Shown one piece after another: positions 1 through 64,000 of a stretch of DNA of 64,000 nucleotides. This stretch comes from Salinispira sp. (lineage in GTDB: Bacteria > Spirochaetota > Spirochaetia > DSM-27196 > Salinispiraceae): assembly GCA_965602015.1 (NCBI GenBank), contig OZ271918.1, forward strand, positions 3,104,001 through 3,168,000, read 5' to 3'. Position numbers and translations under genes: made by a program. Under the pieces are notes generated by a model. That model saw nothing but the letters and a program-made list of their open reading frames with translations, made no database searches and had not been told where the DNA came from. The stretch's first letter is position 1; the number at the start of each line of letters is the position of its first letter.

Positions 1-61
1 GCGCAAGGGATAGGGGCGTGTATTTATCGCCCGATACAATTTTGACCAACTGGTTCTTCAT
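1..61 (-). CDS. trpE: 5' end of a probable anthranilate synthase component I (runs off the window edge)
   Basis: ATG at 61 with SD GGGAGG 6 nt upstream. Translates MKNQLVKIVSGDKYTPLSLA, resembling the TrpE N-terminal D-x-x-T-P-x-S/x-L motif. Lies directly below a Trp-rich leader peptide and terminator. Only 20 codons are visible. Confidence 0.6.
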   Translation of the reverse strand, partial: MKNQLVKIVSGDKYTPLSLA

Positions 62-108
62 TACCATCCTCCCTGTTGCCCCCGGCTCGTTGTAAAACCC
101 CAGCGGCC

Positions 109-143
109 AAAAAAAAAGCCGGTCATCTCGAGGATGATCGGCT
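109..143 (-). terminator. Attenuator terminator of the trp leader
   Basis: Minus strand AGCCGATCATC-ctcga-GATGACCGGCT (11-bp stem, one mismatch) followed by a U-run (A109-117 on +). Lies between the leader peptide and the trpE-like start. Confidence 0.8.
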
Positions 144-202
144 AAATTAATCCGGCATCCCTGGGGTTCTTACCAGGGTGCCATACGTGTGCGGTCCCCG
201 GA

Positions 203-268
203 TTAGTTACCGAGCCACCACCACGATGAGTTTTCAACAAATGTCTGACCTGAATATTTATGTAGCAT
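203..268 (-). CDS. trpL: trp leader peptide, 21 aa, MLHKYSGQTFVENSSWWWLGN
   Basis: ATG at 268, TAA at 203-205, three tandem TGG codons at 215-223. Followed by alternative hairpins and a terminator. Too short for the ORF track. Confidence 0.8.
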   Translation of the reverse strand: MLHKYSGQTFVENSSWWWLGN

Positions 269-275
269 CGACGCA

Positions 276-304
276 AGAATATCAAAAGGCGTAAGGGAGG
301 TCAA
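276..304 (-). promoter_or_regulatory. sigma70-type promoter of the trp leader
   Basis: TTGACC (304-299), 17-nt spacer, TATTCT (281-276) with an extended TG. The leader ATG lies 7 nt past the -10. Confidence 0.65.
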
Positions 305-305
305 G

Positions 306-343
306 AAAAAAAAGCGAAACGATTAAGAAACCGTTTCGCTTTT
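306..343. terminator. Intrinsic terminator downstream of ssb, possibly bidirectional
   Basis: AAAAGCGAAACG (310-321) pairs with CGTTTCGCTTTT (332-343); A/T runs on both sides. Confidence 0.7.
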
Positions 344-390
344 GCTAAGGGCTTTACCAGCCGGCACTTTGACGGACCGGCTGCAATGGA

Positions 391-810
391 TCATAGGAGT
401 GCGGGTTCGTTTTCCGCCCCTTCGAGGGCATACTCAACACCTTCCTCGATTTCTTCATCAGCTCCCTCATCGCCGCGCTTGATTCTCGGTTTGAATACGA
501 TGTGTTCGGCGACGATTTTGACCCGGCTTCTGTTTTGTCCCTCATCATTCTGCCAGCGGTCCTGCTTGAGTCGTCCTATGACCCGAACCCCTCGGCCCTT
601 TGTCAGGTTGTTGGCGCAGGCCTCCCCCAACTTCGACCAGCTTTCGATATCAAAGAAGCTCACTTCCTGAACCTTCTCTTCTTCGACCTCATAATACCGG
701 TTACTGGCGAGCCCGAAATTACAGACCTTCGTACCCTTGCTTGTGGTTCTTACTTCCGGATCCCTGGTGAGATTACCGTCGATCAGAACTGAATTCAGCA
801 TATTGCTCAT
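391..810 (-). CDS. ssb: Single-stranded DNA-binding protein (short paralog)
   Basis: OB-fold motifs LNSVLIDGNLTRDPE, FFDIESW, KGRGVRVIGRLKQDRW; acidic tail; SD GGAGG. Confidence 0.9.
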   Translation of the reverse strand: MSNMLNSVLIDGNLTRDPEVRTTSKGTKVCNFGLASNRYYEVEEEKVQEVSFFDIESWSKLGEACANNLTKGRGVRVIGRLKQDRWQNDEGQNRSRVKIVAEHIVFKPRIKRGDEGADEEIEEGVEYALEGAENEPALL

Positions 811-882
811 ACAACACCTCCGTCGTGCGATTCACAGTAATAACCGGAATGACGGCGCTGGTGCTTCGATTACGGCAAAAGC

Positions 883-1584
883 TTATTTCAAAAATGCGAT
901 ATATACCTGTCCACTGTGAAAGTGATAACCGGCTACATGAAAGCCCTCTTCAAGACGCTCATTTATCCCGATGACGAAACTATTGCCGTCATTGGGATAT
1001 GCCTCGATTCGGTAACTGCCCTCAATTCCCGCGTGACTGCTGCGGTGGGGGGTTGTGAAGCCGATCATCAGCTTATCCTGAAAGCGGGAGAGTCCAAAGG
1101 GTATGTATCCCTCTGACGCCGACTCGCTTACCATACGGGTGATATTTCCCTGCCTTTCAGCATCGGTGGAGCCATCAACCGAAGACATTCTCCAGCCTCT
1201 CATATCGGCAGCGGTCTGCATAAACAGCGCAAACATCCCATCGTTAAAAAAAGCCACATCAGACGGAGCCCAGCCTTCCTGCAGGAAGAGGGCAAAATCT
1301 GCGCTGAGATTGGTAATGTCAGAAAAATAGTGAAGGTAAAAGCTGGTGGATGAACTAAAAATACGCTCGAACAACACCGATAGGTCGCGATTCGCCAAAA
1401 CCTCGATGCCGACGGGGTAATACCCGTCTTTAATCATGTCTGCCATCCCCTCGGAGATTGAATCCTGATCAAGGAGGGAATAGTTTACCACCTTCCACTC
1501 GGTTTCCCCTTCCTGGGCCATCAGAACCGAAGAAAATGCGAAGAGTAATGCGACAAGCAGTAATAATGTCAGTAGTTTTTTCAT
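883..1584 (-). CDS. Secreted hypothetical protein with four internal ~45-55-aa repeats
   Basis: Signal peptide MKKLLTLLLLVALLFAFSSVLMA. Recurring motif: IKDGYYPVGI, LQEGWAPSDV, ASEGYIPFGL, LEEGFHVAGY. Confidence 0.75.
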   Translation of the reverse strand: MKKLLTLLLLVALLFAFSSVLMAQEGETEWKVVNYSLLDQDSISEGMADMIKDGYYPVGIEVLANRDLSVLFERIFSSSTSFYLHYFSDITNLSADFALFLQEGWAPSDVAFFNDGMFALFMQTAADMRGWRMSSVDGSTDAERQGNITRMVSESASEGYIPFGLSRFQDKLMIGFTTPHRSSHAGIEGSYRIEAYPNDGNSFVIGINERLEEGFHVAGYHFHSGQVYIAFLK

Positions 1585-1659
1585 AGAACCTTCCGTTTTA
1601 CCGGGGACTTTACCTCATCTAGGTAGTTTTTTCAAACATCTGGAGAATGCAGAAAAAAT

Positions 1660-1686
1660 AAAAAAGGCGGCCTCCAAGAGGCCGCC
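1660..1686 (-). terminator. Intrinsic terminator of the Msp-like gene
   Basis: GGCGGCCTC-caa-GAGGCCGCC perfect 9-bp stem with a U-run on the minus strand. Confidence 0.8.
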
Positions 1687-1709
1687 CAGATTTACAATCC
1701 GAATGGGGA

Positions 1710-2825
1710 TTAGTAGGAAATCGTTGCAGAGAAGTTGATTTCTCCGCTGATGTTTTCGAGATCAGCATTGGTGTAGTTAACATCGAGGTCAACATTTTCG
1801 ATTACAGCAATACCGGCACCAACTTTCAGACCAGTTGCAACTTCATAGTAGTCGAAGTGTACATAGGGAGTAAGGGGTGCAACATCAAGACCGAGCTCTG
1901 CGGAGATTCCGAGGTCGGAAAGGTCAGCAAACTCAACGTTTACAACGAGGGTGAGCATCTCAACCAGACCGCTTGCATCAAGTTTAACTTCCAGGTCGCT
2001 GGCAGTGGTATCAGTACCGAACTCAACGTCAGCAGCAAGACCGGCTACAGTGAGTCCGAGAGCGGCAGCTACTTCCAGATCGCCGGCATCATTGGCATCT
2101 ACGCCAACGCTTACAGTGGCAAGATCAGTTACTGTGTAACCTACTTTACCGCCGAAACCGAGGGTACCGGATGCATCGTAAACAACACCGGCATCAACGG
2201 TGAGACCGTCAACGGGAGCGAGGCCAACAACAAGACCGAAGTCGAAGCCATTTCCGGCAGCAGCATCATCATCAGCTACGTGAACACGAACATCAAACAT
2301 TTCTGTATCGTATACAAGGCTAACCTGACCGGTAGGAGCAGTGTCGCTGTTAACGTCTGCAGAGGTTTCTGCAAGTGCAGGATCAGCTGCGATAACGCGC
2401 TGGTTGTCGAATCCGGGGCCGTCAGCAAAATCGATGGAGTTTCCAACAGTTGTGATGTCGAGAACAAGAGTGGGTCCCATCAGGTAGATTTCTGCATCTA
2501 CCGCGAGAGAATCAGCATCGCCATTGGTTCGCACAACACCGGTACCGGTTCCTTCATCGATAGCACCAATTTCGAGTGCAATGCCAGAAATGGTGATGTG
2601 ACCTACTACATCGCCTTCGCCTTCTTCTACAGAAGTGGAAGCAATGAGAGAAACGGTCAGATCAGCACTTGCAGCATTAACAATGTTGAGAGTGCTTGCA
2701 TCCAGATCATAGGTGAAGGTTACAGACGCCTCACCGGATACGGTTGCGCTGGGAGTTACGTCTACAGCGAAGATAGATACGCTGAGGACGAGGAGCGCAG
2801 CAATTACGAGGTTGAACTTCTTCAT
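1710..2825 (-). CDS. Major outer sheath protein (Msp/MOSP)-like outer-membrane beta-barrel
   Basis: Signal peptide; N-terminus VSGEASVTFTYDLD resembles the treponemal Msp/Tpr N-terminus; alternating beta-strand pattern; C-terminal FSATISY barrel signature; strong promoter, SD and terminator. Confidence 0.7.
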   Translation of the reverse strand: MKKFNLVIAALLVLSVSIFAVDVTPSATVSGEASVTFTYDLDASTLNIVNAASADLTVSLIASTSVEEGEGDVVGHITISGIALEIGAIDEGTGTGVVRTNGDADSLAVDAEIYLMGPTLVLDITTVGNSIDFADGPGFDNQRVIAADPALAETSADVNSDTAPTGQVSLVYDTEMFDVRVHVADDDAAAGNGFDFGLVVGLAPVDGLTVDAGVVYDASGTLGFGGKVGYTVTDLATVSVGVDANDAGDLEVAAALGLTVAGLAADVEFGTDTTASDLEVKLDASGLVEMLTLVVNVEFADLSDLGISAELGLDVAPLTPYVHFDYYEVATGLKVGAGIAVIENVDLDVNYTNADLENISGEINFSATISY

Positions 2826-2905
2826 TTAAGTTCCTCCTTGAAGGTACAGGGGACCGTTTTCAACGAAAACAGTGGTTATCCCCTTATTCTTAGGATTTCT
2901 GAGTC

Positions 2906-2935
2906 AGTATAGCAACCTGCTTCAAAAGGTGTCAA
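2906..2935 (-). promoter_or_regulatory. Near-consensus sigma70 promoter of the Msp-like gene
   Basis: TTGACA (2935-2930), 18-nt spacer, TGc-TATACT (2911-2906). Confidence 0.75.
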
Positions 2936-3051
2936 GTTTTTTCAAATGGCGTTCAATAGCCGAAGGGCCGTTTTGAGCTCTTTTTTGAATGAAATTCAGT
3001 TATTTTCCGCCTATTTGCTCAAGCGGGACTAGGACGGTGGGGAAAACATTT

Positions 3052-3111
3052 GTCAATAATCGTTCAATATATTAAACAATTCTTGACCGGTGTATTCTCC
3101 GGGCGTAAAAT
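3052..3111 (+). promoter_or_regulatory. ilvE promoter with an overlapping 36-bp imperfect palindrome (candidate operator)
   Basis: TTGACC (3083-3088), 17-nt spacer, TAAAAT (3106-3111). Arms GTCAATAATCGTTCAATA / TATTAAACAATTCTTGAC match at 15 of 18 positions. Confidence 0.65.
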
Positions 3112-3167
3112 ACAAGATAGTTTCAGTGTTTTTACGACCACTGGACCCCATGCAAGGAGGACGCGCC

Positions 3168-4262
3168 ATGGCCGCTGGATTCACCCTTTCACTTTATCCC
3201 TGGACATACAATGCCCAGTACAAGACGGACGGCAACTGGAAAGAGGACTACGTAGAAAAACCTCATAAGACTGTCGATGAAGAAGCTTCGCTCGGGGCAG
3301 CAGAGCGTCAAAATATTATGACGGCGCGCAACAGTTTTCCCGAACTGCCGATGATTAACTACACAAGCCAGTACGGCATGGGTTGTTTTGAAGGCCTCAA
3401 GGCATTTCCCCAGAAAGACGGCAGCCTCAAACTCTTCCGCCCCGACCTCAATGCACAACGCTTCAAGGAGTCGATGGAGGGGCTCAAAATGCCCGGCTTC
3501 CCTGAAGATATGTTCTTTGACGCAGTAAAATCCGTCGTCAAGCGCAATGCGGACCTTGGTTTTCGACCTCAGTACGACAAAGCGTGGGAAGCTGACAACT
3601 TCCTGCACGCCACCTCGGTGTATCTGCGGCCTTTCAGCTGGACCGAAGGGGGAATCGGGCTGAACCTGAGTTCCAACCCTTACGTAGTCATCGTAACCAC
3701 ACCGGTGGGTTCCTACTTTGATCCCGACGCTTCCAGCAAGGCTATCACCACTGACTCGGTGCGCGCAACTGACAACGGAACGGGCTGGATTAAATGCAAC
3801 GCCAACTACGTTATCCCCACACTCGCCAAAAAGCAGGCCATCGCCGAGGGCTACATGGAAGCGATCTTCCTTGATTACAAGGAACAGAAGTTCATAGAAG
3901 AGGGTTCCAGCTGTAATATTTTCTTTCTGCTTAAAAACGGCAGCCTGGCAACTCCCGCCCTGGAACGACGGGTGCTCAACGGCGTCAACCGCAGAAGCGT
4001 TATGCAGCTCGCCGAAGACAAAGGAGTGCGGGTGGAAGAACGGAGAATCAGCATCGACGAGGCCATGAGCGAGGGAACCGAGTGCTTCGTCACCGGTACC
4101 GCCGCAGGCGTCAGCTACATCGAGTCGGTGACCCACAAGGGCAAAACCGCAGAGTTCAACGGAGGCAAGATGGGCGAGTTTACCCGAGACATGCTTCATA
4201 CCCTCAAAGGAATTCAGTACGGCGCAGAGGAAGACACTCACGGCTGGATGTTTGGGATCTAG
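3168..4262 (+). CDS. ilvE: Branched-chain amino acid aminotransferase (class IV PLP enzyme)
   Basis: QYGMGCFEGLKA, LFRPDLNAQRF, YLRP, KCNANY, EEGSSCN, LNGVNR, GTAA motifs. Start moved to ATG 3168, which has SD AGGAGG. Confidence 0.9.
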   Translation: MAAGFTLSLYPWTYNAQYKTDGNWKEDYVEKPHKTVDEEASLGAAERQNIMTARNSFPELPMINYTSQYGMGCFEGLKAFPQKDGSLKLFRPDLNAQRFKESMEGLKMPGFPEDMFFDAVKSVVKRNADLGFRPQYDKAWEADNFLHATSVYLRPFSWTEGGIGLNLSSNPYVVIVTTPVGSYFDPDASSKAITTDSVRATDNGTGWIKCNANYVIPTLAKKQAIAEGYMEAIFLDYKEQKFIEEGSSCNIFFLLKNGSLATPALERRVLNGVNRRSVMQLAEDKGVRVEERRISIDEAMSEGTECFVTGTAAGVSYIESVTHKGKTAEFNGGKMGEFTRDMLHTLKGIQYGAEEDTHGWMFGI

Positions 4263-4338
4263 TTTTCGCTGTTCTCCCATGTGTCAGGGCGCGAAAAAAC
4301 CGCAATTCTGACAAGAGGAAACGACAATTGCTAATACG

Positions 4339-4365
4339 AGCCGGCCTTTTGGCCGGCTTTTTTTT
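4339..4365 (+). terminator. Intrinsic terminator between convergent ilvE and flcA
   Basis: AGCCGGCC-tttt-GGCCGGCT followed by T7. Confidence 0.8.
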
Positions 4366-4367
4366 GC

Positions 4368-7300
4368 TTAGAAGGTCGGCGCCTGGAGATCCTTTCTGAT
4401 GTCGGGGTCGATCTGGACCGCGTCATCGAACTCCGGCGCGAGAATATATGTGAGATTCAGGAAGGCCAGCGGCCGGGCATCGGCCCGAACCGCGGTTTCC
4501 ACATCGCGATTCAGGTTCTCCGAGAGTTCGGCAGACCGGCTAAGGAAGAGCTGGCTTTGGGCCAGGAGATCCTCTGCATTCTGTCCGCCCTGGCGGTACA
4601 ATCGGTAGAGGGTCACGCCGAGATTGTTGTTGGCCCGGACCTGGAAATCTATCAGTGCGCGGTGGCGCTGATCCTCCTCAAGAAGGAAGGTTGATATGCT
4701 CCGTCGTTCTGCGGTGAGTTCTTCCAGGAGAATGCGATAGAGGCTTGCCGCATCAAAGTAATTCTGTCGCATGAACTGGGTGTTCGCCCGGGCGTACAGC
4801 AGGTTGATATTCGCGGTGGGTATGGACCCTTGTGCGGTATTAAACTCCCTGATCGCCTGGTCGAGAAGGGCCTGTTGCCGCATAAGATCCCGTTGATCGG
4901 CCAACTCTACTCTTGCGCCTTCGAGCCGCAGATCAAGATTGTTCGCCCGGTGAAGAGCAATAAATCCGAGCTTGTATGCCAGATCCTGCCGTTCCCGGAA
5001 GAGTTCCGGGTGGGTGTCCGGCCGGCCGTAGTCATTTTCCCTGGCCTGGGTGAAGTACTGGTAGGCCGCATCATAGTTGCTCGCTTCGTAGTAGTAAATA
5101 TCACCCAGAAGGGCGTACGCCCTTCCGAACATCGGCGATGCTTCAACCTTGCGGGCCTCCAGAGCCCTTTCGTATTCCTGCACCGCAGTGCGCAGCCGGG
5201 TTTCGGCGCTGAGGACTTCTTCGAGGCGATACAGGTTTTCCGCCTCCCGAATATACGTATCTACCTTCCGGGCAGTCTCGAAGCGGTCAAGAGGCCGCTG
5301 CAGCTCCAGTTCCTCGAAGAGCTCCCGGGCATTTCGGAGGGCGGTAATTTCATCCTGCAGATCGCCGGTCAGCCGGGAATACCTGGCGCGATAATAGTGG
5401 ACTTCCGGAATAGTATCGTCCAGCTCCATGGCCCGATTAATCACCCGGAGGGCATCCTCCTGAAGGGACGCGACGGTTTCATCGCCCCGCAAACCGGCGA
5501 CGAACTGATTTATCAGTTCCTCGCCTCCGCCGGGACCGACGCCGCCTATGCCTTCTTCGCTCAAATCAAGCAGGAATCCTCCGAGCTCGGTCATCCCCCG
5601 GGGATCAAGTTGTGCCCTCTCATCGGTGAGGAATAAATCTTTCAGATTTAAGGCGTCTTCGATATTACGGGTGTTGATAAAATAGCGCAGCATCCTGAAC
5701 AGAAGCTCATCGGACTGGCCGTTGCGGTCGATCAGGCTTGCGTACTCATATCTGGCGGACTCAAAGTACTCAGCGCGCTGATCCTCATCTCTGGTAAGAA
5801 TGCCCCACTCAAGGTACGCGTCACCCTGAGTGATGCGGGCATCGTAATCCCAGGGATCTTCCCTCAGCAGACGACGGAGATATTCAATGGCCGTTGGATA
5901 GTCCCGAAGATCGTAAATCGCGAAATCCGCGTATCGAAGAATTCCCTCCCGGTTGAGCGGGTCAATATCGTCGGACAAGAGGGTTTCGTACTTTTCCCGG
6001 GCAAGGGCAAACTGCCGCTGATCAGAAAATGCTTCGGCATACTCCAGAAAGCGGGAGTTGACCGGCCAGATTTCATATGCCTGCTCAAACAGCCTGTTGG
6101 CCTGCTGGTATTCCTGGAGTTCGATATTTTCCAGACCCTGCTCATACAGGTTCCGGGCGAAAAGCGGCTGGTATATAAATCGGTATCCGAGAAACAGCAT
6201 GGCCGCCAGCATGCCGGTTGCGGCCAGCACCAAGCGGAGCACCGGCCAAATGGTTTGGCTGAACTGGTAGGCAAAGCTCTTGCGTTCCTGCTCAAAATGT
6301 TCCCCGGTGCGTTTTTCATAACCCCGGGGTATTTCTATTTTTTTGCCGGAAATCTTACTGACGATTTTCGCGATATCCCGAGGGGGTTGCCGCTGGTACA
6401 ATGCCTCGATGAGGGGAAGGATTTCCTCAAAATCGTATTTCCCCCCGGCGATGATTTCCGAGGCTGCGATTTTTAAATTGAGAGGCAGATACGCGAGAGT
6501 ACTCTTGAGGTCGGAGAACTGATCATCGGTGATGGCGAAATCCGCGGCCTGGTCTTCTGCGGCGGCCTCTTCAAGCGCCTCTTCGACCATCGCCTCGGCT
6601 TCCGGAGACGCGGGTTCTTCTTCAGCGAAGTCTTCGGCGGCTTCGTCTTCCATGATCCCGAATTCCGCACCGAAATCTCCCATGGAAAACTCATCGCCAA
6701 AATCCGAACTGTCGAAATCCGAATCGAAGTCTCCAAAATCCTCGAGACCGCCTCCGGCCTCATCCGAAAAATCCGCTGACTCAAAATCCCCGGAATCAGC
6801 AAGACCATCTGTTGGGGCGGTTTCTGCAAATCCCTCAGCATCGAATGCCTCGTCGTCGCCCGGAGCGTCAAAATCTCCGAAATCACTGTCGGGCGACTCG
6901 TCGCTGAATTCGATGCCCTGATCAAAATCCGTATCGAAGGACGGCTCACTGAGATCTTCCGAAAGATCTCCGTCTAGGCTGTCGCCCAGTTCATCGGCGT
7001 CATCTATTGATTCAAAATCATCCAGGCCGTCACCGAGATCATCTGACAGATCACCGCCGAGATCGTCGCCGAGGCTGTCGCCCAGTTCATCGCCGCCGTC
7101 TATTGATTCAAAATCATCCAGGCCGTCACCGAGATCATCTGACAGATCGCCGCCGAGATCGTCGCCGAGGCTGTTGCCCAGTTCATCGCCGCCGTCAATA
7201 GTTTCAAAATCATCCAGGCCGTCACCGAGATCATCTGACAGATCACCGTCGAGATCGTCGCCGAGGCTGTCGCCCAGTTCATCGGCGTCATCTATTGATT

Positions 7301-8024
7301 CAAAATCATCCAGGCCGTCACCGAGATCCTCTGACAGATCACCGTCGAGATCGTCGCCTAGGCCGTCGGCATCATCAGCAACGTCAAAATCATCGAATCC
7401 GCCGCCCAGATCGCCCGGGATGTCCCCCTCGAAATCTTCGGGCACATCATCGTCGGGGCTGGCGGAGAAATCATCGGGGACGTTTTCAGGAGAGGTGAAC
7501 TCATCGGCGCCGTCGAACTCGTCTGCGCCGAAGTCTTCCATGGAAAGGTCGTCGCCCAGATCCAGACCGTCGTCGGATTCCTCATCCATGTCGGGGCTGT
7601 TAAAACTGGAAAGGTCGGTTTCTGCTTCTTGTTCTGCTTGTTGATCATCGGCGGCGTCAAGACCGAAGTCGCCGCCGAAAACGTCCGATGAGAAATCCTC
7701 ATCTTCCGGGGCATCCAGCCCAAAATCCGTCAGCTGCGGTTCTTCTTCGTCGAGTCCGAGATCGCTGAGAAAATCCGCATCCGGGGCAGGCATGCCCTCG
7801 ATCGATTCATCCTGGGTATCATCCGTTAGACCGTCACTGAGATTGGAAAAAAAGTCCTGTGCGACAGCCTCTGCGGAATCGGCTGGGGACCCCGAGTCAA
7901 ACTCTCCAGCCCGGGGCGCTTCAACGGCCTCGACCTGCTCGCCGCGCTCCGCAGCTATTTCAGGCTCGTTACCCGTGCGAACGAGAGATTCGTTAAACTG
8001 TTGCAGGGACTCATTGCTGGGCAT
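4368..8024 (-). CDS. flcA: Periplasmic flagellar collar protein FlcA-like (acidic N-terminus, one TM helix, TPR region)
   Basis: About 500-aa Asp/Glu-rich N-terminus; block LAYLPLNLKIA...KIEIPRGYEKRTGEHFE; TM helix; long TPR-like C-terminus. This matches the spirochaete FlcA architecture. Confidence 0.7.
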   Translation of the reverse strand: MPSNESLQQFNESLVRTGNEPEIAAERGEQVEAVEAPRAGEFDSGSPADSAEAVAQDFFSNLSDGLTDDTQDESIEGMPAPDADFLSDLGLDEEEPQLTDFGLDAPEDEDFSSDVFGGDFGLDAADDQQAEQEAETDLSSFNSPDMDEESDDGLDLGDDLSMEDFGADEFDGADEFTSPENVPDDFSASPDDDVPEDFEGDIPGDLGGGFDDFDVADDADGLGDDLDGDLSEDLGDGLDDFESIDDADELGDSLGDDLDGDLSDDLGDGLDDFETIDGGDELGNSLGDDLGGDLSDDLGDGLDDFESIDGGDELGDSLGDDLGGDLSDDLGDGLDDFESIDDADELGDSLDGDLSEDLSEPSFDTDFDQGIEFSDESPDSDFGDFDAPGDDEAFDAEGFAETAPTDGLADSGDFESADFSDEAGGGLEDFGDFDSDFDSSDFGDEFSMGDFGAEFGIMEDEAAEDFAEEEPASPEAEAMVEEALEEAAAEDQAADFAITDDQFSDLKSTLAYLPLNLKIAASEIIAGGKYDFEEILPLIEALYQRQPPRDIAKIVSKISGKKIEIPRGYEKRTGEHFEQERKSFAYQFSQTIWPVLRLVLAATGMLAAMLFLGYRFIYQPLFARNLYEQGLENIELQEYQQANRLFEQAYEIWPVNSRFLEYAEAFSDQRQFALAREKYETLLSDDIDPLNREGILRYADFAIYDLRDYPTAIEYLRRLLREDPWDYDARITQGDAYLEWGILTRDEDQRAEYFESARYEYASLIDRNGQSDELLFRMLRYFINTRNIEDALNLKDLFLTDERAQLDPRGMTELGGFLLDLSEEGIGGVGPGGGEELINQFVAGLRGDETVASLQEDALRVINRAMELDDTIPEVHYYRARYSRLTGDLQDEITALRNARELFEELELQRPLDRFETARKVDTYIREAENLYRLEEVLSAETRLRTAVQEYERALEARKVEASPMFGRAYALLGDIYYYEASNYDAAYQYFTQARENDYGRPDTHPELFRERQDLAYKLGFIALHRANNLDLRLEGARVELADQRDLMRQQALLDQAIREFNTAQGSIPTANINLLYARANTQFMRQNYFDAASLYRILLEELTAERRSISTFLLEEDQRHRALIDFQVRANNNLGVTLYRLYRQGGQNAEDLLAQSQLFLSRSAELSENLNRDVETAVRADARPLAFLNLTYILAPEFDDAVQIDPDIRKDLQAPTF
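6976..7363. repeat. 96-bp in-frame tandem repeat, about 4 copies, inside the flcA-like gene
   Basis: AGGCTGT(C/T)GCCCAGTTCATCG recurs at 6976, 7072, 7168 and 7264. Encodes the 32-aa unit SDDLGDGLDDFESIDxxDELGDSLGDDLxGDL. Confidence 0.95.
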
Positions 8025-8074
8025 TGCCTATCTCGGTCTTCCTCTTGCACATTTTCGGCATTCGCCGGGAAATC

Positions 8075-8102
8075 TCAAGCTCAGGGGCAAACATTCCGAT
8101 TC
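8075..8102 (+). promoter_or_regulatory. sigma28 (FliA)-like promoter upstream of the CBM48 gene
   Basis: TCAA (8075-8078), N16, TCCGATTC (8095-8102). A GCCGAAAA -10-like box faces flcA on the opposite strand (8059-8052). Confidence 0.45.
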
Positions 8103-8140
8103 TTTTTATATAACGAGCTTTAGTCGGCGGGGAGCAGGGA

Positions 8141-8896
8141 ATGAAACGCTTCATCTCTATTATATATATACTCTTTTTTTGTGTCTCAGCACTATCCTCA
8201 CAGGAACTGGCAGCCCATTTATACATCCGCGGGCTGGAATCCGCGTCAGCTCCGGTGTACCATCCGGGCAGCGACTCCGTGATTTTCAGCTATCAGGTAA
8301 AGGAGATGAGGTTTCAGCCCCGGCACGTGGGAATCAGTTTCGAGCATGAACGCTTCGCTTCGGTTCATGAAATGCAGTACGTAGACCGCAGGGATGAAGA
8401 AAACCGGCTGGTTTCCCGGGTGTACTTCCACTTCCTTCCTCTGACTCCGGAAATTCAAAATCTGGAGCGACTCGCCTATCGCTTTGTTGTCGACGGTGCC
8501 TGGCTTGAGGATCCGCTCAATCCGGCATTCGTGGAAAAACTGAGCGGACGTCGGATGTCTGTCGCACAATTGCCGCCGGAAAGAGAGACCCTTCCGGTCA
8601 GCCCGGAAATTAGGAGAGAGACTGATCAAGGCAGATCCAAGCTGGTGAAATTTCGGTTTTTCGCCGATCCGGGGCAGCGAGTAAATGTGGCCGGGAGCTT
8701 TAATAACTGGGATCCCTTTATGTATGTAATGCGGGAAGCGACTCCCGGGGAATACGAGCTCACCTTGAGGCTGCTCCCGGGGGATTATCATTACAATTAT
8801 TACTATCGCGGAAGGCGAATTATTGATCCCCTCAATGTGCGTTCGAGCTATGACATAGAGGGTTACGAATATTCGACGTTCTCAGTGGACTCATAG
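8141..8896 (+). CDS. Exported protein with two CBM48/AMPK-beta-like (glycogen-binding-type) domains
   Basis: Signal peptide; YRFVVDGAWLEDPLNP and VNVAGSFNNWDP...LLPGDYHY...DPLN; no catalytic domain visible. Confidence 0.8.
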   Translation: MKRFISIIYILFFCVSALSSQELAAHLYIRGLESASAPVYHPGSDSVIFSYQVKEMRFQPRHVGISFEHERFASVHEMQYVDRRDEENRLVSRVYFHFLPLTPEIQNLERLAYRFVVDGAWLEDPLNPAFVEKLSGRRMSVAQLPPERETLPVSPEIRRETDQGRSKLVKFRFFADPGQRVNVAGSFNNWDPFMYVMREATPGEYELTLRLLPGDYHYNYYYRGRRIIDPLNVRSSYDIEGYEYSTFSVDS

Positions 8897-8902
8897 ATTT
8901 CG

Positions 8903-9556
8903 ATGGCCATAATAGACCGGCTCGACGCCCTATTCTTTGACCTTGACAACACCTTATACCCGGCAAGCAGCCCAATGACCACAGAGATTTCTCGCCGGAT
9001 TACTCTGTACGTCCAGCGGATTCTCCAGGTGGATTATGACGAAGCGTCCACCATGCGCCGACAGGGGTTTTTACAATACGGCACCACTCTCAAATGGCTG
9101 GAGAAGGAACGGGACTTTACCGACATCGAAGACTATCTCGAGGCGGTTCATCCGGAAGACGTTAATAACTATCTTCCGGAAGGTGGAGAACTTGGAACCA
9201 TGCTCGACTCAATCCCGCTGCCAAAGTACGTACTGACGAACTCATCAATTCAGCATGCCCGAAGAGTTCTCGATCATTTTGGTATTCGGCAGAAGTTTCT
9301 CTCTATCTTCGATATCACCTACAATAACATGATGGGCAAGCCCCACGAAAGTTCGTATACCTCTGCCCTCCGGGAAAGCGGGCATCCGGCGGATCGGGTT
9401 CTGTTCATCGACGATGTGCCATCCTATCTGGAAGGATTCGCAGGCCTGGGGGGACAGTGCCTTTTGGTGGATGAGAATCTGCAACATGAAGCCAGCAGTT
9501 TTGACTCAATCACAACTATTTATGAACTGCCCCGATTCCTGAACCGCGCCTCCTGA
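8903..9556 (+). CDS. HAD-family hydrolase, pyrimidine 5'-nucleotidase-like
   Basis: FFDLDNTLYP (motif I), YGTTL, LTNS, GKP, LFIDD. Confidence 0.85.
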   Translation: MAIIDRLDALFFDLDNTLYPASSPMTTEISRRITLYVQRILQVDYDEASTMRRQGFLQYGTTLKWLEKERDFTDIEDYLEAVHPEDVNNYLPEGGELGTMLDSIPLPKYVLTNSSIQHARRVLDHFGIRQKFLSIFDITYNNMMGKPHESSYTSALRESGHPADRVLFIDDVPSYLEGFAGLGGQCLLVDENLQHEASSFDSITTIYELPRFLNRAS

Positions 9557-9587
9557 CATTGTTTGCCGGAGACGGGGGTTGCCGACG

Positions 9588-9641
9588 GCGACTGGCGGCA
9601 GCGGTTTGCGATGTTAGCTGCCGGGTGCGACTGGCGGCAGC
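9588..9641. repeat. 15-bp direct repeat, two copies 39 bp apart, intergenic
   Basis: GCGACTGGCGGCAGC at 9588-9602 and 9627-9641, just upstream of TATAAT (9655-9660). Confidence 0.7.
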
Positions 9642-9706
9642 CCCGAAAATGGGCTATAATTTCGCCGGAAACGAATTTTCACCAATTAAAAACCCGGAGG
9701 CAGACG

Positions 9707-10615
9707 ATGGGAACCGTTAGGGACGTTTACGGCCACATTGCGCTCGAACTTGTAAAAAATAGTGTACACAGCAGCCAGATCGAACCGGATGCGGTCTACC
9801 AGGAAGCCAACAAATCGAACCGCCGCATTCTGAACAAAATTATCAGCGATCTGTTATTGCCGGAAAGCACAATCCTGGGCTTCCACAACCTGCAGAGACT
9901 GCATAATCTCGCAGAGGAGGGCAAATCCTGCCTCATACTCATGGAGCATTACAGCAACTTCGACCTTCCGAACTTGTATTATTTACTTGAAAACCTCTAT
10001 CCCGGCGGAGAAGAAATCGGCGATGACATCATCGCCATGGCCGGTATGAAATTAAATGTCGAAAGCGATTTCGTACGGGCATTTACCGAAGCCTATACCC
10101 GAATAGTCATCTATCCTTCCCGAAGCCTTTCAAACCTGGAAGGTAGCGAAGCCTATGAAGCAGAACGAAGCAAAAGCCGGAAGATAAACATGGCGGCATT
10201 GCACGAAATGGTGCGTCAAAAACATGCGGGTAAGATTATTCTACTGTTCCCCAGCGGGACCAGATATCGACCGGGCGTGGAAGAAACCCGCAGGGGTCTG
10301 GCTGAAGTCGATTCGTATATAAAAGGCTTCGACTATATCCTTCCCATAGGAATCGCCGGCAACACCCTCAGAATCAACACCAGCGGGAGCATGAGCGAGG
10401 ACTACATCCAGAAGGACTGCATGGTTTTCGCCGCCGCCGAAGTGCATGACGCCAAAGAATGGCGAAACGGGATCCGGGAAAAGGCGCCTGAGGGAACCGA
10501 CTCAAAGCAGTTCGTCGCAGATGCAGTGATGAAATGGCTTTCGGATCTTCACAACGAAGCTGAGGACTACCGTCAAAAGCACCTGCCCGAGGGTTATCCC
10601 GACAGCGTACTATGA
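9707..10615 (+). CDS. Glycerol-3-phosphate O-acyltransferase (spirochaete/plastid-like soluble type)
   Basis: HX4D motif EHYSNFD; LLFPSGTRYRP. Start moved to ATG 9707, which has SD GGAGG. Confidence 0.8.
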   Translation: MGTVRDVYGHIALELVKNSVHSSQIEPDAVYQEANKSNRRILNKIISDLLLPESTILGFHNLQRLHNLAEEGKSCLILMEHYSNFDLPNLYYLLENLYPGGEEIGDDIIAMAGMKLNVESDFVRAFTEAYTRIVIYPSRSLSNLEGSEAYEAERSKSRKINMAALHEMVRQKHAGKIILLFPSGTRYRPGVEETRRGLAEVDSYIKGFDYILPIGIAGNTLRINTSGSMSEDYIQKDCMVFAAAEVHDAKEWRNGIREKAPEGTDSKQFVADAVMKWLSDLHNEAEDYRQKHLPEGYPDSVL

Positions 10616-11539
10616 GGCGGGACGGGATTTTCTTCGGTCAAGGGCGTACAGCCTGACCTGTTCGGCAAACCCCATCCGCTCCAGGAGCGAGCTGAGGTAC
10701 ACGCTTCCGCTCCAGTTCTCCAGGGTGATTATGTCTATGCTTTCTTCCGCCGATGCCTCTATGTAGCGTTCGATGAGGGTGGTGGCGATTCCCAGCCCCC
10801 GATATTGGGGCTCAATGTATATTTGCAGCATGTGGCCCACCGAGCGCTCAGAACTGAGTTCATCATGCAGGACCCACAAAAAACCGCAGATCTCCCCCCC
10901 CGGAAGAAAAACCCCCAGGATGTACGATCCGTTTTCCAGGTCATCAGCAGCCGGCAAGTGGTCCCGGCGAAATGAATACCAATACGAGGATTCCCGGGGG
11001 TCGGGGAAGATTTCAGCGAATACTTTTTTATCGAGATAGACAACGGTCTGCAATGTGGCCCGGTCCTCGACCTGGCAAATGGTGAAATCGCTGAGCACCA
11101 GGTCCTCACCTTCGAAAATATCGGCTTTAAGGGCTTCCAGTCCCCGGCTTTCCCTGATGCCGTTAAACCATTGAAGAACCCGGCTCTTCATTTGGCGGTC
11201 TTTAAAGAAGAACCACAATTTTTCCACTTCCCGGTGCTCTTTCAGGCAGTTTTTGAACTGGCGGAAAACTCCCCTGCCGCTTTGCAGAATGCTTTGAAGC
11301 TCGTGTTTCACGATGGGATTTTTCAGATCGGCGACGAAACGCTCCATCAGGTTATATCCGTCAACCGACCGCCATTCCGGTATTTCTTCCAGGTCAGGTT
11401 CTCCGTCAATAGCTTCGGCCTCGTCGCCACCGATGACCTTTCCCCGGTCCAGATCGAGGAAAAACAACTGGTCCTGATTTTCCATCCCGAATATGACCTG
11501 GTCGACAAGTTCTTTGCTTAATTCCATATCGCTGCGCAT
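10610..11539 (-). CDS. UPF0158-family domain fused to a C-terminal GNAT acetyltransferase
   Basis: N-terminus IFGMENQ...FLD...IPEWRSVDGYNLMERF...GRGVFRQFK; C-terminus IYIEPQYRGLGIATTL (acetyl-CoA motif) and ERMGF. Start at 11539 or 11527, just after the ProRS-like stop. Confidence 0.75.
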   Translation of the reverse strand: MRSDMELSKELVDQVIFGMENQDQLFFLDLDRGKVIGGDEAEAIDGEPDLEEIPEWRSVDGYNLMERFVADLKNPIVKHELQSILQSGRGVFRQFKNCLKEHREVEKLWFFFKDRQMKSRVLQWFNGIRESRGLEALKADIFEGEDLVLSDFTICQVEDRATLQTVVYLDKKVFAEIFPDPRESSYWYSFRRDHLPAADDLENGSYILGVFLPGGEICGFLWVLHDELSSERSVGHMLQIYIEPQYRGLGIATTLIERYIEASAEESIDIITLENWSGSVYLSSLLERMGFAEQVRLYALDRRKSRPAS

Positions 11540-11544
11540 AACTG

Positions 11545-13365
11545 TTAGTTCGCCTGCTCCGAGGGAAATCGATGGCCCTCTGCGAATCGCTCCTGCTCCA
11601 TTTCCTCCAGCTCTCGAATCTTCCCTTCCACGTGGTTCAACTGCAGTCGTGCCGGCGGACAAAGCCTACGGTGCCAAACCGCCACCTTTCCATCGTCCAA
11701 GGTCTGGCCTGAGACAATAATGCGCACCGGGACGCCCATCATATCCAATTCGCGAAATTTTTGCCCCAACGGGATTTTTCTGTCGTCATGGAGGATCGAT
11801 GCGCCGAGGCGCAAGTGAAGCTTGTCGCCGATTTCCCTGATGGTAGCGCTGCGGCCCACAACCAACAGCGCCGCCTTGTACGGCGCGATATTTATAGGCC
11901 AGAGAAAGCCGTTCTTCATCCGGTGAGCCTCCACAAGACTGGCCAGCAGCCTACCGAGGCCGATTCCGTACGCTCCCATTGAAGGATAGAATATTTGTCC
12001 CTTTGTATCATGCAGGGAAAAATCGAATTTCCGGCTAAAATACTCGCCGATGCGGTATACGCTGGCAATTTTTATGGTTTTTTCTAGCTCAAGTGCGCCG
12101 CCGCAGTGACGGCAGGTACAGTTTTTATCGACCTCGACAAAATCACCCACGTAGTCCCCGTCGAAATCCCGCCCGAAATTGACATTTATTAAAAACTTCC
12201 CCGGACTGCCTTGTGAGAAAACCAGATTGCTGCTCTCGCTGACCGTAAGATCCACAGCAGTCAAAAACCGGCCGCCCTGGTCCTCCATGGTAACCGGACG
12301 CTTCATGCCGACGGGGGTGAGAAATGCCTGTGCCGTCGGAGGGCCGGGTTTGCGGCGGCCCTTTTTCGGCCGCTGATACCGGGCATACCCAAGATCGTGA
12401 AGCTCCTGCTCTCCAAGCTCGGATATGATGGGCTCGCCGATTACCCGAGCGAGCTTATCGAGGGATATTTTTTTGTCTGAACGGTATACGGCGGCTACAT
12501 ACCCGTCCATTATCCGGTAGATTCCGCAGGTCGCAGTGCGGCTTTTTGGCAGGCCTTTCTGTTGACGAAAGCAGGAGAGACCAAAACAGTCGGGGTTCGT
12601 AATGATTTCCATCGGCAGGGGACGGCCGCTGGGATGGGCCGAGTTGGCGACAGCCACATCCTGGTTCGCGTTATAGCCGCAGGAGGGGCAGCGAACCAGA
12701 ACATCCTCTCCCCGTTCGTGCTTCATGAGGAAATCATACGAACTGGTGCCGCCGGTGAAATTGGCGGCACCTTCAGTTGAAGCGATATTCAGCCCGAGCT
12801 GCCGGAAAATACGGGAAAAAATCGCGAAGATTTTCGGCATAAAGTTATTCAACTCGGTAAAACTGCGGTGAAATGAGTAGCCGTCGCTCATGAGAAATTC
12901 CCGGGCCTTGAGAAGTCCGGATTCGTCGAGAGCCTCGTCGCGGAATTTATTCTGGAACTGAAAAAAGAAACGGGGAAGCTGCTCTACCGAAGATATGCTT
13001 CTGGCGAGCATTTCGATGCACGCCTCTTCGTGCATGGGAGCGAGAACCAGGTTATTGCCGTTATGGTCATTAAACCTCGTCAGTTCCCGGCTTATCATTC
13101 GGCTTCGGTCCGATCGGTCCCACAGGTCGCCGGGATTCACCAGAGGGAGGAGAATTTCTTCTCCACCCAAGGCACGGAACTCCTCGGCAATAATGTGGCC
13201 GATTTTCTTCATGACCATCATGCCGAGGGGCATAAAGGCGAATAGCCCGTCACCGATTTGCCTGATATAGCCTCCCTCCACAAGCATGCGGCTTCCCTCG
13301 AGACGATACTGCGGGGTCGGACCGGCATTCTGGGATGGTATGTGGAGAATTTGGCTCATTTTCAT
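11545..13365 (-). CDS. Prolyl-tRNA synthetase-like protein (bacterial type with INS domain), divergent paralog
   Basis: ProRS layout: GLFAFMPLG, LAPMHEE, KFRDE...REFLMSDGYSFH, CPSCGYNAN, INVNFGRD, MGAYGIGLGR, WPINIAPY, DDR. Several usually invariant residues are changed, so no proS symbol is given. Confidence 0.8.
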   Translation of the reverse strand: MKMSQILHIPSQNAGPTPQYRLEGSRMLVEGGYIRQIGDGLFAFMPLGMMVMKKIGHIIAEEFRALGGEEILLPLVNPGDLWDRSDRSRMISRELTRFNDHNGNNLVLAPMHEEACIEMLARSISSVEQLPRFFFQFQNKFRDEALDESGLLKAREFLMSDGYSFHRSFTELNNFMPKIFAIFSRIFRQLGLNIASTEGAANFTGGTSSYDFLMKHERGEDVLVRCPSCGYNANQDVAVANSAHPSGRPLPMEIITNPDCFGLSCFRQQKGLPKSRTATCGIYRIMDGYVAAVYRSDKKISLDKLARVIGEPIISELGEQELHDLGYARYQRPKKGRRKPGPPTAQAFLTPVGMKRPVTMEDQGGRFLTAVDLTVSESSNLVFSQGSPGKFLINVNFGRDFDGDYVGDFVEVDKNCTCRHCGGALELEKTIKIASVYRIGEYFSRKFDFSLHDTKGQIFYPSMGAYGIGLGRLLASLVEAHRMKNGFLWPINIAPYKAALLVVGRSATIREIGDKLHLRLGASILHDDRKIPLGQKFRELDMMGVPVRIIVSGQTLDDGKVAVWHRRLCPPARLQLNHVEGKIRELEEMEQERFAEGHRFPSEQAN

Positions 13366-13373
13366 GTACTGCC

Positions 13374-13402
13374 ATTGTAATTTGCCTTCGCTCTGCTGTC
13401 CA
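13374..13402 (-). promoter_or_regulatory. sigma70-type promoter of the ProRS-like operon
   Basis: TGGACA (13402-13397), 17-nt spacer, TACAAT (13379-13374). ATG is 8 nt downstream with no SD. Confidence 0.55.
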
Positions 13403-13430
13403 TTGACAGTTCGTCAGTCGGGCAGCAGCC

Positions 13431-13459
13431 TTGACAACCCAACGGCTTTGTCAGATATT
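13431..13459 (+). promoter_or_regulatory. Probable eno promoter
   Basis: TTGACA (13431-13436), 17-nt spacer, GATATT (13454-13459). Confidence 0.5.
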
Positions 13460-13560
13460 TGTCCTATACCAACCCTCAATTTGGCTGCGGAAACATCGTT
13501 CCCGATGTAATCCGCCATCTGCCGCTTTCCGCAACGGAACGGTGGAAACACATACAATAG

Positions 13561-14862
<1,302 letters not shown>

Positions 14863-14896
14863 AAACCCGCCCCAAGGGGCGAAGTGAGTGAAACAG

Positions 14897-14924
14897 ACCC
14901 GGAGCCCATGCTCCGGGTTTTTTT
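14897..14924 (+). terminator. Intrinsic terminator of eno
   Basis: ACCCGGAGC-ccat-GCTCCGGGT followed by T6. Confidence 0.8.
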
Positions 14925-15351
14925 AATATTCAACGGTGTCATCCCAGAAAAATTCAGATTCACGGGGCAGTATGGATTCAAGCAGAAATCCGGTTTCGGC
15001 CTGGAAGGTACTTATGTGATAATCTCCGGGGGCCGATACCGGCAATACCGAAGCGGCCACCAGAAATTCGGCTTCCCGGTATGCCAATCTCCGGGTGCTG
15101 AGGCTGAAACCGACCTGGGATATAAAGTAGACTGCGGCACCCAGAACAAGGACTGCGGCAGCAGCCCGGGCGGCTAGGGCAGGGCCGCGACGAAACGGCT
15201 GCGGCGCCCGTCTGGAATAGCCGGGCCGGGGCTCTGCTCCTGCTGCGGCGATACGCCGATCGAGCTCGGAACGGCCGGAGTTGCGCAGCATGCCGATGAC
15301 CTCATCTGAGCTGTATGTTCCCTGCCTATGACGAAATTGTCTCCTACTCAT
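14923..15351 (-). CDS. Putative membrane anti-sigma factor
   Basis: Basic N-terminus and one TM helix (AAAAVLVLGAAVYFI). ATG 15351 has SD GGAGG and overlaps the ECF sigma stop. Confidence 0.6.
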   Translation of the reverse strand: MSRRQFRHRQGTYSSDEVIGMLRNSGRSELDRRIAAAGAEPRPGYSRRAPQPFRRGPALAARAAAAVLVLGAAVYFISQVGFSLSTRRLAYREAEFLVAASVLPVSAPGDYHISTFQAETGFLLESILPRESEFFWDDTVEY

Positions 15352-15907
15352 GTTTTCCTCCCTCGACTTCACGGCCATAGAGCCTGTTGAACTGGCGGGC
15401 CAATCCTTTCCTTCCCGCAGAAAGGCGTGATTTAACCGTGCCCTCAGGCAGCTCCAGTATGCTGGCCACTTGGGAAACCTGCATGCCCTCCAGCTCTTTG
15501 AGCAGGAGAGGAATTCGAAGCCGCTCCGGAAGTGCCATCAACGCATCGATAACCGCCCTTCTCTTCTCATCGCGTTCCAGGACTTCTTCCGGACCGGAAT
15601 AGGGGCTGGCGGCGATGGTCAGGAAATCATGATTCTCAACAGATTCCCTGCGCCTTCTGGTCCTGCGCATCGCATCAAGAGCGGCATTGCGGCAAACAGT
15701 AAAAAGCCAGGTCTTGAACCCATCGGGGCCATGAAAGCTATTGAAATTCAGATAGGCGCGGAGCAGCCCTTCCTGAAGGCTGTCCTCAGCTTCATGGTAA
15801 TTGCCCCGATGAAGAACAAACAGATAGCGTCGAATCGACGGGAGATGAGGTGCAATAAGCTCCCCTATCTCTTCCCGCCGATTCCGACTCTGTGCGGAAT
15901 CATGCAT
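15344..15907 (-). CDS. ECF (sigma24-type) RNA polymerase sigma factor
   Basis: AEDSLQE, FKTWLFTVCRN (region 2); LPERLR...LELPEGTVKSRLSAGR (region 4). Confidence 0.92.
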   Translation of the reverse strand: MHDSAQSRNRREEIGELIAPHLPSIRRYLFVLHRGNYHEAEDSLQEGLLRAYLNFNSFHGPDGFKTWLFTVCRNAALDAMRRTRRRRESVENHDFLTIAASPYSGPEEVLERDEKRRAVIDALMALPERLRIPLLLKELEGMQVSQVASILELPEGTVKSRLSAGRKGLARQFNRLYGREVEGGKHE

Positions 15908-16419
15908 TAATCCGCGTGCTGGTAAATGAAGCGCAGAGTTGGAAGGAGCTCTGGCCGGGCTGCGCGGATCCGGTCGTCAAGGAGCCTCATGTCCATACCA
16001 CGTTCTCCAAGACCTCTGCCAAACTGCTTCATCTGGGCCCATCGGCGCTGACCGAGGATTTCCTGCAGCTCTATACCTCGACGGATCTCCGCCATCCGCA
16101 GCTGGATTTCGAATTCGATTCCCTGCCGAATGAGATCTTCAATTTCTTCGAGGTCCGGGTTTTGCTCTACCATTTCCCGGGAAATCTGCGCTCTCAGCAC
16201 TTCCAACTCGGCAGTCGGAATGCGTCGAGATTCGACAAACCGGTTTTGTACTTCATTTATTGCTTCGATTTCCTCTTCGCTGAATCTCAGGCGCTCGAGA
16301 TTTTCAATAATTTCCCGGTCCGCCCGGTCTCCACGGTGATTCTGCCCAAAAAGCACGGCGGGCAGCACGAGCAATAGGGAGAGTCCGATGCCGATTCGCA
16401 ATAGAGTATTGTTTTTCAT
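15907..16419 (-). CDS. Periplasmic Spy/CpxP/ZraP-like helical protein
   Basis: Signal peptide; LRFSEEE...I and ILGQRRW resemble the paired LTxxQ motifs; NPDLEEIEDLI. Stop overlaps the sigma ATG (TAATG). Confidence 0.7.
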   Translation of the reverse strand: MKNNTLLRIGIGLSLLLVLPAVLFGQNHRGDRADREIIENLERLRFSEEEIEAINEVQNRFVESRRIPTAELEVLRAQISREMVEQNPDLEEIEDLIRQGIEFEIQLRMAEIRRGIELQEILGQRRWAQMKQFGRGLGERGMDMRLLDDRIRAARPELLPTLRFIYQHAD

Positions 16420-16503
16420 GATTTTCTCCTGGCCGGCGGATTTATGACAGCCGCTGTTAATAGTTAAAGCCGTTCGGATGTGACGCGAGGGGCTTTGTAT
16501 ATA

Positions 16504-16531
16504 TAGACGCCTGCCAGGGCTTCGAGGTTCA
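16504..16531 (-). promoter_or_regulatory. ECF sigma-dependent promoter, probably autoregulatory
   Basis: TGAACC (16531-16526), 16-nt spacer, CGTCTA (16509-16504), directly upstream of the spy-sigma-antisigma operon. Confidence 0.7.
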
Positions 16532-16554
16532 TTTTATTTGGTAGATTATGCAAG

Positions 16555-16687
16555 TGCCCCGAAAACAGCTGATTTAAACCACCTAATCAGTTGGTGGACA
16601 ATGGGTTGCCTGAGTACCATTGCCAAAACCCGGCTTGTCCCTCGCACACAATGATTTATAGCAGAAAAATCAGCTGTTTTCGGGGCA
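16555..16687. mobile_element. MITE-like non-autonomous element, 133 bp, with 21-bp perfect terminal inverted repeats
   Basis: TGCCCCGAAAACAGCTGATTT (16555-16575) and AAATCAGCTGTTTTCGGGGCA (16667-16687). No ORF inside. The same repeat recurs at 51302-51323. Confidence 0.6.
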
Positions 16688-16697
16688 GTTCCAAGAA

Positions 16698-18017
16698 TCA
16701 CGGAAAGTAGAGGAAGCAAAAATCACACACATTTGTGTTTGTGGGTCCGGTTTTGTACAGCACTCCCTGTTCAGCCAGATAATGATATGAGTCGTTTCGT
16801 CCCAGCCAAAGCTCGGGGTCCGGCCCCTGGGCTAGCCGGCTCAGGTCACCGGCGGTGACAATTGCTCCAGCGGCATCGGTTGGTCCGTCATTTCCATCGC
16901 TTCCCGCGGCCAGGAAGGAGGCCGTGACCGTTGAGCTGTGGGGCAAAATACTATTGATGTATGAAAGAGCCAGTTCCTGGTTTCTTCCGCCAAGTCCGTC
17001 GCCCCTGATGCTAACGGTTGTCTCACCGCCGCATAAGAGAAGCGTCGGGCCAGGCATGGGCGGCTCCAAGGCCATGGCGGCAAACAGCTTTGCGATCTCC
17101 CGGGCTTCCCCGGTCATACGGGAGCTGAGTATCAGTGTTCGAACTCCCTTTTGCCGGGCACAATCGGCTGCGGCTTCCAAAGCCGCCCGGTTATTACCCA
17201 GAACAATGGTCGAAACAGTTGAAAATACTTCCGCTCCCGGCTTTGGGGTTTCCAGCGAGTCATCTTCCAGGCCCTTGTGGAAGTGCTCAAGAATCGGATG
17301 GGGAATCCGGGCTTCAATGCCGTATTTTTGCATTATGGCCCACACATCGGAAAACCTCGATGGATCAGGCACTCCGGGGCCCGAGGCAATGCTTTCCACA
17401 TCATCACCGACCACATCGGAGAGCAGGATGTTTATCAATCGGCCGGGATACACCAACTCGGCGAGGCGTCCGCCCTTGATTCCGCTGGTATGCTTCCGCA
17501 GAATGTTCATCTCATGGATGTCCGCCCCGCACTCAAGGAGAATCCGGGTCATCTCCTGAATATGATCATAGCCGAGCCCGGGGTAAGGCCGGGTAATTAA
17601 TGCCGAACCGCCGCCGGAAATCAAATTCAGAACGAGGGTGCGCCGGTCGGCGCTTTCGACAAATGCCGCAATGTCCCGCCCCGCCTGGATGCTGTTTTCA
17701 TCGGGGACTGGGTGGCCGGCCTCCTTCAGCCTGACATACGCCGTACTGTCTACGTGACCGTATTTCACCGCGACCAGACCGTCCACGGCGCCGGAATAAT
17801 TTTCCAGCACCTCCTCCATCGCCCTGGCCATGGGCGCAGAAGCCTTTCCTGCCCCGGTTATCAGGATGCGGTCAAAATCGTTCAGATTGATATCGAGGTC
17901 TTCCCCGATAACAAGCAGCCCGCCCTCCTTAACCTTGATCCGTTTGCGAATCATCTCATAAGGATTAACCCGGCGAACCGCCGCCACATACAGTTCTTGC
18001 AATAGCTCTCGCGACAC
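16698..18017 (-). CDS. Glycerate 2-kinase (MOFRL/DUF4147, GckA/TtuD type)
   Basis: GAGKAS, AGHPVPD, LISGGGSAL, KGGRLA, SDVVGD, GGETTV, GGRNQE, DGNDGPT, TGPTNTNVCD. GTG start at 18017 with SD AGGAG. Confidence 0.9.
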   Translation of the reverse strand: MSRELLQELYVAAVRRVNPYEMIRKRIKVKEGGLLVIGEDLDINLNDFDRILITGAGKASAPMARAMEEVLENYSGAVDGLVAVKYGHVDSTAYVRLKEAGHPVPDENSIQAGRDIAAFVESADRRTLVLNLISGGGSALITRPYPGLGYDHIQEMTRILLECGADIHEMNILRKHTSGIKGGRLAELVYPGRLINILLSDVVGDDVESIASGPGVPDPSRFSDVWAIMQKYGIEARIPHPILEHFHKGLEDDSLETPKPGAEVFSTVSTIVLGNNRAALEAAADCARQKGVRTLILSSRMTGEAREIAKLFAAMALEPPMPGPTLLLCGGETTVSIRGDGLGGRNQELALSYINSILPHSSTVTASFLAAGSDGNDGPTDAAGAIVTAGDLSRLAQGPDPELWLGRNDSYHYLAEQGVLYKTGPTNTNVCDFCFLYFP

Positions 18018-18083
18018 TTTTGGCTCCTGATTGATTGCTATTGTCAGTATAAACCCGGCTATCAATAATTTCCGAAAATAAAA

Positions 18084-18112
18084 TTGACGTCCTACAAAAA
18101 CGGTCCTACAAT
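18084..18112 (+). promoter_or_regulatory. sigma70 promoter of the malQ-amylase operon
   Basis: TTGACG (18084-18089), 17-nt spacer, TACAAT (18107-18112). Confidence 0.75.
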
Positions 18113-18124
18113 ACTGCCATAAAC

Positions 18125-18136
18125 TAAACCGGTTTA
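18125..18136. promoter_or_regulatory. LacI/GalR-family operator candidate
   Basis: Perfect 12-bp palindrome TAAACCGGTTTA with central CG, just downstream of the predicted +1. Confidence 0.65.
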
Positions 18137-18166
18137 CCTCATTTCAGAAGTATTTCAGGAGTGCAT

Positions 18167-19693
18167 ATGTCTCGTATCTCAGACCTGCGCCGCAGCGGTA
18201 TTCTGCTTCATCCTACCGCTCTACCCGGCGAATATGGAATTGGAAGCCTCGGCAAAGATGCCCGGGATTTTATTGACTTTCTCACTATATCCGATCAACG
18301 GCTTTGGCAGATTTGCCCCCTCGGCCCGACGGGATACGGAGATTCACCCTATCAATGCTTCTCCGCATTTGCGGGCAATCCCTACCTGATTGATTTATCC
18401 ACCCTCATTCAGGACGGTGTGCTCAAGGGTTCGGAGCCCGAACTTGCGGAATTACAAAAATGCCCTACCAAAACCGTCGATTTTGGAAGGGTGATTCCCC
18501 TCAAAATGGCCCTGCTCGAAAAGGCCTTCGAAGGTTTTTACGCGGCGGGCAAGGACGGTAGTCTGGACAGGGTAATCGAGGCCCGATACCGCCGCTTTTG
18601 CCAGGACAACCAAAACTGGATTCAGGATTATGCGGAATTCATGGTCATAAAGGCGTCGCAGGGCGGAGTCAGTTGGGACAATTGGCCTGAAGACCTACGC
18701 TCCCGCAAGCCTGAGGCGATGGATCAGATCAGAAAAGCCCACGAAAAGGACATAGAGTTCCAGAAATACATTCAGTTTCTTTTCTTCGAGCAGTGGAAGG
18801 CCCTGCGTTCGTATGCCGGTTCGGCGGGCATTGAGATAATCGGTGATATGCCGATTTTCGTGGCCTACGACAGCGTCGATGTCTGGGCGAACCCCCAGCT
18901 TTTCCAGCTGGACGAAGCGGGACACCCGACCCATGTTGCCGGCGTTCCGCCGGACTACTTCTCCAAAACCGGTCAATTATGGGGGAATCCCTTGTATGAC
19001 TGGGAGTACATGATGCAACGGGGTTTTAAATGGTGGATTTCCGTTCTCGAGGCCAAAATGGATCTCTACGACATCGTCCGCATTGACCATTTCCGGGGAT
19101 TCGAGGCTTTCTGGGCGGTACCGTTCGGTGAAAAAACCGCAATCAACGGCACATGGACCAAGGCTCCGGGGAAGGAACTTTTTGCCGCTATCAAGGCCGC
19201 TCTGCCGGAAGCCAAGATTATCGCTGAGGATCTTGGTGTGATTACTCCCGAGGTTGAAGAACTGATAGCCTTCACCGGCTACCCGGGAATGAAGGTGCTG
19301 CAGTTCGCCTTTGATTCGAATGACGACAGTGATTTCCTACCGCATAATTACAACCGCAACGCAGTGGTATATACCGGGACTCATGACAACGAAACCGTCA
19401 GCGCCTGGTTCGACAATGCCGCCCAATCCGACCGGGAAATGGCCTCGCGCTACCTGGACTTGGGGGAGAATCCCAAAGCTGTCCACTGGGATTTTATCCG
19501 GTGCGCCAGCTCATCTGTGGCCGCCACTGCGGTGTTCCCGTTGCAGGACATCCTGGGACTGGGCGATGAGGGGCGTTTCAATCTTCCGGGTACCCTGGGA
19601 GGAAACTGGGACTGGCGCTATGAGTCCGCCGACCTCAAGCAGGAGCATGCCGATCGTCTCGGTGAAATCACCAGAATCTACGGGAGGTCCTGA
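18167..19693 (+). CDS. malQ: 4-alpha-glucanotransferase (amylomaltase, GH77)
   Basis: GILLHPT, SPYQ, GDMPIFV, AGVPPDYFS..GQLWGNP, RIDHFRG, IAEDLG, YTGTHDN. Confidence 0.95.
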   Translation: MSRISDLRRSGILLHPTALPGEYGIGSLGKDARDFIDFLTISDQRLWQICPLGPTGYGDSPYQCFSAFAGNPYLIDLSTLIQDGVLKGSEPELAELQKCPTKTVDFGRVIPLKMALLEKAFEGFYAAGKDGSLDRVIEARYRRFCQDNQNWIQDYAEFMVIKASQGGVSWDNWPEDLRSRKPEAMDQIRKAHEKDIEFQKYIQFLFFEQWKALRSYAGSAGIEIIGDMPIFVAYDSVDVWANPQLFQLDEAGHPTHVAGVPPDYFSKTGQLWGNPLYDWEYMMQRGFKWWISVLEAKMDLYDIVRIDHFRGFEAFWAVPFGEKTAINGTWTKAPGKELFAAIKAALPEAKIIAEDLGVITPEVEELIAFTGYPGMKVLQFAFDSNDDSDFLPHNYNRNAVVYTGTHDNETVSAWFDNAAQSDREMASRYLDLGENPKAVHWDFIRCASSSVAATAVFPLQDILGLGDEGRFNLPGTLGGNWDWRYESADLKQEHADRLGEITRIYGRS

Positions 19694-21024
19694 TGCCGAT
19701 GAAGCGCGAGCTTTTGAACTCGACCATTTATTCGGTTTTTGTCCGCAACTACGGGAAAAAGGGGACGTTTGACGACGTCCGGGCGGACCTTCCGCGAATT
19801 TCCGGCCTGGGCGCTGACATACTATGGCTCATGCCCGTTCATCCCATCGGGAAGCACGCGAGAAAGGGGGAACTGGGCAGCCCATACGCAATTTCCGATT
19901 ATCGGGGTATCAATCCGGAATACGGCACCCTGGAAGACTTTCGCGCTTTGGCCGATGCGATACACGCGCACGGCATGAAGCTCATGATAGACGTGGTCTA
20001 CAACCACACCAGTCCGGACAGTGTCCTGTACGCCGAACACCCGGAGTGGTTTTATACCAAAAAAAACGGCAAGCCCGGGAACCGAATCGGCGACTGGTCG
20101 GACATCATCGATCTCGATTTCGACAATCCGGAACTTCGGGAGTACCTGATAGATACGCTGAAATATTGGCTGGAGCAGGGTGTGGACGGATTCCGCTGCG
20201 ATGTCGCCCCGCTCATCCCCCTGGATTTTTGGATTGATGCCAGACGAGCCTGCGATGAGTTCAAAAAAGATGTTGTTTGGCTCACCGAGTCGGTCGAACC
20301 TCATTTCATCGAAGAGCTCAGGGGACGGGGCTTTATATGCCACAGCGATGCGGAGATGTATGGCGCCTTCGACATTGCCTATGACTATGACACCTACTTC
20401 GCCATCCACCGCTATGCCGCCGGTGAGATGAGTCTTGAGCAATACATGGACCTCAAACGAATTCAAATCTACAGCATGCCGGGCCATGCGATTAAGCTCC
20501 GACATATTGAGAATCACGATACTCCCCGGGGAGCATGGTTCTTTCCCGAGGCGAAAGCCCTGCGAAATTACACAGCGTTCACCTTTTTTGAACGGGGCTG
20601 CGCCTTGTTGTATAACGGCCAGGAGGCCGGGGAAAACAATCGCACCAGTCTTTTTGACGCGGATCCCGTGAATTGGGAGCGCCTGCCGTCTCACGCGGAT
20701 TTTATAAAAAGCTGTGTTTCAATGCACCGGGCGGAAATCATGCGGGACGGGTGGTACGAACTCCCCGAAGGACCGGTAAAGGGGGTAGTGATTGCGGCTT
20801 ACCGGGAGATTGACGACACTGAATCCAAGCAGTGGAAGCGAGTCGGGGTTTTTAACATCGAAGGAAAGCAGGGGGCCCTTGATCTCAGCGCATACCTGCC
20901 CGGGCTTTCGAAGCTCAGCGGCAACTATAAAAACCTTCTGGACTACGACGGTGCGGAATCCGGAATAACCGTGAAGGACGGTGTCACCGTGCTGCCCGCA
21001 GAGCCGGTAATCTTCGACCTTTAA
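19693..21024 (+). CDS. Cytoplasmic GH13 alpha-amylase-family glycosidase
   Basis: DVVYNH, DGFRCDVA, WLTES, IENHD; catalytic triad intact. Coupled to malQ (TGATG). Confidence 0.9.
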   Translation: MPMKRELLNSTIYSVFVRNYGKKGTFDDVRADLPRISGLGADILWLMPVHPIGKHARKGELGSPYAISDYRGINPEYGTLEDFRALADAIHAHGMKLMIDVVYNHTSPDSVLYAEHPEWFYTKKNGKPGNRIGDWSDIIDLDFDNPELREYLIDTLKYWLEQGVDGFRCDVAPLIPLDFWIDARRACDEFKKDVVWLTESVEPHFIEELRGRGFICHSDAEMYGAFDIAYDYDTYFAIHRYAAGEMSLEQYMDLKRIQIYSMPGHAIKLRHIENHDTPRGAWFFPEAKALRNYTAFTFFERGCALLYNGQEAGENNRTSLFDADPVNWERLPSHADFIKSCVSMHRAEIMRDGWYELPEGPVKGVVIAAYREIDDTESKQWKRVGVFNIEGKQGALDLSAYLPGLSKLSGNYKNLLDYDGAESGITVKDGVTVLPAEPVIFDL

Positions 21025-22514
21025 GCATCCGATGGACCGGCGGCCGCATCGCTTGCGGCCAGTGCCGGTGCCCCGGCCGCCTGCCCGTCGTCGCTATCGT
21101 CCTCAGCGGCTTGCGAACTTTCATCCAGAGGCGGACGCTGCTCCGCCTCTTTTATTTTCCTGTTCGCCCATATCAGCGTAATAATTGCGGCGGACCAGTT
21201 TACAATTACCAATCCGACCCACACTCCCCGCTCGCGCATCCCGAGGGCAAAAGCCAGGAGGGAGAACACCGCCGCCGGCGCGAGAACCTGACGATAGAGT
21301 CCCATCCACATGGTCATGGCCGGGCGCTTAAGCCCCTGGAGAACCGAGTTGGCCTGAAAAAGGATAACATAGCTGTAAAAGGTTAATCCTTGAATGAGAA
21401 GGTATTCATACCCGATGCGGATAACATCCTGATTTTCAGTGAATACCGAGAGAACATAGCGCCCGAATATCAAGACCGGCGTGAGCAGGGCAATCATTAT
21501 ATACAGTCCGTAGCGCAATGTTGTTCGAAAGCTCTGACGCACTCTGTCGAGTCGTCGGGCCCCGTTGTTCTGCCCGACCAATGCCGAAAGGGCGAAGGTC
21601 AGACCGATGTTGGGAATAAGAGCAATCTGCTCGACCCGGACCGCAGAGCCGTAGGCTGCAACCACGTCGGTGCCGTATCGCGAAATATACCAGGTTATGA
21701 CAAAGGTCCCCATTGCCATAACCATAAAACTCATCATTGCCGGAAGTACCTGGGAAATAAGTTCGCTCGCGGATTTCCGCTCGGGTATAAAATCCCGAAC
21801 TGTCATGCCCTTCAAGGCGCCGACCCGTACTGCCCTGGTCAGAATATACACAGCGGTAATCGCCTGGATTAAAATGGTGGCAAGGGCGATGCCACGTTCT
21901 TCGAGGGCGGGAATTACCATGACCCCGCCGAGATTTACGCCCCTCATCAGCAGGGGATCGAGTCCAAGGTTTAGTAAAAATCCGGCTATGAGGGAGTTCC
22001 GGAATACCTTGGAGTTGCCCCGGGCCGCGAGAGCCGAATTGAACACGGAATTCAGGCTGATAAAAACCCCGCCGATTACGATTACCGACGCATAGCCGAA
22101 GGCCCTGGGAATAACCGAGGCTTCGGCGTTCATAAAGGTGAAAATCGGACGGATGAGAAAGTAGAGCGGAACTGAAATCAGAATCTGCGCAATGACGGTA
22201 AAACTGATGGCCTGGGCATAAATGTGCCGAGCGTCATCAGGTTTCTTGGCTCCGAGAAAATTGGATATAAGCGCATTGGAGCCCTGGGAGAACCCGACGC
22301 CGATGGCCATTACCAGGAGGTAGACAGGAAAGTTCAACGACAGGGCTGCCAGTGACTCGGTGGAAAGCCGTCCCGCCCAATAGGTATCGACCACGTTGTA
22401 CATGGTGGTAAAAATTGTCCCGATACTTGCGGGAATAGCGATGTGACGGATCATTGCGGGTATATCCCCGCTCACCAGGTCCAGATCACCGGTGAAAGCC
22501 GGACGTTTTGCCAT
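21021..22514 (-). CDS. MATE-family efflux transporter
   Basis: About 12 TM helices; YNVVDTYWAGRL, LNLGLDPLL, VGQNNGA. Stop overlaps the amylase stop (TTAA). Confidence 0.9.
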   Translation of the reverse strand: MAKRPAFTGDLDLVSGDIPAMIRHIAIPASIGTIFTTMYNVVDTYWAGRLSTESLAALSLNFPVYLLVMAIGVGFSQGSNALISNFLGAKKPDDARHIYAQAISFTVIAQILISVPLYFLIRPIFTFMNAEASVIPRAFGYASVIVIGGVFISLNSVFNSALAARGNSKVFRNSLIAGFLLNLGLDPLLMRGVNLGGVMVIPALEERGIALATILIQAITAVYILTRAVRVGALKGMTVRDFIPERKSASELISQVLPAMMSFMVMAMGTFVITWYISRYGTDVVAAYGSAVRVEQIALIPNIGLTFALSALVGQNNGARRLDRVRQSFRTTLRYGLYIMIALLTPVLIFGRYVLSVFTENQDVIRIGYEYLLIQGLTFYSYVILFQANSVLQGLKRPAMTMWMGLYRQVLAPAAVFSLLAFALGMRERGVWVGLVIVNWSAAIITLIWANRKIKEAEQRPPLDESSQAAEDDSDDGQAAGAPALAASDAAAGPSDA

Positions 22515-22665
22515 ATGCGCTCCTTTTTATGCCTGACAATTAAGCTAATCGCCTGAGTAGATTAGTACAAGTCAAGAAGAGGACTCAGGACAAATTTATT
22601 ATCAATTTTCTCATATTTAATAGAGATTATGTACTTTTATCAGCCGCCGGGGCATAATAAGAGCC

Positions 22666-23604
22666 ATGGCCGATCTCGAAACTGTAACCTCCATATTAAA
22701 GACCTTGTCTGACCAGAACCGCATCCGGGTGGTGAGCCTCCTGGAGGAGACCGAATTGACTGTGAAGGAGATGCTGGAAATCCTGCAAATTAGCCAATCT
22801 ACCTTGAGTTCGCAGCTCGGTCAGCTCAAAGACTCGGGATTGGTAAAATCCCGCAGGGAAGGTCAGTTTGTATACTACAAGCTGCTGCGGCAAAACAGCG
22901 ACCAATTCAATGCGCCTCTGATAAGTCTGATCCAGCCGTACATAAAAGAGGCCGAATGGTTCGACCGAGACCGGAGAAATCTCGGAGAAGTTCTTAAAAA
23001 GCGCCAGGCTGCTTCCTGGCATTACTTTGCAGACAGGAATGTTCAGAACAGCAGGAGTCCCGGGCAAACCTGGGAATCCTTTGCCCTCGGTATCATGAGG
23101 CTCCTGCCGGAGAGTCGAATCGCAGACTTCGGCTGCGGGGCCGGCCGGGTTGCCGGGCTTTTGGCGGAATATGGCCACCGGGTCACCGGAATTGATAATA
23201 ACAAAAAGCAAATAACTGCCGCGAAAAAGCTTCATCAGGATCAGTCCGACCGCTTGGACTTCATGTGCGCGGATATGGAAAAGTGCGGCTTACCGGATCA
23301 ATCCATGGATGTGGTAATTATCAGCCAGGCCCTGCATCACAGCGCCGATCCGGCAACCGTCGTGGCGGAAGCCGCACGGGTCCTCAAAGAGGGCGGCCAG
23401 GTACTTATTTTGGATCTTCACCGTCACACACAGGAATGGCTGCAGGACAGTTTCGGAGACCATTGGCTAGGCTTTACATTGGAACAAATTGGGAAGTGGC
23501 TTGAGGGAGCTGGCTTTTCGAAGCAGAACACGAGAATTCTACGTTCGGATGCTGAGCATAGTGAAATAGATACACTAATTGCTCATGCGGTAAAAGTCGG
23601 ATAA
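22666..23604 (+). CDS. ArsR HTH fused to a SAM-binding methyltransferase domain (SahR/SamR-like regulator)
   Basis: LSDQNRIR...ISQSTLSSQL..LKDSGLV..RREG; SPGQTWE; DFGCGAG; QALHH; GDHWLGF. Confidence 0.85.
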   Translation: MADLETVTSILKTLSDQNRIRVVSLLEETELTVKEMLEILQISQSTLSSQLGQLKDSGLVKSRREGQFVYYKLLRQNSDQFNAPLISLIQPYIKEAEWFDRDRRNLGEVLKKRQAASWHYFADRNVQNSRSPGQTWESFALGIMRLLPESRIADFGCGAGRVAGLLAEYGHRVTGIDNNKKQITAAKKLHQDQSDRLDFMCADMEKCGLPDQSMDVVIISQALHHSADPATVVAEAARVLKEGGQVLILDLHRHTQEWLQDSFGDHWLGFTLEQIGKWLEGAGFSKQNTRILRSDAEHSEIDTLIAHAVKVG

Positions 23605-23617
23605 GTATCCGGCATAG

Positions 23618-23701
23618 TGCCGGCGGGGAGACTTGAACTCCCACACCATTGCTGGCGGCAGATTTTGAGTCTGCTGCGTCTACCAATTCCGCCACGCCGG
23701 C
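23618..23701 (-). tRNA. tRNA-Leu (CAA)
   Basis: GCCGGCGTGGCGGAATTGGTAGACGCAGCAGACT-CAA-AATCTGC, long variable arm, GTTCAAGTC T-loop, acceptor end CGCCGGC-A. CCA is not encoded. Confidence 0.95.
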
Positions 23702-23784
23702 ATTACCGCATGCAGGACTATACCCTAATGAACAAAGCTTGGCAATCTGTGGCTAGCGGAGCCGGATTTGTGCATAATACATTT

Positions 23785-25392
23785 ATGCGAAGCGGCCTGC
23801 CCCTCGACATTTTTTCCTTCCGATTGCCGCCCGCAGCGAGAATGATTGCGGTGTTTTTCTGCCTGGTCCTGGTGTTCTCCTGCCGTAGCACTCCCCGGGA
23901 AGATCCCGGGGCCCTGGAGCGGGCGGTACTTCCGGAGCTGCCGCCACTGTTGAGTCTTTCCTATCAAAGACTGCTGGAAGTCGAAGAGCCTGATTCGCAA
24001 TTGTTTATCCTCAGAAATGCTGCAGACTCGCTTGTGACGCTAAATGAGCCTGAGCTTGCCGAGGAGTTTCTCAACCTCGCTTTGGAACTCGCCAGGGAAA
24101 ACTATACGGGCAACCGCCTCGCGGAAGTTCTGGTTGAACTCAGCAGGCTGTACACCGAAGCGGGAATCATATCCCAAAGTCTCGTCCTTCTTCAGTCGGC
24201 CCTCGACGAAGCCCGCAGGGAACAGGACAGTCAAATCCGCGGACCATTGGTGCAGGAGGTGATAACCGCATGTTTTGCCATAGGCACCGAAGCCATTGAG
24301 CTGCTCCGGCAGGCGGTACAGCAGATTTACATTATCGAAGACTATCGCCTGCGAAGCGAACTGCTATTGGATACCGCCCGCAGATACCAGGAAAGCGGTG
24401 AGGGCCAGCGGTCGGCAACCCTACTCCAGCAGGCGATTCCCGCCGCCGGTTCAATAGCCGAACCCCTTCCCCGGGCAAGGGTATTCAGCCAGCTGGGCCT
24501 CCGACTGGCGAATGCCGGCGAGCAGCGCCTGTCCCAGGTGTACAGCAGGAAGGCTGTTGAAGAAATCGACCGCCTCGCGGCGAGTCCCGGCGGCGCAAGC
24601 CTCTTCGGCAACCAAAGAAGCGACGATCTCCTGTCAGACACGCTGATAAACCTGGCCCGCAGCGGTCTGGCAGCCGACGCACTTCGGCTTAATATTCTCA
24701 TCGGAAATTCCCGGCTGCGCCTCGGCGCTTTGCTGGAAACCGCCCGGCGGTTTTACGCCGACGGACAATTCCTCCAGGCCGACCTGGTATTCGGACGCAT
24801 TTTCACGGCCCTCGAGGCCGACGCACCGGCTGACCTGGTGATTTCAGTCCTGCTGAGCCTTGGGCAGATTTACTATGAACGCGGCGATCAGTTTTCCGCG
24901 GATCTGTATATCAGCGCCGTCGATCCTTATTTTGCCGAGCTCGAGAATCAACTTCTTCAGGACAGCCTGTTGTCTGAGACGTCATTGGCGTATGCCCGCA
25001 TCGGTCAGCCCGAAGAAGGGGCCCGCCGCTCGGCGCAAATAGTAGACGGGTTATACGCCTCGAGGGCGTATATCGGTTTAAGCGACATAATAATAGAGGA
25101 ATGGCTGAGGAATAACCGGGAATCCGCGGAACAGGCCCGGATAGCATCGGAATATCTTGCAAATGCGGCCTCAGTCAGCCTGGACTCTCAAAGCATTGCG
25201 GATTCGGCGTTCGCAGATATCGCCGTTCAGTACGCCCGCCTGGGAGAAATAAGCGAAGCTCTTGCAGCGGTCCGGCGCATTGAAAACCCCTTTCCCGCAG
25301 CCCTCGGTCTGGCCCGAATTCAAGCCTACGTAGTGATAAGCGAGGAGAATAATGCTGACATTGAGATGCGCTGGAATCAGGTCAGCCGATAG
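23785..25392 (+). CDS. TPR-like helical-repeat lipoprotein
   Basis: Lipobox LVFS-C; helical repeats (e.g. EALAAVRRIENP). The listed ORF start overlaps the tRNA, so the real start is 23785 or 23842. Confidence 0.7.
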   Translation: MRSGLPLDIFSFRLPPAARMIAVFFCLVLVFSCRSTPREDPGALERAVLPELPPLLSLSYQRLLEVEEPDSQLFILRNAADSLVTLNEPELAEEFLNLALELARENYTGNRLAEVLVELSRLYTEAGIISQSLVLLQSALDEARREQDSQIRGPLVQEVITACFAIGTEAIELLRQAVQQIYIIEDYRLRSELLLDTARRYQESGEGQRSATLLQQAIPAAGSIAEPLPRARVFSQLGLRLANAGEQRLSQVYSRKAVEEIDRLAASPGGASLFGNQRSDDLLSDTLINLARSGLAADALRLNILIGNSRLRLGALLETARRFYADGQFLQADLVFGRIFTALEADAPADLVISVLLSLGQIYYERGDQFSADLYISAVDPYFAELENQLLQDSLLSETSLAYARIGQPEEGARRSAQIVDGLYASRAYIGLSDIIIEEWLRNNRESAEQARIASEYLANAASVSLDSQSIADSAFADIAVQYARLGEISEALAAVRRIENPFPAALGLARIQAYVVISEENNADIEMRWNQVSR

Positions 25393-25400
25393 ATTGTGAA

Positions 25401-26087
25401 TCAGGCGCCAATGAGGGTTCCGAAGAATTCCCTGCCTTCGAGAATATTTTCAATATTTTCTAGATTTTTTCCGCCGGCGCTGATCACCTGAAGCCCCAGC
25501 TCCGCTGCCCTTCGGGTGGCGACGGGGTCGAACGGGAGGTTTTTTCCCGGGGTCCAGTCTTCTCCGACCATTGCTCGGAATTCTTCCCAGCTTACCGAGT
25601 CCAAGGGTCGGGCATCGGGATCGAGCTTGGGGTCGGCGGTATATACCTTCTCAATGTTCGAAAGATTGATAACCCTCTCGGCTTTGAACCGCTCGGCTAA
25701 AACCACCGAATCGAAGTCCGTGGAGAACCCGGGCTTCCATCCCGCGGCAACCAGTACCTGACCGGTGAATTCGAAATCTGCACTCGGATCGGTAACGACG
25801 GGATTTGAGCAGCGCTCGCCCAGACTGGCTCGCACCAGCTCGGCATTGAGCCTGGTCGCCATAATTCCTATCCAATCCTGATCATCGCTGCTCACATCGT
25901 TGCATATATCCCGGTACGCCGCCTGATATCGGCGGGCAGGGGCGCCGCCGCCGACAATGAGCACTACCCGGCGGCCCGGTTCCCGGTCAAGATGCTTTTT
26001 TACCAGGGCAATGAACGCTTTCACAAAAACCGTATCCACCTGCTCGGGAGCCACGATGGATCCCCCCAGTGAAATAACCGTAACCAT
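25401..26087 (-). CDS. pyrH: UMP kinase, archaeal-type
   Basis: VISLGGS, VGGGAPARRY, DWIGIMATRLNA, PGFSTD, VYTADP, PFDPVA. Confidence 0.9.
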   Translation of the reverse strand: MVTVISLGGSIVAPEQVDTVFVKAFIALVKKHLDREPGRRVVLIVGGGAPARRYQAAYRDICNDVSSDDQDWIGIMATRLNAELVRASLGERCSNPVVTDPSADFEFTGQVLVAAGWKPGFSTDFDSVVLAERFKAERVINLSNIEKVYTADPKLDPDARPLDSVSWEEFRAMVGEDWTPGKNLPFDPVATRRAAELGLQVISAGGKNLENIENILEGREFFGTLIGA

Positions 26088-26230
26088 TTCTCACCTCCAG
26101 GGGATAAAGCCCCTATTCCCGAGATGAGATTCTATCCTGTTTACCCCGCAACCCTCAAGGACAAGGCCGCCTCGGACAGCTCAGCATTGACAAAGCAGGG
26201 GCGTTTATCGGATATTGTCAGCGTCTAATT

Positions 26231-26917
26231 ATGAAAGTGATAAATAAACTGCCACTCTTATGTGTACTGTTTCTCCTCGTTTCCGGGTTTTTACTCACCG
26301 CCCAGGAGATTGTAACCGGAACGGATTTTTTCGACCGGGTTGCGGCAAACTACGGCAATATACAGGATTATCTCGCTGATTTCGAAATGATCGTTGAGGA
26401 TAATCTCATGTCCGGCACCATATATTTCTCCCAACCGAACCGGATGAGGATAGATTTTACCGAGCCCGAAGAACAGGTCCTGGTGTCCGATGGACAGATC
26501 ATACAGGTTTATGTTCCGGAGTATAACGTAACCCTCACTCAAACCCTCAACGAGCAGACCAATCCCGGAACGGCTATCAGCGAAGAAGGCCTGCAGCTTC
26601 TTCGAAGAAACTACCAAATAGCTTTTCTCAACAGCCCCGATCCTGAACCTCTGGAGGAAGGGGATGCGTCCTCTGAACTGGTGTACAAGCTCTTCCTCAC
26701 CTGGCGGAACACCGCTCAGGGTTTTCGGGAGATCGAAATCGCCGTTACTCCCGACCTGTTCATTCGGCGAATGACTGCCGTTACTGCCGACCGGAAGAAT
26801 GTCCAGTTCTCTTTCAACGACATCCAGATTAATCAGAACATACCCGATGCCCGGTTCGAATACGATTCACCGCCTTCTTCCAATAACTTTGATAACTTCC
26901 TGTACGGAGTCGAATAG
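26231..26917 (+). CDS. lolA: Outer-membrane lipoprotein carrier LolA-like
   Basis: Signal peptide; GTIYFSQPNRMRIDFTEPEEQVLVSDG; NQNIPDARF. TTGACA at 26187-26192 upstream. Confidence 0.8.
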   Translation: MKVINKLPLLCVLFLLVSGFLLTAQEIVTGTDFFDRVAANYGNIQDYLADFEMIVEDNLMSGTIYFSQPNRMRIDFTEPEEQVLVSDGQIIQVYVPEYNVTLTQTLNEQTNPGTAISEEGLQLLRRNYQIAFLNSPDPEPLEEGDASSELVYKLFLTWRNTAQGFREIEIAVTPDLFIRRMTAVTADRKNVQFSFNDIQINQNIPDARFEYDSPPSSNNFDNFLYGVE

Positions 26918-26919
26918 CC

Positions 26920-28002
26920 ATGGAGTCCATCGGAGAAAAACTCTCACGCCGACGCGAGGAAAAGCATTATAGCCTGGACCAAGCGGCCAGGGAGACCCAT
27001 ATTGCCAAGCGCTTCATTGAGGCCCTGGAGACCGAAGCCTTCGATACCTTCCCCGGCGAGAGTTATCTGGTGGGATTTCTCCGGAAATACAGCGATTATC
27101 TCGAGCTCGATGCGGAGGAAATGATTTCCCTGTTCCGCAACACAAAAATTCAGGAACAGCCCAGCCCGATGGATGAATTATTGGTAACTAAACCTAAAAT
27201 CCGTTGGGGACTCATAGCGGGAATATCTGCAACAGTGGTGGTGATCGGCCTTGCCGCGGTATTGCTGTCTACCCTGGGAGATCCTTCAGCTTCGGCCAGA
27301 AACCAAGGGGATGAACCGGCAGCCCCGACGCAGCCCGAGGTCAACGAGGTTCTCTTCACCGCTGAAATCATTGAACAGGAATTTGAGGAAAATACATCAA
27401 TCATCATCCCCCTGGAAGAAAACGAGTATCGCATTGAAATCCGCAGCATTGGCAACCCGCTTACTCTTTTTCTCGGCGACCAGAGCTTTTCCCTTGAAGA
27501 GGGAGGATCGGGCTTCGTGGATTTAAATCGGGACAACGACCCGGACCTCCGCATCGTCTTCAGCGGCAGCATGGAAAACGGAAACCCGGTACTCCGACTC
27601 GATAAGGTGGTTGCCGGCGCATTTGCAGAAAACAGCACAGCAGCTTCGGAAAATCAGGGCGGCGTGGACATCGGTCAGACCATCGAGCAAAGCCGTATTC
27701 AGCCTCCTCAGACCATCTTCGAAGCGTCTGAACCAGACACATTTTTTATTGAGGCGATTTTCCGCGGTCCGGTCCTCCTTCGTCACCTGAATGAGAACGG
27801 CGAACAGGTGGAGCAGTTTTATTCCAGCGGCGAGCGCTTTCAGACCGAAGCCAGGGAATATGTATACTTTTGGATATCAAACGCGGGCAAAACCCAATTT
27901 AGCGTCGCCGGACGAAACCTGAGGCTCGGCATCGACGGAGAGACCGCAGCTTTCAGGATCGCCTGGAACGCCAACCGTCTGGAACTCATCCCCATGTATT
28001 GA
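26920..28002 (+). CDS. RodZ-like HTH membrane protein
   Basis: IGEKL..RREEK, ETHIAKRFIEALE, YLVGFLRKYSDYL, TM helix, C-terminal ISNAG. Confidence 0.8.
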   Translation: MESIGEKLSRRREEKHYSLDQAARETHIAKRFIEALETEAFDTFPGESYLVGFLRKYSDYLELDAEEMISLFRNTKIQEQPSPMDELLVTKPKIRWGLIAGISATVVVIGLAAVLLSTLGDPSASARNQGDEPAAPTQPEVNEVLFTAEIIEQEFEENTSIIIPLEENEYRIEIRSIGNPLTLFLGDQSFSLEEGGSGFVDLNRDNDPDLRIVFSGSMENGNPVLRLDKVVAGAFAENSTAASENQGGVDIGQTIEQSRIQPPQTIFEASEPDTFFIEAIFRGPVLLRHLNENGEQVEQFYSSGERFQTEAREYVYFWISNAGKTQFSVAGRNLRLGIDGETAAFRIAWNANRLELIPMY

Positions 28003-28055
28003 TATCCTGTATCATCGGCGTTTTGCGCGGCACATGCCGAATACAGGAGATTATC

Positions 28056-28403
28056 ATGGATGAAAAAACAATTTTCGAAAAGATTATCGAAGGGGCTATA
28101 CCCGCGGATATCGTCTCCGAGGGTCCTCATTATCTTGCGTTCAAGGACATAAATCCCCAGGCGCCGGTTCACGTCCTGGTAATTCCCAAGGTGAAGGTGC
28201 GCGGAATGCATCAGGTTCAACACCTTGATCCTGAGGTGCTTCACGGGTTTATGAGCGGCATACGCGATACCGCCCGCATCCTCGGGCTGGAAGAATCCGG
28301 GTACCGGGTGGTATTTAACACGGGCAAGGACGCCCAGCAGAGCGTCGACTACATTCATGCCCATATTCTCGGCGGCAGACCCATGAACTGGCCGCCGGGA
28401 TGA
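28056..28403 (+). CDS. HIT (histidine triad) nucleotide-binding protein, Hint type
   Basis: AFKDINPQAPVHVLVIPK, GYRVVFN, YIHAHILGGR, WPPG. Start moved to ATG 28056, which has SD AGGAG. Confidence 0.9.
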   Translation: MDEKTIFEKIIEGAIPADIVSEGPHYLAFKDINPQAPVHVLVIPKVKVRGMHQVQHLDPEVLHGFMSGIRDTARILGLEESGYRVVFNTGKDAQQSVDYIHAHILGGRPMNWPPG

Positions 28404-28413
28404 CTCAACAGCT

Positions 28414-30612
28414 ATGATGGATATCGAACAAAGTCTTCAGCATCTCAATGAAGCCCAACGACGGGCAGTGCTCCACAACGGCAACTCACTATTGATCCTC
28501 GCAGGAGCCGGATCGGGGAAAACCCGGGTAATTACCGTAAAAATCGCCTATCTCATTGAAAAACTCGGGGTAGATCCCCGTTCCATTTTGGCGGTAACCT
28601 TTACGAACAAAGCCGCGGCCGAGATGAGGGAGCGGGCGGAGCAGCTCAGCTCCCGGGCATCCCAGGTGGTAATCCGCACGTTTCACAGCTTCGGCGCCTG
28701 GCTTATGAGGCGAAATGCCTCAGCGCTGAATCTGCCCGCGGGCTTTACCATCTATGACGATGATGACAGCATCAGCCTGCTCGGCAGCCTGCTTCCAGAT
28801 CGCTCGCGCCAGCAGCTTCGATACTTCGCACACTTGATCAGCCGCGCAAAGGATAACTGCATCGGCCCCGAAGGGCAGCTCGAATTAATCAGCAGCGACC
28901 CGGACTTCCGGGAGGCATACCGCCTCTATGAGAGCCGGCTGAGGGAAATCGGCAACGCGGACTTCGGCGACCTCATTCTCCGACCCATTGAGCTCCTTGA
29001 GGAGGACAACAGCATCGGCTCCCGCATTCGCGACCGTTTCCAGGTGCTGCTCGTCGATGAATATCAGGATTCCAACATCGCCCAATATGAACTCCTGACG
29101 CATTTGTACCAAAAAGGGAGCTATATCTGTGTCGTCGGGGATGATGATCAGTCCATTTACCGTTTCCGGGGAGCGGAAGTTAAAAACATCCTGAATTTCC
29201 CCAAACAGTTCGAAAATACCGACATTATCAAACTCGAACAGAATTACCGGAGCACCAACCCCATACTCCAGCTCGCCGGAGCCGTGGTTCAGAAGAACCA
29301 GGGACGGCTCGGAAAGGAGCTCTGGACAGACCGGCAGGACGGCACCCTCCCTGTCATCGCCCGGCTCAGCGATCAGGATGCGGAGGTCGATTATGTAATT
29401 CGGCTTATTCGGGATGATTTTGAAGGCGAAACCGCAATACTGTACCGCACCAATGCCCAAAGCCGCCTGTTCGAGACCCGATTCCTTCAGGAAGGGATTC
29501 CGTACCGCATCATCGGCACTTTGAGATTCTACGAAAGGGAAGAGGTAAAAGACGCCGTCGCCCTGCTCAAACTTCTGGCTAATCCCCGGGATGAGGTTGC
29601 ATTTACCCGGATCGTAAACAAGCCGAGCCGGGGAATCGGACAGGTCGCCATGAGAAAAATTCTCGGCCAGCTCGGCGCCGCGCGAGGAAACCTGGTCCAT
29701 GCAGCGGAATACGCTATTCCCGGAAGCAATAAAAAAACCGCACACGGCATTGGGGAGTTCGTCGCATGCATGGAAAAAGCAAAAAAGTACCTGAATGCCC
29801 CGGCATCGGAAATATCTCACCTGGGTGAGATCGTCGAACGGACGCTTCAGGACAGCGGGCTCGCCCAGTATCACCTCAATCAGGATGAAGTAACCGGCAG
29901 CGGAAAAATTCAAAACTTGGAGGAACTGGCCAACGCCGCAAGCCTTTATCCGGCAAACAGCGACGGTCTGGTCGAATTCCTCGAGGCCATCGAATTGGAC
30001 AGCGCCAGGGAGCAAAACGACCTCGATGCCGACGTAACCCTCATTACCATGCACAATACCAAGGGACTGGAGTTTGACCGGGTGGTTATAACCGGTCTGG
30101 AAAATGAACTGTTTCCCCGGACCGATGACGGAGACCAGGAATCCCTGGAGGAGGAGCGGCGCTTATTTTACGTCGCCATCACCCGTGCGAGGCACGAGCT
30201 GCATATTACCAGCTGCTCTAGCCGCAGAATCCACGGGAAAACCATGAGCCTCAACCCGTCGGTATTTCTCAGTGAAATTCCGGATGAGATGGTCGAGCAT
30301 TTTGGAAGGCGGGGTTCCGGCGTCGATTCATGGAAGGATGCTTTCGGCGGGGTTGACCCCTGGGCCGCCTGGAAGGGCGGTCAGAATTCAAGCCGAAGGG
30401 AAGAGGGGGCCGACGACGGCTTCCCCGACGGAATGCAGCCAGAGTTTCCCCGGGGTCAGCTGGTGTATCACGACGAATACGGCACCGGCGAAGTGGTAAA
30501 AACCAGCTATAATGGAAGCGAAGAAGTAATTCTCGTCCGCTTCGAATCGGGCAACAACGCCCAGTTCATCCCCCGCTTCAGCGGAGTCGAGAAAGTCAGC
30601 CGGGACTGGTAG
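28414..30612 (+). CDS. uvrD: ATP-dependent DNA helicase UvrD/PcrA
   Basis: AGAGSGKT, TFTNKAA, VDEYQD, VGDDDQSIYRFRG, LEQNYRS, HNTKGLEF, EEERRLFYVAITRA; C-terminal Tudor-like YHDEYGTGEV. Confidence 0.93.
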   Translation: MMDIEQSLQHLNEAQRRAVLHNGNSLLILAGAGSGKTRVITVKIAYLIEKLGVDPRSILAVTFTNKAAAEMRERAEQLSSRASQVVIRTFHSFGAWLMRRNASALNLPAGFTIYDDDDSISLLGSLLPDRSRQQLRYFAHLISRAKDNCIGPEGQLELISSDPDFREAYRLYESRLREIGNADFGDLILRPIELLEEDNSIGSRIRDRFQVLLVDEYQDSNIAQYELLTHLYQKGSYICVVGDDDQSIYRFRGAEVKNILNFPKQFENTDIIKLEQNYRSTNPILQLAGAVVQKNQGRLGKELWTDRQDGTLPVIARLSDQDAEVDYVIRLIRDDFEGETAILYRTNAQSRLFETRFLQEGIPYRIIGTLRFYEREEVKDAVALLKLLANPRDEVAFTRIVNKPSRGIGQVAMRKILGQLGAARGNLVHAAEYAIPGSNKKTAHGIGEFVACMEKAKKYLNAPASEISHLGEIVERTLQDSGLAQYHLNQDEVTGSGKIQNLEELANAASLYPANSDGLVEFLEAIELDSAREQNDLDADVTLITMHNTKGLEFDRVVITGLENELFPRTDDGDQESLEEERRLFYVAITRARHELHITSCSSRRIHGKTMSLNPSVFLSEIPDEMVEHFGRRGSGVDSWKDAFGGVDPWAAWKGGQNSSRREEGADDGFPDGMQPEFPRGQLVYHDEYGTGEVVKTSYNGSEEVILVRFESGNNAQFIPRFSGVEKVSRDW

Positions 30613-30628
30613 TCCCCTGAGGAAGCCC

Positions 30629-31588
30629 ATGAAAATTACCCGTGCCAGGGACTACCGCCTCTACTACGGCGATCTGCACCAAAGAATTCTCGATATGGAA
30701 CTTGACGGAGGCCGGGCGCTCTTCGGACACAGCCCCAGAGGCTTAGCGAAGGCGTACAAAAACAGTATTTCCCGGGGCCTGTATTGCGGATTCGATTCGG
30801 CGATGCACCGCACGGCTGTCCGGCTGCTTAAAGAACTGTTTCCCGGATACGGCGCACTTATCTTTCCCGACCGTCGATCCGCAGGGGAGTTCCTCGCACA
30901 TAACATCGAGCTCTCCCTGGATGAATCGGAGTACCAAAGGTTTATCCCGGCCCCTGGCTCAGGACCGTCGGTGCAGGCTGTGGAAATGTGGCGCCCCTTC
31001 ACCGACAGGGCAAGGGGTGAAATCCTGCTGCCGATCATCCCCCAGCCCGGCGCCATAAGCCCCCAGCCGCTGCTTTACAAGAAGGAGCCGCGTCAGGAAG
31101 AAAAACCAGGCACCGGAGACCCGGCGGCACCTTCATCCGGATTCCGTCAAAAACACAGACGCTTTATTCTGAATGAGAAACTACCCTGTTCACAGTTTCA
31201 GCTCAGCGGGCTCGTTCAGGTCCTCTCCCTTATGCTGCAGGCCAGAACATTCAGCTGTTTTGGGAGCACTCCCAAACTTATCCATCAGCCGAAAAAACAT
31301 CAGCAGGCCTTGGGGCGGACAAGACAATGGTTCTCCGATGATCTCTGGTCCAGGATTATTCAGACTGATAACCCCATATGGAGCAGAACGGGTCCTTATA
31401 TCTTTCCTAAAGCCGGTCACCAGCTGCCCGCCGCTGAATGGGAAGGTTTTCGCGCAAAGGCAACGGCTTTGGGAATCCGGCTCCCCGAAAGCCCCGATTC
31501 GGTTATAATAATTCCATCAATGTTCAGCCAGAGAGAGGAACAGGCGATGCGAGAACTATTTTCAAGTCCGGAGGCCGCCGATGTCTGA
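30629..31588 (+). CDS. Hypothetical protein with a class-III aminotransferase-like N-terminus
   Basis: ITRARDYRLY...ILDMELDGGRALFGH resembles the class III opening motif; the rest is divergent. Confidence 0.6.
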   Translation: MKITRARDYRLYYGDLHQRILDMELDGGRALFGHSPRGLAKAYKNSISRGLYCGFDSAMHRTAVRLLKELFPGYGALIFPDRRSAGEFLAHNIELSLDESEYQRFIPAPGSGPSVQAVEMWRPFTDRARGEILLPIIPQPGAISPQPLLYKKEPRQEEKPGTGDPAAPSSGFRQKHRRFILNEKLPCSQFQLSGLVQVLSLMLQARTFSCFGSTPKLIHQPKKHQQALGRTRQWFSDDLWSRIIQTDNPIWSRTGPYIFPKAGHQLPAAEWEGFRAKATALGIRLPESPDSVIIIPSMFSQREEQAMRELFSSPEAADV

Positions 31589-31871
31589 TGCTATTCTCCT
31601 GATGATGATCCAGTTAGTGACCGGGGCCCTGGCCACCCTTTTCGCCATTCTGCTCTGGGCAAAAACCCGGGATAGCGCGTGGATGATGGTTATCATCGGG
31701 ATTATCCTGTGGTACGGCAGAATTCTGTTCCGTGCCCTGGAACTCTTCGGAATTGCGAGGCTGGAGCTGGATATCCGCTGGATGAATCTCATAGCCCTGG
31801 CAGCCCTTGAGAATCTGCCTGTGGTCTTTATCACCATAGGCATAATCGTTATGATTAATCGCAAGACTTGA
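31581..31871 (+). CDS. Small membrane protein (3 TM helices)
   Basis: SD GGAGG; hydrophobic; LWAKTRDSAW. Confidence 0.7.
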   Translation: MSDAILLMMIQLVTGALATLFAILLWAKTRDSAWMMVIIGIILWYGRILFRALELFGIARLELDIRWMNLIALAALENLPVVFITIGIIVMINRKT

Positions 31872-31954
31872 CGCAGCGCGAGTCTTTGTGTTTTTATTTG
31901 CTCACTGCGGGCCGTACATGCAGTGAAGGATTAAATCCGCCCTTTGGAGGCTTT

Positions 31955-32194
31955 ATGGTTGCGCTTTTAATTGGAATCATCTTTATCGCATTTGCAGTTG
32001 TCGCCGTCTGGCCCAACCTTCTTCTGGATTGGTGGGAACCCATGATTCAATTTCTCAAGGGCGGCATACCGGTTTTCGCCCTTTTTGTCGGGTTGATCGC
32101 CGTATTTATCGGCATAGCCGATATAAAGGACCGGATAGAAGCGAAAAAGGAAGAGGCCGAAGAGCAAAAGGCCAATTCCCAAAAAAGCGAGTAA
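31955..32194 (+). CDS. Small membrane protein (2 TM helices, charged tail)
   Basis: ATG 31955 with SD GGAGG; FLKGGIPV...IGIADIKDR. Confidence 0.75.
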   Translation: MVALLIGIIFIAFAVVAVWPNLLLDWWEPMIQFLKGGIPVFALFVGLIAVFIGIADIKDRIEAKKEEAEEQKANSQKSE

Positions 32195-32489
32195 TTAGCG
32201 GAAGTTTTTCCATGGTGTTTTCCCGGTTTCTGCTCCAAATCGGGAAAACACAGCTAAAAAACACAGGTTTCGGTGAACAGCTACCCCCCCCTTTCCCGGC
32301 TGTCATCCGACATTCCTCACTGCAGATTCTGAGACCATTGTCTCAGCCTCGGGGAATGTATTGACATTTTAATGCCGATGTGGAAATATGCACCACTGCT
32401 TCGGCACGATAAGTCCTTACACCCTAGACAATTGCGTGCAGGCTTCGTAAGGAAATGCAAAAACCTATAGGAATATAAGGCGTACAGCA

Positions 32490-32918
32490 ATGAAGACAAT
32501 ATTCAAAAAACCCGTTGATTTCGATCGAAAATGGTATGTAATCGACGCCGAAGGCGCCAATCTCGGCCGCCTGGCATCCAAGGTCTCGTACATCCTCCGA
32601 GGAAAGAATAAACCCTATTTCACTCCTCACCAGGAGTGTGGTGATTTCGTAATCATCGTAAATGCCGATAAAATCACCGTTACCGGCGACAAGCTGGACA
32701 GCAAGAAGTACTACCGTCACAGCGGCTACATGGGTGGACTCTCGGAGACCACCTTGCGGGATCTCCTCGACAAGAAGCCCACCGCCCCCGTCGAAAAGGC
32801 CATCCGCGGCATGCTTCCCCATAACCGCCTGGGTCGTAAACTGTTCAAGAATGCAAAAGTCTATGCGGGACCGAACCACCCCCACGGCGCTCAGCAGCCG
32901 GTGGCCCTGGATATCTAA
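32490..32918 (+). CDS. rplM: 50S ribosomal protein L13
   Basis: [40 protein letters not shown]. Confidence 0.98.
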
Positions 32919-32929
32919 GGAGTAACAGA

Positions 32930-33325
32930 ATGGATACAAAAAATCTTGCCCTGGGAACCGGGCGTCGAAAAACATCTGTAGCCCGGGTTTACCTCAGAAA
33001 AGGCTCGGGAGCTATAGTCGTAAACGGTAAGCCCGTCACCGAGTATTTCAATCGGGAAGACCTGGTATACATCGTCAATCAGCCCCTTGAGGTTACCGAC
33101 AACAAGGCGAGCTATGACGTTTTGGTCACCGTCAACGGAGGCGGAAAAACCGGTCAGGCCGGCGCCATACTACTGGGACTTTCCAGAGCCCTGTCCGCTC
33201 ACGATGAGAGCAACTACAAGACCCTCCGGGCGAACGGGTTTATGACCCGGGACGACCGAATGGTTGAGCGTAAAAAATACGGTCAGCGCGGTGCGCGCCG
33301 TCGCTTCCAGTTCTCGAAGCGCTAA
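32930..33325 (+). CDS. rpsI: 30S ribosomal protein S9
   Basis: [33 protein letters not shown]. Confidence 0.98.
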
Positions 33326-33351
33326 TTGTTTACTTGGCCCGCTTCGGGCAG

Positions 33352-33381
33352 AAAAGCCGGAACTCGTTTCCGGCTTTTTTT
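33352..33381 (+). terminator. Intrinsic terminator after rpsI
   Basis: AAAAGCCGGAA / TTCCGGCTTTT stem followed by a T-run. Confidence 0.8.
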
Positions 33382-33408
33382 ATACCCGGTGAGCAGATCC
33401 GGAGGAAA

Positions 33409-34044
33409 ATGGAAGAGGGAATCACAGTAGACAGTCTGTCTCCATTGGAAAATCGCGAAGGCTATGAAATCGCCCTGAGCGACGGAAGCCGGTTGCGGGT
33501 CATCGCGCCGTTTTCGAGGGAACTCGAGGAATTTTTGCCGGACGTATCAATCGAAGATTGCCGGCGCCTTCATCGTCAAAGCGAATGCTACCTGCGTGGG
33601 CTTTCTCTTCTATCCCGCAGGGAACACAGCTCGATGCAGTTAACAGCAAAGCTCCTTCAGCGCGGCTTTTCTCATAATGAGATCAACCCGGTACTCCATA
33701 TACTCAAGCAGGAAGACTCCCTCAGCGACATGCGCTTTGCAGAGCAATGGATTTCACAGAGAGTGAGTACCCATCCGGAAGGTCCATATCCTCTTATTGC
33801 TGGACTTCGAAGGCGGGGAATTGATGCTAAACTTGCTTCCTCGGTGGTAAATAGTTATTTTGACGAAGAAAATCGATTGAAGCAGGTTTGCCTGACATAT
33901 CTGCTTAAATTGAATAGGAATAATACCCCTATCGATGAATTAGTAAAAAAGGCGAAAAAACGAGGTTTTGCAAATAATATTCTTGAAGCCTGCATTGCTG
34001 AGTTTTATACTTATACAGGTATAGAGTACTCTGTTGAGAAATAG
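33409..34044 (+). CDS. recX: Regulatory protein RecX
   Basis: LSRREHS..QL..KL.QRGF, LSDMRFAEQW, GP...L..RGI, C-terminal RGF. Start moved to ATG 33409. Confidence 0.8.
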   Translation: MEEGITVDSLSPLENREGYEIALSDGSRLRVIAPFSRELEEFLPDVSIEDCRRLHRQSECYLRGLSLLSRREHSSMQLTAKLLQRGFSHNEINPVLHILKQEDSLSDMRFAEQWISQRVSTHPEGPYPLIAGLRRRGIDAKLASSVVNSYFDEENRLKQVCLTYLLKLNRNNTPIDELVKKAKKRGFANNILEACIAEFYTYTGIEYSVEK

Positions 34045-34045
34045 C

Positions 34046-34074
34046 TTGACATATTAGATATATTTTTTTATGCT
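34046..34074 (+). promoter_or_regulatory. sigma70 promoter of the HTH-REC regulator
   Basis: TTGACA (34046-34051), 17-nt spacer, TATGCT (34069-34074). Confidence 0.75.
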
Positions 34075-34118
34075 ATTCAGAGTCAAGTCTAAAAAATCAA
34101 ATTTTGTTGAGGTGTGGT

Positions 34119-34727
34119 ATGGCGCGTACTGATAAGAAAATACGTATATTCTCTGCCCTGGAAGTTGCGAACATTTGCGGGGTTGTTAACCAAACGGCGA
34201 TTAACTGGATTAAAAACGGCTATCTCAAGGCTTTTACGACTCCCGGCGGTCAGTATCGAGTGTATGCCGAGGACCTCATCGATTTCCTCAGCAGCCGGGG
34301 CATGAGGCTTCCCGTCGAATTACAGAAAATGATGGAAGAAATACAGAGCCTCAGGACAATCCTCATCGTCGATGACGATCAGGCACTCAATGACAGCCTA
34401 AAGAAGGGACTCGAAATGATGAATCCCGACCTCACCATCCTTCAGGCTACCGACGGTTTTGAAGCGGGACGGGTGAGCGTTGAGAGCAAACCGAATCTTA
34501 TTATTCTGGACATTGATCTTCCGGGCGTCGACGGATTCAAGCTGTGCAAAACCTTCAAAGCTGATGAGAAGCTCATGAATCCCCTTATTATCGCCATTAG
34601 CGGTATGGGCAAGGACGATACCGAATCAAAGGTTGTGGATGCCGGAGCAGACGCCTTTATGCCCAAGCCGATCAACTTCGATGAGCTTGCAGAAAAAATC
34701 CGCGAACTGCAGGATGATCGCGATTAA
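34119..34727 (+). CDS. Response regulator with an N-terminal excisionase/MerR-like HTH and a C-terminal receiver domain
   Basis: FSALEVANICGV...INWI..G.LKAFTTPGGQYRV; ILIVDDD, ILDIDLPG, ISG, PKP. Confidence 0.88.
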   Translation: MARTDKKIRIFSALEVANICGVVNQTAINWIKNGYLKAFTTPGGQYRVYAEDLIDFLSSRGMRLPVELQKMMEEIQSLRTILIVDDDQALNDSLKKGLEMMNPDLTILQATDGFEAGRVSVESKPNLIILDIDLPGVDGFKLCKTFKADEKLMNPLIIAISGMGKDDTESKVVDAGADAFMPKPINFDELAEKIRELQDDRD

Positions 34728-34741
34728 AGCACCTCCAGCAT

Positions 34742-34773
34742 AAAAAACCGGCTCTATCGAGTCGGTTTTTTTT
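34742..34773. terminator. Bidirectional intrinsic terminator
   Basis: AAAAAACCGGCTC-tatc-GAGTCGGTTTTTT between convergent genes. Confidence 0.8.
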
Positions 34774-34788
34774 GGTCTTCAGAATGAC

Positions 34789-35226
34789 TTAATAGGATTT
34801 GCTGTCGAAACTCCGCAAAGATCCAAGCCCAAAAATAAAAAACAGGAATGCCGTTCCCAGAAACACCAGCGATCGCCCCCAAATACCGAGAAAGCTATCT
34901 ATGAGCACAGTGTCGGGACCGACGATGAGAATATCAATGGTCTGGCCGACAACATAGCGTTCAGGTGAAACGGGCCGGGGTGAAACGAACTGCCGAGCCA
35001 CCCCATCCGCATCGGAAAAACCGATTATGGGGTAATTCTGTATTCCGCTGTCCTGTTCGGTGTAGGGAATAGCATTTTGCACCGAATCGAAGTCCAGAAG
35101 CCTGCCTTGGGTACGGACCGCTGAGGACAGTTGGACCACGCTTATGACCGCAAAAACTATTGCCGTTGCCAGCAGAAGTCCGGCAATACTCCAGAATATT
35201 CTTGCAAATGCTTTTGACAAACTCAT
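34789..35226 (-). CDS. DUF3592-like membrane protein
   Basis: TM helix, beta domain (YPIIGFSDADG, YVVGQTIDIL), TM helix. Confidence 0.65.
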   Translation of the reverse strand: MSLSKAFARIFWSIAGLLLATAIVFAVISVVQLSSAVRTQGRLLDFDSVQNAIPYTEQDSGIQNYPIIGFSDADGVARQFVSPRPVSPERYVVGQTIDILIVGPDTVLIDSFLGIWGRSLVFLGTAFLFFIFGLGSLRSFDSKSY

Positions 35227-35235
35227 ATTACTCCT

Positions 35236-36531
35236 TTAGAAGCCAAAACGCTCCATGTGAATACTTTTTTTTGGTATTCCCATGCGCCGCAGCTGCGGAA
35301 GAAGCTTGTCCATCATTACGGGCGGACCGCATACGAAGCATTCCTGGTCTTCCGTTTTCACAATGTACTCAGAAATGCAGTCTGCGTCGATAAATCCCTC
35401 CCTTTGCTCGCCGAACGGCGGAGAGTCCGGCGCTTCAGCGCTGAATACATGGACTATTCTCAGATTTTTCATTGTTTCCTGAATTTCCCCCAACTCGTCA
35501 TTGAGAAAAAGGTCATCAACGGTGCGGTTGCCCCACAACAAGATGACATTGCGGTCGGGATCGTCGGTTTTCATAATGCGCAGCATACTGAGCATGGGCG
35601 TAATGCCGACTCCTCCGGCAATGAACAGCAGATCTCGCGCTCTGCCGCTATGCAAGTAGGAAAAACGGCCGAAGGGCCCCTCAATAAACGCTTCGGTACC
35701 CGGAGGAAGCGCGGGAATCTCGGAAGTATAATCCCCGGAGGCCTTTATGGTGAATACGAGGTCTTTCTGAAGAGGCGATGAGCTGATAGTGAACGGGTGC
35801 GCCGGTAGGGCTTTTCCGTCCCGGGTGAGGGTAAGGTATGCGAACTGACCCGGATGATGATCGAGGGGGGGACCGGCGAATGAGAACTGATGGACATTGT
35901 AATTCAGTTTATCCACGGCGCTTAGCATATAGGGATGTCGCCTGGCGCGCATCCACAGGAAAAATCTCCAGCCCCAGGAAATCATCACCAGCCCAAACAT
36001 CGCAATAAACTGAATATAGACGATGCGGCTGGACCGGATGGTTCCGCCGAGGAACATTGCGTGAAGAAACAACGGCGGGTAAATCACATAACTTATGCGG
36101 TGCCAGGTCTTCCAGCGGTCATAGGGTATTCCGAGGGCAAGGCGGAAGGCTGCGCTGATTCCCAGCAGCAGTAAAATCACAAAACCGACAATGCCGTTGA
36201 TTATCGGCAAATCCTGAGGAACAGCAAAAAAGAGTCCCCCGTCCAAACTGATCCGCTCGATAAGATAGAGCGGTCCGTGGGCTGCCAGAATGAGGACGGA
36301 AGCGATTCCCGCAGTTCTGTGCGCCAGAATGAGCTTATCCTGCCCGAAACTTTTTTCCAGCAGGGGAATGCGGGAGGAAAGCATGAACTGGATACTCATA
36401 AGGGTAAACCCGATCAGCCCCGCCAGGCGGACAATCATTCGTATATCAAAAAAAGGATTTCTGACGATCCGTGCCACGGGCGGCAAGAGGAGAAGGACCA
36501 AAAAAAACAGGACTATTGCGGCTTTTTTCAT
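35236..36531 (-). CDS. Ferric reductase-like membrane flavocytochrome (heme TM domain plus FAD/NAD(P) domains)
   Basis: TM His pairs (HR..G...H; WH...H), PGQF, HPFTISS, GDYT, EGPFG, IAGGVGITP, CGP, ERF. Confidence 0.88.
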   Translation of the reverse strand: MKKAAIVLFFLVLLLLPPVARIVRNPFFDIRMIVRLAGLIGFTLMSIQFMLSSRIPLLEKSFGQDKLILAHRTAGIASVLILAAHGPLYLIERISLDGGLFFAVPQDLPIINGIVGFVILLLLGISAAFRLALGIPYDRWKTWHRISYVIYPPLFLHAMFLGGTIRSSRIVYIQFIAMFGLVMISWGWRFFLWMRARRHPYMLSAVDKLNYNVHQFSFAGPPLDHHPGQFAYLTLTRDGKALPAHPFTISSSPLQKDLVFTIKASGDYTSEIPALPPGTEAFIEGPFGRFSYLHSGRARDLLFIAGGVGITPMLSMLRIMKTDDPDRNVILLWGNRTVDDLFLNDELGEIQETMKNLRIVHVFSAEAPDSPPFGEQREGFIDADCISEYIVKTEDQECFVCGPPVMMDKLLPQLRRMGIPKKSIHMERFGF

Positions 36532-36644
36532 TATCACGCTCCGAAGATGAAGTCTTTTTTATATAGTAACAGTTCTTTCCGTCCGGCGCAGGGAAAAATT
36601 ACCCCTTCCCCGGGATATATCAGCAGCTCATCCCCTGATAAACG

Positions 36645-37889
36645 TTACCCTTGGAATTTTCGCAGAATCAATATGGAGTTGTGACCGCCGAATCCCAGAC
36701 TGTTCGACATGACGTACTCGAGATTCGCCGGACAACCGACATTGGGCGTGTAATCCAGATCGCAGTCCGGGTCTGGGGTTTCGTAGTTAATCGTCGGGGG
36801 CACAAACTGGTCCTCCAGGGCCTTGGCGCATACTATCGCTTCGAGGGCCCCCGCAGCCCCGATGCAGTGCCCGGTCATCGATTTCGTCGAGGACACCTTC
36901 AGCGAGTAGGCGTGGTCTCCAAAGACCTTTTTTATCGCCAGGGTCTCGGTTGGATCGTTAATGGGTGTGGAAGTCCCGTGGGCATTTATATAGTCGATAT
37001 GCTGCGGTGAAATGCCGGCCTGGGCGAGGGCTTGATTGATGGCCTGGACGGCTCCCCGGCCCTCGGGATGCGGCGCGGTGAGGTGATTGGCGTCGGTAGA
37101 TGCGCCGTTGCCAACTACCTCGGCGATAATCCGCGCACCCCGGGCTTTTGCATGATCCAGGTCCTCCAGAATGAGAATTCCCGCCCCTTCGCCGAGCACA
37201 AAGCCATCTCTGTCCTTATCGAATGGACGGCTTGCTTTCTGAGGCTGGTCGTTAAAGGCAGTGCTCAAGGCATGGATGGCGTTGAACGACGCTATGCCGA
37301 GGGGGGTGACGATTGCCTCCACGCCCCCGGAAATCGCCACGTCGGTAGTTCCCTGCTGGATAAGCCGCATACTGTGACCAATTGCATCGGTTCCCGACGC
37401 GCAGGCCGTCGCGAGGGAGTAGGCCGGCCCCCTTGCATCGAGGTAGATGGCAATGTTGCCCGGGCCGATATTTGAAATAAGCTTGGGTATGGTCATGGGG
37501 TGAACACGCCGGGGACCGCGGGTGGTGATATCGTGGAACGATTGCTCCAGGGTTTTGAAGCCGCCAATGCCCACGCCGAGAATACAGCTCACCCGCTCCG
37601 GATCGACATCACCCTTGGATATGCCGGCCTGCTTCCAGGCCTCATAGGCGGAAACCACGGCATATTGGGAAAATAAATCCATTTTTTTCGCTTCCCGGGG
37701 ATCCAGGTACTTTTTTACATCGAAGTCCTTGATCTCCGCAGCGATTTTGGTCGCGTGCTCAGAGGCATCAAACTGAGTTATAGGTCCGATCCCGCTTTGG
37801 CCGCTTCGAATACCGTCCCAAAAATCACCGACATTGTGTCCAAGGGGATTCACCGTACCCATGCCGGTAATAACCACGCGCTTTGCCAT
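36645..37889 (-). CDS. fabF: Beta-ketoacyl-ACP synthase II
   Basis: RVVITGMG, TACASG, SRPFD, NAHGTST, GHCIGAAG, GFGGHN. Start 37889 with SD GGAGGA. Confidence 0.95.
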   Translation of the reverse strand: MAKRVVITGMGTVNPLGHNVGDFWDGIRSGQSGIGPITQFDASEHATKIAAEIKDFDVKKYLDPREAKKMDLFSQYAVVSAYEAWKQAGISKGDVDPERVSCILGVGIGGFKTLEQSFHDITTRGPRRVHPMTIPKLISNIGPGNIAIYLDARGPAYSLATACASGTDAIGHSMRLIQQGTTDVAISGGVEAIVTPLGIASFNAIHALSTAFNDQPQKASRPFDKDRDGFVLGEGAGILILEDLDHAKARGARIIAEVVGNGASTDANHLTAPHPEGRGAVQAINQALAQAGISPQHIDYINAHGTSTPINDPTETLAIKKVFGDHAYSLKVSSTKSMTGHCIGAAGALEAIVCAKALEDQFVPPTINYETPDPDCDLDYTPNVGCPANLEYVMSNSLGFGGHNSILILRKFQG

Positions 37890-37944
37890 GTCTTCCTCCA
37901 TGATGAATGCCGCCCCGCGATTGATAACCCGTGGGCGCCAGAGC

Positions 37945-38688
37945 TTACATGCCCAGTCCGCCGGTAATCTTAAGCACTTCTCCGGTTACATAGGAGGAAA
38001 GGTCTGAAGCAAGGAATACAATCACCTTCGCCACTTCGGAGGGATCACCCAGCCGGCCCATGGGAATTTGGTCGTATAACGCCTTCTTTTGGTCCTCATT
38101 AAGCTTGTCGGTCATGGGCGTCACGATGAATCCCGGTGCGACAGCATTGACCCTGACATTCCGGCTCGCGACTTCACGAGCCATGCTTTTTGTCATACCG
38201 ATCAGCCCCGCCTTGCTGGCCGAGTAGTTGGTCTGTCCGCCGTTGCCGATAATCCCGACGATGGAAGCGACGTTTATGATCGAGCCGCCCTTTTGCTTTG
38301 CCATCTGCCGGTAAAGGGCCCGGGAGACATAAAACGCGCTGGAGAGGTTCACATCCATAACAGCTTTCCAGTCCTCGGTTTTCATGCGCATCATGAGAGT
38401 GTCACGGGTGATTCCCGCGTTGTTCACACAGACATCAACACTGCCGGCTTCGGCAATGACTTCGTTCACCACCTCGTTGACCCGGTCCTCGTTGGCGACA
38501 TTGCATTCCTTGAAGCTGGCGCTTGCCCCGTTCTTCTTCGCAAGTTCCTGATATTCCGAAAGAAACTCGCCCTCAGCCAGATCAAGATACCAAACCGAGG
38601 CGCCCTGAGCGAGAAAGGCCAGGACGATTTCCCTGCCGATTCCCCTGGATCCTCCGGTTACTATTGCGTTTTTTCCTTGTAAGAGCAT
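37945..38688 (-). CDS. fabG: 3-oxoacyl-ACP reductase
   Basis: TGGSRGIG, NNAGITRD, GQTNYSASK, VAPGFI, VTGEVL..TGG. Confidence 0.93.
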   Translation of the reverse strand: MLLQGKNAIVTGGSRGIGREIVLAFLAQGASVWYLDLAEGEFLSEYQELAKKNGASASFKECNVANEDRVNEVVNEVIAEAGSVDVCVNNAGITRDTLMMRMKTEDWKAVMDVNLSSAFYVSRALYRQMAKQKGGSIINVASIVGIIGNGGQTNYSASKAGLIGMTKSMAREVASRNVRVNAVAPGFIVTPMTDKLNEDQKKALYDQIPMGRLGDPSEVAKVIVFLASDLSSYVTGEVLKITGGLGM

Positions 38689-38850
38689 AAAACCCCCTTA
38701 TTCCTAATTATATGGATTGATAGTGCGGCGATGCGTCGCCGAATCTACAGGTTACCGATTTCCATTCAAAAATGGAAGAGGATAACCGAATACAATTCAA
38801 AAATAAGCACTGCTATGGTAAAAGCCGGTTAGGACAGGTATTATGGGCAC

Positions 38851-40092
38851 ATGAACGAACGCCTGACCGCCATAGTGCTTATCGTCCTTGCTCTCGCGGT
38901 AGTCTTTATCATGTTTAATCCGTTCGGATGGTTCGAACCCCCGGAACAGCCGCTTATTGAAGTAGACGCTGGGCAAGCTGAGCTGCTCCGCACCGAAATG
39001 GAAGCTCTGCCGGAATTAAGCCCTCAGGAGGCGTTCTCTGCACTGTTTTCCCGGTTTCCGGTGGTCATTGCCGGCGAGCTGGAAGGTGTCGGGCAGGAAG
39101 TCCGATACATCCGCGAACTGCTTCCCTCCCTGCCGTCCATGGGCGTTCGCATCCTGGCCATGGAGCATATCCTCGAAGCGGACCAGAACGAGCTTGACCG
39201 TCTGCTCTCCGCGGAAACCTTCGACGAATACCTGGCGCAGGAACTTCTTTTTCGGCGGCAGGTAACCTGGGGGTACCAGGAATACGTGGATATCCTCAAA
39301 ACCGCCTGGCAAATCAATATGGGTCCCGACGGCCCGTTCCGGGTCCTTGGTCTAAACGTCCTGCAGGACTATCGGCATATCCAATCGGTGGAAGACTTCC
39401 GGGATCCCGTGAAGCTTCGCCAGATAATGGCGAACGGCGTTCCCGACGCGCATATGGCCGGAGTAATATCCCGGGAAATCCTGGCTAACGGCTCACAGGC
39501 TCTTATTCTGGTGGGCCGCGAACAGAGTTTTACCAACTTCCTTCTAAAGACCCACTCGGAAGAGATGAATGCCATAGGAATGGCAGAGCAACGTCAAATG
39601 GGTAAAATCCTATCGGACGCCCATGGAGAGCGTTTCGCCACCGTGCTGTTTCACAGCCCCTGGCCCACCACCCTGACCAACTCTCGGGCTCAGTTTCCGG
39701 TGAACGGACTGATAGACCGGGTACTTGACGACTGGGAAGGTGATGGATCGCCCCGACCTTACCCGCTGCACATTCCCGTCGAGATGCTTGAAGAATCAAG
39801 CGGCATCCCCATCCGTTTTACCAATTACGCCATCGGCTATAATAATGAACGGGAAAATAATGAGACTCTGGTCTTTGAGGATATGGCGGATTTATATGTA
39901 ATCCTTGGGCGCATTCCCGATTTGGACGGACTGACTCCGATCGAAAATTTTATCGATTCAGCAAGGGAGGCCAGGGCGGTAGAGAATTTTCCCGGCTCCC
40001 GCTATCAGGACGCTGACGCGGATGATGTGAATGATTTCATCCGCCGCTATGCGGAAGACCGGAAGGCGCTGCTCAATGGTTTCGCAGACTGA
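38851..40092 (+). CDS. Membrane-anchored ChaN/EreA-like fold protein
   Basis: N-terminal TM helix; VVIAGE, ILAMEH, ALILVG strands resemble the EreA/ChaN superfamily. Confidence 0.55.
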   Translation: MNERLTAIVLIVLALAVVFIMFNPFGWFEPPEQPLIEVDAGQAELLRTEMEALPELSPQEAFSALFSRFPVVIAGELEGVGQEVRYIRELLPSLPSMGVRILAMEHILEADQNELDRLLSAETFDEYLAQELLFRRQVTWGYQEYVDILKTAWQINMGPDGPFRVLGLNVLQDYRHIQSVEDFRDPVKLRQIMANGVPDAHMAGVISREILANGSQALILVGREQSFTNFLLKTHSEEMNAIGMAEQRQMGKILSDAHGERFATVLFHSPWPTTLTNSRAQFPVNGLIDRVLDDWEGDGSPRPYPLHIPVEMLEESSGIPIRFTNYAIGYNNERENNETLVFEDMADLYVILGRIPDLDGLTPIENFIDSAREARAVENFPGSRYQDADADDVNDFIRRYAEDRKALLNGFAD

Positions 40093-41026
40093 ATCCGCCC
40101 GCAACAGGCTGATAGTAAACGCGTCCTGGGTCGGCATCGGTCTTAATGCGGCTCTGGCGGTAATTAAGCTGCTGGTCGGCATTGCCGACGGGAGCTTTGC
40201 GGTAATTTCCGACGGCGTGGATTCAGGGGTGGATATTCTTACCTCGGTTATCACTCTCGCCGCTGCCGGCCTCATGATGAGGCCGCCGGATGCCCGCTTT
40301 CCATACGGATATAGCAGGGTCGACCCTTTGGCTACAAAGGTTCTGAGCTTTGTGATTTTCTTTTCCGGGGTTCAGCTCATCACCGTCGCCGGTAAAAACC
40401 TGATTTTCCATCTGAGCGGTCCGGGGGCCCTAAATCCCCATGATCTCCCCGGCGCGCCGGCGATGATAGTCACGGGCATTTCGATTTTAGTAAAAAGCCT
40501 GCTAGCATGGTACAAAATCGGTCTGGGTAAGAAAATCAGCAGTTCGATGCTGGTGGCGGACGGTCAGAACATGAGGCTTGATATAATCACCTCAGTCGTC
40601 GTAATGTTCTCCCTGATTATCGGGAGGGTTACCGGCCTGACCATAATCGACGCCATAACGGGTATTTTGGTCAGTATATGGATAATCCGCATAGCCGTCT
40701 CCATCTTCCTCGAAACGAACATCGAGCTGATGGACGGCATGAAAGACACCGATGTCTACGGTCGGATTCTTGCGGCGGTTGATCCGATCCGGGAGGCTCA
40801 CAACCCTCATCGGATACGGGTGCGCAAACTGGGGCATCTGCTGCTTATTGTCATGGACATAGAAGTCCCGCCGGACATGAGCATAGCTGAAGCGCACATA
40901 ATCAGTCTGGAAGTCGAGGAAAGGATCCGTTCCCGGGTCGACAACGTGTACGACATCATCATCCATATCGATCCCCTGGGACTGGAAGAAGAAGAGAAAT
41001 ACGGCGTTTCTCGGGATACTTTGTAA
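40076..41026 (+). CDS. Cation diffusion facilitator (FieF/MntE-like)
   Basis: S.AVISDGVDS..D, PYGY.R, S..LVADGQN..LD, C-terminal AH...E..I...IHIDP. Confidence 0.9.
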   Translation: MVSQTESARNRLIVNASWVGIGLNAALAVIKLLVGIADGSFAVISDGVDSGVDILTSVITLAAAGLMMRPPDARFPYGYSRVDPLATKVLSFVIFFSGVQLITVAGKNLIFHLSGPGALNPHDLPGAPAMIVTGISILVKSLLAWYKIGLGKKISSSMLVADGQNMRLDIITSVVVMFSLIIGRVTGLTIIDAITGILVSIWIIRIAVSIFLETNIELMDGMKDTDVYGRILAAVDPIREAHNPHRIRVRKLGHLLLIVMDIEVPPDMSIAEAHIISLEVEERIRSRVDNVYDIIIHIDPLGLEEEEKYGVSRDTL

Positions 41027-41039
41027 TCAGGAGCAGTAA

Positions 41040-42050
41040 ATGCAGGCATATATTCGTTCGGTGGGAGCCTACGTTCCCGAAAAGGTCGTTACCAACGACG
41101 ATTTGGCCAAGACCATAGAAACCAGCGACGACTGGATTTTCTCCCATACCGGCATACATGAACGGCGCATCGCCGCACCCGATCAGGCTGCCAGTGACCT
41201 GGGCTTTTTAGCTGTGCGCGCCGCCCTCGACAATCTCTCCATCCAGGATCCCGACGGACCGGCGGTTTCCGGAAAGGATATAGATCTGGTTCTTTTGGCC
41301 ACCTCAACCCCGGACTATCCCGGCCTGCCCTCGACCGCCTGCGTTGTGCAGGATCTGATCGGCGCCAGGAATGCCGGAGCCATGGACCTGGTGGCCGCCT
41401 GTACCGGATTTATCTACGGCCTGGAGACCGCGAGAAATTTCGTGCTGGGCGGTGCGGCGAAGAATGTCCTCGTTATCGGAGCTGAAGTCTACTCAAAAAT
41501 CATTAATTGGAAAGACCGGACCACCTGCGTGCTCTTCGGCGACGGCGCGGGAGCGGTCCTGGTGAGCCAGGCCCCGGAAGGCGTGGAGAGCGCAATCTGC
41601 CATTCGGTTCTCGGAAGCCAGGGAGACGGAGTCAAGCATCTGCTTCGTCCGGCCGGAGGATCCCGAACTCCCTTTACACCCGGGGTGACTCCCGAGGAGG
41701 ATCTCTACCTCCAAATGAACGGTCGCCAAGTCTATGTTTTTGCCGTTGGGGCCATAACCGATACGGTTAATCGGCTAATGGAATTAAATGGATTGACCAT
41801 GGATGAAGTAGACCATGTTGTGCCCCATCAGGCCAACCGCCGGATCATTGAGGCGGCCTGCAAGCGAAACGGCTGGCCCTTGGAAAAATTCTTCATGAAC
41901 ATCGACCGCTATGCCAATACTTCCGCGGCCAGCATACCCATCGCCCTTTCGGAAATGAAGGAGCGGGGCAGGCTCAAGCGGGGCGATAAGGTCCTCACAA
42001 TAGGCTTCGGCTCAGGCCTCACATTCGGCGGGAATTACTTCATTTGGTAG
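41040..42050 (+). CDS. fabH: Beta-ketoacyl-ACP synthase III
   Basis: ETSDDWI..TGI.ERR, AACTGF, FGDGAGA, PHQAN, NTSAASIP, GFGSG. Confidence 0.95.
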   Translation: MQAYIRSVGAYVPEKVVTNDDLAKTIETSDDWIFSHTGIHERRIAAPDQAASDLGFLAVRAALDNLSIQDPDGPAVSGKDIDLVLLATSTPDYPGLPSTACVVQDLIGARNAGAMDLVAACTGFIYGLETARNFVLGGAAKNVLVIGAEVYSKIINWKDRTTCVLFGDGAGAVLVSQAPEGVESAICHSVLGSQGDGVKHLLRPAGGSRTPFTPGVTPEEDLYLQMNGRQVYVFAVGAITDTVNRLMELNGLTMDEVDHVVPHQANRRIIEAACKRNGWPLEKFFMNIDRYANTSAASIPIALSEMKERGRLKRGDKVLTIGFGSGLTFGGNYFIW

Positions 42051-42061
42051 ATCACCGGGCA

Positions 42062-45000
42062 TTATGTAGAGGTGCCGGCGGGAAACTCCGATACTATGAA
42101 TGAGGCAAGATCCCCGGCCGAATACCGCTGGGGAAGTTCATAATCGGTCCCCTCACGGAGATCGGCTATGATGCATTTCACCCGGGTATACCCCAGGCGC
42201 TTGGCGGCTTCGCGGTATACGTCGAGCTGCAGTTGATATTGTTCGGGATTGCCGCCCTTCCCTGTTTTATAATCCACCACAATTGCTTCTGACCCGCGTA
42301 CCAGCAGCAGATCGATCTGTCCGGCAACTATGGTGTTTTCAACGGATATTTCGAAGGCCATTTCGGCATGCCGCTCCCCGGCACCTATGACCTCGTCGAA
42401 CAGGGCGGTATTTGTTAACCCCTTCGCCATTTCCGTCGCGGCTTGGAAATCGAGCTCGGCGCCCCGGTAATACAAAAGGCTTTCCGGCACCAAGTCCCGC
42501 CCGGGAATGGTGAACTTTCCACTTCTGTTGAGTGAAACAACGGCTTTCTCCAGGAGAAAGTGCACCAGGGTCCCGTATTCGCTGCCCGACGGAGGCTCCC
42601 CGTCTGGTTGCCGGCGACCGCTCCCCGACCGAGGTTCGTCGTCTGGTTGCCGGCGACCGCTCCCCGACGGAGGCTCGCCGTCTGGTTGCCGGCGACCGCT
42701 CCCCGACGGAGGTTCGTCGTCTGGTTGCCGGCGACCGCTCCCCGACGGAGGCTCGCCGTCTGGTTGCCGGCGACCGCTCCCCGACGGAGGCTCGCTCAGT
42801 GCGGGTGAATCGCCGCCGGATTTCCCGGCAGTGGAGTCTGTAAGGCCCGTCCCCGTTTGTCCGCCAAAGAGCCCGGCGGCCCCTGCATGCTCTAGGGCGC
42901 TGACGCTTAGCACACGCCGGCGATATTCCGGCAGCCCCATGTCCGGAAGCAGCCCCGGGAGATTGAGGTCTCCTCCTCCGCCTGAGAACCCTTTTTTGCG
43001 CAAGACGTCCTCATCAAGGTGGGCAAATCGGCGGACCAGCAGCGAAGCGCCATCACCTCCGCTTGCTACCTCCCTGACCTGGTCGGCGGGAATCTCCAGC
43101 AGTTCTTCCCGGTTAATGCCGATACCACCCTCAATGAGATCGAAGAGGTTTTCAACCCGGTCATCCCTGGGAATCCGGCCGCTTAACTCAGAGGCAGTGC
43201 TTCGTGCGACCAAAGCAGACGCGCTGATTATCAGCCGCTGTTCGGCCCGGGTAAATGCCACATAGAGATGGCGGCGGAGTTCGGCATTTTCCTGGGCCCG
43301 TTCCCCGCGCCTGGCCGCGTGGACAAGGGGATTGCGCATTGCTCCGTCGATTTTTTCCCCGGGACCAAAGACTTTTATATAGCGCGACTCGTCAATTCCG
43401 GCGTACAGAGCGAGGTGGCCGTCACCGAGCACGGCATAAGGAGCGCTTGCTTCCCGGTCGGCCCGGGGCTTGCTGTTGGTGTTGACGAGAAATACTAGGG
43501 GAAATTCGAGCCCCTTGGATTTATGAAGGGTCATGATCTGAACCGCATCTCCCCGAAGATGCGCTAGCTCGAGATCATCCAGACGCTTGGGATCGCCCAA
43601 ATGATCATCGAGAATTTCAAGCAGCTCCCGCATGCTGCGTTCCGCGTGCAGGTCGAACAGTTCTACAAGATAATCGTAATAGCGAATAAATGACCGCCGG
43701 AGCCGGTCGCCGGCCATAAATTCCCGGTAACCGCTGTGCCGCCAGAATTCCATAAGAACCTCCGTATGAGGTCTGTGATCAATTATGGCGTTCATTTTTT
43801 CAATGAGAGCCAGAAGACTGCGGTAGCGGTCTATAAGGTCATTATCAGAGGCTGTCACGTCCCCATTCTCATTGCGATTTGGCTCGGCAGCGGAGCGTTC
43901 AGAAAGGCAGGATCGGAATAGTTCCAGGGTAGGCAGACCCTGGCTATCCGGGGCGGCAAGCAGGCGGATAATCAGGTCGTCGGGAAGCCGCACGATTGGT
44001 GAGCGAAGCACCGCTGCCAGGGAGAGCCGGTCATGGGGATACAGGCAAAGGGTAAAAACACTGTGTATATCGTAGGCCGGCGCATCCAGAAACAGTGTTC
44101 TGGTGCTGTCGCTTATGTAAGGGATTCCGAAGCGGCGGAACATGGTTTCAAGCTCTTTTTGAATACCGCTGCGGCGAAATATCACGCCGATATCCCCGAA
44201 GCGGATTCTTCTCGGTCCGCCAATTTGCCGGTCGTAGACCATCTGGCTAGGATCATCAACCAGACTGCGAATTTTCTCGGCGATAACCCAGGCTTCGTTA
44301 CGCGACGGCGGGATGTGCCTTTGGCTGTCATAATCACTGTCCTGTCCGGGAATGAGGAGCAGTTCTACGGAAGGGGCGGAGGAGCCATCAGCGCTAGCCG
44401 GCAAACCGGCCGTCAAAGGCCGATAAGCCGCTTCAAAGGATTCACCCCCCCGCATGACCCGGGGAAAAAACTCATTAAAAAATGAAATGAGCTGCGGGCT
44501 GCTGCGGAAATTAACATCCAGGTTGAATATTCTACCGTGGTCCGGGAGGGTGCCGGCCATGGATTTAAATACCCCTACATCGGCTCCGCGGAAACGGTAT
44601 ATGGACTGCTTTTCGTCTCCGACAAAATACAATACTCCCCGGCGAAGTTCGCTTTCCAGGGGCATGCGCGAAGCGGAATAACCTTCGTCGGCAGCCAGGA
44701 GGTACAAAAGCTCCTTCTGACGGAGGTTGTTGTCCTGAAACTCATCAATCATGATGTGCCGAATCGATCGTCTGAAATAGTCCGCATAGTCCGGCCGGGA
44801 TTGAAGCAAATCGACGGTAATATCCAGGAGATCCCGATAATACAGTACACCCCGGTCGGATGCGAAATTCAGGACGGCTTGCTGATATTCCTCTACCCAG
44901 ATATAAAATTCCCCGTAGAGTTCCCATTCGGATGCGATAAGAACCGGTGAAATCAGGTTCTCCCGAAGCGGCTTAATGACCTCATTCAAGACTCCCTTCC

Positions 45001-45814
45001 ACTCCTTGTAACGGTACAATGAAGCGGACTCCAGCGTGAACAGGAGCAGCTGCTGTGCGAACTCCTCGCCGCCCATTTCCTCGGGACGGGAAAAATCCGG
45101 CATATTCTCAAGAACAACGTCGAGGGCTGATTCGATCCTGACCAAACCTTCCAGCTTTGTGCTATCGAGCGCCGGTTTGCGGTTTCGCAGGTCATCCAGG
45201 GCTTCACGTATTTCAGCTATACGGGAGGTGAGGGACCCCGCTGAATCAGCGGCGAGTTCGCAAAGCCGGGCCCCCATTGAAGACCGATCGGGCTTTTGGT
45301 CTCCGGTCCGCTTGAAGTAGCCTTCGGCCAGCGGAATAAGCAAATCATCGCTAAGCTGTGCCGCGCTGAAATGGGAAAACAAGCGCTGCAGCAGCGGGGT
45401 CCGGGCGGCCTTCGCCAGAAATCCCAGGGTAAAATCCTTCAAATCCCGGGAAAACTGCTCGTCGGCAATGCGGTATGCCGGAGCCAAGCCGTAATCTCCC
45501 AGGTGCTGGGAGATAATAGAGCTGCAAAAAGAATCTATGGTAGTAATGCGCGCCCGCTCAAACTCCCCGGCGGCTTTTTGCAGAACCGCATCATCGCTGC
45601 GTATCAATTTTTGGTAAATGCGCTCATACATCTCCGCCGCTGCCTTGCGGGTGAAGGTGAGACAGAGAATACTGTCCACAGAGCAGGCGTCCTCCCTCAA
45701 CAGGGACAGATAGCGCTCGACCAGGACCGAAGTCTTGCCTGCCCCTGCTCCGGCGGCGACAATGCTATGTTCCCGGGTTCCGATGGCCGCCCTTTGCTGG
45801 CCGTTAAAATTCAC
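42062..45814 (-). CDS. addA: AddA-like helicase-nuclease (UvrD helicase plus PD-(D/E)XK nuclease)
   Basis: AGAGAGKT, TFTRKAA, IDEFQD, VGDEKQSIYRFRG, HKSKGLEF, YVAFTRA; GTLVH, GQIDLL, VDYKTG, QLDVY. Confidence 0.85.
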   Translation of the reverse strand: MNFNGQQRAAIGTREHSIVAAGAGAGKTSVLVERYLSLLREDACSVDSILCLTFTRKAAAEMYERIYQKLIRSDDAVLQKAAGEFERARITTIDSFCSSIISQHLGDYGLAPAYRIADEQFSRDLKDFTLGFLAKAARTPLLQRLFSHFSAAQLSDDLLIPLAEGYFKRTGDQKPDRSSMGARLCELAADSAGSLTSRIAEIREALDDLRNRKPALDSTKLEGLVRIESALDVVLENMPDFSRPEEMGGEEFAQQLLLFTLESASLYRYKEWKGVLNEVIKPLRENLISPVLIASEWELYGEFYIWVEEYQQAVLNFASDRGVLYYRDLLDITVDLLQSRPDYADYFRRSIRHIMIDEFQDNNLRQKELLYLLAADEGYSASRMPLESELRRGVLYFVGDEKQSIYRFRGADVGVFKSMAGTLPDHGRIFNLDVNFRSSPQLISFFNEFFPRVMRGGESFEAAYRPLTAGLPASADGSSAPSVELLLIPGQDSDYDSQRHIPPSRNEAWVIAEKIRSLVDDPSQMVYDRQIGGPRRIRFGDIGVIFRRSGIQKELETMFRRFGIPYISDSTRTLFLDAPAYDIHSVFTLCLYPHDRLSLAAVLRSPIVRLPDDLIIRLLAAPDSQGLPTLELFRSCLSERSAAEPNRNENGDVTASDNDLIDRYRSLLALIEKMNAIIDHRPHTEVLMEFWRHSGYREFMAGDRLRRSFIRYYDYLVELFDLHAERSMRELLEILDDHLGDPKRLDDLELAHLRGDAVQIMTLHKSKGLEFPLVFLVNTNSKPRADREASAPYAVLGDGHLALYAGIDESRYIKVFGPGEKIDGAMRNPLVHAARRGERAQENAELRRHLYVAFTRAEQRLIISASALVARSTASELSGRIPRDDRVENLFDLIEGGIGINREELLEIPADQVREVASGGDGASLLVRRFAHLDEDVLRKKGFSGGGGDLNLPGLLPDMGLPEYRRRVLSVSALEHAGAAGLFGGQTGTGLTDSTAGKSGGDSPALSEPPSGSGRRQPDGEPPSGSGRRQPDDEPPSGSGRRQPDGEPPSGSGRRQPDDEPRSGSGRRQPDGEPPSGSEYGTLVHFLLEKAVVSLNRSGKFTIPGRDLVPESLLYYRGAELDFQAATEMAKGLTNTALFDEVIGAGERHAEMAFEISVENTIVAGQIDLLLVRGSEAIVVDYKTGKGGNPEQYQLQLDVYREAAKRLGYTRVKCIIADLREGTDYELPQRYSAGDLASFIVSEFPAGTST
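42581..42795. repeat. 39-bp in-frame tandem repeat, about 5.5 copies, inside addA
   Basis: Unit GCTCCCCGACGGAGG(C/T)TCG(C/T)CGTCTGGTTGCCGGCGACC starts at 42581, 42620, 42659, 42698, 42737 and (partial) 42776. Encodes (G/D)EPPSGSGRRQPD. Confidence 0.97.
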
Positions 45815-48609
45815 CGTTCATCCCCCATTTTGACAGCGAATCCCCGGCGGCAGAGCTGAGGGAACCGGCAGCTTGTACAGCGGCCGCCGTCATCAGTAAA
45901 GTTCCCGCTGCGCAGGGCTTCATTCCATGTGCGCAGCGCCATGCCAACCCCGTCTTCAAGCAAACGGAGAACCGCCTCATGTCTGATGGGCAGATTGGAG
46001 GACAGGGGAAAAACATCGCCACCGCAGATATTGAGTATTTCCCGGTAACTTCCGGCAAACTCCGCGCTGTTTCTGGCAGCAGAGAAATATCCGCCGCGCA
46101 CGACAGCTTCTCCCCGCTCCCGAATCATTAATGAATAGGCCGGGAGCTGGAGCGAATCAGCATCCAATCCATCTCCGGACAAAAGAGAGATGACCTCGCC
46201 CTCACCCATCTCCCGTTGCTCCGCGGCCTTGGGAAGTCGGGATCGCATAGTGCCAAGAATCTCCCCTGTCGACGGTGAAGCCCCGGTTTTATAGTCGTAG
46301 ATTGCGGCGCCGTCGGATCCCGAAAGCCTCAGGTCGATGCGCCCCGAGAGCGATACTTCACCGCCGTCATCTGTCGGCACCAGAACGGACAGTTTCTCCT
46401 CAGTTGAAATAATCCATCCGTCGGCCTGCTCCGCCAGAGTGTCGAGGATGCGCAGAGCCGCCGAGAGGAACCGGGGGCGCAACTGCTGTTGAATCGTCTC
46501 GGGCACGCCGAAAAAACGGGCATTGCGGTCTGAACCGAAGCTCCGGCGCATAAGTGTTTGGGCGTACGCGTGATACTCATCAATTCTCTGGGCATCATAT
46601 CGCCCCTGGTAACTCTCCTGACGTATCCAACGTAACAAGTCCTCCATGATGCGGTGAAACGCGATGCCCACAAGCCGTCCGGGATAGGGATTCGGACGGG
46701 TTTCAAGCTTTTCCAGTTTGAGGCATGACCACAGATAGGAAAAGCGGCAGTGCAAAAACTCCTCCAGAGAGGTTACCGCCAGTGAGCTCCCCTCCAGGCC
46801 GAGCCGGGCTTTGAGCTCGGGTTCCGGCGGGGGCATCCACGGGTCGGCATCGAGGCGAAGACCAGAAGTGTTCCAGGGCGGAACCGGGGATCCGCCCGCC
46901 GCGCCGGCATTTTGGTCCAGGCCTTGGCTGCCTTTTGCCGATTGCATGCTCTTCTGGCCAGGCATGACAGAGGTATTCCATCGGGCGATGAGTTCTTCGG
47001 TATTGCATGGAGTCGGTTCGCGCCCGATTAGCTGCCGGGCGGGAAGAACAGAAGTTCCCCGGACGACCCGGCTGACGCTGACCCAGACCCGTTGCCCCGA
47101 TATGCCATACGCCCGGATAAAGTCATCTCCGGAGTTAGCCTGTACGCCGAGTAAATCCGCGATCACATCTTCCCGGAAAATCCGGCTCGACCCGTCACGC
47201 ACAGCGCTTGCATCGGAAGAGAAATTAACGCAGTAGTGAGTTCCGGTGAACATGCCCGCGGCGACCCGATAATCGAAGACCGGAACCCCCGCACCGCTCT
47301 GCTGAGGGAGATAGCTGACGCCGGATAGAATTTCCAAGGACAGGGTAAACGGGTGGACCTCAATTTCAGTGAACTCCCGAAGACGCTGGGCCAGGTCATG
47401 CAGGGATTCGGCGGCTCTCTGCCAGGCTCCCTCATCACCCGATGACCAGCGGGAGGTATCGATGTAGGAAGAAAAAAACACGTACACTGCCCGATACAGG
47501 TCCTCCACGGTAGCGGCCTCCTGAATCCCCTCTAAGGCAGCGAAAAGCTCTGATCCGCCGGAAATCCCGGTAATAATCCTGGACCATCGCCGCCGCCCCC
47601 CCTCGAGAATATTGCCGGCGACCCCGGCTTCAACGATGCGCCGGGGAAGCTCTGGGTGTTTCCAGGGAAGACCCGGATGGAACATTAGCTTCCTCACGGA
47701 ATTAAAACTGAAGTCGGCGGAATACGCGTCCCGGAGAGCACCCAGCCAGGACACCGAAGGGTATTCCAGCAGGGGGCGGCCTCTGCGGGGCACCAACGGA
47801 ATGCCGGCGCTTTGGGCGTAATAGAGCAGGCGGGGGAGTACGGCGTCATAGCCAGCGAGGGATATCGCCATATCCTCCGGATGCTGCCCGTCCCGCAGAG
47901 AGTCGGCCACATCGGAAAGCAGGGTGATTATTTCCTCACGGTAATCACTGAATTCCCGATACTCGGTATTAAGTCCGTCGCCTCTGATGCTTTCAAGGCT
48001 CAGCAGGGCTATTTCTTCCCGATCTGACAGTTCAGCCCGGTATTCCAGAAAGTCATCGATAAGCTCGGGGTACAGGATAACATAGGGGTTTCCGTCGCTG
48101 ACAAAGCGAATCGGCAGCCAGGACGGTTCATAACGCTGGTATTTGTCGAGAAATCCGCTGTACGCCCGGTGAATCGCCAGAAGATCTGCCGCGAGGCTTG
48201 CTCCCAGAAGTTCTTCCAGCCGCATGCTACCCGCCCGAACAATCTTCGCCAATAGGGGCAGGAGCGTTTTGAGGGTAGGCTTATACAGCTCGGCCCGATT
48301 TTTGAACTTTGGGGGGATAATGCTTTTGAGCAGGGGACTGCGGCGGTTTTCCCGTAAGAAGTTCTCAAGAAAAAGACTTCGGGCCAAAGAGTTTACCGGT
48401 CGACGGATCTCCTGGCCGAAGAAGGTTCTCTCCTTGAACTCGTCCCAGGATATAAACCGCTCACCTAAGGAAACGCCGCGAATCCCGGCGACCCGGCGGC
48501 TCCAACTCTGGGCAGCGACCTGCGACGGGAAAACCAGAATTTGCCCGGTTTCGCTGTACAGCCGCAGGATTTCAGCTGAGAGTTCCCTATTTGCGGGAAT
48601 ATGAGTCAC
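45811..48609 (-). CDS. addB: AddB-like PD-(D/E)XK nuclease subunit with an Fe-S staple
   Basis: TSLEEFLHC..., GIAFH, SGRID, YDYKTG, LQLPAY, CTSCRFPQLC (four Cys). Overlaps the addA start. Confidence 0.8.
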   Translation of the reverse strand: MTHIPANRELSAEILRLYSETGQILVFPSQVAAQSWSRRVAGIRGVSLGERFISWDEFKERTFFGQEIRRPVNSLARSLFLENFLRENRRSPLLKSIIPPKFKNRAELYKPTLKTLLPLLAKIVRAGSMRLEELLGASLAADLLAIHRAYSGFLDKYQRYEPSWLPIRFVSDGNPYVILYPELIDDFLEYRAELSDREEIALLSLESIRGDGLNTEYREFSDYREEIITLLSDVADSLRDGQHPEDMAISLAGYDAVLPRLLYYAQSAGIPLVPRRGRPLLEYPSVSWLGALRDAYSADFSFNSVRKLMFHPGLPWKHPELPRRIVEAGVAGNILEGGRRRWSRIITGISGGSELFAALEGIQEAATVEDLYRAVYVFFSSYIDTSRWSSGDEGAWQRAAESLHDLAQRLREFTEIEVHPFTLSLEILSGVSYLPQQSGAGVPVFDYRVAAGMFTGTHYCVNFSSDASAVRDGSSRIFREDVIADLLGVQANSGDDFIRAYGISGQRVWVSVSRVVRGTSVLPARQLIGREPTPCNTEELIARWNTSVMPGQKSMQSAKGSQGLDQNAGAAGGSPVPPWNTSGLRLDADPWMPPPEPELKARLGLEGSSLAVTSLEEFLHCRFSYLWSCLKLEKLETRPNPYPGRLVGIAFHRIMEDLLRWIRQESYQGRYDAQRIDEYHAYAQTLMRRSFGSDRNARFFGVPETIQQQLRPRFLSAALRILDTLAEQADGWIISTEEKLSVLVPTDDGGEVSLSGRIDLRLSGSDGAAIYDYKTGASPSTGEILGTMRSRLPKAAEQREMGEGEVISLLSGDGLDADSLQLPAYSLMIRERGEAVVRGGYFSAARNSAEFAGSYREILNICGGDVFPLSSNLPIRHEAVLRLLEDGVGMALRTWNEALRSGNFTDDGGRCTSCRFPQLCRRGFAVKMGDER

Positions 48610-48899
48610 GCGCTAAAATCCACCACCGCCCGGTCACGGGTCAACTGTCCGATTCTCGCCCCGACCTTCTGGTGTTCCGGATGGATCCGGTATGCCTCCA
48701 GGGCCTGCCGGTCAGTATGGGTGCTTCGAAGCGCCAAATCCCATGCGGCATCGGAGGTGTTTTCATTCAACCCGAGTTCGATAGACTGCAATCCCGGAAC
48801 CGCTCCCATGAGACCCTGGAACATTTCGCTTACTTCGCTGTAGACGGCCTGACGATTGAGGTCTTCATTGAGCTTCCACATAACTACATGAATCATCAT
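48606..48899 (-). CDS. Dabb (stress-responsive alpha/beta barrel) protein
   Basis: MIHVVMWKL, LEAYRIHPEHQ, RAVVDF. Stop overlaps the addB ATG (ATGA). Confidence 0.85.
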   Translation of the reverse strand: MMIHVVMWKLNEDLNRQAVYSEVSEMFQGLMGAVPGLQSIELGLNENTSDAAWDLALRSTHTDRQALEAYRIHPEHQKVGARIGQLTRDRAVVDFSA

Positions 48900-48958
48900 G
48901 CCTCTTATTCTGGCTTTTATGCCGGCTATCATCAAGGAGAAAGACCGTGAAATACCGC

Positions 48959-48986
48959 TCAAGTGGAAATTTCTTTTTGACGAAAT
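48959..48986 (+). promoter_or_regulatory. sigma28-like promoter candidate
   Basis: TCAA (48959-48962), N16, GACGAAAT (48979-48986), upstream of the 74-aa gene. Confidence 0.35.
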
Positions 48987-49044
48987 TTATAGAAGGTAAG
49001 AACACAGCCAATGCGCCAAAAAAGGGCGGATTGAGGAGGTAAGA

Positions 49045-49269
49045 ATGCAGACCATCGGTAAGACCTACAAGGTTCAGGGACTTAACGGGTTCGAGACGGT
49101 AATATCAGTGCTGGGTGAAAATGATAAAAAGGTTGATATTCTAATGACCAGCGTCACCGCTTGGGGACGAAATGAGTCGAATGAAGAGCTCAGCAAAGAG
49201 CTTTTTGAATCCTGCGTGCGCACCGGCTACCTGCAGGAAATATCCGGAGAGTTATTGACAATTCACTAA
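49045..49269 (+). CDS. Small hypothetical protein (74 aa)
   Basis: Strong SD GAGGAGG; globular-looking sequence ending LFESCVRTGYL. Confidence 0.8.
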   Translation: MQTIGKTYKVQGLNGFETVISVLGENDKKVDILMTSVTAWGRNESNEELSKELFESCVRTGYLQEISGELLTIH

Positions 49270-49296
49270 ATAACCCCCATTATGGACAGCACTTCT

Positions 49297-49370
49297 GGGG
49301 GTGTAGCTCAGTTGGCTAGAGCACTAGCATGGCATGCTAGGGGTCACGGGTTCGAGTCCCGTCACCTCCA
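49297..49370 (+). tRNA. tRNA-Ala (GGC)
   Basis: GGGGGTG/CACCTCC acceptor stem with G3:U70; CTAGC-AT-GGC-AT-GCTAG anticodon arm; TTCGAGT T-loop. CCA is not encoded. Confidence 0.96.
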
Positions 49371-49477
49371 GTCTTTTTTTCCTTCGAATATCATCGCCTT
49401 TCCGTGAAATCTTATCCGGTCTATAATACACTTAAGCTTGGCACAACGCTGGTGCAGTACTTTAAAGATCGGGGCAT

Positions 49478-51244
49478 ATGACAAGTTCAGATATGGAAAA
49501 CCTCTTTGCGAACCTCGTAGAAGAAGATGGAGACGAAGCAACTATAAGCTTCGGTGACGATGCGGATTTTATAAGCAGACAGGACGGCGGAAGCCCGGAA
49601 TCCGACCCCGTACACCCCGCCCAGGCTCAGGAACAGATCGATGAGGTACTTCCCGTCGAGGGAAATCCCGGAGCTCCTGATTTCTCGGATTTATTCGGCG
49701 AAAGCCGCCCCGACCACATGGGAGACGTGGCTGACCCGTCGGCTGCCCCTCCACAGGCGGACAATGAAGAGCTTTTTACAACCTACGAAAGCCTGCTGAC
49801 CGACAAGCCCCAACCGATCTTCAAGAACAAAAATTACTACAAAATCCTTCTCCACGGAGAGGGAGAAATCGCGAAACGGGTTCACCAGCTGCTTGGCAAT
49901 TTCCTCAAAGCCCAGGATCCCCAGGACCGATCGATGCACCGGGGGAGGCTCACTCCGGCATATTGGGAACTGGCCGCAGGCATCGCCGGCAAGGTCACTC
50001 AAAAACTCCCTGTGCCCAAGACCATGCTTTTACGCTTCGGCATCCTCTTGCCAACAGCCATTTCCCCCGAGCAACGCCTGCTATTGAGCCGAATTCCCTT
50101 CACAAACGATGACAACGAGTCGCTGTTCTATACCGACGAATGGCTCAAGGCGGTTGCCTACGGACGGGTGAATGCCTCGGCCACCGATGAGACAAAAATC
50201 AGCGCGGGAAACAAGGGGTCGAAAACCAGCGCTCTCCTGGAAAAAAACCAGGGCCGGTATGATGCCCAGCTCCAGGTGGTCCGCAATCATCTATCAGATA
50301 TCCAGGCCCAGGAACGCATCCTAAAGGATCAGGTCGACGTTCTGATGCGGCACGATCCTATGCCCCGCTTCGGGAATCTTCCGGCGCCCTACAGCGACCA
50401 ACAGCGCAACAGCCTTTCCGAACTGAACAATGTGGTCCGCCGGCTGAATAATCTGAACCGCCAGGCTTCAACCGCGTATAACGAGCTCTCTCATATAAAA
50501 GATCAGCTCGAAAAACTGCAAAGCGAGGAAGAGGAAAACGGTGGAAATCCCGCGGTGGAGGCCAAGACCGTTTCGGAGGAAATGAACACCGTCAGGCAAA
50601 TGGCGAAACTGTGCGTGGGTCGGCAGGGAAATCACTTCCCGATGCTTCTCAAACAGTATTTTATTGCAAACATCAGGGATATCGGCACCAAGGAGAACGT
50701 AACAAACGCCTTGGCCGAGGTGGAGTATCTCGATCCCGATATATTCAAACGGACCTTTAAACAGCAGACCAACCGCATCGTGCCGAACATCATTCTCGTC
50801 CCTTGCTACGGCGATACGGGAATATGCTGGGAGCCCTTTGAGCGCCACGCGCGGGCTACCAGCCGTGGTCGGCTCGCGATTCCCATGTACCCGAAGGAAC
50901 TCAAAGTGGCGATAATTGCGGCCCTGGGAGACCTGCGCTGGCAGGTAGCCAAGGAGAAGGCCCAGCATTATTGGATGGAAGAGGGACTGACGGGCTGGTA
51001 TTATCAGGATTTTTCCGACAAAAAGAAAAAAGGCGATGTAAAGGATTCATTCATCCAGGATTATATTCTCTGGATTACCAGGGAGTCTGAGGGAACCCAA
51101 AAACTTGAACGGGAAGTCCGGGATATTTTCTGGCGCTATATTCCTTTCCCGCAGGACGTAAAAGACAAGCTGCGAAACCGGGGCTTCGTTTACAACGAGC
51201 TCTACAAAAAAGACATGAACCGTTCGATGTCCGACGGCTATTAA
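49478..51244 (+). CDS. Hypothetical cytoplasmic protein with a central coiled coil
   Basis: 588-aa ORF: acidic N-terminus, coiled coil, aromatic-rich C-terminal domain (PNIILVPCYG..GICWEP, WMEEGLTG.YY, F..DYILW). Confidence 0.85.
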   Translation: MTSSDMENLFANLVEEDGDEATISFGDDADFISRQDGGSPESDPVHPAQAQEQIDEVLPVEGNPGAPDFSDLFGESRPDHMGDVADPSAAPPQADNEELFTTYESLLTDKPQPIFKNKNYYKILLHGEGEIAKRVHQLLGNFLKAQDPQDRSMHRGRLTPAYWELAAGIAGKVTQKLPVPKTMLLRFGILLPTAISPEQRLLLSRIPFTNDDNESLFYTDEWLKAVAYGRVNASATDETKISAGNKGSKTSALLEKNQGRYDAQLQVVRNHLSDIQAQERILKDQVDVLMRHDPMPRFGNLPAPYSDQQRNSLSELNNVVRRLNNLNRQASTAYNELSHIKDQLEKLQSEEEENGGNPAVEAKTVSEEMNTVRQMAKLCVGRQGNHFPMLLKQYFIANIRDIGTKENVTNALAEVEYLDPDIFKRTFKQQTNRIVPNIILVPCYGDTGICWEPFERHARATSRGRLAIPMYPKELKVAIIAALGDLRWQVAKEKAQHYWMEEGLTGWYYQDFSDKKKKGDVKDSFIQDYILWITRESEGTQKLEREVRDIFWRYIPFPQDVKDKLRNRGFVYNELYKKDMNRSMSDGY

Positions 51245-51301
51245 CTGATATTCCGAGCGAGAAAGAAAGAAGGCAATGCCCAGCCTTTGCTGTTGATGGG
51301 T

Positions 51302-51323
51302 AAAATCAGCTGTTTTCGGGGCA
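51302..51323. repeat. Solo copy of the MITE-like terminal repeat
   Basis: AAAATCAGCTGTTTTCGGGGCA, identical over 22 bp to 16666-16687, in the gap between convergent genes. Confidence 0.85.
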
Positions 51324-51357
51324 CCAAAATGCCATGTTACAACAGCCTCGCTTCATC

Positions 51358-53685
51358 TTAGCGCACTTCTATAATTCTGGTTTCCCTGCGGCCGCCGGAA
51401 TCCAGAGTAAATCGCTGAACACCGCGCCGTATCTGCCAAAAAACCTCGGAGGGAAGTTCGCCGTCATACAGGAGCGCCCCGTTATTCCTCAAAACTCCCC
51501 TGCCTTCTCCCATCAGATAGAAACGGATTTGCTGGCTGCCCGGATCAATCATGGGGTCGAAATAGAAAACGGCCCCGTCCGACGGACCCAGAATATCCAG
51601 CTCACTCCGGTCGGCGAACTCGAGATTATAGCCGTAGCGGGCCGCCCAGGAAGCGTACTCCTGGGGGTAGCGAAGACGTCCCCGTGAATCGTGCCAGTGG
51701 CAGTATTCGGGAACTGAATCGGCAGCGAAATACTCTTCAATGACAATCGAACAGCCCTCATGTGCCCTGAGTCCGCTGATGGCGCATATTTCCCGTACCG
51801 TCACTTCAGCGGGCATGTCGGGCAAGGGTCCGCCGGTGGAGAGCTCGTTGAGAAGCTGATGAAGAAGTTCTGCGGGAAGCGATGAACCGGGAGCTCCGAT
51901 GACCGTATCGCCGGAGAAATTCCCCATCCACATTGCGCCTCCGATATCCGCCGCGTAGCCGGCTGCCCATATGTTATTGAACTGGTTTGATGTGCCGGTT
52001 TTTACAAATACCGGGAAATTGAAGCGAAGGGGACTGCGCCGTCCGAAGGTCATCACCCGTTCATCATGGCTGGATAACACATCCCGAATTAGAGCGGCGG
52101 ATGCCGGGGAAAACACCTGCGGGCTCTCCTCGGCTGAAGCGTTGGATCCCGATTGGGCAAACGCCTGGCCGCCGGGATTCCTTCTGTCTGTCAGAAGCAC
52201 AAGGGGAGCGTAGCTTCCATTGAGGTACAGACTGCGGTACGCGCGGGCCAGCTCCCACAGACTTACGTCCGCACCGCCCACCGCCAAACTGACTCCGAGA
52301 CGGTCTTTCTGACTTTCCAGGGATTCGAACCCGAGCTGATCCAGAGCTTCAGTAAACGCATCGACGGAAATGCGCTCAAGCACATAGACCGCAGGGATGT
52401 TGAGGCTGCTGGCAAGGGCCTGGCGCAGTCTGACCGGGCCGTGATACTGCTCATTAAAATTCTCCGGGCGGTACACCTCAGCGCCGCCGAAGTCCAGAGG
52501 CAGGTCCGGAAGAACCGTTGAGAGGCTAAATCCTCTGTCCAGGGCTGCAGCGAAAAGAAAGGGTTTCAAGGTCGAACCGGGCTGGCGGAGTATCTGGACC
52601 CCGTCGATCTGACCTCCGTCCTCGTCGGAAAAATCAGCGCTTCCGGCATATGCCAGAACCTCCCCGGTTCGACTGTCGGTGAGGATTCCCGCCGCATTGC
52701 TGATTCGATGCTGTCTTGCGTCTTCAACGGCGGCAAACAGACGGCGTTCAAGAAGATGCTGGATGCCAAGGTCGAGACTTGTGTCTATAGTCCAGCCGGA
52801 AAAGTCGTACCCGTGAGGTGCTGGGCCCACGGGCTTCAGGCTCATCTCTTCCATGCCTCGTTCCTCGATTTGAGCGGTGAGAAAGCGGATAAAGTGGGGG
52901 GCTTCAAACGGCCAGGGAGATGCGGAAGAAAGCATCGCCGCTTGAGCATACACCCAATCCATATTGCCGCCGCTGCCGAAACGCCGATACAGTTCCACAG
53001 CAGGCGGGGGCGCGGAATCGCGTGCCGAGGGATCGTTGGCAGAGGGAGCCCGGGGCACCACTGCAAGGGCGCACAATTCGGCGACGCTGAGCTCGGAAAT
53101 ATCCCGATGAAAAAACTCCCGGGCAGCTGCGGGAAAACCCTCGATATTTGAGCCCATGGGAACCAGGTTGAGGTATAGCTCCAGAATTTCATTCTTGCTC
53201 AGCCGCAGTTCGAGTCTGAGGGCATCGGCCATTTCCATTATTTTGCCGGGTACGCCACCGGACCGGGGAATGAGCATGCTGGCCAGCTGCATGCTTATGG
53301 TGCTTGCGCCCCTGACGGATGACACCCCTCCTTCGTCGGCGGCGGTGACGTAGTCAAAGGTTGCCCTCATCAGAGAGAATAAATCTACGCCCATATGAAA
53401 CCGGAACCTTCGATCCTCGGCGGCCACCACTATGCGCCTGGTTTCAGGCGGCATATCTTTACTATCAGTCCACATCCTTCGAAGGCCGGCCTCATTCACC
53501 GGCTCGATGTAGAGTTCACTGCCGTGTCGGTCCAGAAACACCCGGGAAAAGCGAAGTTCCTCCAGGGCATCTGTTCCCCGCCATGGCAGAAGGTAGAGAA
53601 GTCCCGCAGCTCCGGCACAAGCGACAAAAACGATTACAAGGACCCGGGCAAGGCGGCGGAGCAGTCTGTGCCTCTTAGTGAACAC
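51358..53685 (-). CDS. pbpC: Penicillin-binding protein 1C
   Basis: Transglycosylase motifs EDRRF, GVD, GASTISMQ; transpeptidase motifs STLK, SLN, KTG. Directly downstream of the alpha-2-macroglobulin gene. Confidence 0.9.
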   Translation of the reverse strand: MFTKRHRLLRRLARVLVIVFVACAGAAGLLYLLPWRGTDALEELRFSRVFLDRHGSELYIEPVNEAGLRRMWTDSKDMPPETRRIVVAAEDRRFRFHMGVDLFSLMRATFDYVTAADEGGVSSVRGASTISMQLASMLIPRSGGVPGKIMEMADALRLELRLSKNEILELYLNLVPMGSNIEGFPAAAREFFHRDISELSVAELCALAVVPRAPSANDPSARDSAPPPAVELYRRFGSGGNMDWVYAQAAMLSSASPWPFEAPHFIRFLTAQIEERGMEEMSLKPVGPAPHGYDFSGWTIDTSLDLGIQHLLERRLFAAVEDARQHRISNAAGILTDSRTGEVLAYAGSADFSDEDGGQIDGVQILRQPGSTLKPFLFAAALDRGFSLSTVLPDLPLDFGGAEVYRPENFNEQYHGPVRLRQALASSLNIPAVYVLERISVDAFTEALDQLGFESLESQKDRLGVSLAVGGADVSLWELARAYRSLYLNGSYAPLVLLTDRRNPGGQAFAQSGSNASAEESPQVFSPASAALIRDVLSSHDERVMTFGRRSPLRFNFPVFVKTGTSNQFNNIWAAGYAADIGGAMWMGNFSGDTVIGAPGSSLPAELLHQLLNELSTGGPLPDMPAEVTVREICAISGLRAHEGCSIVIEEYFAADSVPEYCHWHDSRGRLRYPQEYASWAARYGYNLEFADRSELDILGPSDGAVFYFDPMIDPGSQQIRFYLMGEGRGVLRNNGALLYDGELPSEVFWQIRRGVQRFTLDSGGRRETRIIEVR

Positions 53686-53693
53686 CGATACTC

Positions 53694-56600
53694 CTACTGG
53701 CCTTCAATAATGTAGAGCCTGCCCCCGCTTCGGCCGAAAATCTCCGGCTCGAACTCCGCCCTGGCTTGAGCCGGCGGAGTCGGGTATATTCCCGGCGTCG
53801 TTGTCCTTATGAGAAAGCTGACCTCCCGGTCTCCGGCGTAAAAGTCCTCCCACAGGTAACTGATTCCGTTGTCGTAAATTCTCTGTACAGGCCGGTAAAA
53901 CCAGAACCACCACCCGCCGGGGCCATAGCCCGCGTATCCGTCAGCCAGAAACTCCTGGCTGTCCCCGTATACCGTCTCGCGGGTCCAGGATTCAGATTGT
54001 AATCCTCCGGCATCGTCATAGCTTCCGGTGATTTTGAGATTCGGGTCGAGAATTTCCGCCCCTGAGGGGATTGGCACATTGAGAGTGAGAAAGCTCAGGC
54101 GCCGGGTGGTGCTGAGAAAAACCCGCACCCGCAATGTTTCACCGAGGGGCAAAACTTCGCCGCTCACCAGCTCGCCGTCGAGGGTTTCGATCTGACTGCG
54201 CAGCTCAACGCCTTCATCTCTTGCCTGCGCCGTCTCCCCGGGAAGGGCGTACTCGAGGGTACTGCTGTAGTACAGCTGACCCCTGCCTTGTTTTTCAATC
54301 TCAAGGCTCATCATCCGGTCTCTCGGCAGGTCTGCCAGGGGCGCTTCAAAGAGGGGAAGGACCGTGCTGAAACCGGGCTCCCGGCTTATAAGATTTGCCC
54401 CGTCAACTGATACCGTCGCGGTGATATTATCTGAAGGATCTTCCCCGGCCAACAACGGGATAAACCCGTAGACAGTCCAGAAATCATCAAAAGGCGAATG
54501 AAAACGCCGGCTGTTTCTCGATGCGTTTAGCGTACCGGCGATTCTCAGGAGCAGCTCCGGAGATTCGTTCATCAATGTGGCTGTCCGGAGAAAGAGACCG
54601 AGCTCGGCTTCCCTGCTGTCGAAGTATCCCCGGACCTCATAGGTCTCCCGGAGATCCACAGAGCGGGTTCCCAGGTTCATGAAATTCCTGCTTCGCATGT
54701 ACAGGCGTCGGGCTGCGCTTCGCTCGCCCAGTACCAGATAGGCCTCCGCCAGAAGGTTGTAGCCTGCGATTCCCAGCTGGTCCTCCAGGGCTTCCAGGGG
54801 TTCCAGGTTCTCGGCTTCTACCAGGCCGAGCTTGGCCAAAAGCAGGGCGTTCCAGGCGTGAATCATACCGACCGTCGTGCCCTCTGACCGGGGCTGCAGA
54901 TTGGTTAAGAGGTAGCGTCCCAGTGCGTCGAGATCGATGTAATCGCCGGAATCGACGGAAAAGTCCTCAGTCATAATGAGGACGTGGGCGGTCAGGAGCG
55001 ACAGGAAAATGTTTTCCCTCGCAAAGGATTGCCGGGGACTCCGGTACCCGATGCCGCCGCTTTCGAACTGATTCTCCGCAAGCTCCCTGAGAACCGACAT
55101 ATCCGGCGTCCCGTACCCTGCAGCCCGAACAGCAAGATCAAACAGCCTGCTGTTGTAAAAAGACCGGGTATCGCCCGGCGCCAACAGCAGGCGGTCCGCC
55201 GATGGACGCACCAGGGGAGCGAGGCTGCTGTCCACATTAATTCGCAGTGTTCCGTAGCCATCGGCGATTGCAGATGGCAGCACCAGTCCCTCCACTGCCC
55301 TCGGGGCCTGTTCGCCGTCTTCCTCCCCGCCGCCAGCGTCGCCGAGGACCGCGCCGATGCTCGTGAAAGCCTCGGTAATCAGGGGCCGCTCAACCACAAC
55401 CGGTTCATGCAGCACTTCGTTAACCACCGCGCTTTGGGTGATAAAGCGAATCACCCCCTGCCCTTCGAAAACAGCTTCCAGGATAAATGGCAGTTCATAG
55501 CTGCTGTTTGCCGGGACGGTTATTGTCCGTTCTGCCGGACCGGCGACGCGCAGTATGTCCGATTCGACCCGTATAGTCAGTTCCTGGTCTTCGGCAGTGG
55601 TGTTGGTAAGCACGACGCCTGCGGCCACGCTGTCCCGGTTTCTAAATCTTCTCGGCAAAGCGGTTCGGATGTTCACCGGATTCTGTACGAGTATTTCGTC
55701 TTCTTCGATGCCCAGGCGGTTCCCGTGCAGAGCCAGGGCTGTTACCCGGTAACTGGTCAGGCTGTCCGGCAGTAAAAAGTCGACCCGGGCATAGCCGTCC
55801 TGATCGGTGAAGATGGCAGGTTCGAAGAGTGCCAGGGGATTGAAGTCTTCCCGTTCCTCCATTTTTCCCGAATCGCCCCCCTGGAGAGTTGAAATGTCGT
55901 AGGTGACCGGTCTCATCAACAGCCGACGACTGTCGTCCCCCTCCACGCCCAGGGGGAAATTCCGCTCATCATAGAAAAACGCCACGGGATCGGGAACCCG
56001 GTAATCAATAAGATCCAGGACACCACGGTCCACAGCCAAAATCGTGACCTCAGCACCGGCAACCGGTTCCCCGTTGCGGGTAACCCGGACGCTGATGCCC
56101 GCATCGTCGCCGGGGCCGTAGGAATCACTGTCGCCCTCTACTTCCACATCAAGCTCAACCGCCTCGGTGCTGACCCGAACCGAAGTGATGCCGAACAGTC
56201 CCCTGGGCTTCCCCAAATCGGGCTGAAAGTAGTCGTCCTGTGTCTCCGTTCGCTCGGTGAACGAACTCAGCGCCACATAAAAAACCGGCAAGTACTCTTC
56301 CAGAACGGGGACCTCAATGACCCTGGTGCTTCCGTCCAGGGAAATGACTTCCTGAGACAGTATGCCTTCGCGCTCCACGCTGAGAAGATACCGTCCCCGG
56401 GGAATAGGGCTCTGGACCAGAATTCTTGCAGTTTCACCGGGACTGTACAGGGCCTTGTCCACCGTCATGGTAATATCCGAAGGAGTCTGACTCGCCGTTT
56501 GCACCCATCCGCTTCCCGTCGCATAAAACGGAATTTCAGTTCTGCTCATCCTTCCGCGCTCGTCGGCGGCGGTGAAGTACAGGGTATAACGACCCGGATC

Positions 56601-59600
56601 TTCGACGGTAAAATCATAAGAAAATTCGCCGTTTACCACATCGGCACTGCTGCTGTACAGGGTTTCTTCCACATATTCCCATCGGGTATTTATGCGGCCG
56701 TAGAGCCCCTGCTGCTGAGCAGCCTTCCACTCGCCTTTGATCAGCCCGTACTCTATCGGTGCCGACGCCTGTACCGGCTCGCCGTCGATGTTCACCAGGC
56801 GGACTTCCGCCCGGATCTGGTCGCCGGTCGGGACGAATCGGCTCCACCACCCCGTCGTGCTGCCCTGGGAGAATCGCGCCGCAATGTAAAAATCCGCGGG
56901 ATGCACCAGCACCGAGGCCCGGCTTGCCACAACCTGCCGGTCGATGTCCTCGACCCTTGTTTCGAGGGTATATTCGTAGGGTTTACCTTCCAGTTCCTGT
57001 TCGGCTGTCCCGCTTTGGATTCCCGTTTGGCCCGACCCGGACAGAACCCCCCTGCCAGTGGTCAAATTTCGCTCATAACCCCATTCGCTGGTACCAAAAC
57101 TCCAGTCCTGCCAGCGAGTTCCCGGGGGAACGTAATTAACCGGTCGCCGGGTCCAGAAGTAATCATAGGAAGCGGAAGCCAGAACACCTCCTGCAAGGTA
57201 CTCTGCGCTTACCGCTGCATCAATGTTATCCCCGGCGAACAACTCGGTATCGACAATGGATGTTTCAACGGCGAATGTCACCCGACGGAAATTACCCACG
57301 TAGAACGAGAGCTGCCGGGTGTTATAGCGCTCGCTGCCGTACTGGTAGTACAGCCGGTAGTCTCCGGGCTCAAGATCCTCACCCAGTGAAATCCGGGTTG
57401 AAAATCCGCCGGACTCGCTGGGCCGCACCGGGCTCCGCCAGATTTCTTCTCCGCTTTGCTGATGGCGGATGTACATCTGAAATTCACCCGTCGCCGGTGA
57501 GAATCCGTTGGCGTCCTGACTCCAGTGAATGCCCCGGATTGCCAGCTCCTCCCCGGGTTTGTAAATCCCCCGGTCGGTGAACATAAACACCCTTTCCATG
57601 GGAATCAGGGCGTCTTCGGGATCCCGAGTACGGTACACATTGAAGCGGTAAGAATTATGGGTCGATGCAGTCAGCATTTCCGCTGAGTCCCGGTCCTTCC
57701 TCACCAATATGTGCAGATCATCATCCCTGGTGCGGAAATTCGTGGCAAATCTGCGCTGAAAAACCCCGTCCGCAAGCTCAATCACCGCAAGTCCCTGTGA
57801 ATCGCTCTGCCCCTGGAACCGGGCTCCCTGGAGATTAAACACTTCCACCTCCGCGCCTTCCACGGCAGTTCCGTCGGAGAGCCGGTTGACCCACACGAGT
57901 ACCCGATTATAGGCAATTCTTGCGGTGATTCCCAAATCTGTAACCTGTACCGTCAAGCGGTCCGAATCTGTTACATCCCGGGCATTCCGGACTAATTCGG
58001 GGTCCTTCTGTGCCCTCCAGGCGAGACTGACGCTGCCGAACCCCTCGGAATTCAAGTACCCGCTGAGATCCTCTTCATAAAAGCGCACATAATCCCGCTG
58101 AAGTTCGGAAATATCATAGCTGCTAAGGGAAATCGAGGGCTCCTGAGTCTGAAAACCCCTGACCGTCCGCTGAATTCCAAGAGCGAAATCATTGATGTTC
58201 CGCAGGGAAAACACAATCTTAGGATCGAATTCCGCTTCCAGATGCCGGAGCCCCGAGTAATGTGAGGGGAAATCGATGCTGGCGCTGGGGCGGGGAATCG
58301 TATAGGACAAAACCTGACTGTCCCCCAGAGTCCTTCCGAAAACATCGCGGATCCCCGCGGGGGGGATGAGTGCGACGGTCTGACCGGGTCTGGCATCGGG
58401 CACAAAAATCCGCAGGCGGGAAAAGTACTGCTGCACCTCCTGAATTTCCACCTCGGTTCCGTCAAGAGAAACTGTCAACGACAGAGCATCCATCCCTTCC
58501 TCGAGCCCGTGTGAAAACTCGATGTACAGCGGGTAGGCATAGGGTCGGTTATCCATGGGAAAATTGCCGCTGTACCCCGTCAGCCTCCGGGCGGCAAAGG
58601 GATAAATAGTACGCATGGTAAAGCTTTGATCGATAAGCGTCGGAGGAAATCCGGAGCGCGGTACGGCCCCGGCCTTCAAAGCGATGGTGATTCCCGAATT
58701 TTCCGGCGGTTCGTTTTCAAGGACGAGCTGCACCGCCCGGGGAATCCGGCTTTCCAGCTCAGACCGGTATTCGGGGCGTTGAACGCTAAACGCCAGGCTT
58801 TCATCTGAAAGCATCAGCTCAATATGCCCGGCCACCATGTCGGGATCAACAGGCTGATTAAACTCTAATGTCAGGCGCCGGGCGAGGCTTGTCGGCACAT
58901 TAAAAAGCTGGGAAAATCCATCCTGGGGGTCGCCGGGGTACACCTGGACGATTTTTAGTCGTTCGGAAAAAATATCGAAGTCGAAGCCCTCCGCCAGAGT
59001 TTCTCCTGTTAGGGATGTGGCTGCGGGCAAAACCGAAACCCGGTAACGCGGCTCTTCGAGCAACGGAACATCCGGCTCAAAGCTCAGGGTTCGGCTGCCG
59101 TACCAACGGAACACGCCGGGGACCGGGGGGTCCAGGCTCATTATTTCGCTGGTATCCATTACCTCCCCTAGCCGGGCTACGGGGACCATTGGCTGGTTAA
59201 ACATGACGAATATTCTCGGCGTCGAGTTCTCCACCGGAAGAACGCCCCGGGGACCGTAATCCACAATCTCAAGCGGGCTTTCCGCCGCGTCCAGAGCGCC
59301 TATCTGGTTTAATGCCGCATTGGTATCCACCGAGAAGTAGCGGATGGTTCCTACGCTGAAATCAATGGCGTCTCGGATGAACCCTTCCTGAACAATGCGG
59401 GGCCGTTCGGCGCGGCTCATCAGCTCACCGGCTGCCTGGGCGGATTCATCCCCTATGAGGCCGCTTTGAAGGAAGCGAAGACTGTCCTCCTTCTCGTCGG
59501 CCGACATGGCCGTGAAATCCGGTACTTCCGCGGAGTTTCCGCAGCCCGCAAGAAAAACGAATGCCGATAGCAGCACGAGGGCTGCAAGGAAAAACAGGGG

Positions 59601-59624
59601 TAATGTGGACGGGGAATTGGACAT
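53694..59624 (-). CDS. Bacterial alpha-2-macroglobulin-family lipoprotein (no thioester motif)
   Basis: Lipobox LAG-C; FNQPMV, VQVTDLG, FTDRGIYKPGE, DKALYSPGE, AVDRGVL, LPDSLTSYR, PIPSGAE, TPGIYPTPPA. Confidence 0.92.
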   Translation of the reverse strand: MSNSPSTLPLFFLAALVLLSAFVFLAGCGNSAEVPDFTAMSADEKEDSLRFLQSGLIGDESAQAAGELMSRAERPRIVQEGFIRDAIDFSVGTIRYFSVDTNAALNQIGALDAAESPLEIVDYGPRGVLPVENSTPRIFVMFNQPMVPVARLGEVMDTSEIMSLDPPVPGVFRWYGSRTLSFEPDVPLLEEPRYRVSVLPAATSLTGETLAEGFDFDIFSERLKIVQVYPGDPQDGFSQLFNVPTSLARRLTLEFNQPVDPDMVAGHIELMLSDESLAFSVQRPEYRSELESRIPRAVQLVLENEPPENSGITIALKAGAVPRSGFPPTLIDQSFTMRTIYPFAARRLTGYSGNFPMDNRPYAYPLYIEFSHGLEEGMDALSLTVSLDGTEVEIQEVQQYFSRLRIFVPDARPGQTVALIPPAGIRDVFGRTLGDSQVLSYTIPRPSASIDFPSHYSGLRHLEAEFDPKIVFSLRNINDFALGIQRTVRGFQTQEPSISLSSYDISELQRDYVRFYEEDLSGYLNSEGFGSVSLAWRAQKDPELVRNARDVTDSDRLTVQVTDLGITARIAYNRVLVWVNRLSDGTAVEGAEVEVFNLQGARFQGQSDSQGLAVIELADGVFQRRFATNFRTRDDDLHILVRKDRDSAEMLTASTHNSYRFNVYRTRDPEDALIPMERVFMFTDRGIYKPGEELAIRGIHWSQDANGFSPATGEFQMYIRHQQSGEEIWRSPVRPSESGGFSTRISLGEDLEPGDYRLYYQYGSERYNTRQLSFYVGNFRRVTFAVETSIVDTELFAGDNIDAAVSAEYLAGGVLASASYDYFWTRRPVNYVPPGTRWQDWSFGTSEWGYERNLTTGRGVLSGSGQTGIQSGTAEQELEGKPYEYTLETRVEDIDRQVVASRASVLVHPADFYIAARFSQGSTTGWWSRFVPTGDQIRAEVRLVNIDGEPVQASAPIEYGLIKGEWKAAQQQGLYGRINTRWEYVEETLYSSSADVVNGEFSYDFTVEDPGRYTLYFTAADERGRMSRTEIPFYATGSGWVQTASQTPSDITMTVDKALYSPGETARILVQSPIPRGRYLLSVEREGILSQEVISLDGSTRVIEVPVLEEYLPVFYVALSSFTERTETQDDYFQPDLGKPRGLFGITSVRVSTEAVELDVEVEGDSDSYGPGDDAGISVRVTRNGEPVAGAEVTILAVDRGVLDLIDYRVPDPVAFFYDERNFPLGVEGDDSRRLLMRPVTYDISTLQGGDSGKMEEREDFNPLALFEPAIFTDQDGYARVDFLLPDSLTSYRVTALALHGNRLGIEEDEILVQNPVNIRTALPRRFRNRDSVAAGVVLTNTTAEDQELTIRVESDILRVAGPAERTITVPANSSYELPFILEAVFEGQGVIRFITQSAVVNEVLHEPVVVERPLITEAFTSIGAVLGDAGGGEEDGEQAPRAVEGLVLPSAIADGYGTLRINVDSSLAPLVRPSADRLLLAPGDTRSFYNSRLFDLAVRAAGYGTPDMSVLRELAENQFESGGIGYRSPRQSFARENIFLSLLTAHVLIMTEDFSVDSGDYIDLDALGRYLLTNLQPRSEGTTVGMIHAWNALLLAKLGLVEAENLEPLEALEDQLGIAGYNLLAEAYLVLGERSAARRLYMRSRNFMNLGTRSVDLRETYEVRGYFDSREAELGLFLRTATLMNESPELLLRIAGTLNASRNSRRFHSPFDDFWTVYGFIPLLAGEDPSDNITATVSVDGANLISREPGFSTVLPLFEAPLADLPRDRMMSLEIEKQGRGQLYYSSTLEYALPGETAQARDEGVELRSQIETLDGELVSGEVLPLGETLRVRVFLSTTRRLSFLTLNVPIPSGAEILDPNLKITGSYDDAGGLQSESWTRETVYGDSQEFLADGYAGYGPGGWWFWFYRPVQRIYDNGISYLWEDFYAGDREVSFLIRTTTPGIYPTPPAQARAEFEPEIFGRSGGRLYIIEGQ

Positions 59625-59716
59625 ATAGGGTCTCCTGGACAGCTGCGGGTACAGGAAACAGTATTTATGAGAGCGCCCGGTTTATCAAGGAAAACCGGGC
59701 GCTTAGCTGGGGTTTC

Positions 59717-61162
59717 TTAGCGTTCTTCGCTCAAGCGCAGCACGATGCCGCTGTACTCCGGCAGATTCAGGCGGATGCGGCCCCGGCGGATTCGCACCTG
59801 GTCGAGAGAAGGTACTCCCGGGGCAACAGGGTCGCCGTTTTCATCGAGAAGGACCGAATGGGCCCATCGGTAGTTCCGGGCGAGGTCATCGGGCAGCTCG
59901 ATATCGAGCCGCCGGTCCTCTTCGGCATTGTTCAGCACCGTCACAAACACTTCATCGTCGCTGTACCGGGCAAAGGCATAGCTGCTCGAGCCGCGGTTGA
60001 CCACCCGGAAACCGCCGCTGGTGAGAGCCGGGTGATCGGCCCTTAGACCGTTGAGCCGGGTAACCATATCGAGGTAGAGGGGCTCGGCATCCCAGTCCAT
60101 CATCCGTCGGCCGGTATGCTCGGCACCGCCGTCCGCGGGAATTTCGGTTCCGTAGTACATCACCGGAATTCCCGTGTAGGTGAACAGGAACATAAGCCCC
60201 TGAGCCACCTTCTGGTCGCGATCCCGGCGCATCTGATTTATAAACCGGGGCACGTCGTGATTATCGATAAATGTCCCCATCAGGTCGTCGTTGGGATAAT
60301 TTTGCTTGGAGTTCAAGAGGGTCTGATTGAAGCGGGTGCCCGGTTCGCCATTCCGGATCATATCCCTTACAGCGAAGTACATGGGAAAATCCAGCATTCC
60401 GTGAATGCCCGCCCGCTGGTACCGGCCCAGATTGGCGGGATTGCCGTCAAACACCTCGCCAATGAGATAGAAATCCGGATATCGCTCCCTGATCGCCTGA
60501 GAATACTCAAGCCAGAAATCCGCGGGCACGTGCTTTACCGCATCGAGGCGGTACCCGTCTATCCCGGTCTGATCTATCCACCAAATGGACATATCGATGA
60601 GATACTGCCTTACTTCGGGATTATTGTGATTGAGGTCAGGGAGATTCTGGAGCCAATGATTCTCCACCTGGAACTGATCCCCATGGTCGTCGATATCCCT
60701 TCGGGGATTGAACCAGGTTTCCTTTAACTCATCATCCGCATACAGAACGCTCTGGATTCCTGTGTGGTTGATGGCCAGATCGGCAATGACCTTGATGCCC
60801 AGTTCATGGGCGCGATCGACCATGCTGCGAAGGCTTTCCATGTCGCCGAAGTGCTCTTCGACCGCATAATAATCCCGGGCACAGTACCCGTGATACCCGC
60901 CGGACTGATTATCGACCACCGAAGATATCCAGATAGCCGTGAATCCCATATCGGCAATGTAGGGCAGCTTTTCCTCGAGGCCGGCGAAGTCGCCGCCGTG
61001 ATATCCCGTCAGGTTGCGCAGATTTACCGTAAAATTATTGGTCTCATCGCCGTCGTAAAACCGGTCGGTGAATAAAAAATATACCGAATCCGCAGCGCTG
61101 AACTGCGCGGCCAACGAAGCCGTCATGAGCAACAGCAGCAGGGTGATGGCAGGTCGTTTCAT
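59717..61162 (-). CDS. Secreted GH13 alpha-amylase
   Basis: Signal peptide MKRPAITLLLLLMTASLAA; DRFYDGD, GGDFAG, YHGY, DGYRLDAVKH, GEVFD, FIDNHD. Start 61162 overlaps the upstream stop. Confidence 0.9.
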   Translation of the reverse strand: MKRPAITLLLLLMTASLAAQFSAADSVYFLFTDRFYDGDETNNFTVNLRNLTGYHGGDFAGLEEKLPYIADMGFTAIWISSVVDNQSGGYHGYCARDYYAVEEHFGDMESLRSMVDRAHELGIKVIADLAINHTGIQSVLYADDELKETWFNPRRDIDDHGDQFQVENHWLQNLPDLNHNNPEVRQYLIDMSIWWIDQTGIDGYRLDAVKHVPADFWLEYSQAIRERYPDFYLIGEVFDGNPANLGRYQRAGIHGMLDFPMYFAVRDMIRNGEPGTRFNQTLLNSKQNYPNDDLMGTFIDNHDVPRFINQMRRDRDQKVAQGLMFLFTYTGIPVMYYGTEIPADGGAEHTGRRMMDWDAEPLYLDMVTRLNGLRADHPALTSGGFRVVNRGSSSYAFARYSDDEVFVTVLNNAEEDRRLDIELPDDLARNYRWAHSVLLDENGDPVAPGVPSLDQVRIRRGRIRLNLPEYSGIVLRLSEER

Positions 61163-61509
61163 TATTTCTTTCCTCCGATGCGAAAAATCGGATCGAAATA
61201 CCGATCCATATCTATTCGCTTTGATAGCCATTTGACGAAAAAATGATAGAAAAAATAGGATGTAACCACTGAAATAAAGAATATTAGTATGACAGCAACC
61301 TGTCCCGCCGCCTGGGAAAATTGGGGCGCGAGGAAACTGCCGTACAGCATGGAGAGAAGAAGGAACACGGCGATCATGACCAGCAGGTTCACCAGTGTGG
61401 CGACGAGGACAAAAAGAACCGAATTGAGTTTCTTTTTTCCGTTCTTGACCCGGGTCTCCCGGGATTTCCGTTCCGGGCCTTGGCCGCTGCTGCCGGGATC
61501 CTGACTCAT
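61162..61509 (-). CDS. Small membrane protein (2 TM helices)
   Basis: KKKLNSVLFVLVAT..N; C-terminus MDRYFDPIF; coupled to lspA (ATGA). Confidence 0.75.
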   Translation of the reverse strand: MSQDPGSSGQGPERKSRETRVKNGKKKLNSVLFVLVATLVNLLVMIAVFLLLSMLYGSFLAPQFSQAAGQVAVILIFFISVVTSYFFYHFFVKWLSKRIDMDRYFDPIFRIGGKK

Positions 61510-62048
61510 ACCTCTTCCGCCCCCGGCTTCTTATCGGAAGCCGATGTTCCTGATTCGCGTATCAGGGTAATCATGAGGAGTATTCCGCAGATAACCGTGG
61601 ACATGTCGGCTACATTAAATGTCGGCCAACGCTCGAGTCCGAATAGTCCGTAAAACTTGAAGTCGAGAAAATCGACCACTCCCAAGGGCCGGAAAATCCG
61701 ATCGAAAAACACATTTCCGATGCCCCCTCCGGCAATCCCCGCAAGCAGCCAGCGCTGGAGCTTCGACAGCTCGGATGATCGCACCAGGAAGATCACTACG
61801 CCGATAACGACGATTACCGGGATCACGATTAACACGATAATGCGCACCGCCTGGGGTGCCGAATCGCCGAGGCTGAAAGCCGCCCCCAGGTTGCGCACGT
61901 GGATGATGCGGAAAAAGTCCCCAAAGAACGATGCCCCGATGGAGTACAGGGGAATGGTTCTCAGGATAATCAGTTTCGTAATCTGATCGAGGATGACGAT
62001 GCCCGCAGTAAGCAGGAGCGGGGTAAAATGGTATTTTTTCTTGTCCAT
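61506..62048 (-). CDS. lspA: Lipoprotein signal peptidase II
   Basis: LDQITK, NLGAAFS, GGGIGN..DR, VVDF, WPTFNVAD. Confidence 0.95.
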   Translation of the reverse strand: MDKKKYHFTPLLLTAGIVILDQITKLIILRTIPLYSIGASFFGDFFRIIHVRNLGAAFSLGDSAPQAVRIIVLIVIPVIVVIGVVIFLVRSSELSKLQRWLLAGIAGGGIGNVFFDRIFRPLGVVDFLDFKFYGLFGLERWPTFNVADMSTVICGILLMITLIRESGTSASDKKPGAEEV

Positions 62049-62060
62049 GTATAATCCGTT

Positions 62061-62834
62061 TCAGAGACCGGTGGGAACGTCGATGAACTCCGCACCGACC
62101 GACTGTTCGGCACCGGGGCCCTCGAGAAAGCGCTGCATGAGCAGCTTCACCCCCCAGACCTCTGTGAGATAATGTCCGGCGAATATAACATTAATACCCG
62201 ATTCCAGACAACGATGGTATACCGTGTGTTCCGCGTCGCCGGTTATGAAGAGATCGATGCCCTGCTCAATTGCCTGATCCACCTCATAGGCCCCGCCTCC
62301 GGAAACAATCGCCACGGTCCTTACTTCCGGCGGACCGAAGGGGAGCGCCCTGATTATATTTCCGTCGATACCAAAAACATCCTGCTGAACTTCAAACAGC
62401 TCCCGGGCCCGGGGCAGCTCTCCTTTCACCCCGATGAACTTCTCCTTGTGTTCTCCGAAGGGTTCGAGATTTTCAAGGCCCATGCTGCGCGCAATGCCGT
62501 AATTGTTTCCAAGTTCCTGGTGGGCATCAAGAGGTAAATGAATGGCATACAGTGCCAGATCATGTTCCATGAGAAACCGTATGCGGTCGTAGTGATACCC
62601 GGTGAGCAGCTGCTCGCGCCCCCAGAACAATCCGTGGTGAACCACCAGGACGCCGGCGCCGATATCCGCGCAGCGGTAAAAAGTTTCCAGGCTGGCATCC
62701 ACGGCGAATGCGATTTTTTCCAGGGATTCTCTGCGGTGGGTCACCTGGAGTCCGTTGGCGCTGTTGTCTATTCTGGCGAAATCATCGATGGCGAGCTGGG
62801 AACGCATCCATGCATCCAGTTGGGTTATGGTCAT
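62061..62834 (-). CDS. Nif3-like dinuclear metal-centre protein (YbgI family)
   Basis: NGLQV, VHHGLFW, HLPLDAH..LGNN, SGGG, ITGD, AGHY.TE. Start moved to ATG 62834, which has SD GAGGAG. Confidence 0.9.
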   Translation of the reverse strand: MTITQLDAWMRSQLAIDDFARIDNSANGLQVTHRRESLEKIAFAVDASLETFYRCADIGAGVLVVHHGLFWGREQLLTGYHYDRIRFLMEHDLALYAIHLPLDAHQELGNNYGIARSMGLENLEPFGEHKEKFIGVKGELPRARELFEVQQDVFGIDGNIIRALPFGPPEVRTVAIVSGGGAYEVDQAIEQGIDLFITGDAEHTVYHRCLESGINVIFAGHYLTEVWGVKLLMQRFLEGPGAEQSVGAEFIDVPTGL

Positions 62835-62880
62835 ATCTGCTCCTCGGCTCCATGGTAGCACAAGTCCAAGGGTAATCACA

Positions 62881-62909
62881 TGGACAGCGGTCAGCCTGGC
62901 GAATATACT
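62881..62909 (+). promoter_or_regulatory. sigma70 promoter of the Lon-like gene
   Basis: TGGACA (62881-62886), 17-nt spacer, TATACT (62904-62909). Confidence 0.6.
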
Positions 62910-62921
62910 GGGCGGTACAAC

Positions 62922-64000
62922 ATGGACAAATCAAACGCATTAGAACACTGCCGCCTTTCACCGGAGCAGGTGGTTTTTTCAATTTCATCTGACGATCTGA
63001 ATATCAAACCCCGGAAAGAGGCGAGCTTTGGGATCATCGGCCAGGAACGGGCAATTCAGGCCCTGCAAATGGCGATTTCCATCCCCTCCAAGGGCTACAA
63101 TATCTTCGCCAGCGGAGCGGCGGGTACCGGAAAACGCACAGCGGTGAACCACATTCTTGACGCCCAGACCCTGGACAGGGACCTGCTTAGGGACATTGCT
63201 TACGTTCACAACATGACCCGGGAAGACAGTCCCAGCGCCCTCTACTTCGCCCCCGGGCGGGCCCGGGCATTCAAGAAGCAGCTTCGGCACTTCGTCCTCA
63301 CCATTCGCGACCTCGCCCTGAGCATTAAAAACCGAAGCGGGTTCAAGGAAACCCGTGACCGGATAATCATGGACAGCGAGAGTCAGGAAAGCCAAATGCT
63401 CTTCGATTTTGAGGACCGGGTAGGCCAGGAAGGATTCACCATCGTCCAAATTGAGGAGGACGATCAGGAAAAAGCGGACCTCGCTCCGATGATCGACAAC
63501 AAACCTTCGGATTTTGACGAACTCCAAAAACTGGTGAACCAGGGCAGCATCAGCCAGGGGCATTACAAAGAGCTTCGGGAAAAGTACTTCCAGTACATGG
63601 ACGAGATGAAACAGGTACTGGCCAGAATCCGCAACTCCCGGATTCGCATAGGCAACGAGCTCGAATCCCTCCACGTGGAAATTCTCACCCCCGATGTTCT
63701 TCAGGGAATAGAGGAGCTCAAGCGGGATTTCTGTTCCCCGGATTTTTCCAGGGAGGAAGACCCCGATGTAAAAGAAGAGCAGGAGGCTATTTCCCGCCAC
63801 CTGGACCGGGTGGGCCGGGATCTCATTGCAAAAATTTCCATCATCATTAACGAGCCCAACGAAGAGGCATTCAAGGGAGAACTGGAGCTTTCGACCAGCC
63901 CGCTTCCCGAACCCCTGACCCGCTACGATGTGAATATCCTGATCGATCACAGCGACACCGCCAAGCCTCCGGTCATTGAAGAGGTCACACCTGACTACGC
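62922..64000 (+). CDS. Lon-like (LonC-type AAA) protease, 5' part (runs off the window)
   Basis: Translated by hand; absent from the ORF track because there is no stop in the window. MDKSNALEHCRLSPEQ...IIGQERAIQAL...GYNIFASGAAGTGKRT...AYVHN...RYDVNILIDH. Confidence 0.8.
   Translation, partial: MDKSNALEHCRLSPEQVVFSISSDDLNIKPRKEASFGIIGQERAIQALQMAISIPSKGYNIFASGAAGTGKRTAVNHILDAQTLDRDLLRDIAYVHNMTREDSPSALYFAPGRARAFKKQLRHFVLTIRDLALSIKNRSGFKETRDRIIMDSESQESQMLFDFEDRVGQEGFTIVQIEEDDQEKADLAPMIDNKPSDFDELQKLVNQGSISQGHYKELREKYFQYMDEMKQVLARIRNSRIRIGNELESLHVEILTPDVLQGIEELKRDFCSPDFSREEDPDVKEEQEAISRHLDRVGRDLIAKISIIINEPNEEAFKGELELSTSPLPEPLTRYDVNILIDHSDTAKPPVIEEVTPDY

Follow-up and report, generated by a model that had tools for sequence, protein, structure and literature searches.

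Characterised synthetase paralogs such as HisZ, EpmA, GluQ and ProRSx each have a biology of their own. HisZ and EpmA, which serve here as models for the two leading readings, are class II paralogs that stopped charging tRNA, and the anticodon-binding domain has been dropped in both, whereas the prolyl-tRNA synthetase (ProRS) paralog described here keeps every domain. Both are listed among the synthetase paralogs in a review whose table has ProRSx as its only entry for ProRS (PMC9437257, available part). ProRSx of Streptomyces is a paralog derived from bacterial-type ProRS, and it charges proline onto a linked tRNA-ProX (PMC9437257, PMC10404621). ProRS1 and ProRS2 of B. thuringiensis are a P-type (bacterial) and an E-type (archaeal/eukaryote-type) enzyme in one genome; each of them is active, and R144 is intact (PMC11229370). 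The genome examined here likewise holds one protein of each type, although its P-type copy has no R144 equivalent.

Full-length duplicates that reside beside a housekeeping enzyme are known from archaea as LeuRS-I of Sulfolobaceae and LeuRS2 of Halobacteria, in which the editing domain is disrupted, the tRNA-binding domain is divergent and the role is given as unknown in the available part of the review (PMC9437257). LeuRS-I of Sulfolobaceae is, by analogy, the nearest counterpart of the present gene, which is also a full-length duplicate with a disrupted editing site beside a housekeeping enzyme. The LeuRS duplicates differ in being class I and archaeal, and in the ProRS paralog the amino-acid pocket is changed too. 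In addition, LeuRS-I makes adenylate and binds tRNA (PMC9437257), while the ProRS paralog is known from its sequence and a structural model. The literature searched, a set with few subscription papers that included PMC5388404 and PMC11580382, yielded no account of a ProRS paralog in spirochaetes.

The gene lies in a 64,000-nt stretch of Salinispira sp. DNA, referred to as the window (Table 1). As an earlier note on this DNA had stated, the reading frame is intact, with 606 uninterrupted residues, and FRDE, REF and YGIG..R are all retained. The protein has the three-domain architecture of P-type ProRS, and Pfam matched its class II core and anticodon domain, while the editing domain PF04073 was not matched in the INS domain. 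Scores fell below both NCBIfam cut-offs for ProRS (301 against 306.7 for TIGR00409, 377 against 558 for PRK09194); unlike the query, main-clade members of its family pass the former. An AlphaFold2 model built on a 105-sequence alignment reached a pLDDT of 94.8 and a pTM of 0.92, and its best PDB match was Enterococcus faecalis ProRS, the enzyme that the earlier note had suggested for comparison (2J3L; TM 0.86, rmsd 2.6 Å, 28% identity). The paralog is thus predicted to retain the entire bacterial ProRS fold. It shares this fold, along with R142, E144, F157 and R472, with canonical P-type enzymes (2J3L/2J3M of E. faecalis, 5ZNJ of S. aureus, 5UCM of P. aeruginosa), from which it differs by replacement of T111, R146, R148, R153, E211, E432, K279 and H391, and by an added NNF(F/M)P motif.

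Table 1. Features of the paralog and its locus (window coordinates).
Feature	Position	Strand	Remarks and basis
ProRS-paralog ORF	11545..13365	-	606 aa, P-type: catalytic, INS and anticodon-binding domains
Sigma70-like promoter	13374..13402	-	TGGACA-17-TACAAT, ends 8 nt before ATG, no Shine-Dalgarno; sequence scan
M111	13033..13035	-	Replaces proline-binding Thr of TxE loop; alignment, T in 115/115 canonical
Motif-2 loop R142-K153	12907..12942	-	RDEALDESGLLK; acceptor-stem arginines lost, R153K; alignment
Clade motif H166-P177	12835..12870	-	HRSFTELNNFMP; runs into helix 169-189; alignment, model
INS domain	12130..12648	-	Without K279, GAN and gatekeeper His; no PF04073 match; Pfam, alignment
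Basic insert RPKKGRRKPG	12343..12372	-	Residues 332-341; basic in 8/8 subclade sequences
Strand T430-G440	12046..12078	-	K432 replaces metal- and ribose-binding Glu; alignment
Anticodon-binding domain	11596..11889	-	DDR and K536 kept; G534, K/R554 and E562 lost; Pfam, alignment
UPF0158-GNAT gene	10610..11539	-	5 nt downstream of paralog; Pfam, locus comparison
Acyltransferase (PF01553)	9563..10615	+	Convergent, part of conserved locus; Pfam, locus comparison
Enolase	13570..14862	+	Divergent, marks conserved locus; locus comparison

Residues were compared with 115 canonical P-type ProRS: 74 reference loci, 25 sequences from the class and 16 from the phylum's other classes. The reference loci are what remained of 80 after removal of five that were short or unparsed and of one that belongs to the paralog clade; the 80-locus scan took in 2 of 64 parts of the contig database and supplies outgroups, not the range of the family. 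Positions T111, R146, R153, K160, G202, E211, K279, G384, H391 and E432 are invariant in all 115 and are all replaced in the query, the replacements including T111M, R146L, R153K, E211D, K279T, H391F and E432K. The catalytic changes that the earlier note had listed relative to canonical enzymes are borne out by this alignment. PTHEE has become PMHEE (M111-H-E113; Thr in 115/115 canonical), and the motif-2 loop reads RDEALDESGLLK, with canonical R146, R148 and R153 conserved in 115, 113 and 115 of the 115, respectively. Likewise, GIEVGHIF.LG has become TIKIASVYRIG, where E432, G434 and F437 occur in 115, 113 and 114 canonical sequences.

The roles of these residues are known from other ProRS. 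In the M. tuberculosis enzyme, Thr111 and Glu113 bind the amino group of proline, the metal is held by Glu422, His425 and waters that Glu211 positions, and the adenylate is held by Glu144, Phe157, Arg142 and Arg462 (PMC13629369, available part). Mapped through E. faecalis and S. aureus alignments, the query equivalents are M111 and E113, then K432, S435 and D211, and finally E144, F157, R142 and R472. The metal-binding Glu before motif 3 is therefore not retained (K432), nor is the acceptor-stem contact R144 of the motif-2 RPR, where the query reads L146-D-E148. An R144A mutation lowers charging by 270-fold to over 1000-fold (PMC11229370), and the query has Leu (L146) at that position. By their known roles, the replaced residues would compromise the binding of proline, recognition of the acceptor stem, metal coordination and editing alike. 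The adenine site, in contrast to these, appears largely retained, with the motif-2 Arg, the adenine-contacting Glu and Phe, and the motif-3 Arg all in place. Judged by residue roles in other ProRS, the paralog likely no longer charges tRNA-Pro.

Another enzyme is available for that task. The host genome, a single contig that is 99.67% complete, was found to have no canonical P-type proS. The earlier note had taken the gene for a paralog, a claim that would fall if it were the only ProRS present, and had suggested a search for a second, canonical proS; a second ProRS is indeed encoded, but it is of the E-type. The E-type gene (C1:3285307-3286761) is complete, scores 591 bits against a cut-off of 437 and, from its sequence, is taken to be the genome's working enzyme. 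Three ordinary tRNA-Pro genes with C1:G72 and A73 are present. Among 46 ARAGORN calls, C1:G72/A73 was seen by eye in these three only and no ProRSx-type tRNA was observed; a relaxed ARAGORN scan gave noise only, and no tRNA gene is linked to the paralog locus. Two extra tRNA-Leu calls (G000:C1:1585127-1585223 and 3184690-3184778) lack normal tRNA motifs and are probably false. An EpmA/GenX-like gene occurs at G000:C1:185378-186346 (L341), with a score of 251 bits that is under the cut-off of 287.

Although both derive from bacterial-type ProRS, identity with ProRSx was rejected, as there is no linked tRNA, none of that type among the 46 calls, and the proline-binding Thr is lost. For the function of the gene, the earlier note had left three possibilities open. 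Its repurposed-enzyme and regulatory readings stay, while a tRNA synthetase of different specificity is the weakest of the three: residues that contact the acceptor stem and the anticodon have been relaxed instead of becoming fixed, and no tRNA that could serve as its partner was observed.

The changes that the earlier note had listed in the accessory domains are also present. The INS domain is without the editing Lys (K279T; K in 115/115 canonical) and GAN (now SQG), and carries the basic insert RPKKGRRKPG; the loss of H391 (H391F; H in 115/115 canonical) was absent from the earlier note. Published work (10.1101/2020.09.11.293571, available part) describes a K279A variant as deficient in editing and assigns the gatekeeper role to H369; both residues are lost in the query. 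The editing-factor signature (Lys, His, GXXXP) is likewise missing, given K279T, H391F and the lack of a Gly four residues before P351. In the anticodon domain, IPLGQKF and VAVWHR are present as reported, and E562, found in 111/115 canonical sequences, is gone. K/R554 of this domain is relaxed in the main clade (19/52 versus 106/115 canonical). The INS averages 172 aa in the query's own subclade versus 151, and basic character has increased in both the INS and the anticodon domain.

A profile search of the whole genome found no PF04073 editing domain and no free editing protein, therefore post-transfer editing of Ala-tRNA-Pro may be absent. The paralog might support the editing-less E-type enzyme in the manner of the B. 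thuringiensis pair, either as an auxiliary ProRS or by editing Ala-tRNA-Pro in trans. Genomes with P- and E-type ProRS that are both active are on record (PMC11229370), and in carriers G030, G012, G074, G092 and G106 a single PF04073 match presumably represents the paralog's INS. Such a role is plausible for the main clade of the family, where confidence in it is higher. The query, however, is without T111, R146, R148, E432, K279, H391 and GAN, and its INS is unmatched by PF04073. Moreover, 15 carriers encode a canonical P-type ProRS that brings an INS of its own, and free editing proteins occur in many carriers. For the query, this explanation is considered very improbable. Editing in trans as the reason for retention was rejected, as no complementarity with free editing proteins was found.

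The phylogeny suggested in the earlier note placed the query inside a separate paralog clade, split from housekeeping-type P-type ProRS. In a tree of 84 P-type proteins of the class, 59 paralog sequences separate from 25 of housekeeping type on a branch of 0.55 with support 1.0, and the paralog clade remains monophyletic when outside sequences are added (68/68, support 0.82; 72/72, support 0.86). Members were sequence-checked in 22 families of class Spirochaetia. In a sample of 131 class genomes, each at least 97% complete, 41 carry the paralog (32 sequence-checked and nine assigned by score and family), and in all 41 a further ProRS is encoded, which is of the E-type in 27 and canonical P-type in 15, one genome having both. 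Thus, in contrast to canonical P-type ProRS, the paralog is not the sole ProRS in these near-complete genomes. On the other side, five fragmented bins (G025, G040, G042, G044 and G063; 89–96% complete, from a 70-genome order sample) show it without another ProRS. In the phylum sample outside the class, there was at most one match per genome, all scoring under the clade members, and the 16 that were fetched are canonical.

The degree of alteration varies considerably across the family. Of the canonical catalytic invariants, 89% survive in the 54 main-clade sequences, whereas the query retains 70%, G002 46% and family f22 37%. Since the main clade keeps 89% of these invariants, as well as K279 in 52/54 sequences, most family members could be active enzymes. 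Within this family, which spans the class and in which most members keep the catalytic residues, neither point having been seen in the earlier note, the query's branch appears to be the most altered. Three f22 copies (L101, L318 and L319) are extremely eroded yet full-length, scoring ~170 bits to TIGR00409, with LNxFxP and four cysteines kept. The copy in G126 (L102), a genome that also has canonical P-type and E-type ProRS, is truncated at 449 aa. Genomes of f23 (L077, L080) have canonical P-type and E-type ProRS and no paralog-clade member.

What unites the clade is a short motif. LN[NGDI]F[FMLIVY]P (short form NNF(F/M)P) occurs in 72/72 clade sequences versus 0/115 canonical ones; individually, N173, F175 and P177 are found in 72/72 clade members and in 6, 2 and 3 of the 115, respectively. 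The query combines this motif with monophyly and the eno/UPF0158-GNAT locus. N173, F175, P177, S301 and G504 are kept in all 20 sequences from f1, f12 and f22, three lineages that eroded separately. For instance, f12 has lost the TxE Glu (E113), G002 the motif-2 Arg (R142) and f22 most of motif 2, and each keeps the motif. The motif may instead be structural, as it replaces the canonical Y176/D200/H210 set that adjoins the proline-binding loop.

Within the clade, the query belongs to an eight-member subclade with 54–75% identity and 35% of all columns invariant. Eight replacements at or near the pocket (T111M, R153K, G202N, E211D, E432K, G434A, F437Y and L439I) are fixed in 8/8, and the tRNA and editing positions R146, R148, K279, H391 and E562 vary; because the eight sequences are related, the contrast describes a pattern and carries no statistical weight. 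Position 432 is Lys or Arg in 13/13 sequences of the query's family.

These fixed positions count toward a redirected, EpmA-like adenylating ligase that would activate a non-proline amino acid or other acid and transfer it to a non-tRNA acceptor at the new helix. E113, R142, E144, F157, M159, D161, Y163 and R472 are kept, the main clade retains the catalytic set, and the Lys or Arg at position 432 has a precedent in HisRS, where an Arg stands in for Mg2+. Against such a ligase, gene and motif were kept in independent lineages after the loss of E113, R142 or the motif-2 core, the genome already has an EpmA-like gene, albeit one below its cut-off, and the locus shows no link to a substrate pathway. 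A ligase is judged rather unlikely, yet it is the main rival of the favoured reading.

Whether the gene is under selection was addressed with one genome pair, in which dS is near saturation (1.6–2.2), other pairs being mostly saturated. Against G006, the NG86 estimates of dN/dS were 0.11 (256 codons) and 0.084 (393 codons). The earlier note had argued against simple decay, for which a ratio near 1 would be expected, and values of 0.08–0.11 agree with it. For the E-type ProRS, dN/dS against G006 was 0.027, with a dN one quarter of that of the paralog. A ratio of ~0.1 thus argues against a pseudogene, yet points to relaxation relative to the E-type enzyme. Two metagenome scans for further DNA to compare yielded nothing, with 0/119 loci matched by tblastn.

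The paralog of the class is found mostly between a divergent enolase and the UPF0158-GNAT gene, with which the query is likely co-transcribed; the gap between paralog and GNAT is -56 to +24 nt in 45/46 loci with a detected GNAT start (starts picked by rule). A -10 box is located 5–9 nt before the start in 50/62 clade loci, versus 3/39 and 7/73 canonical loci and 298/2009 background ORFs, and a Shine-Dalgarno occurs in only 3/62 clade loci; a leaderless mRNA is predicted on these grounds. Since the same box directly precedes GNAT in 8/18 loci without the paralog (by eye), this promoter belongs to the operon rather than to the paralog. Many lineages lack the gene and show clean eno/GNAT junctions, which makes it dispensable. 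The paralog-less loci are dispersed across an enolase+GNAT tree whose deep support is weak and in which enolase shows signs of transfer, and this scatter fits ancestral presence with repeated loss. An apparent absence in G015 was rejected as a contig break.

The gene could be a dispensable relic of an older proS that is slowly eroding and is retained in part because it forms the leader ORF for UPF0158-GNAT in their operon. The graded erosion down to G002 and f22, the repeated absences that leave the promoter box directly before GNAT, the fourfold higher dN compared with the E-type enzyme, and the truncated copy in G126 are all in keeping with a relic. Conversely, dN/dS is ~0.1, the mean identity of the main clade equals that of the class's housekeeping P-type enzymes (50% each), GNAT is present without the paralog in many genomes, and decay is not expected to yield a new invariant motif and fixed replacements. 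A relic is thus regarded as quite improbable.

The relationship with the neighbouring gene was explored further. An obligate paralog-GNAT link was rejected, as UPF0158 occurs in many genomes without the paralog; it was also unmatched at E 0.001 in the f12, f22 and f32 carriers, although the f32 loci have the neighbour by BLAST. A gene fusion was rejected: the one fused entry, P0140 (860 aa), matches the separate proteins exactly apart from the join and is probably the product of a frameshift error, and no fusion turned up when longer proteins were searched, which is weak evidence. A complex prediction for the two proteins returned no answer (score 0.00) and carries no weight either way. An RNA element was rejected, with no Rfam match in nine loci, and an ESM Atlas query with the UPF0158 domain returned UPF0158 alone (0.79). 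The UPF0158-GNAT fusion protein itself (window 10610-11539; L322-L339) has an invariant MENQ motif, adjoins enolase class-wide and often has a leaderless-type promoter; in the literature searched, a single paper mentions UPF0158. Elsewhere in the window, the flagellar collar protein FlcA (4368-8024) contains an extended acidic stretch in which nearly identical units of the GDDLDGDLSDDLGDGLDDFES type are repeated; this gene and the named homologs of the paralog identify the organism as a spirochaete, from which its class is taken to be Spirochaetia. An ECF sigma factor region (14923-16419) has two unassigned flanking genes, possibly for an anti-sigma and a periplasmic protein.

Taken together, the favoured reading, to which a probability of roughly one half is given, is that of an intact, selected paralog that is a likely non-charging, nucleotide-binding pseudo-synthetase and docks on a partner through the NNF(F/M)P helix. 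It is favoured because the fold and the new motif, not the catalytic set, are common to all members. With a complete E-type ProRS in the same genome, charging would have been given up as the residues for proline, the tRNA acceptor, the metal and editing were lost. The remodelled pocket may bind ATP or AMP via the retained E144, F157, R142 and R472, K432 could take the place of the metal, and the clade-specific helix would dock on a putative partner, so that the protein would act as a regulator or scaffold in the way of HisZ or LeuRS-I.

The paralog is real, conserved and apparently undescribed and, judging from its sequence, is a synthetase paralog that has probably left charging. A broader proposal, held tentatively and at somewhat less than even odds, is that it is an ancient, full-length ProRS paralog family of free-living spirochaetes that works outside protein synthesis via an invariant helix motif, and that the query's pocket was rewired again for a new ligand, with Lys in place of the metal, to become a new ligase or nucleotide sensor. 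The family spans 22 families whose members are named plain proline--tRNA ligase in databases, and cultured, non-pathogenic carriers exist, including Spirochaeta thermophila, S. africana and Alkalispirochaeta. With one shared motif across a natural series from intact-looking to fully eroded copies, it would offer a test of how a synthetase becomes a pseudo-enzyme and of the role that it takes on later.
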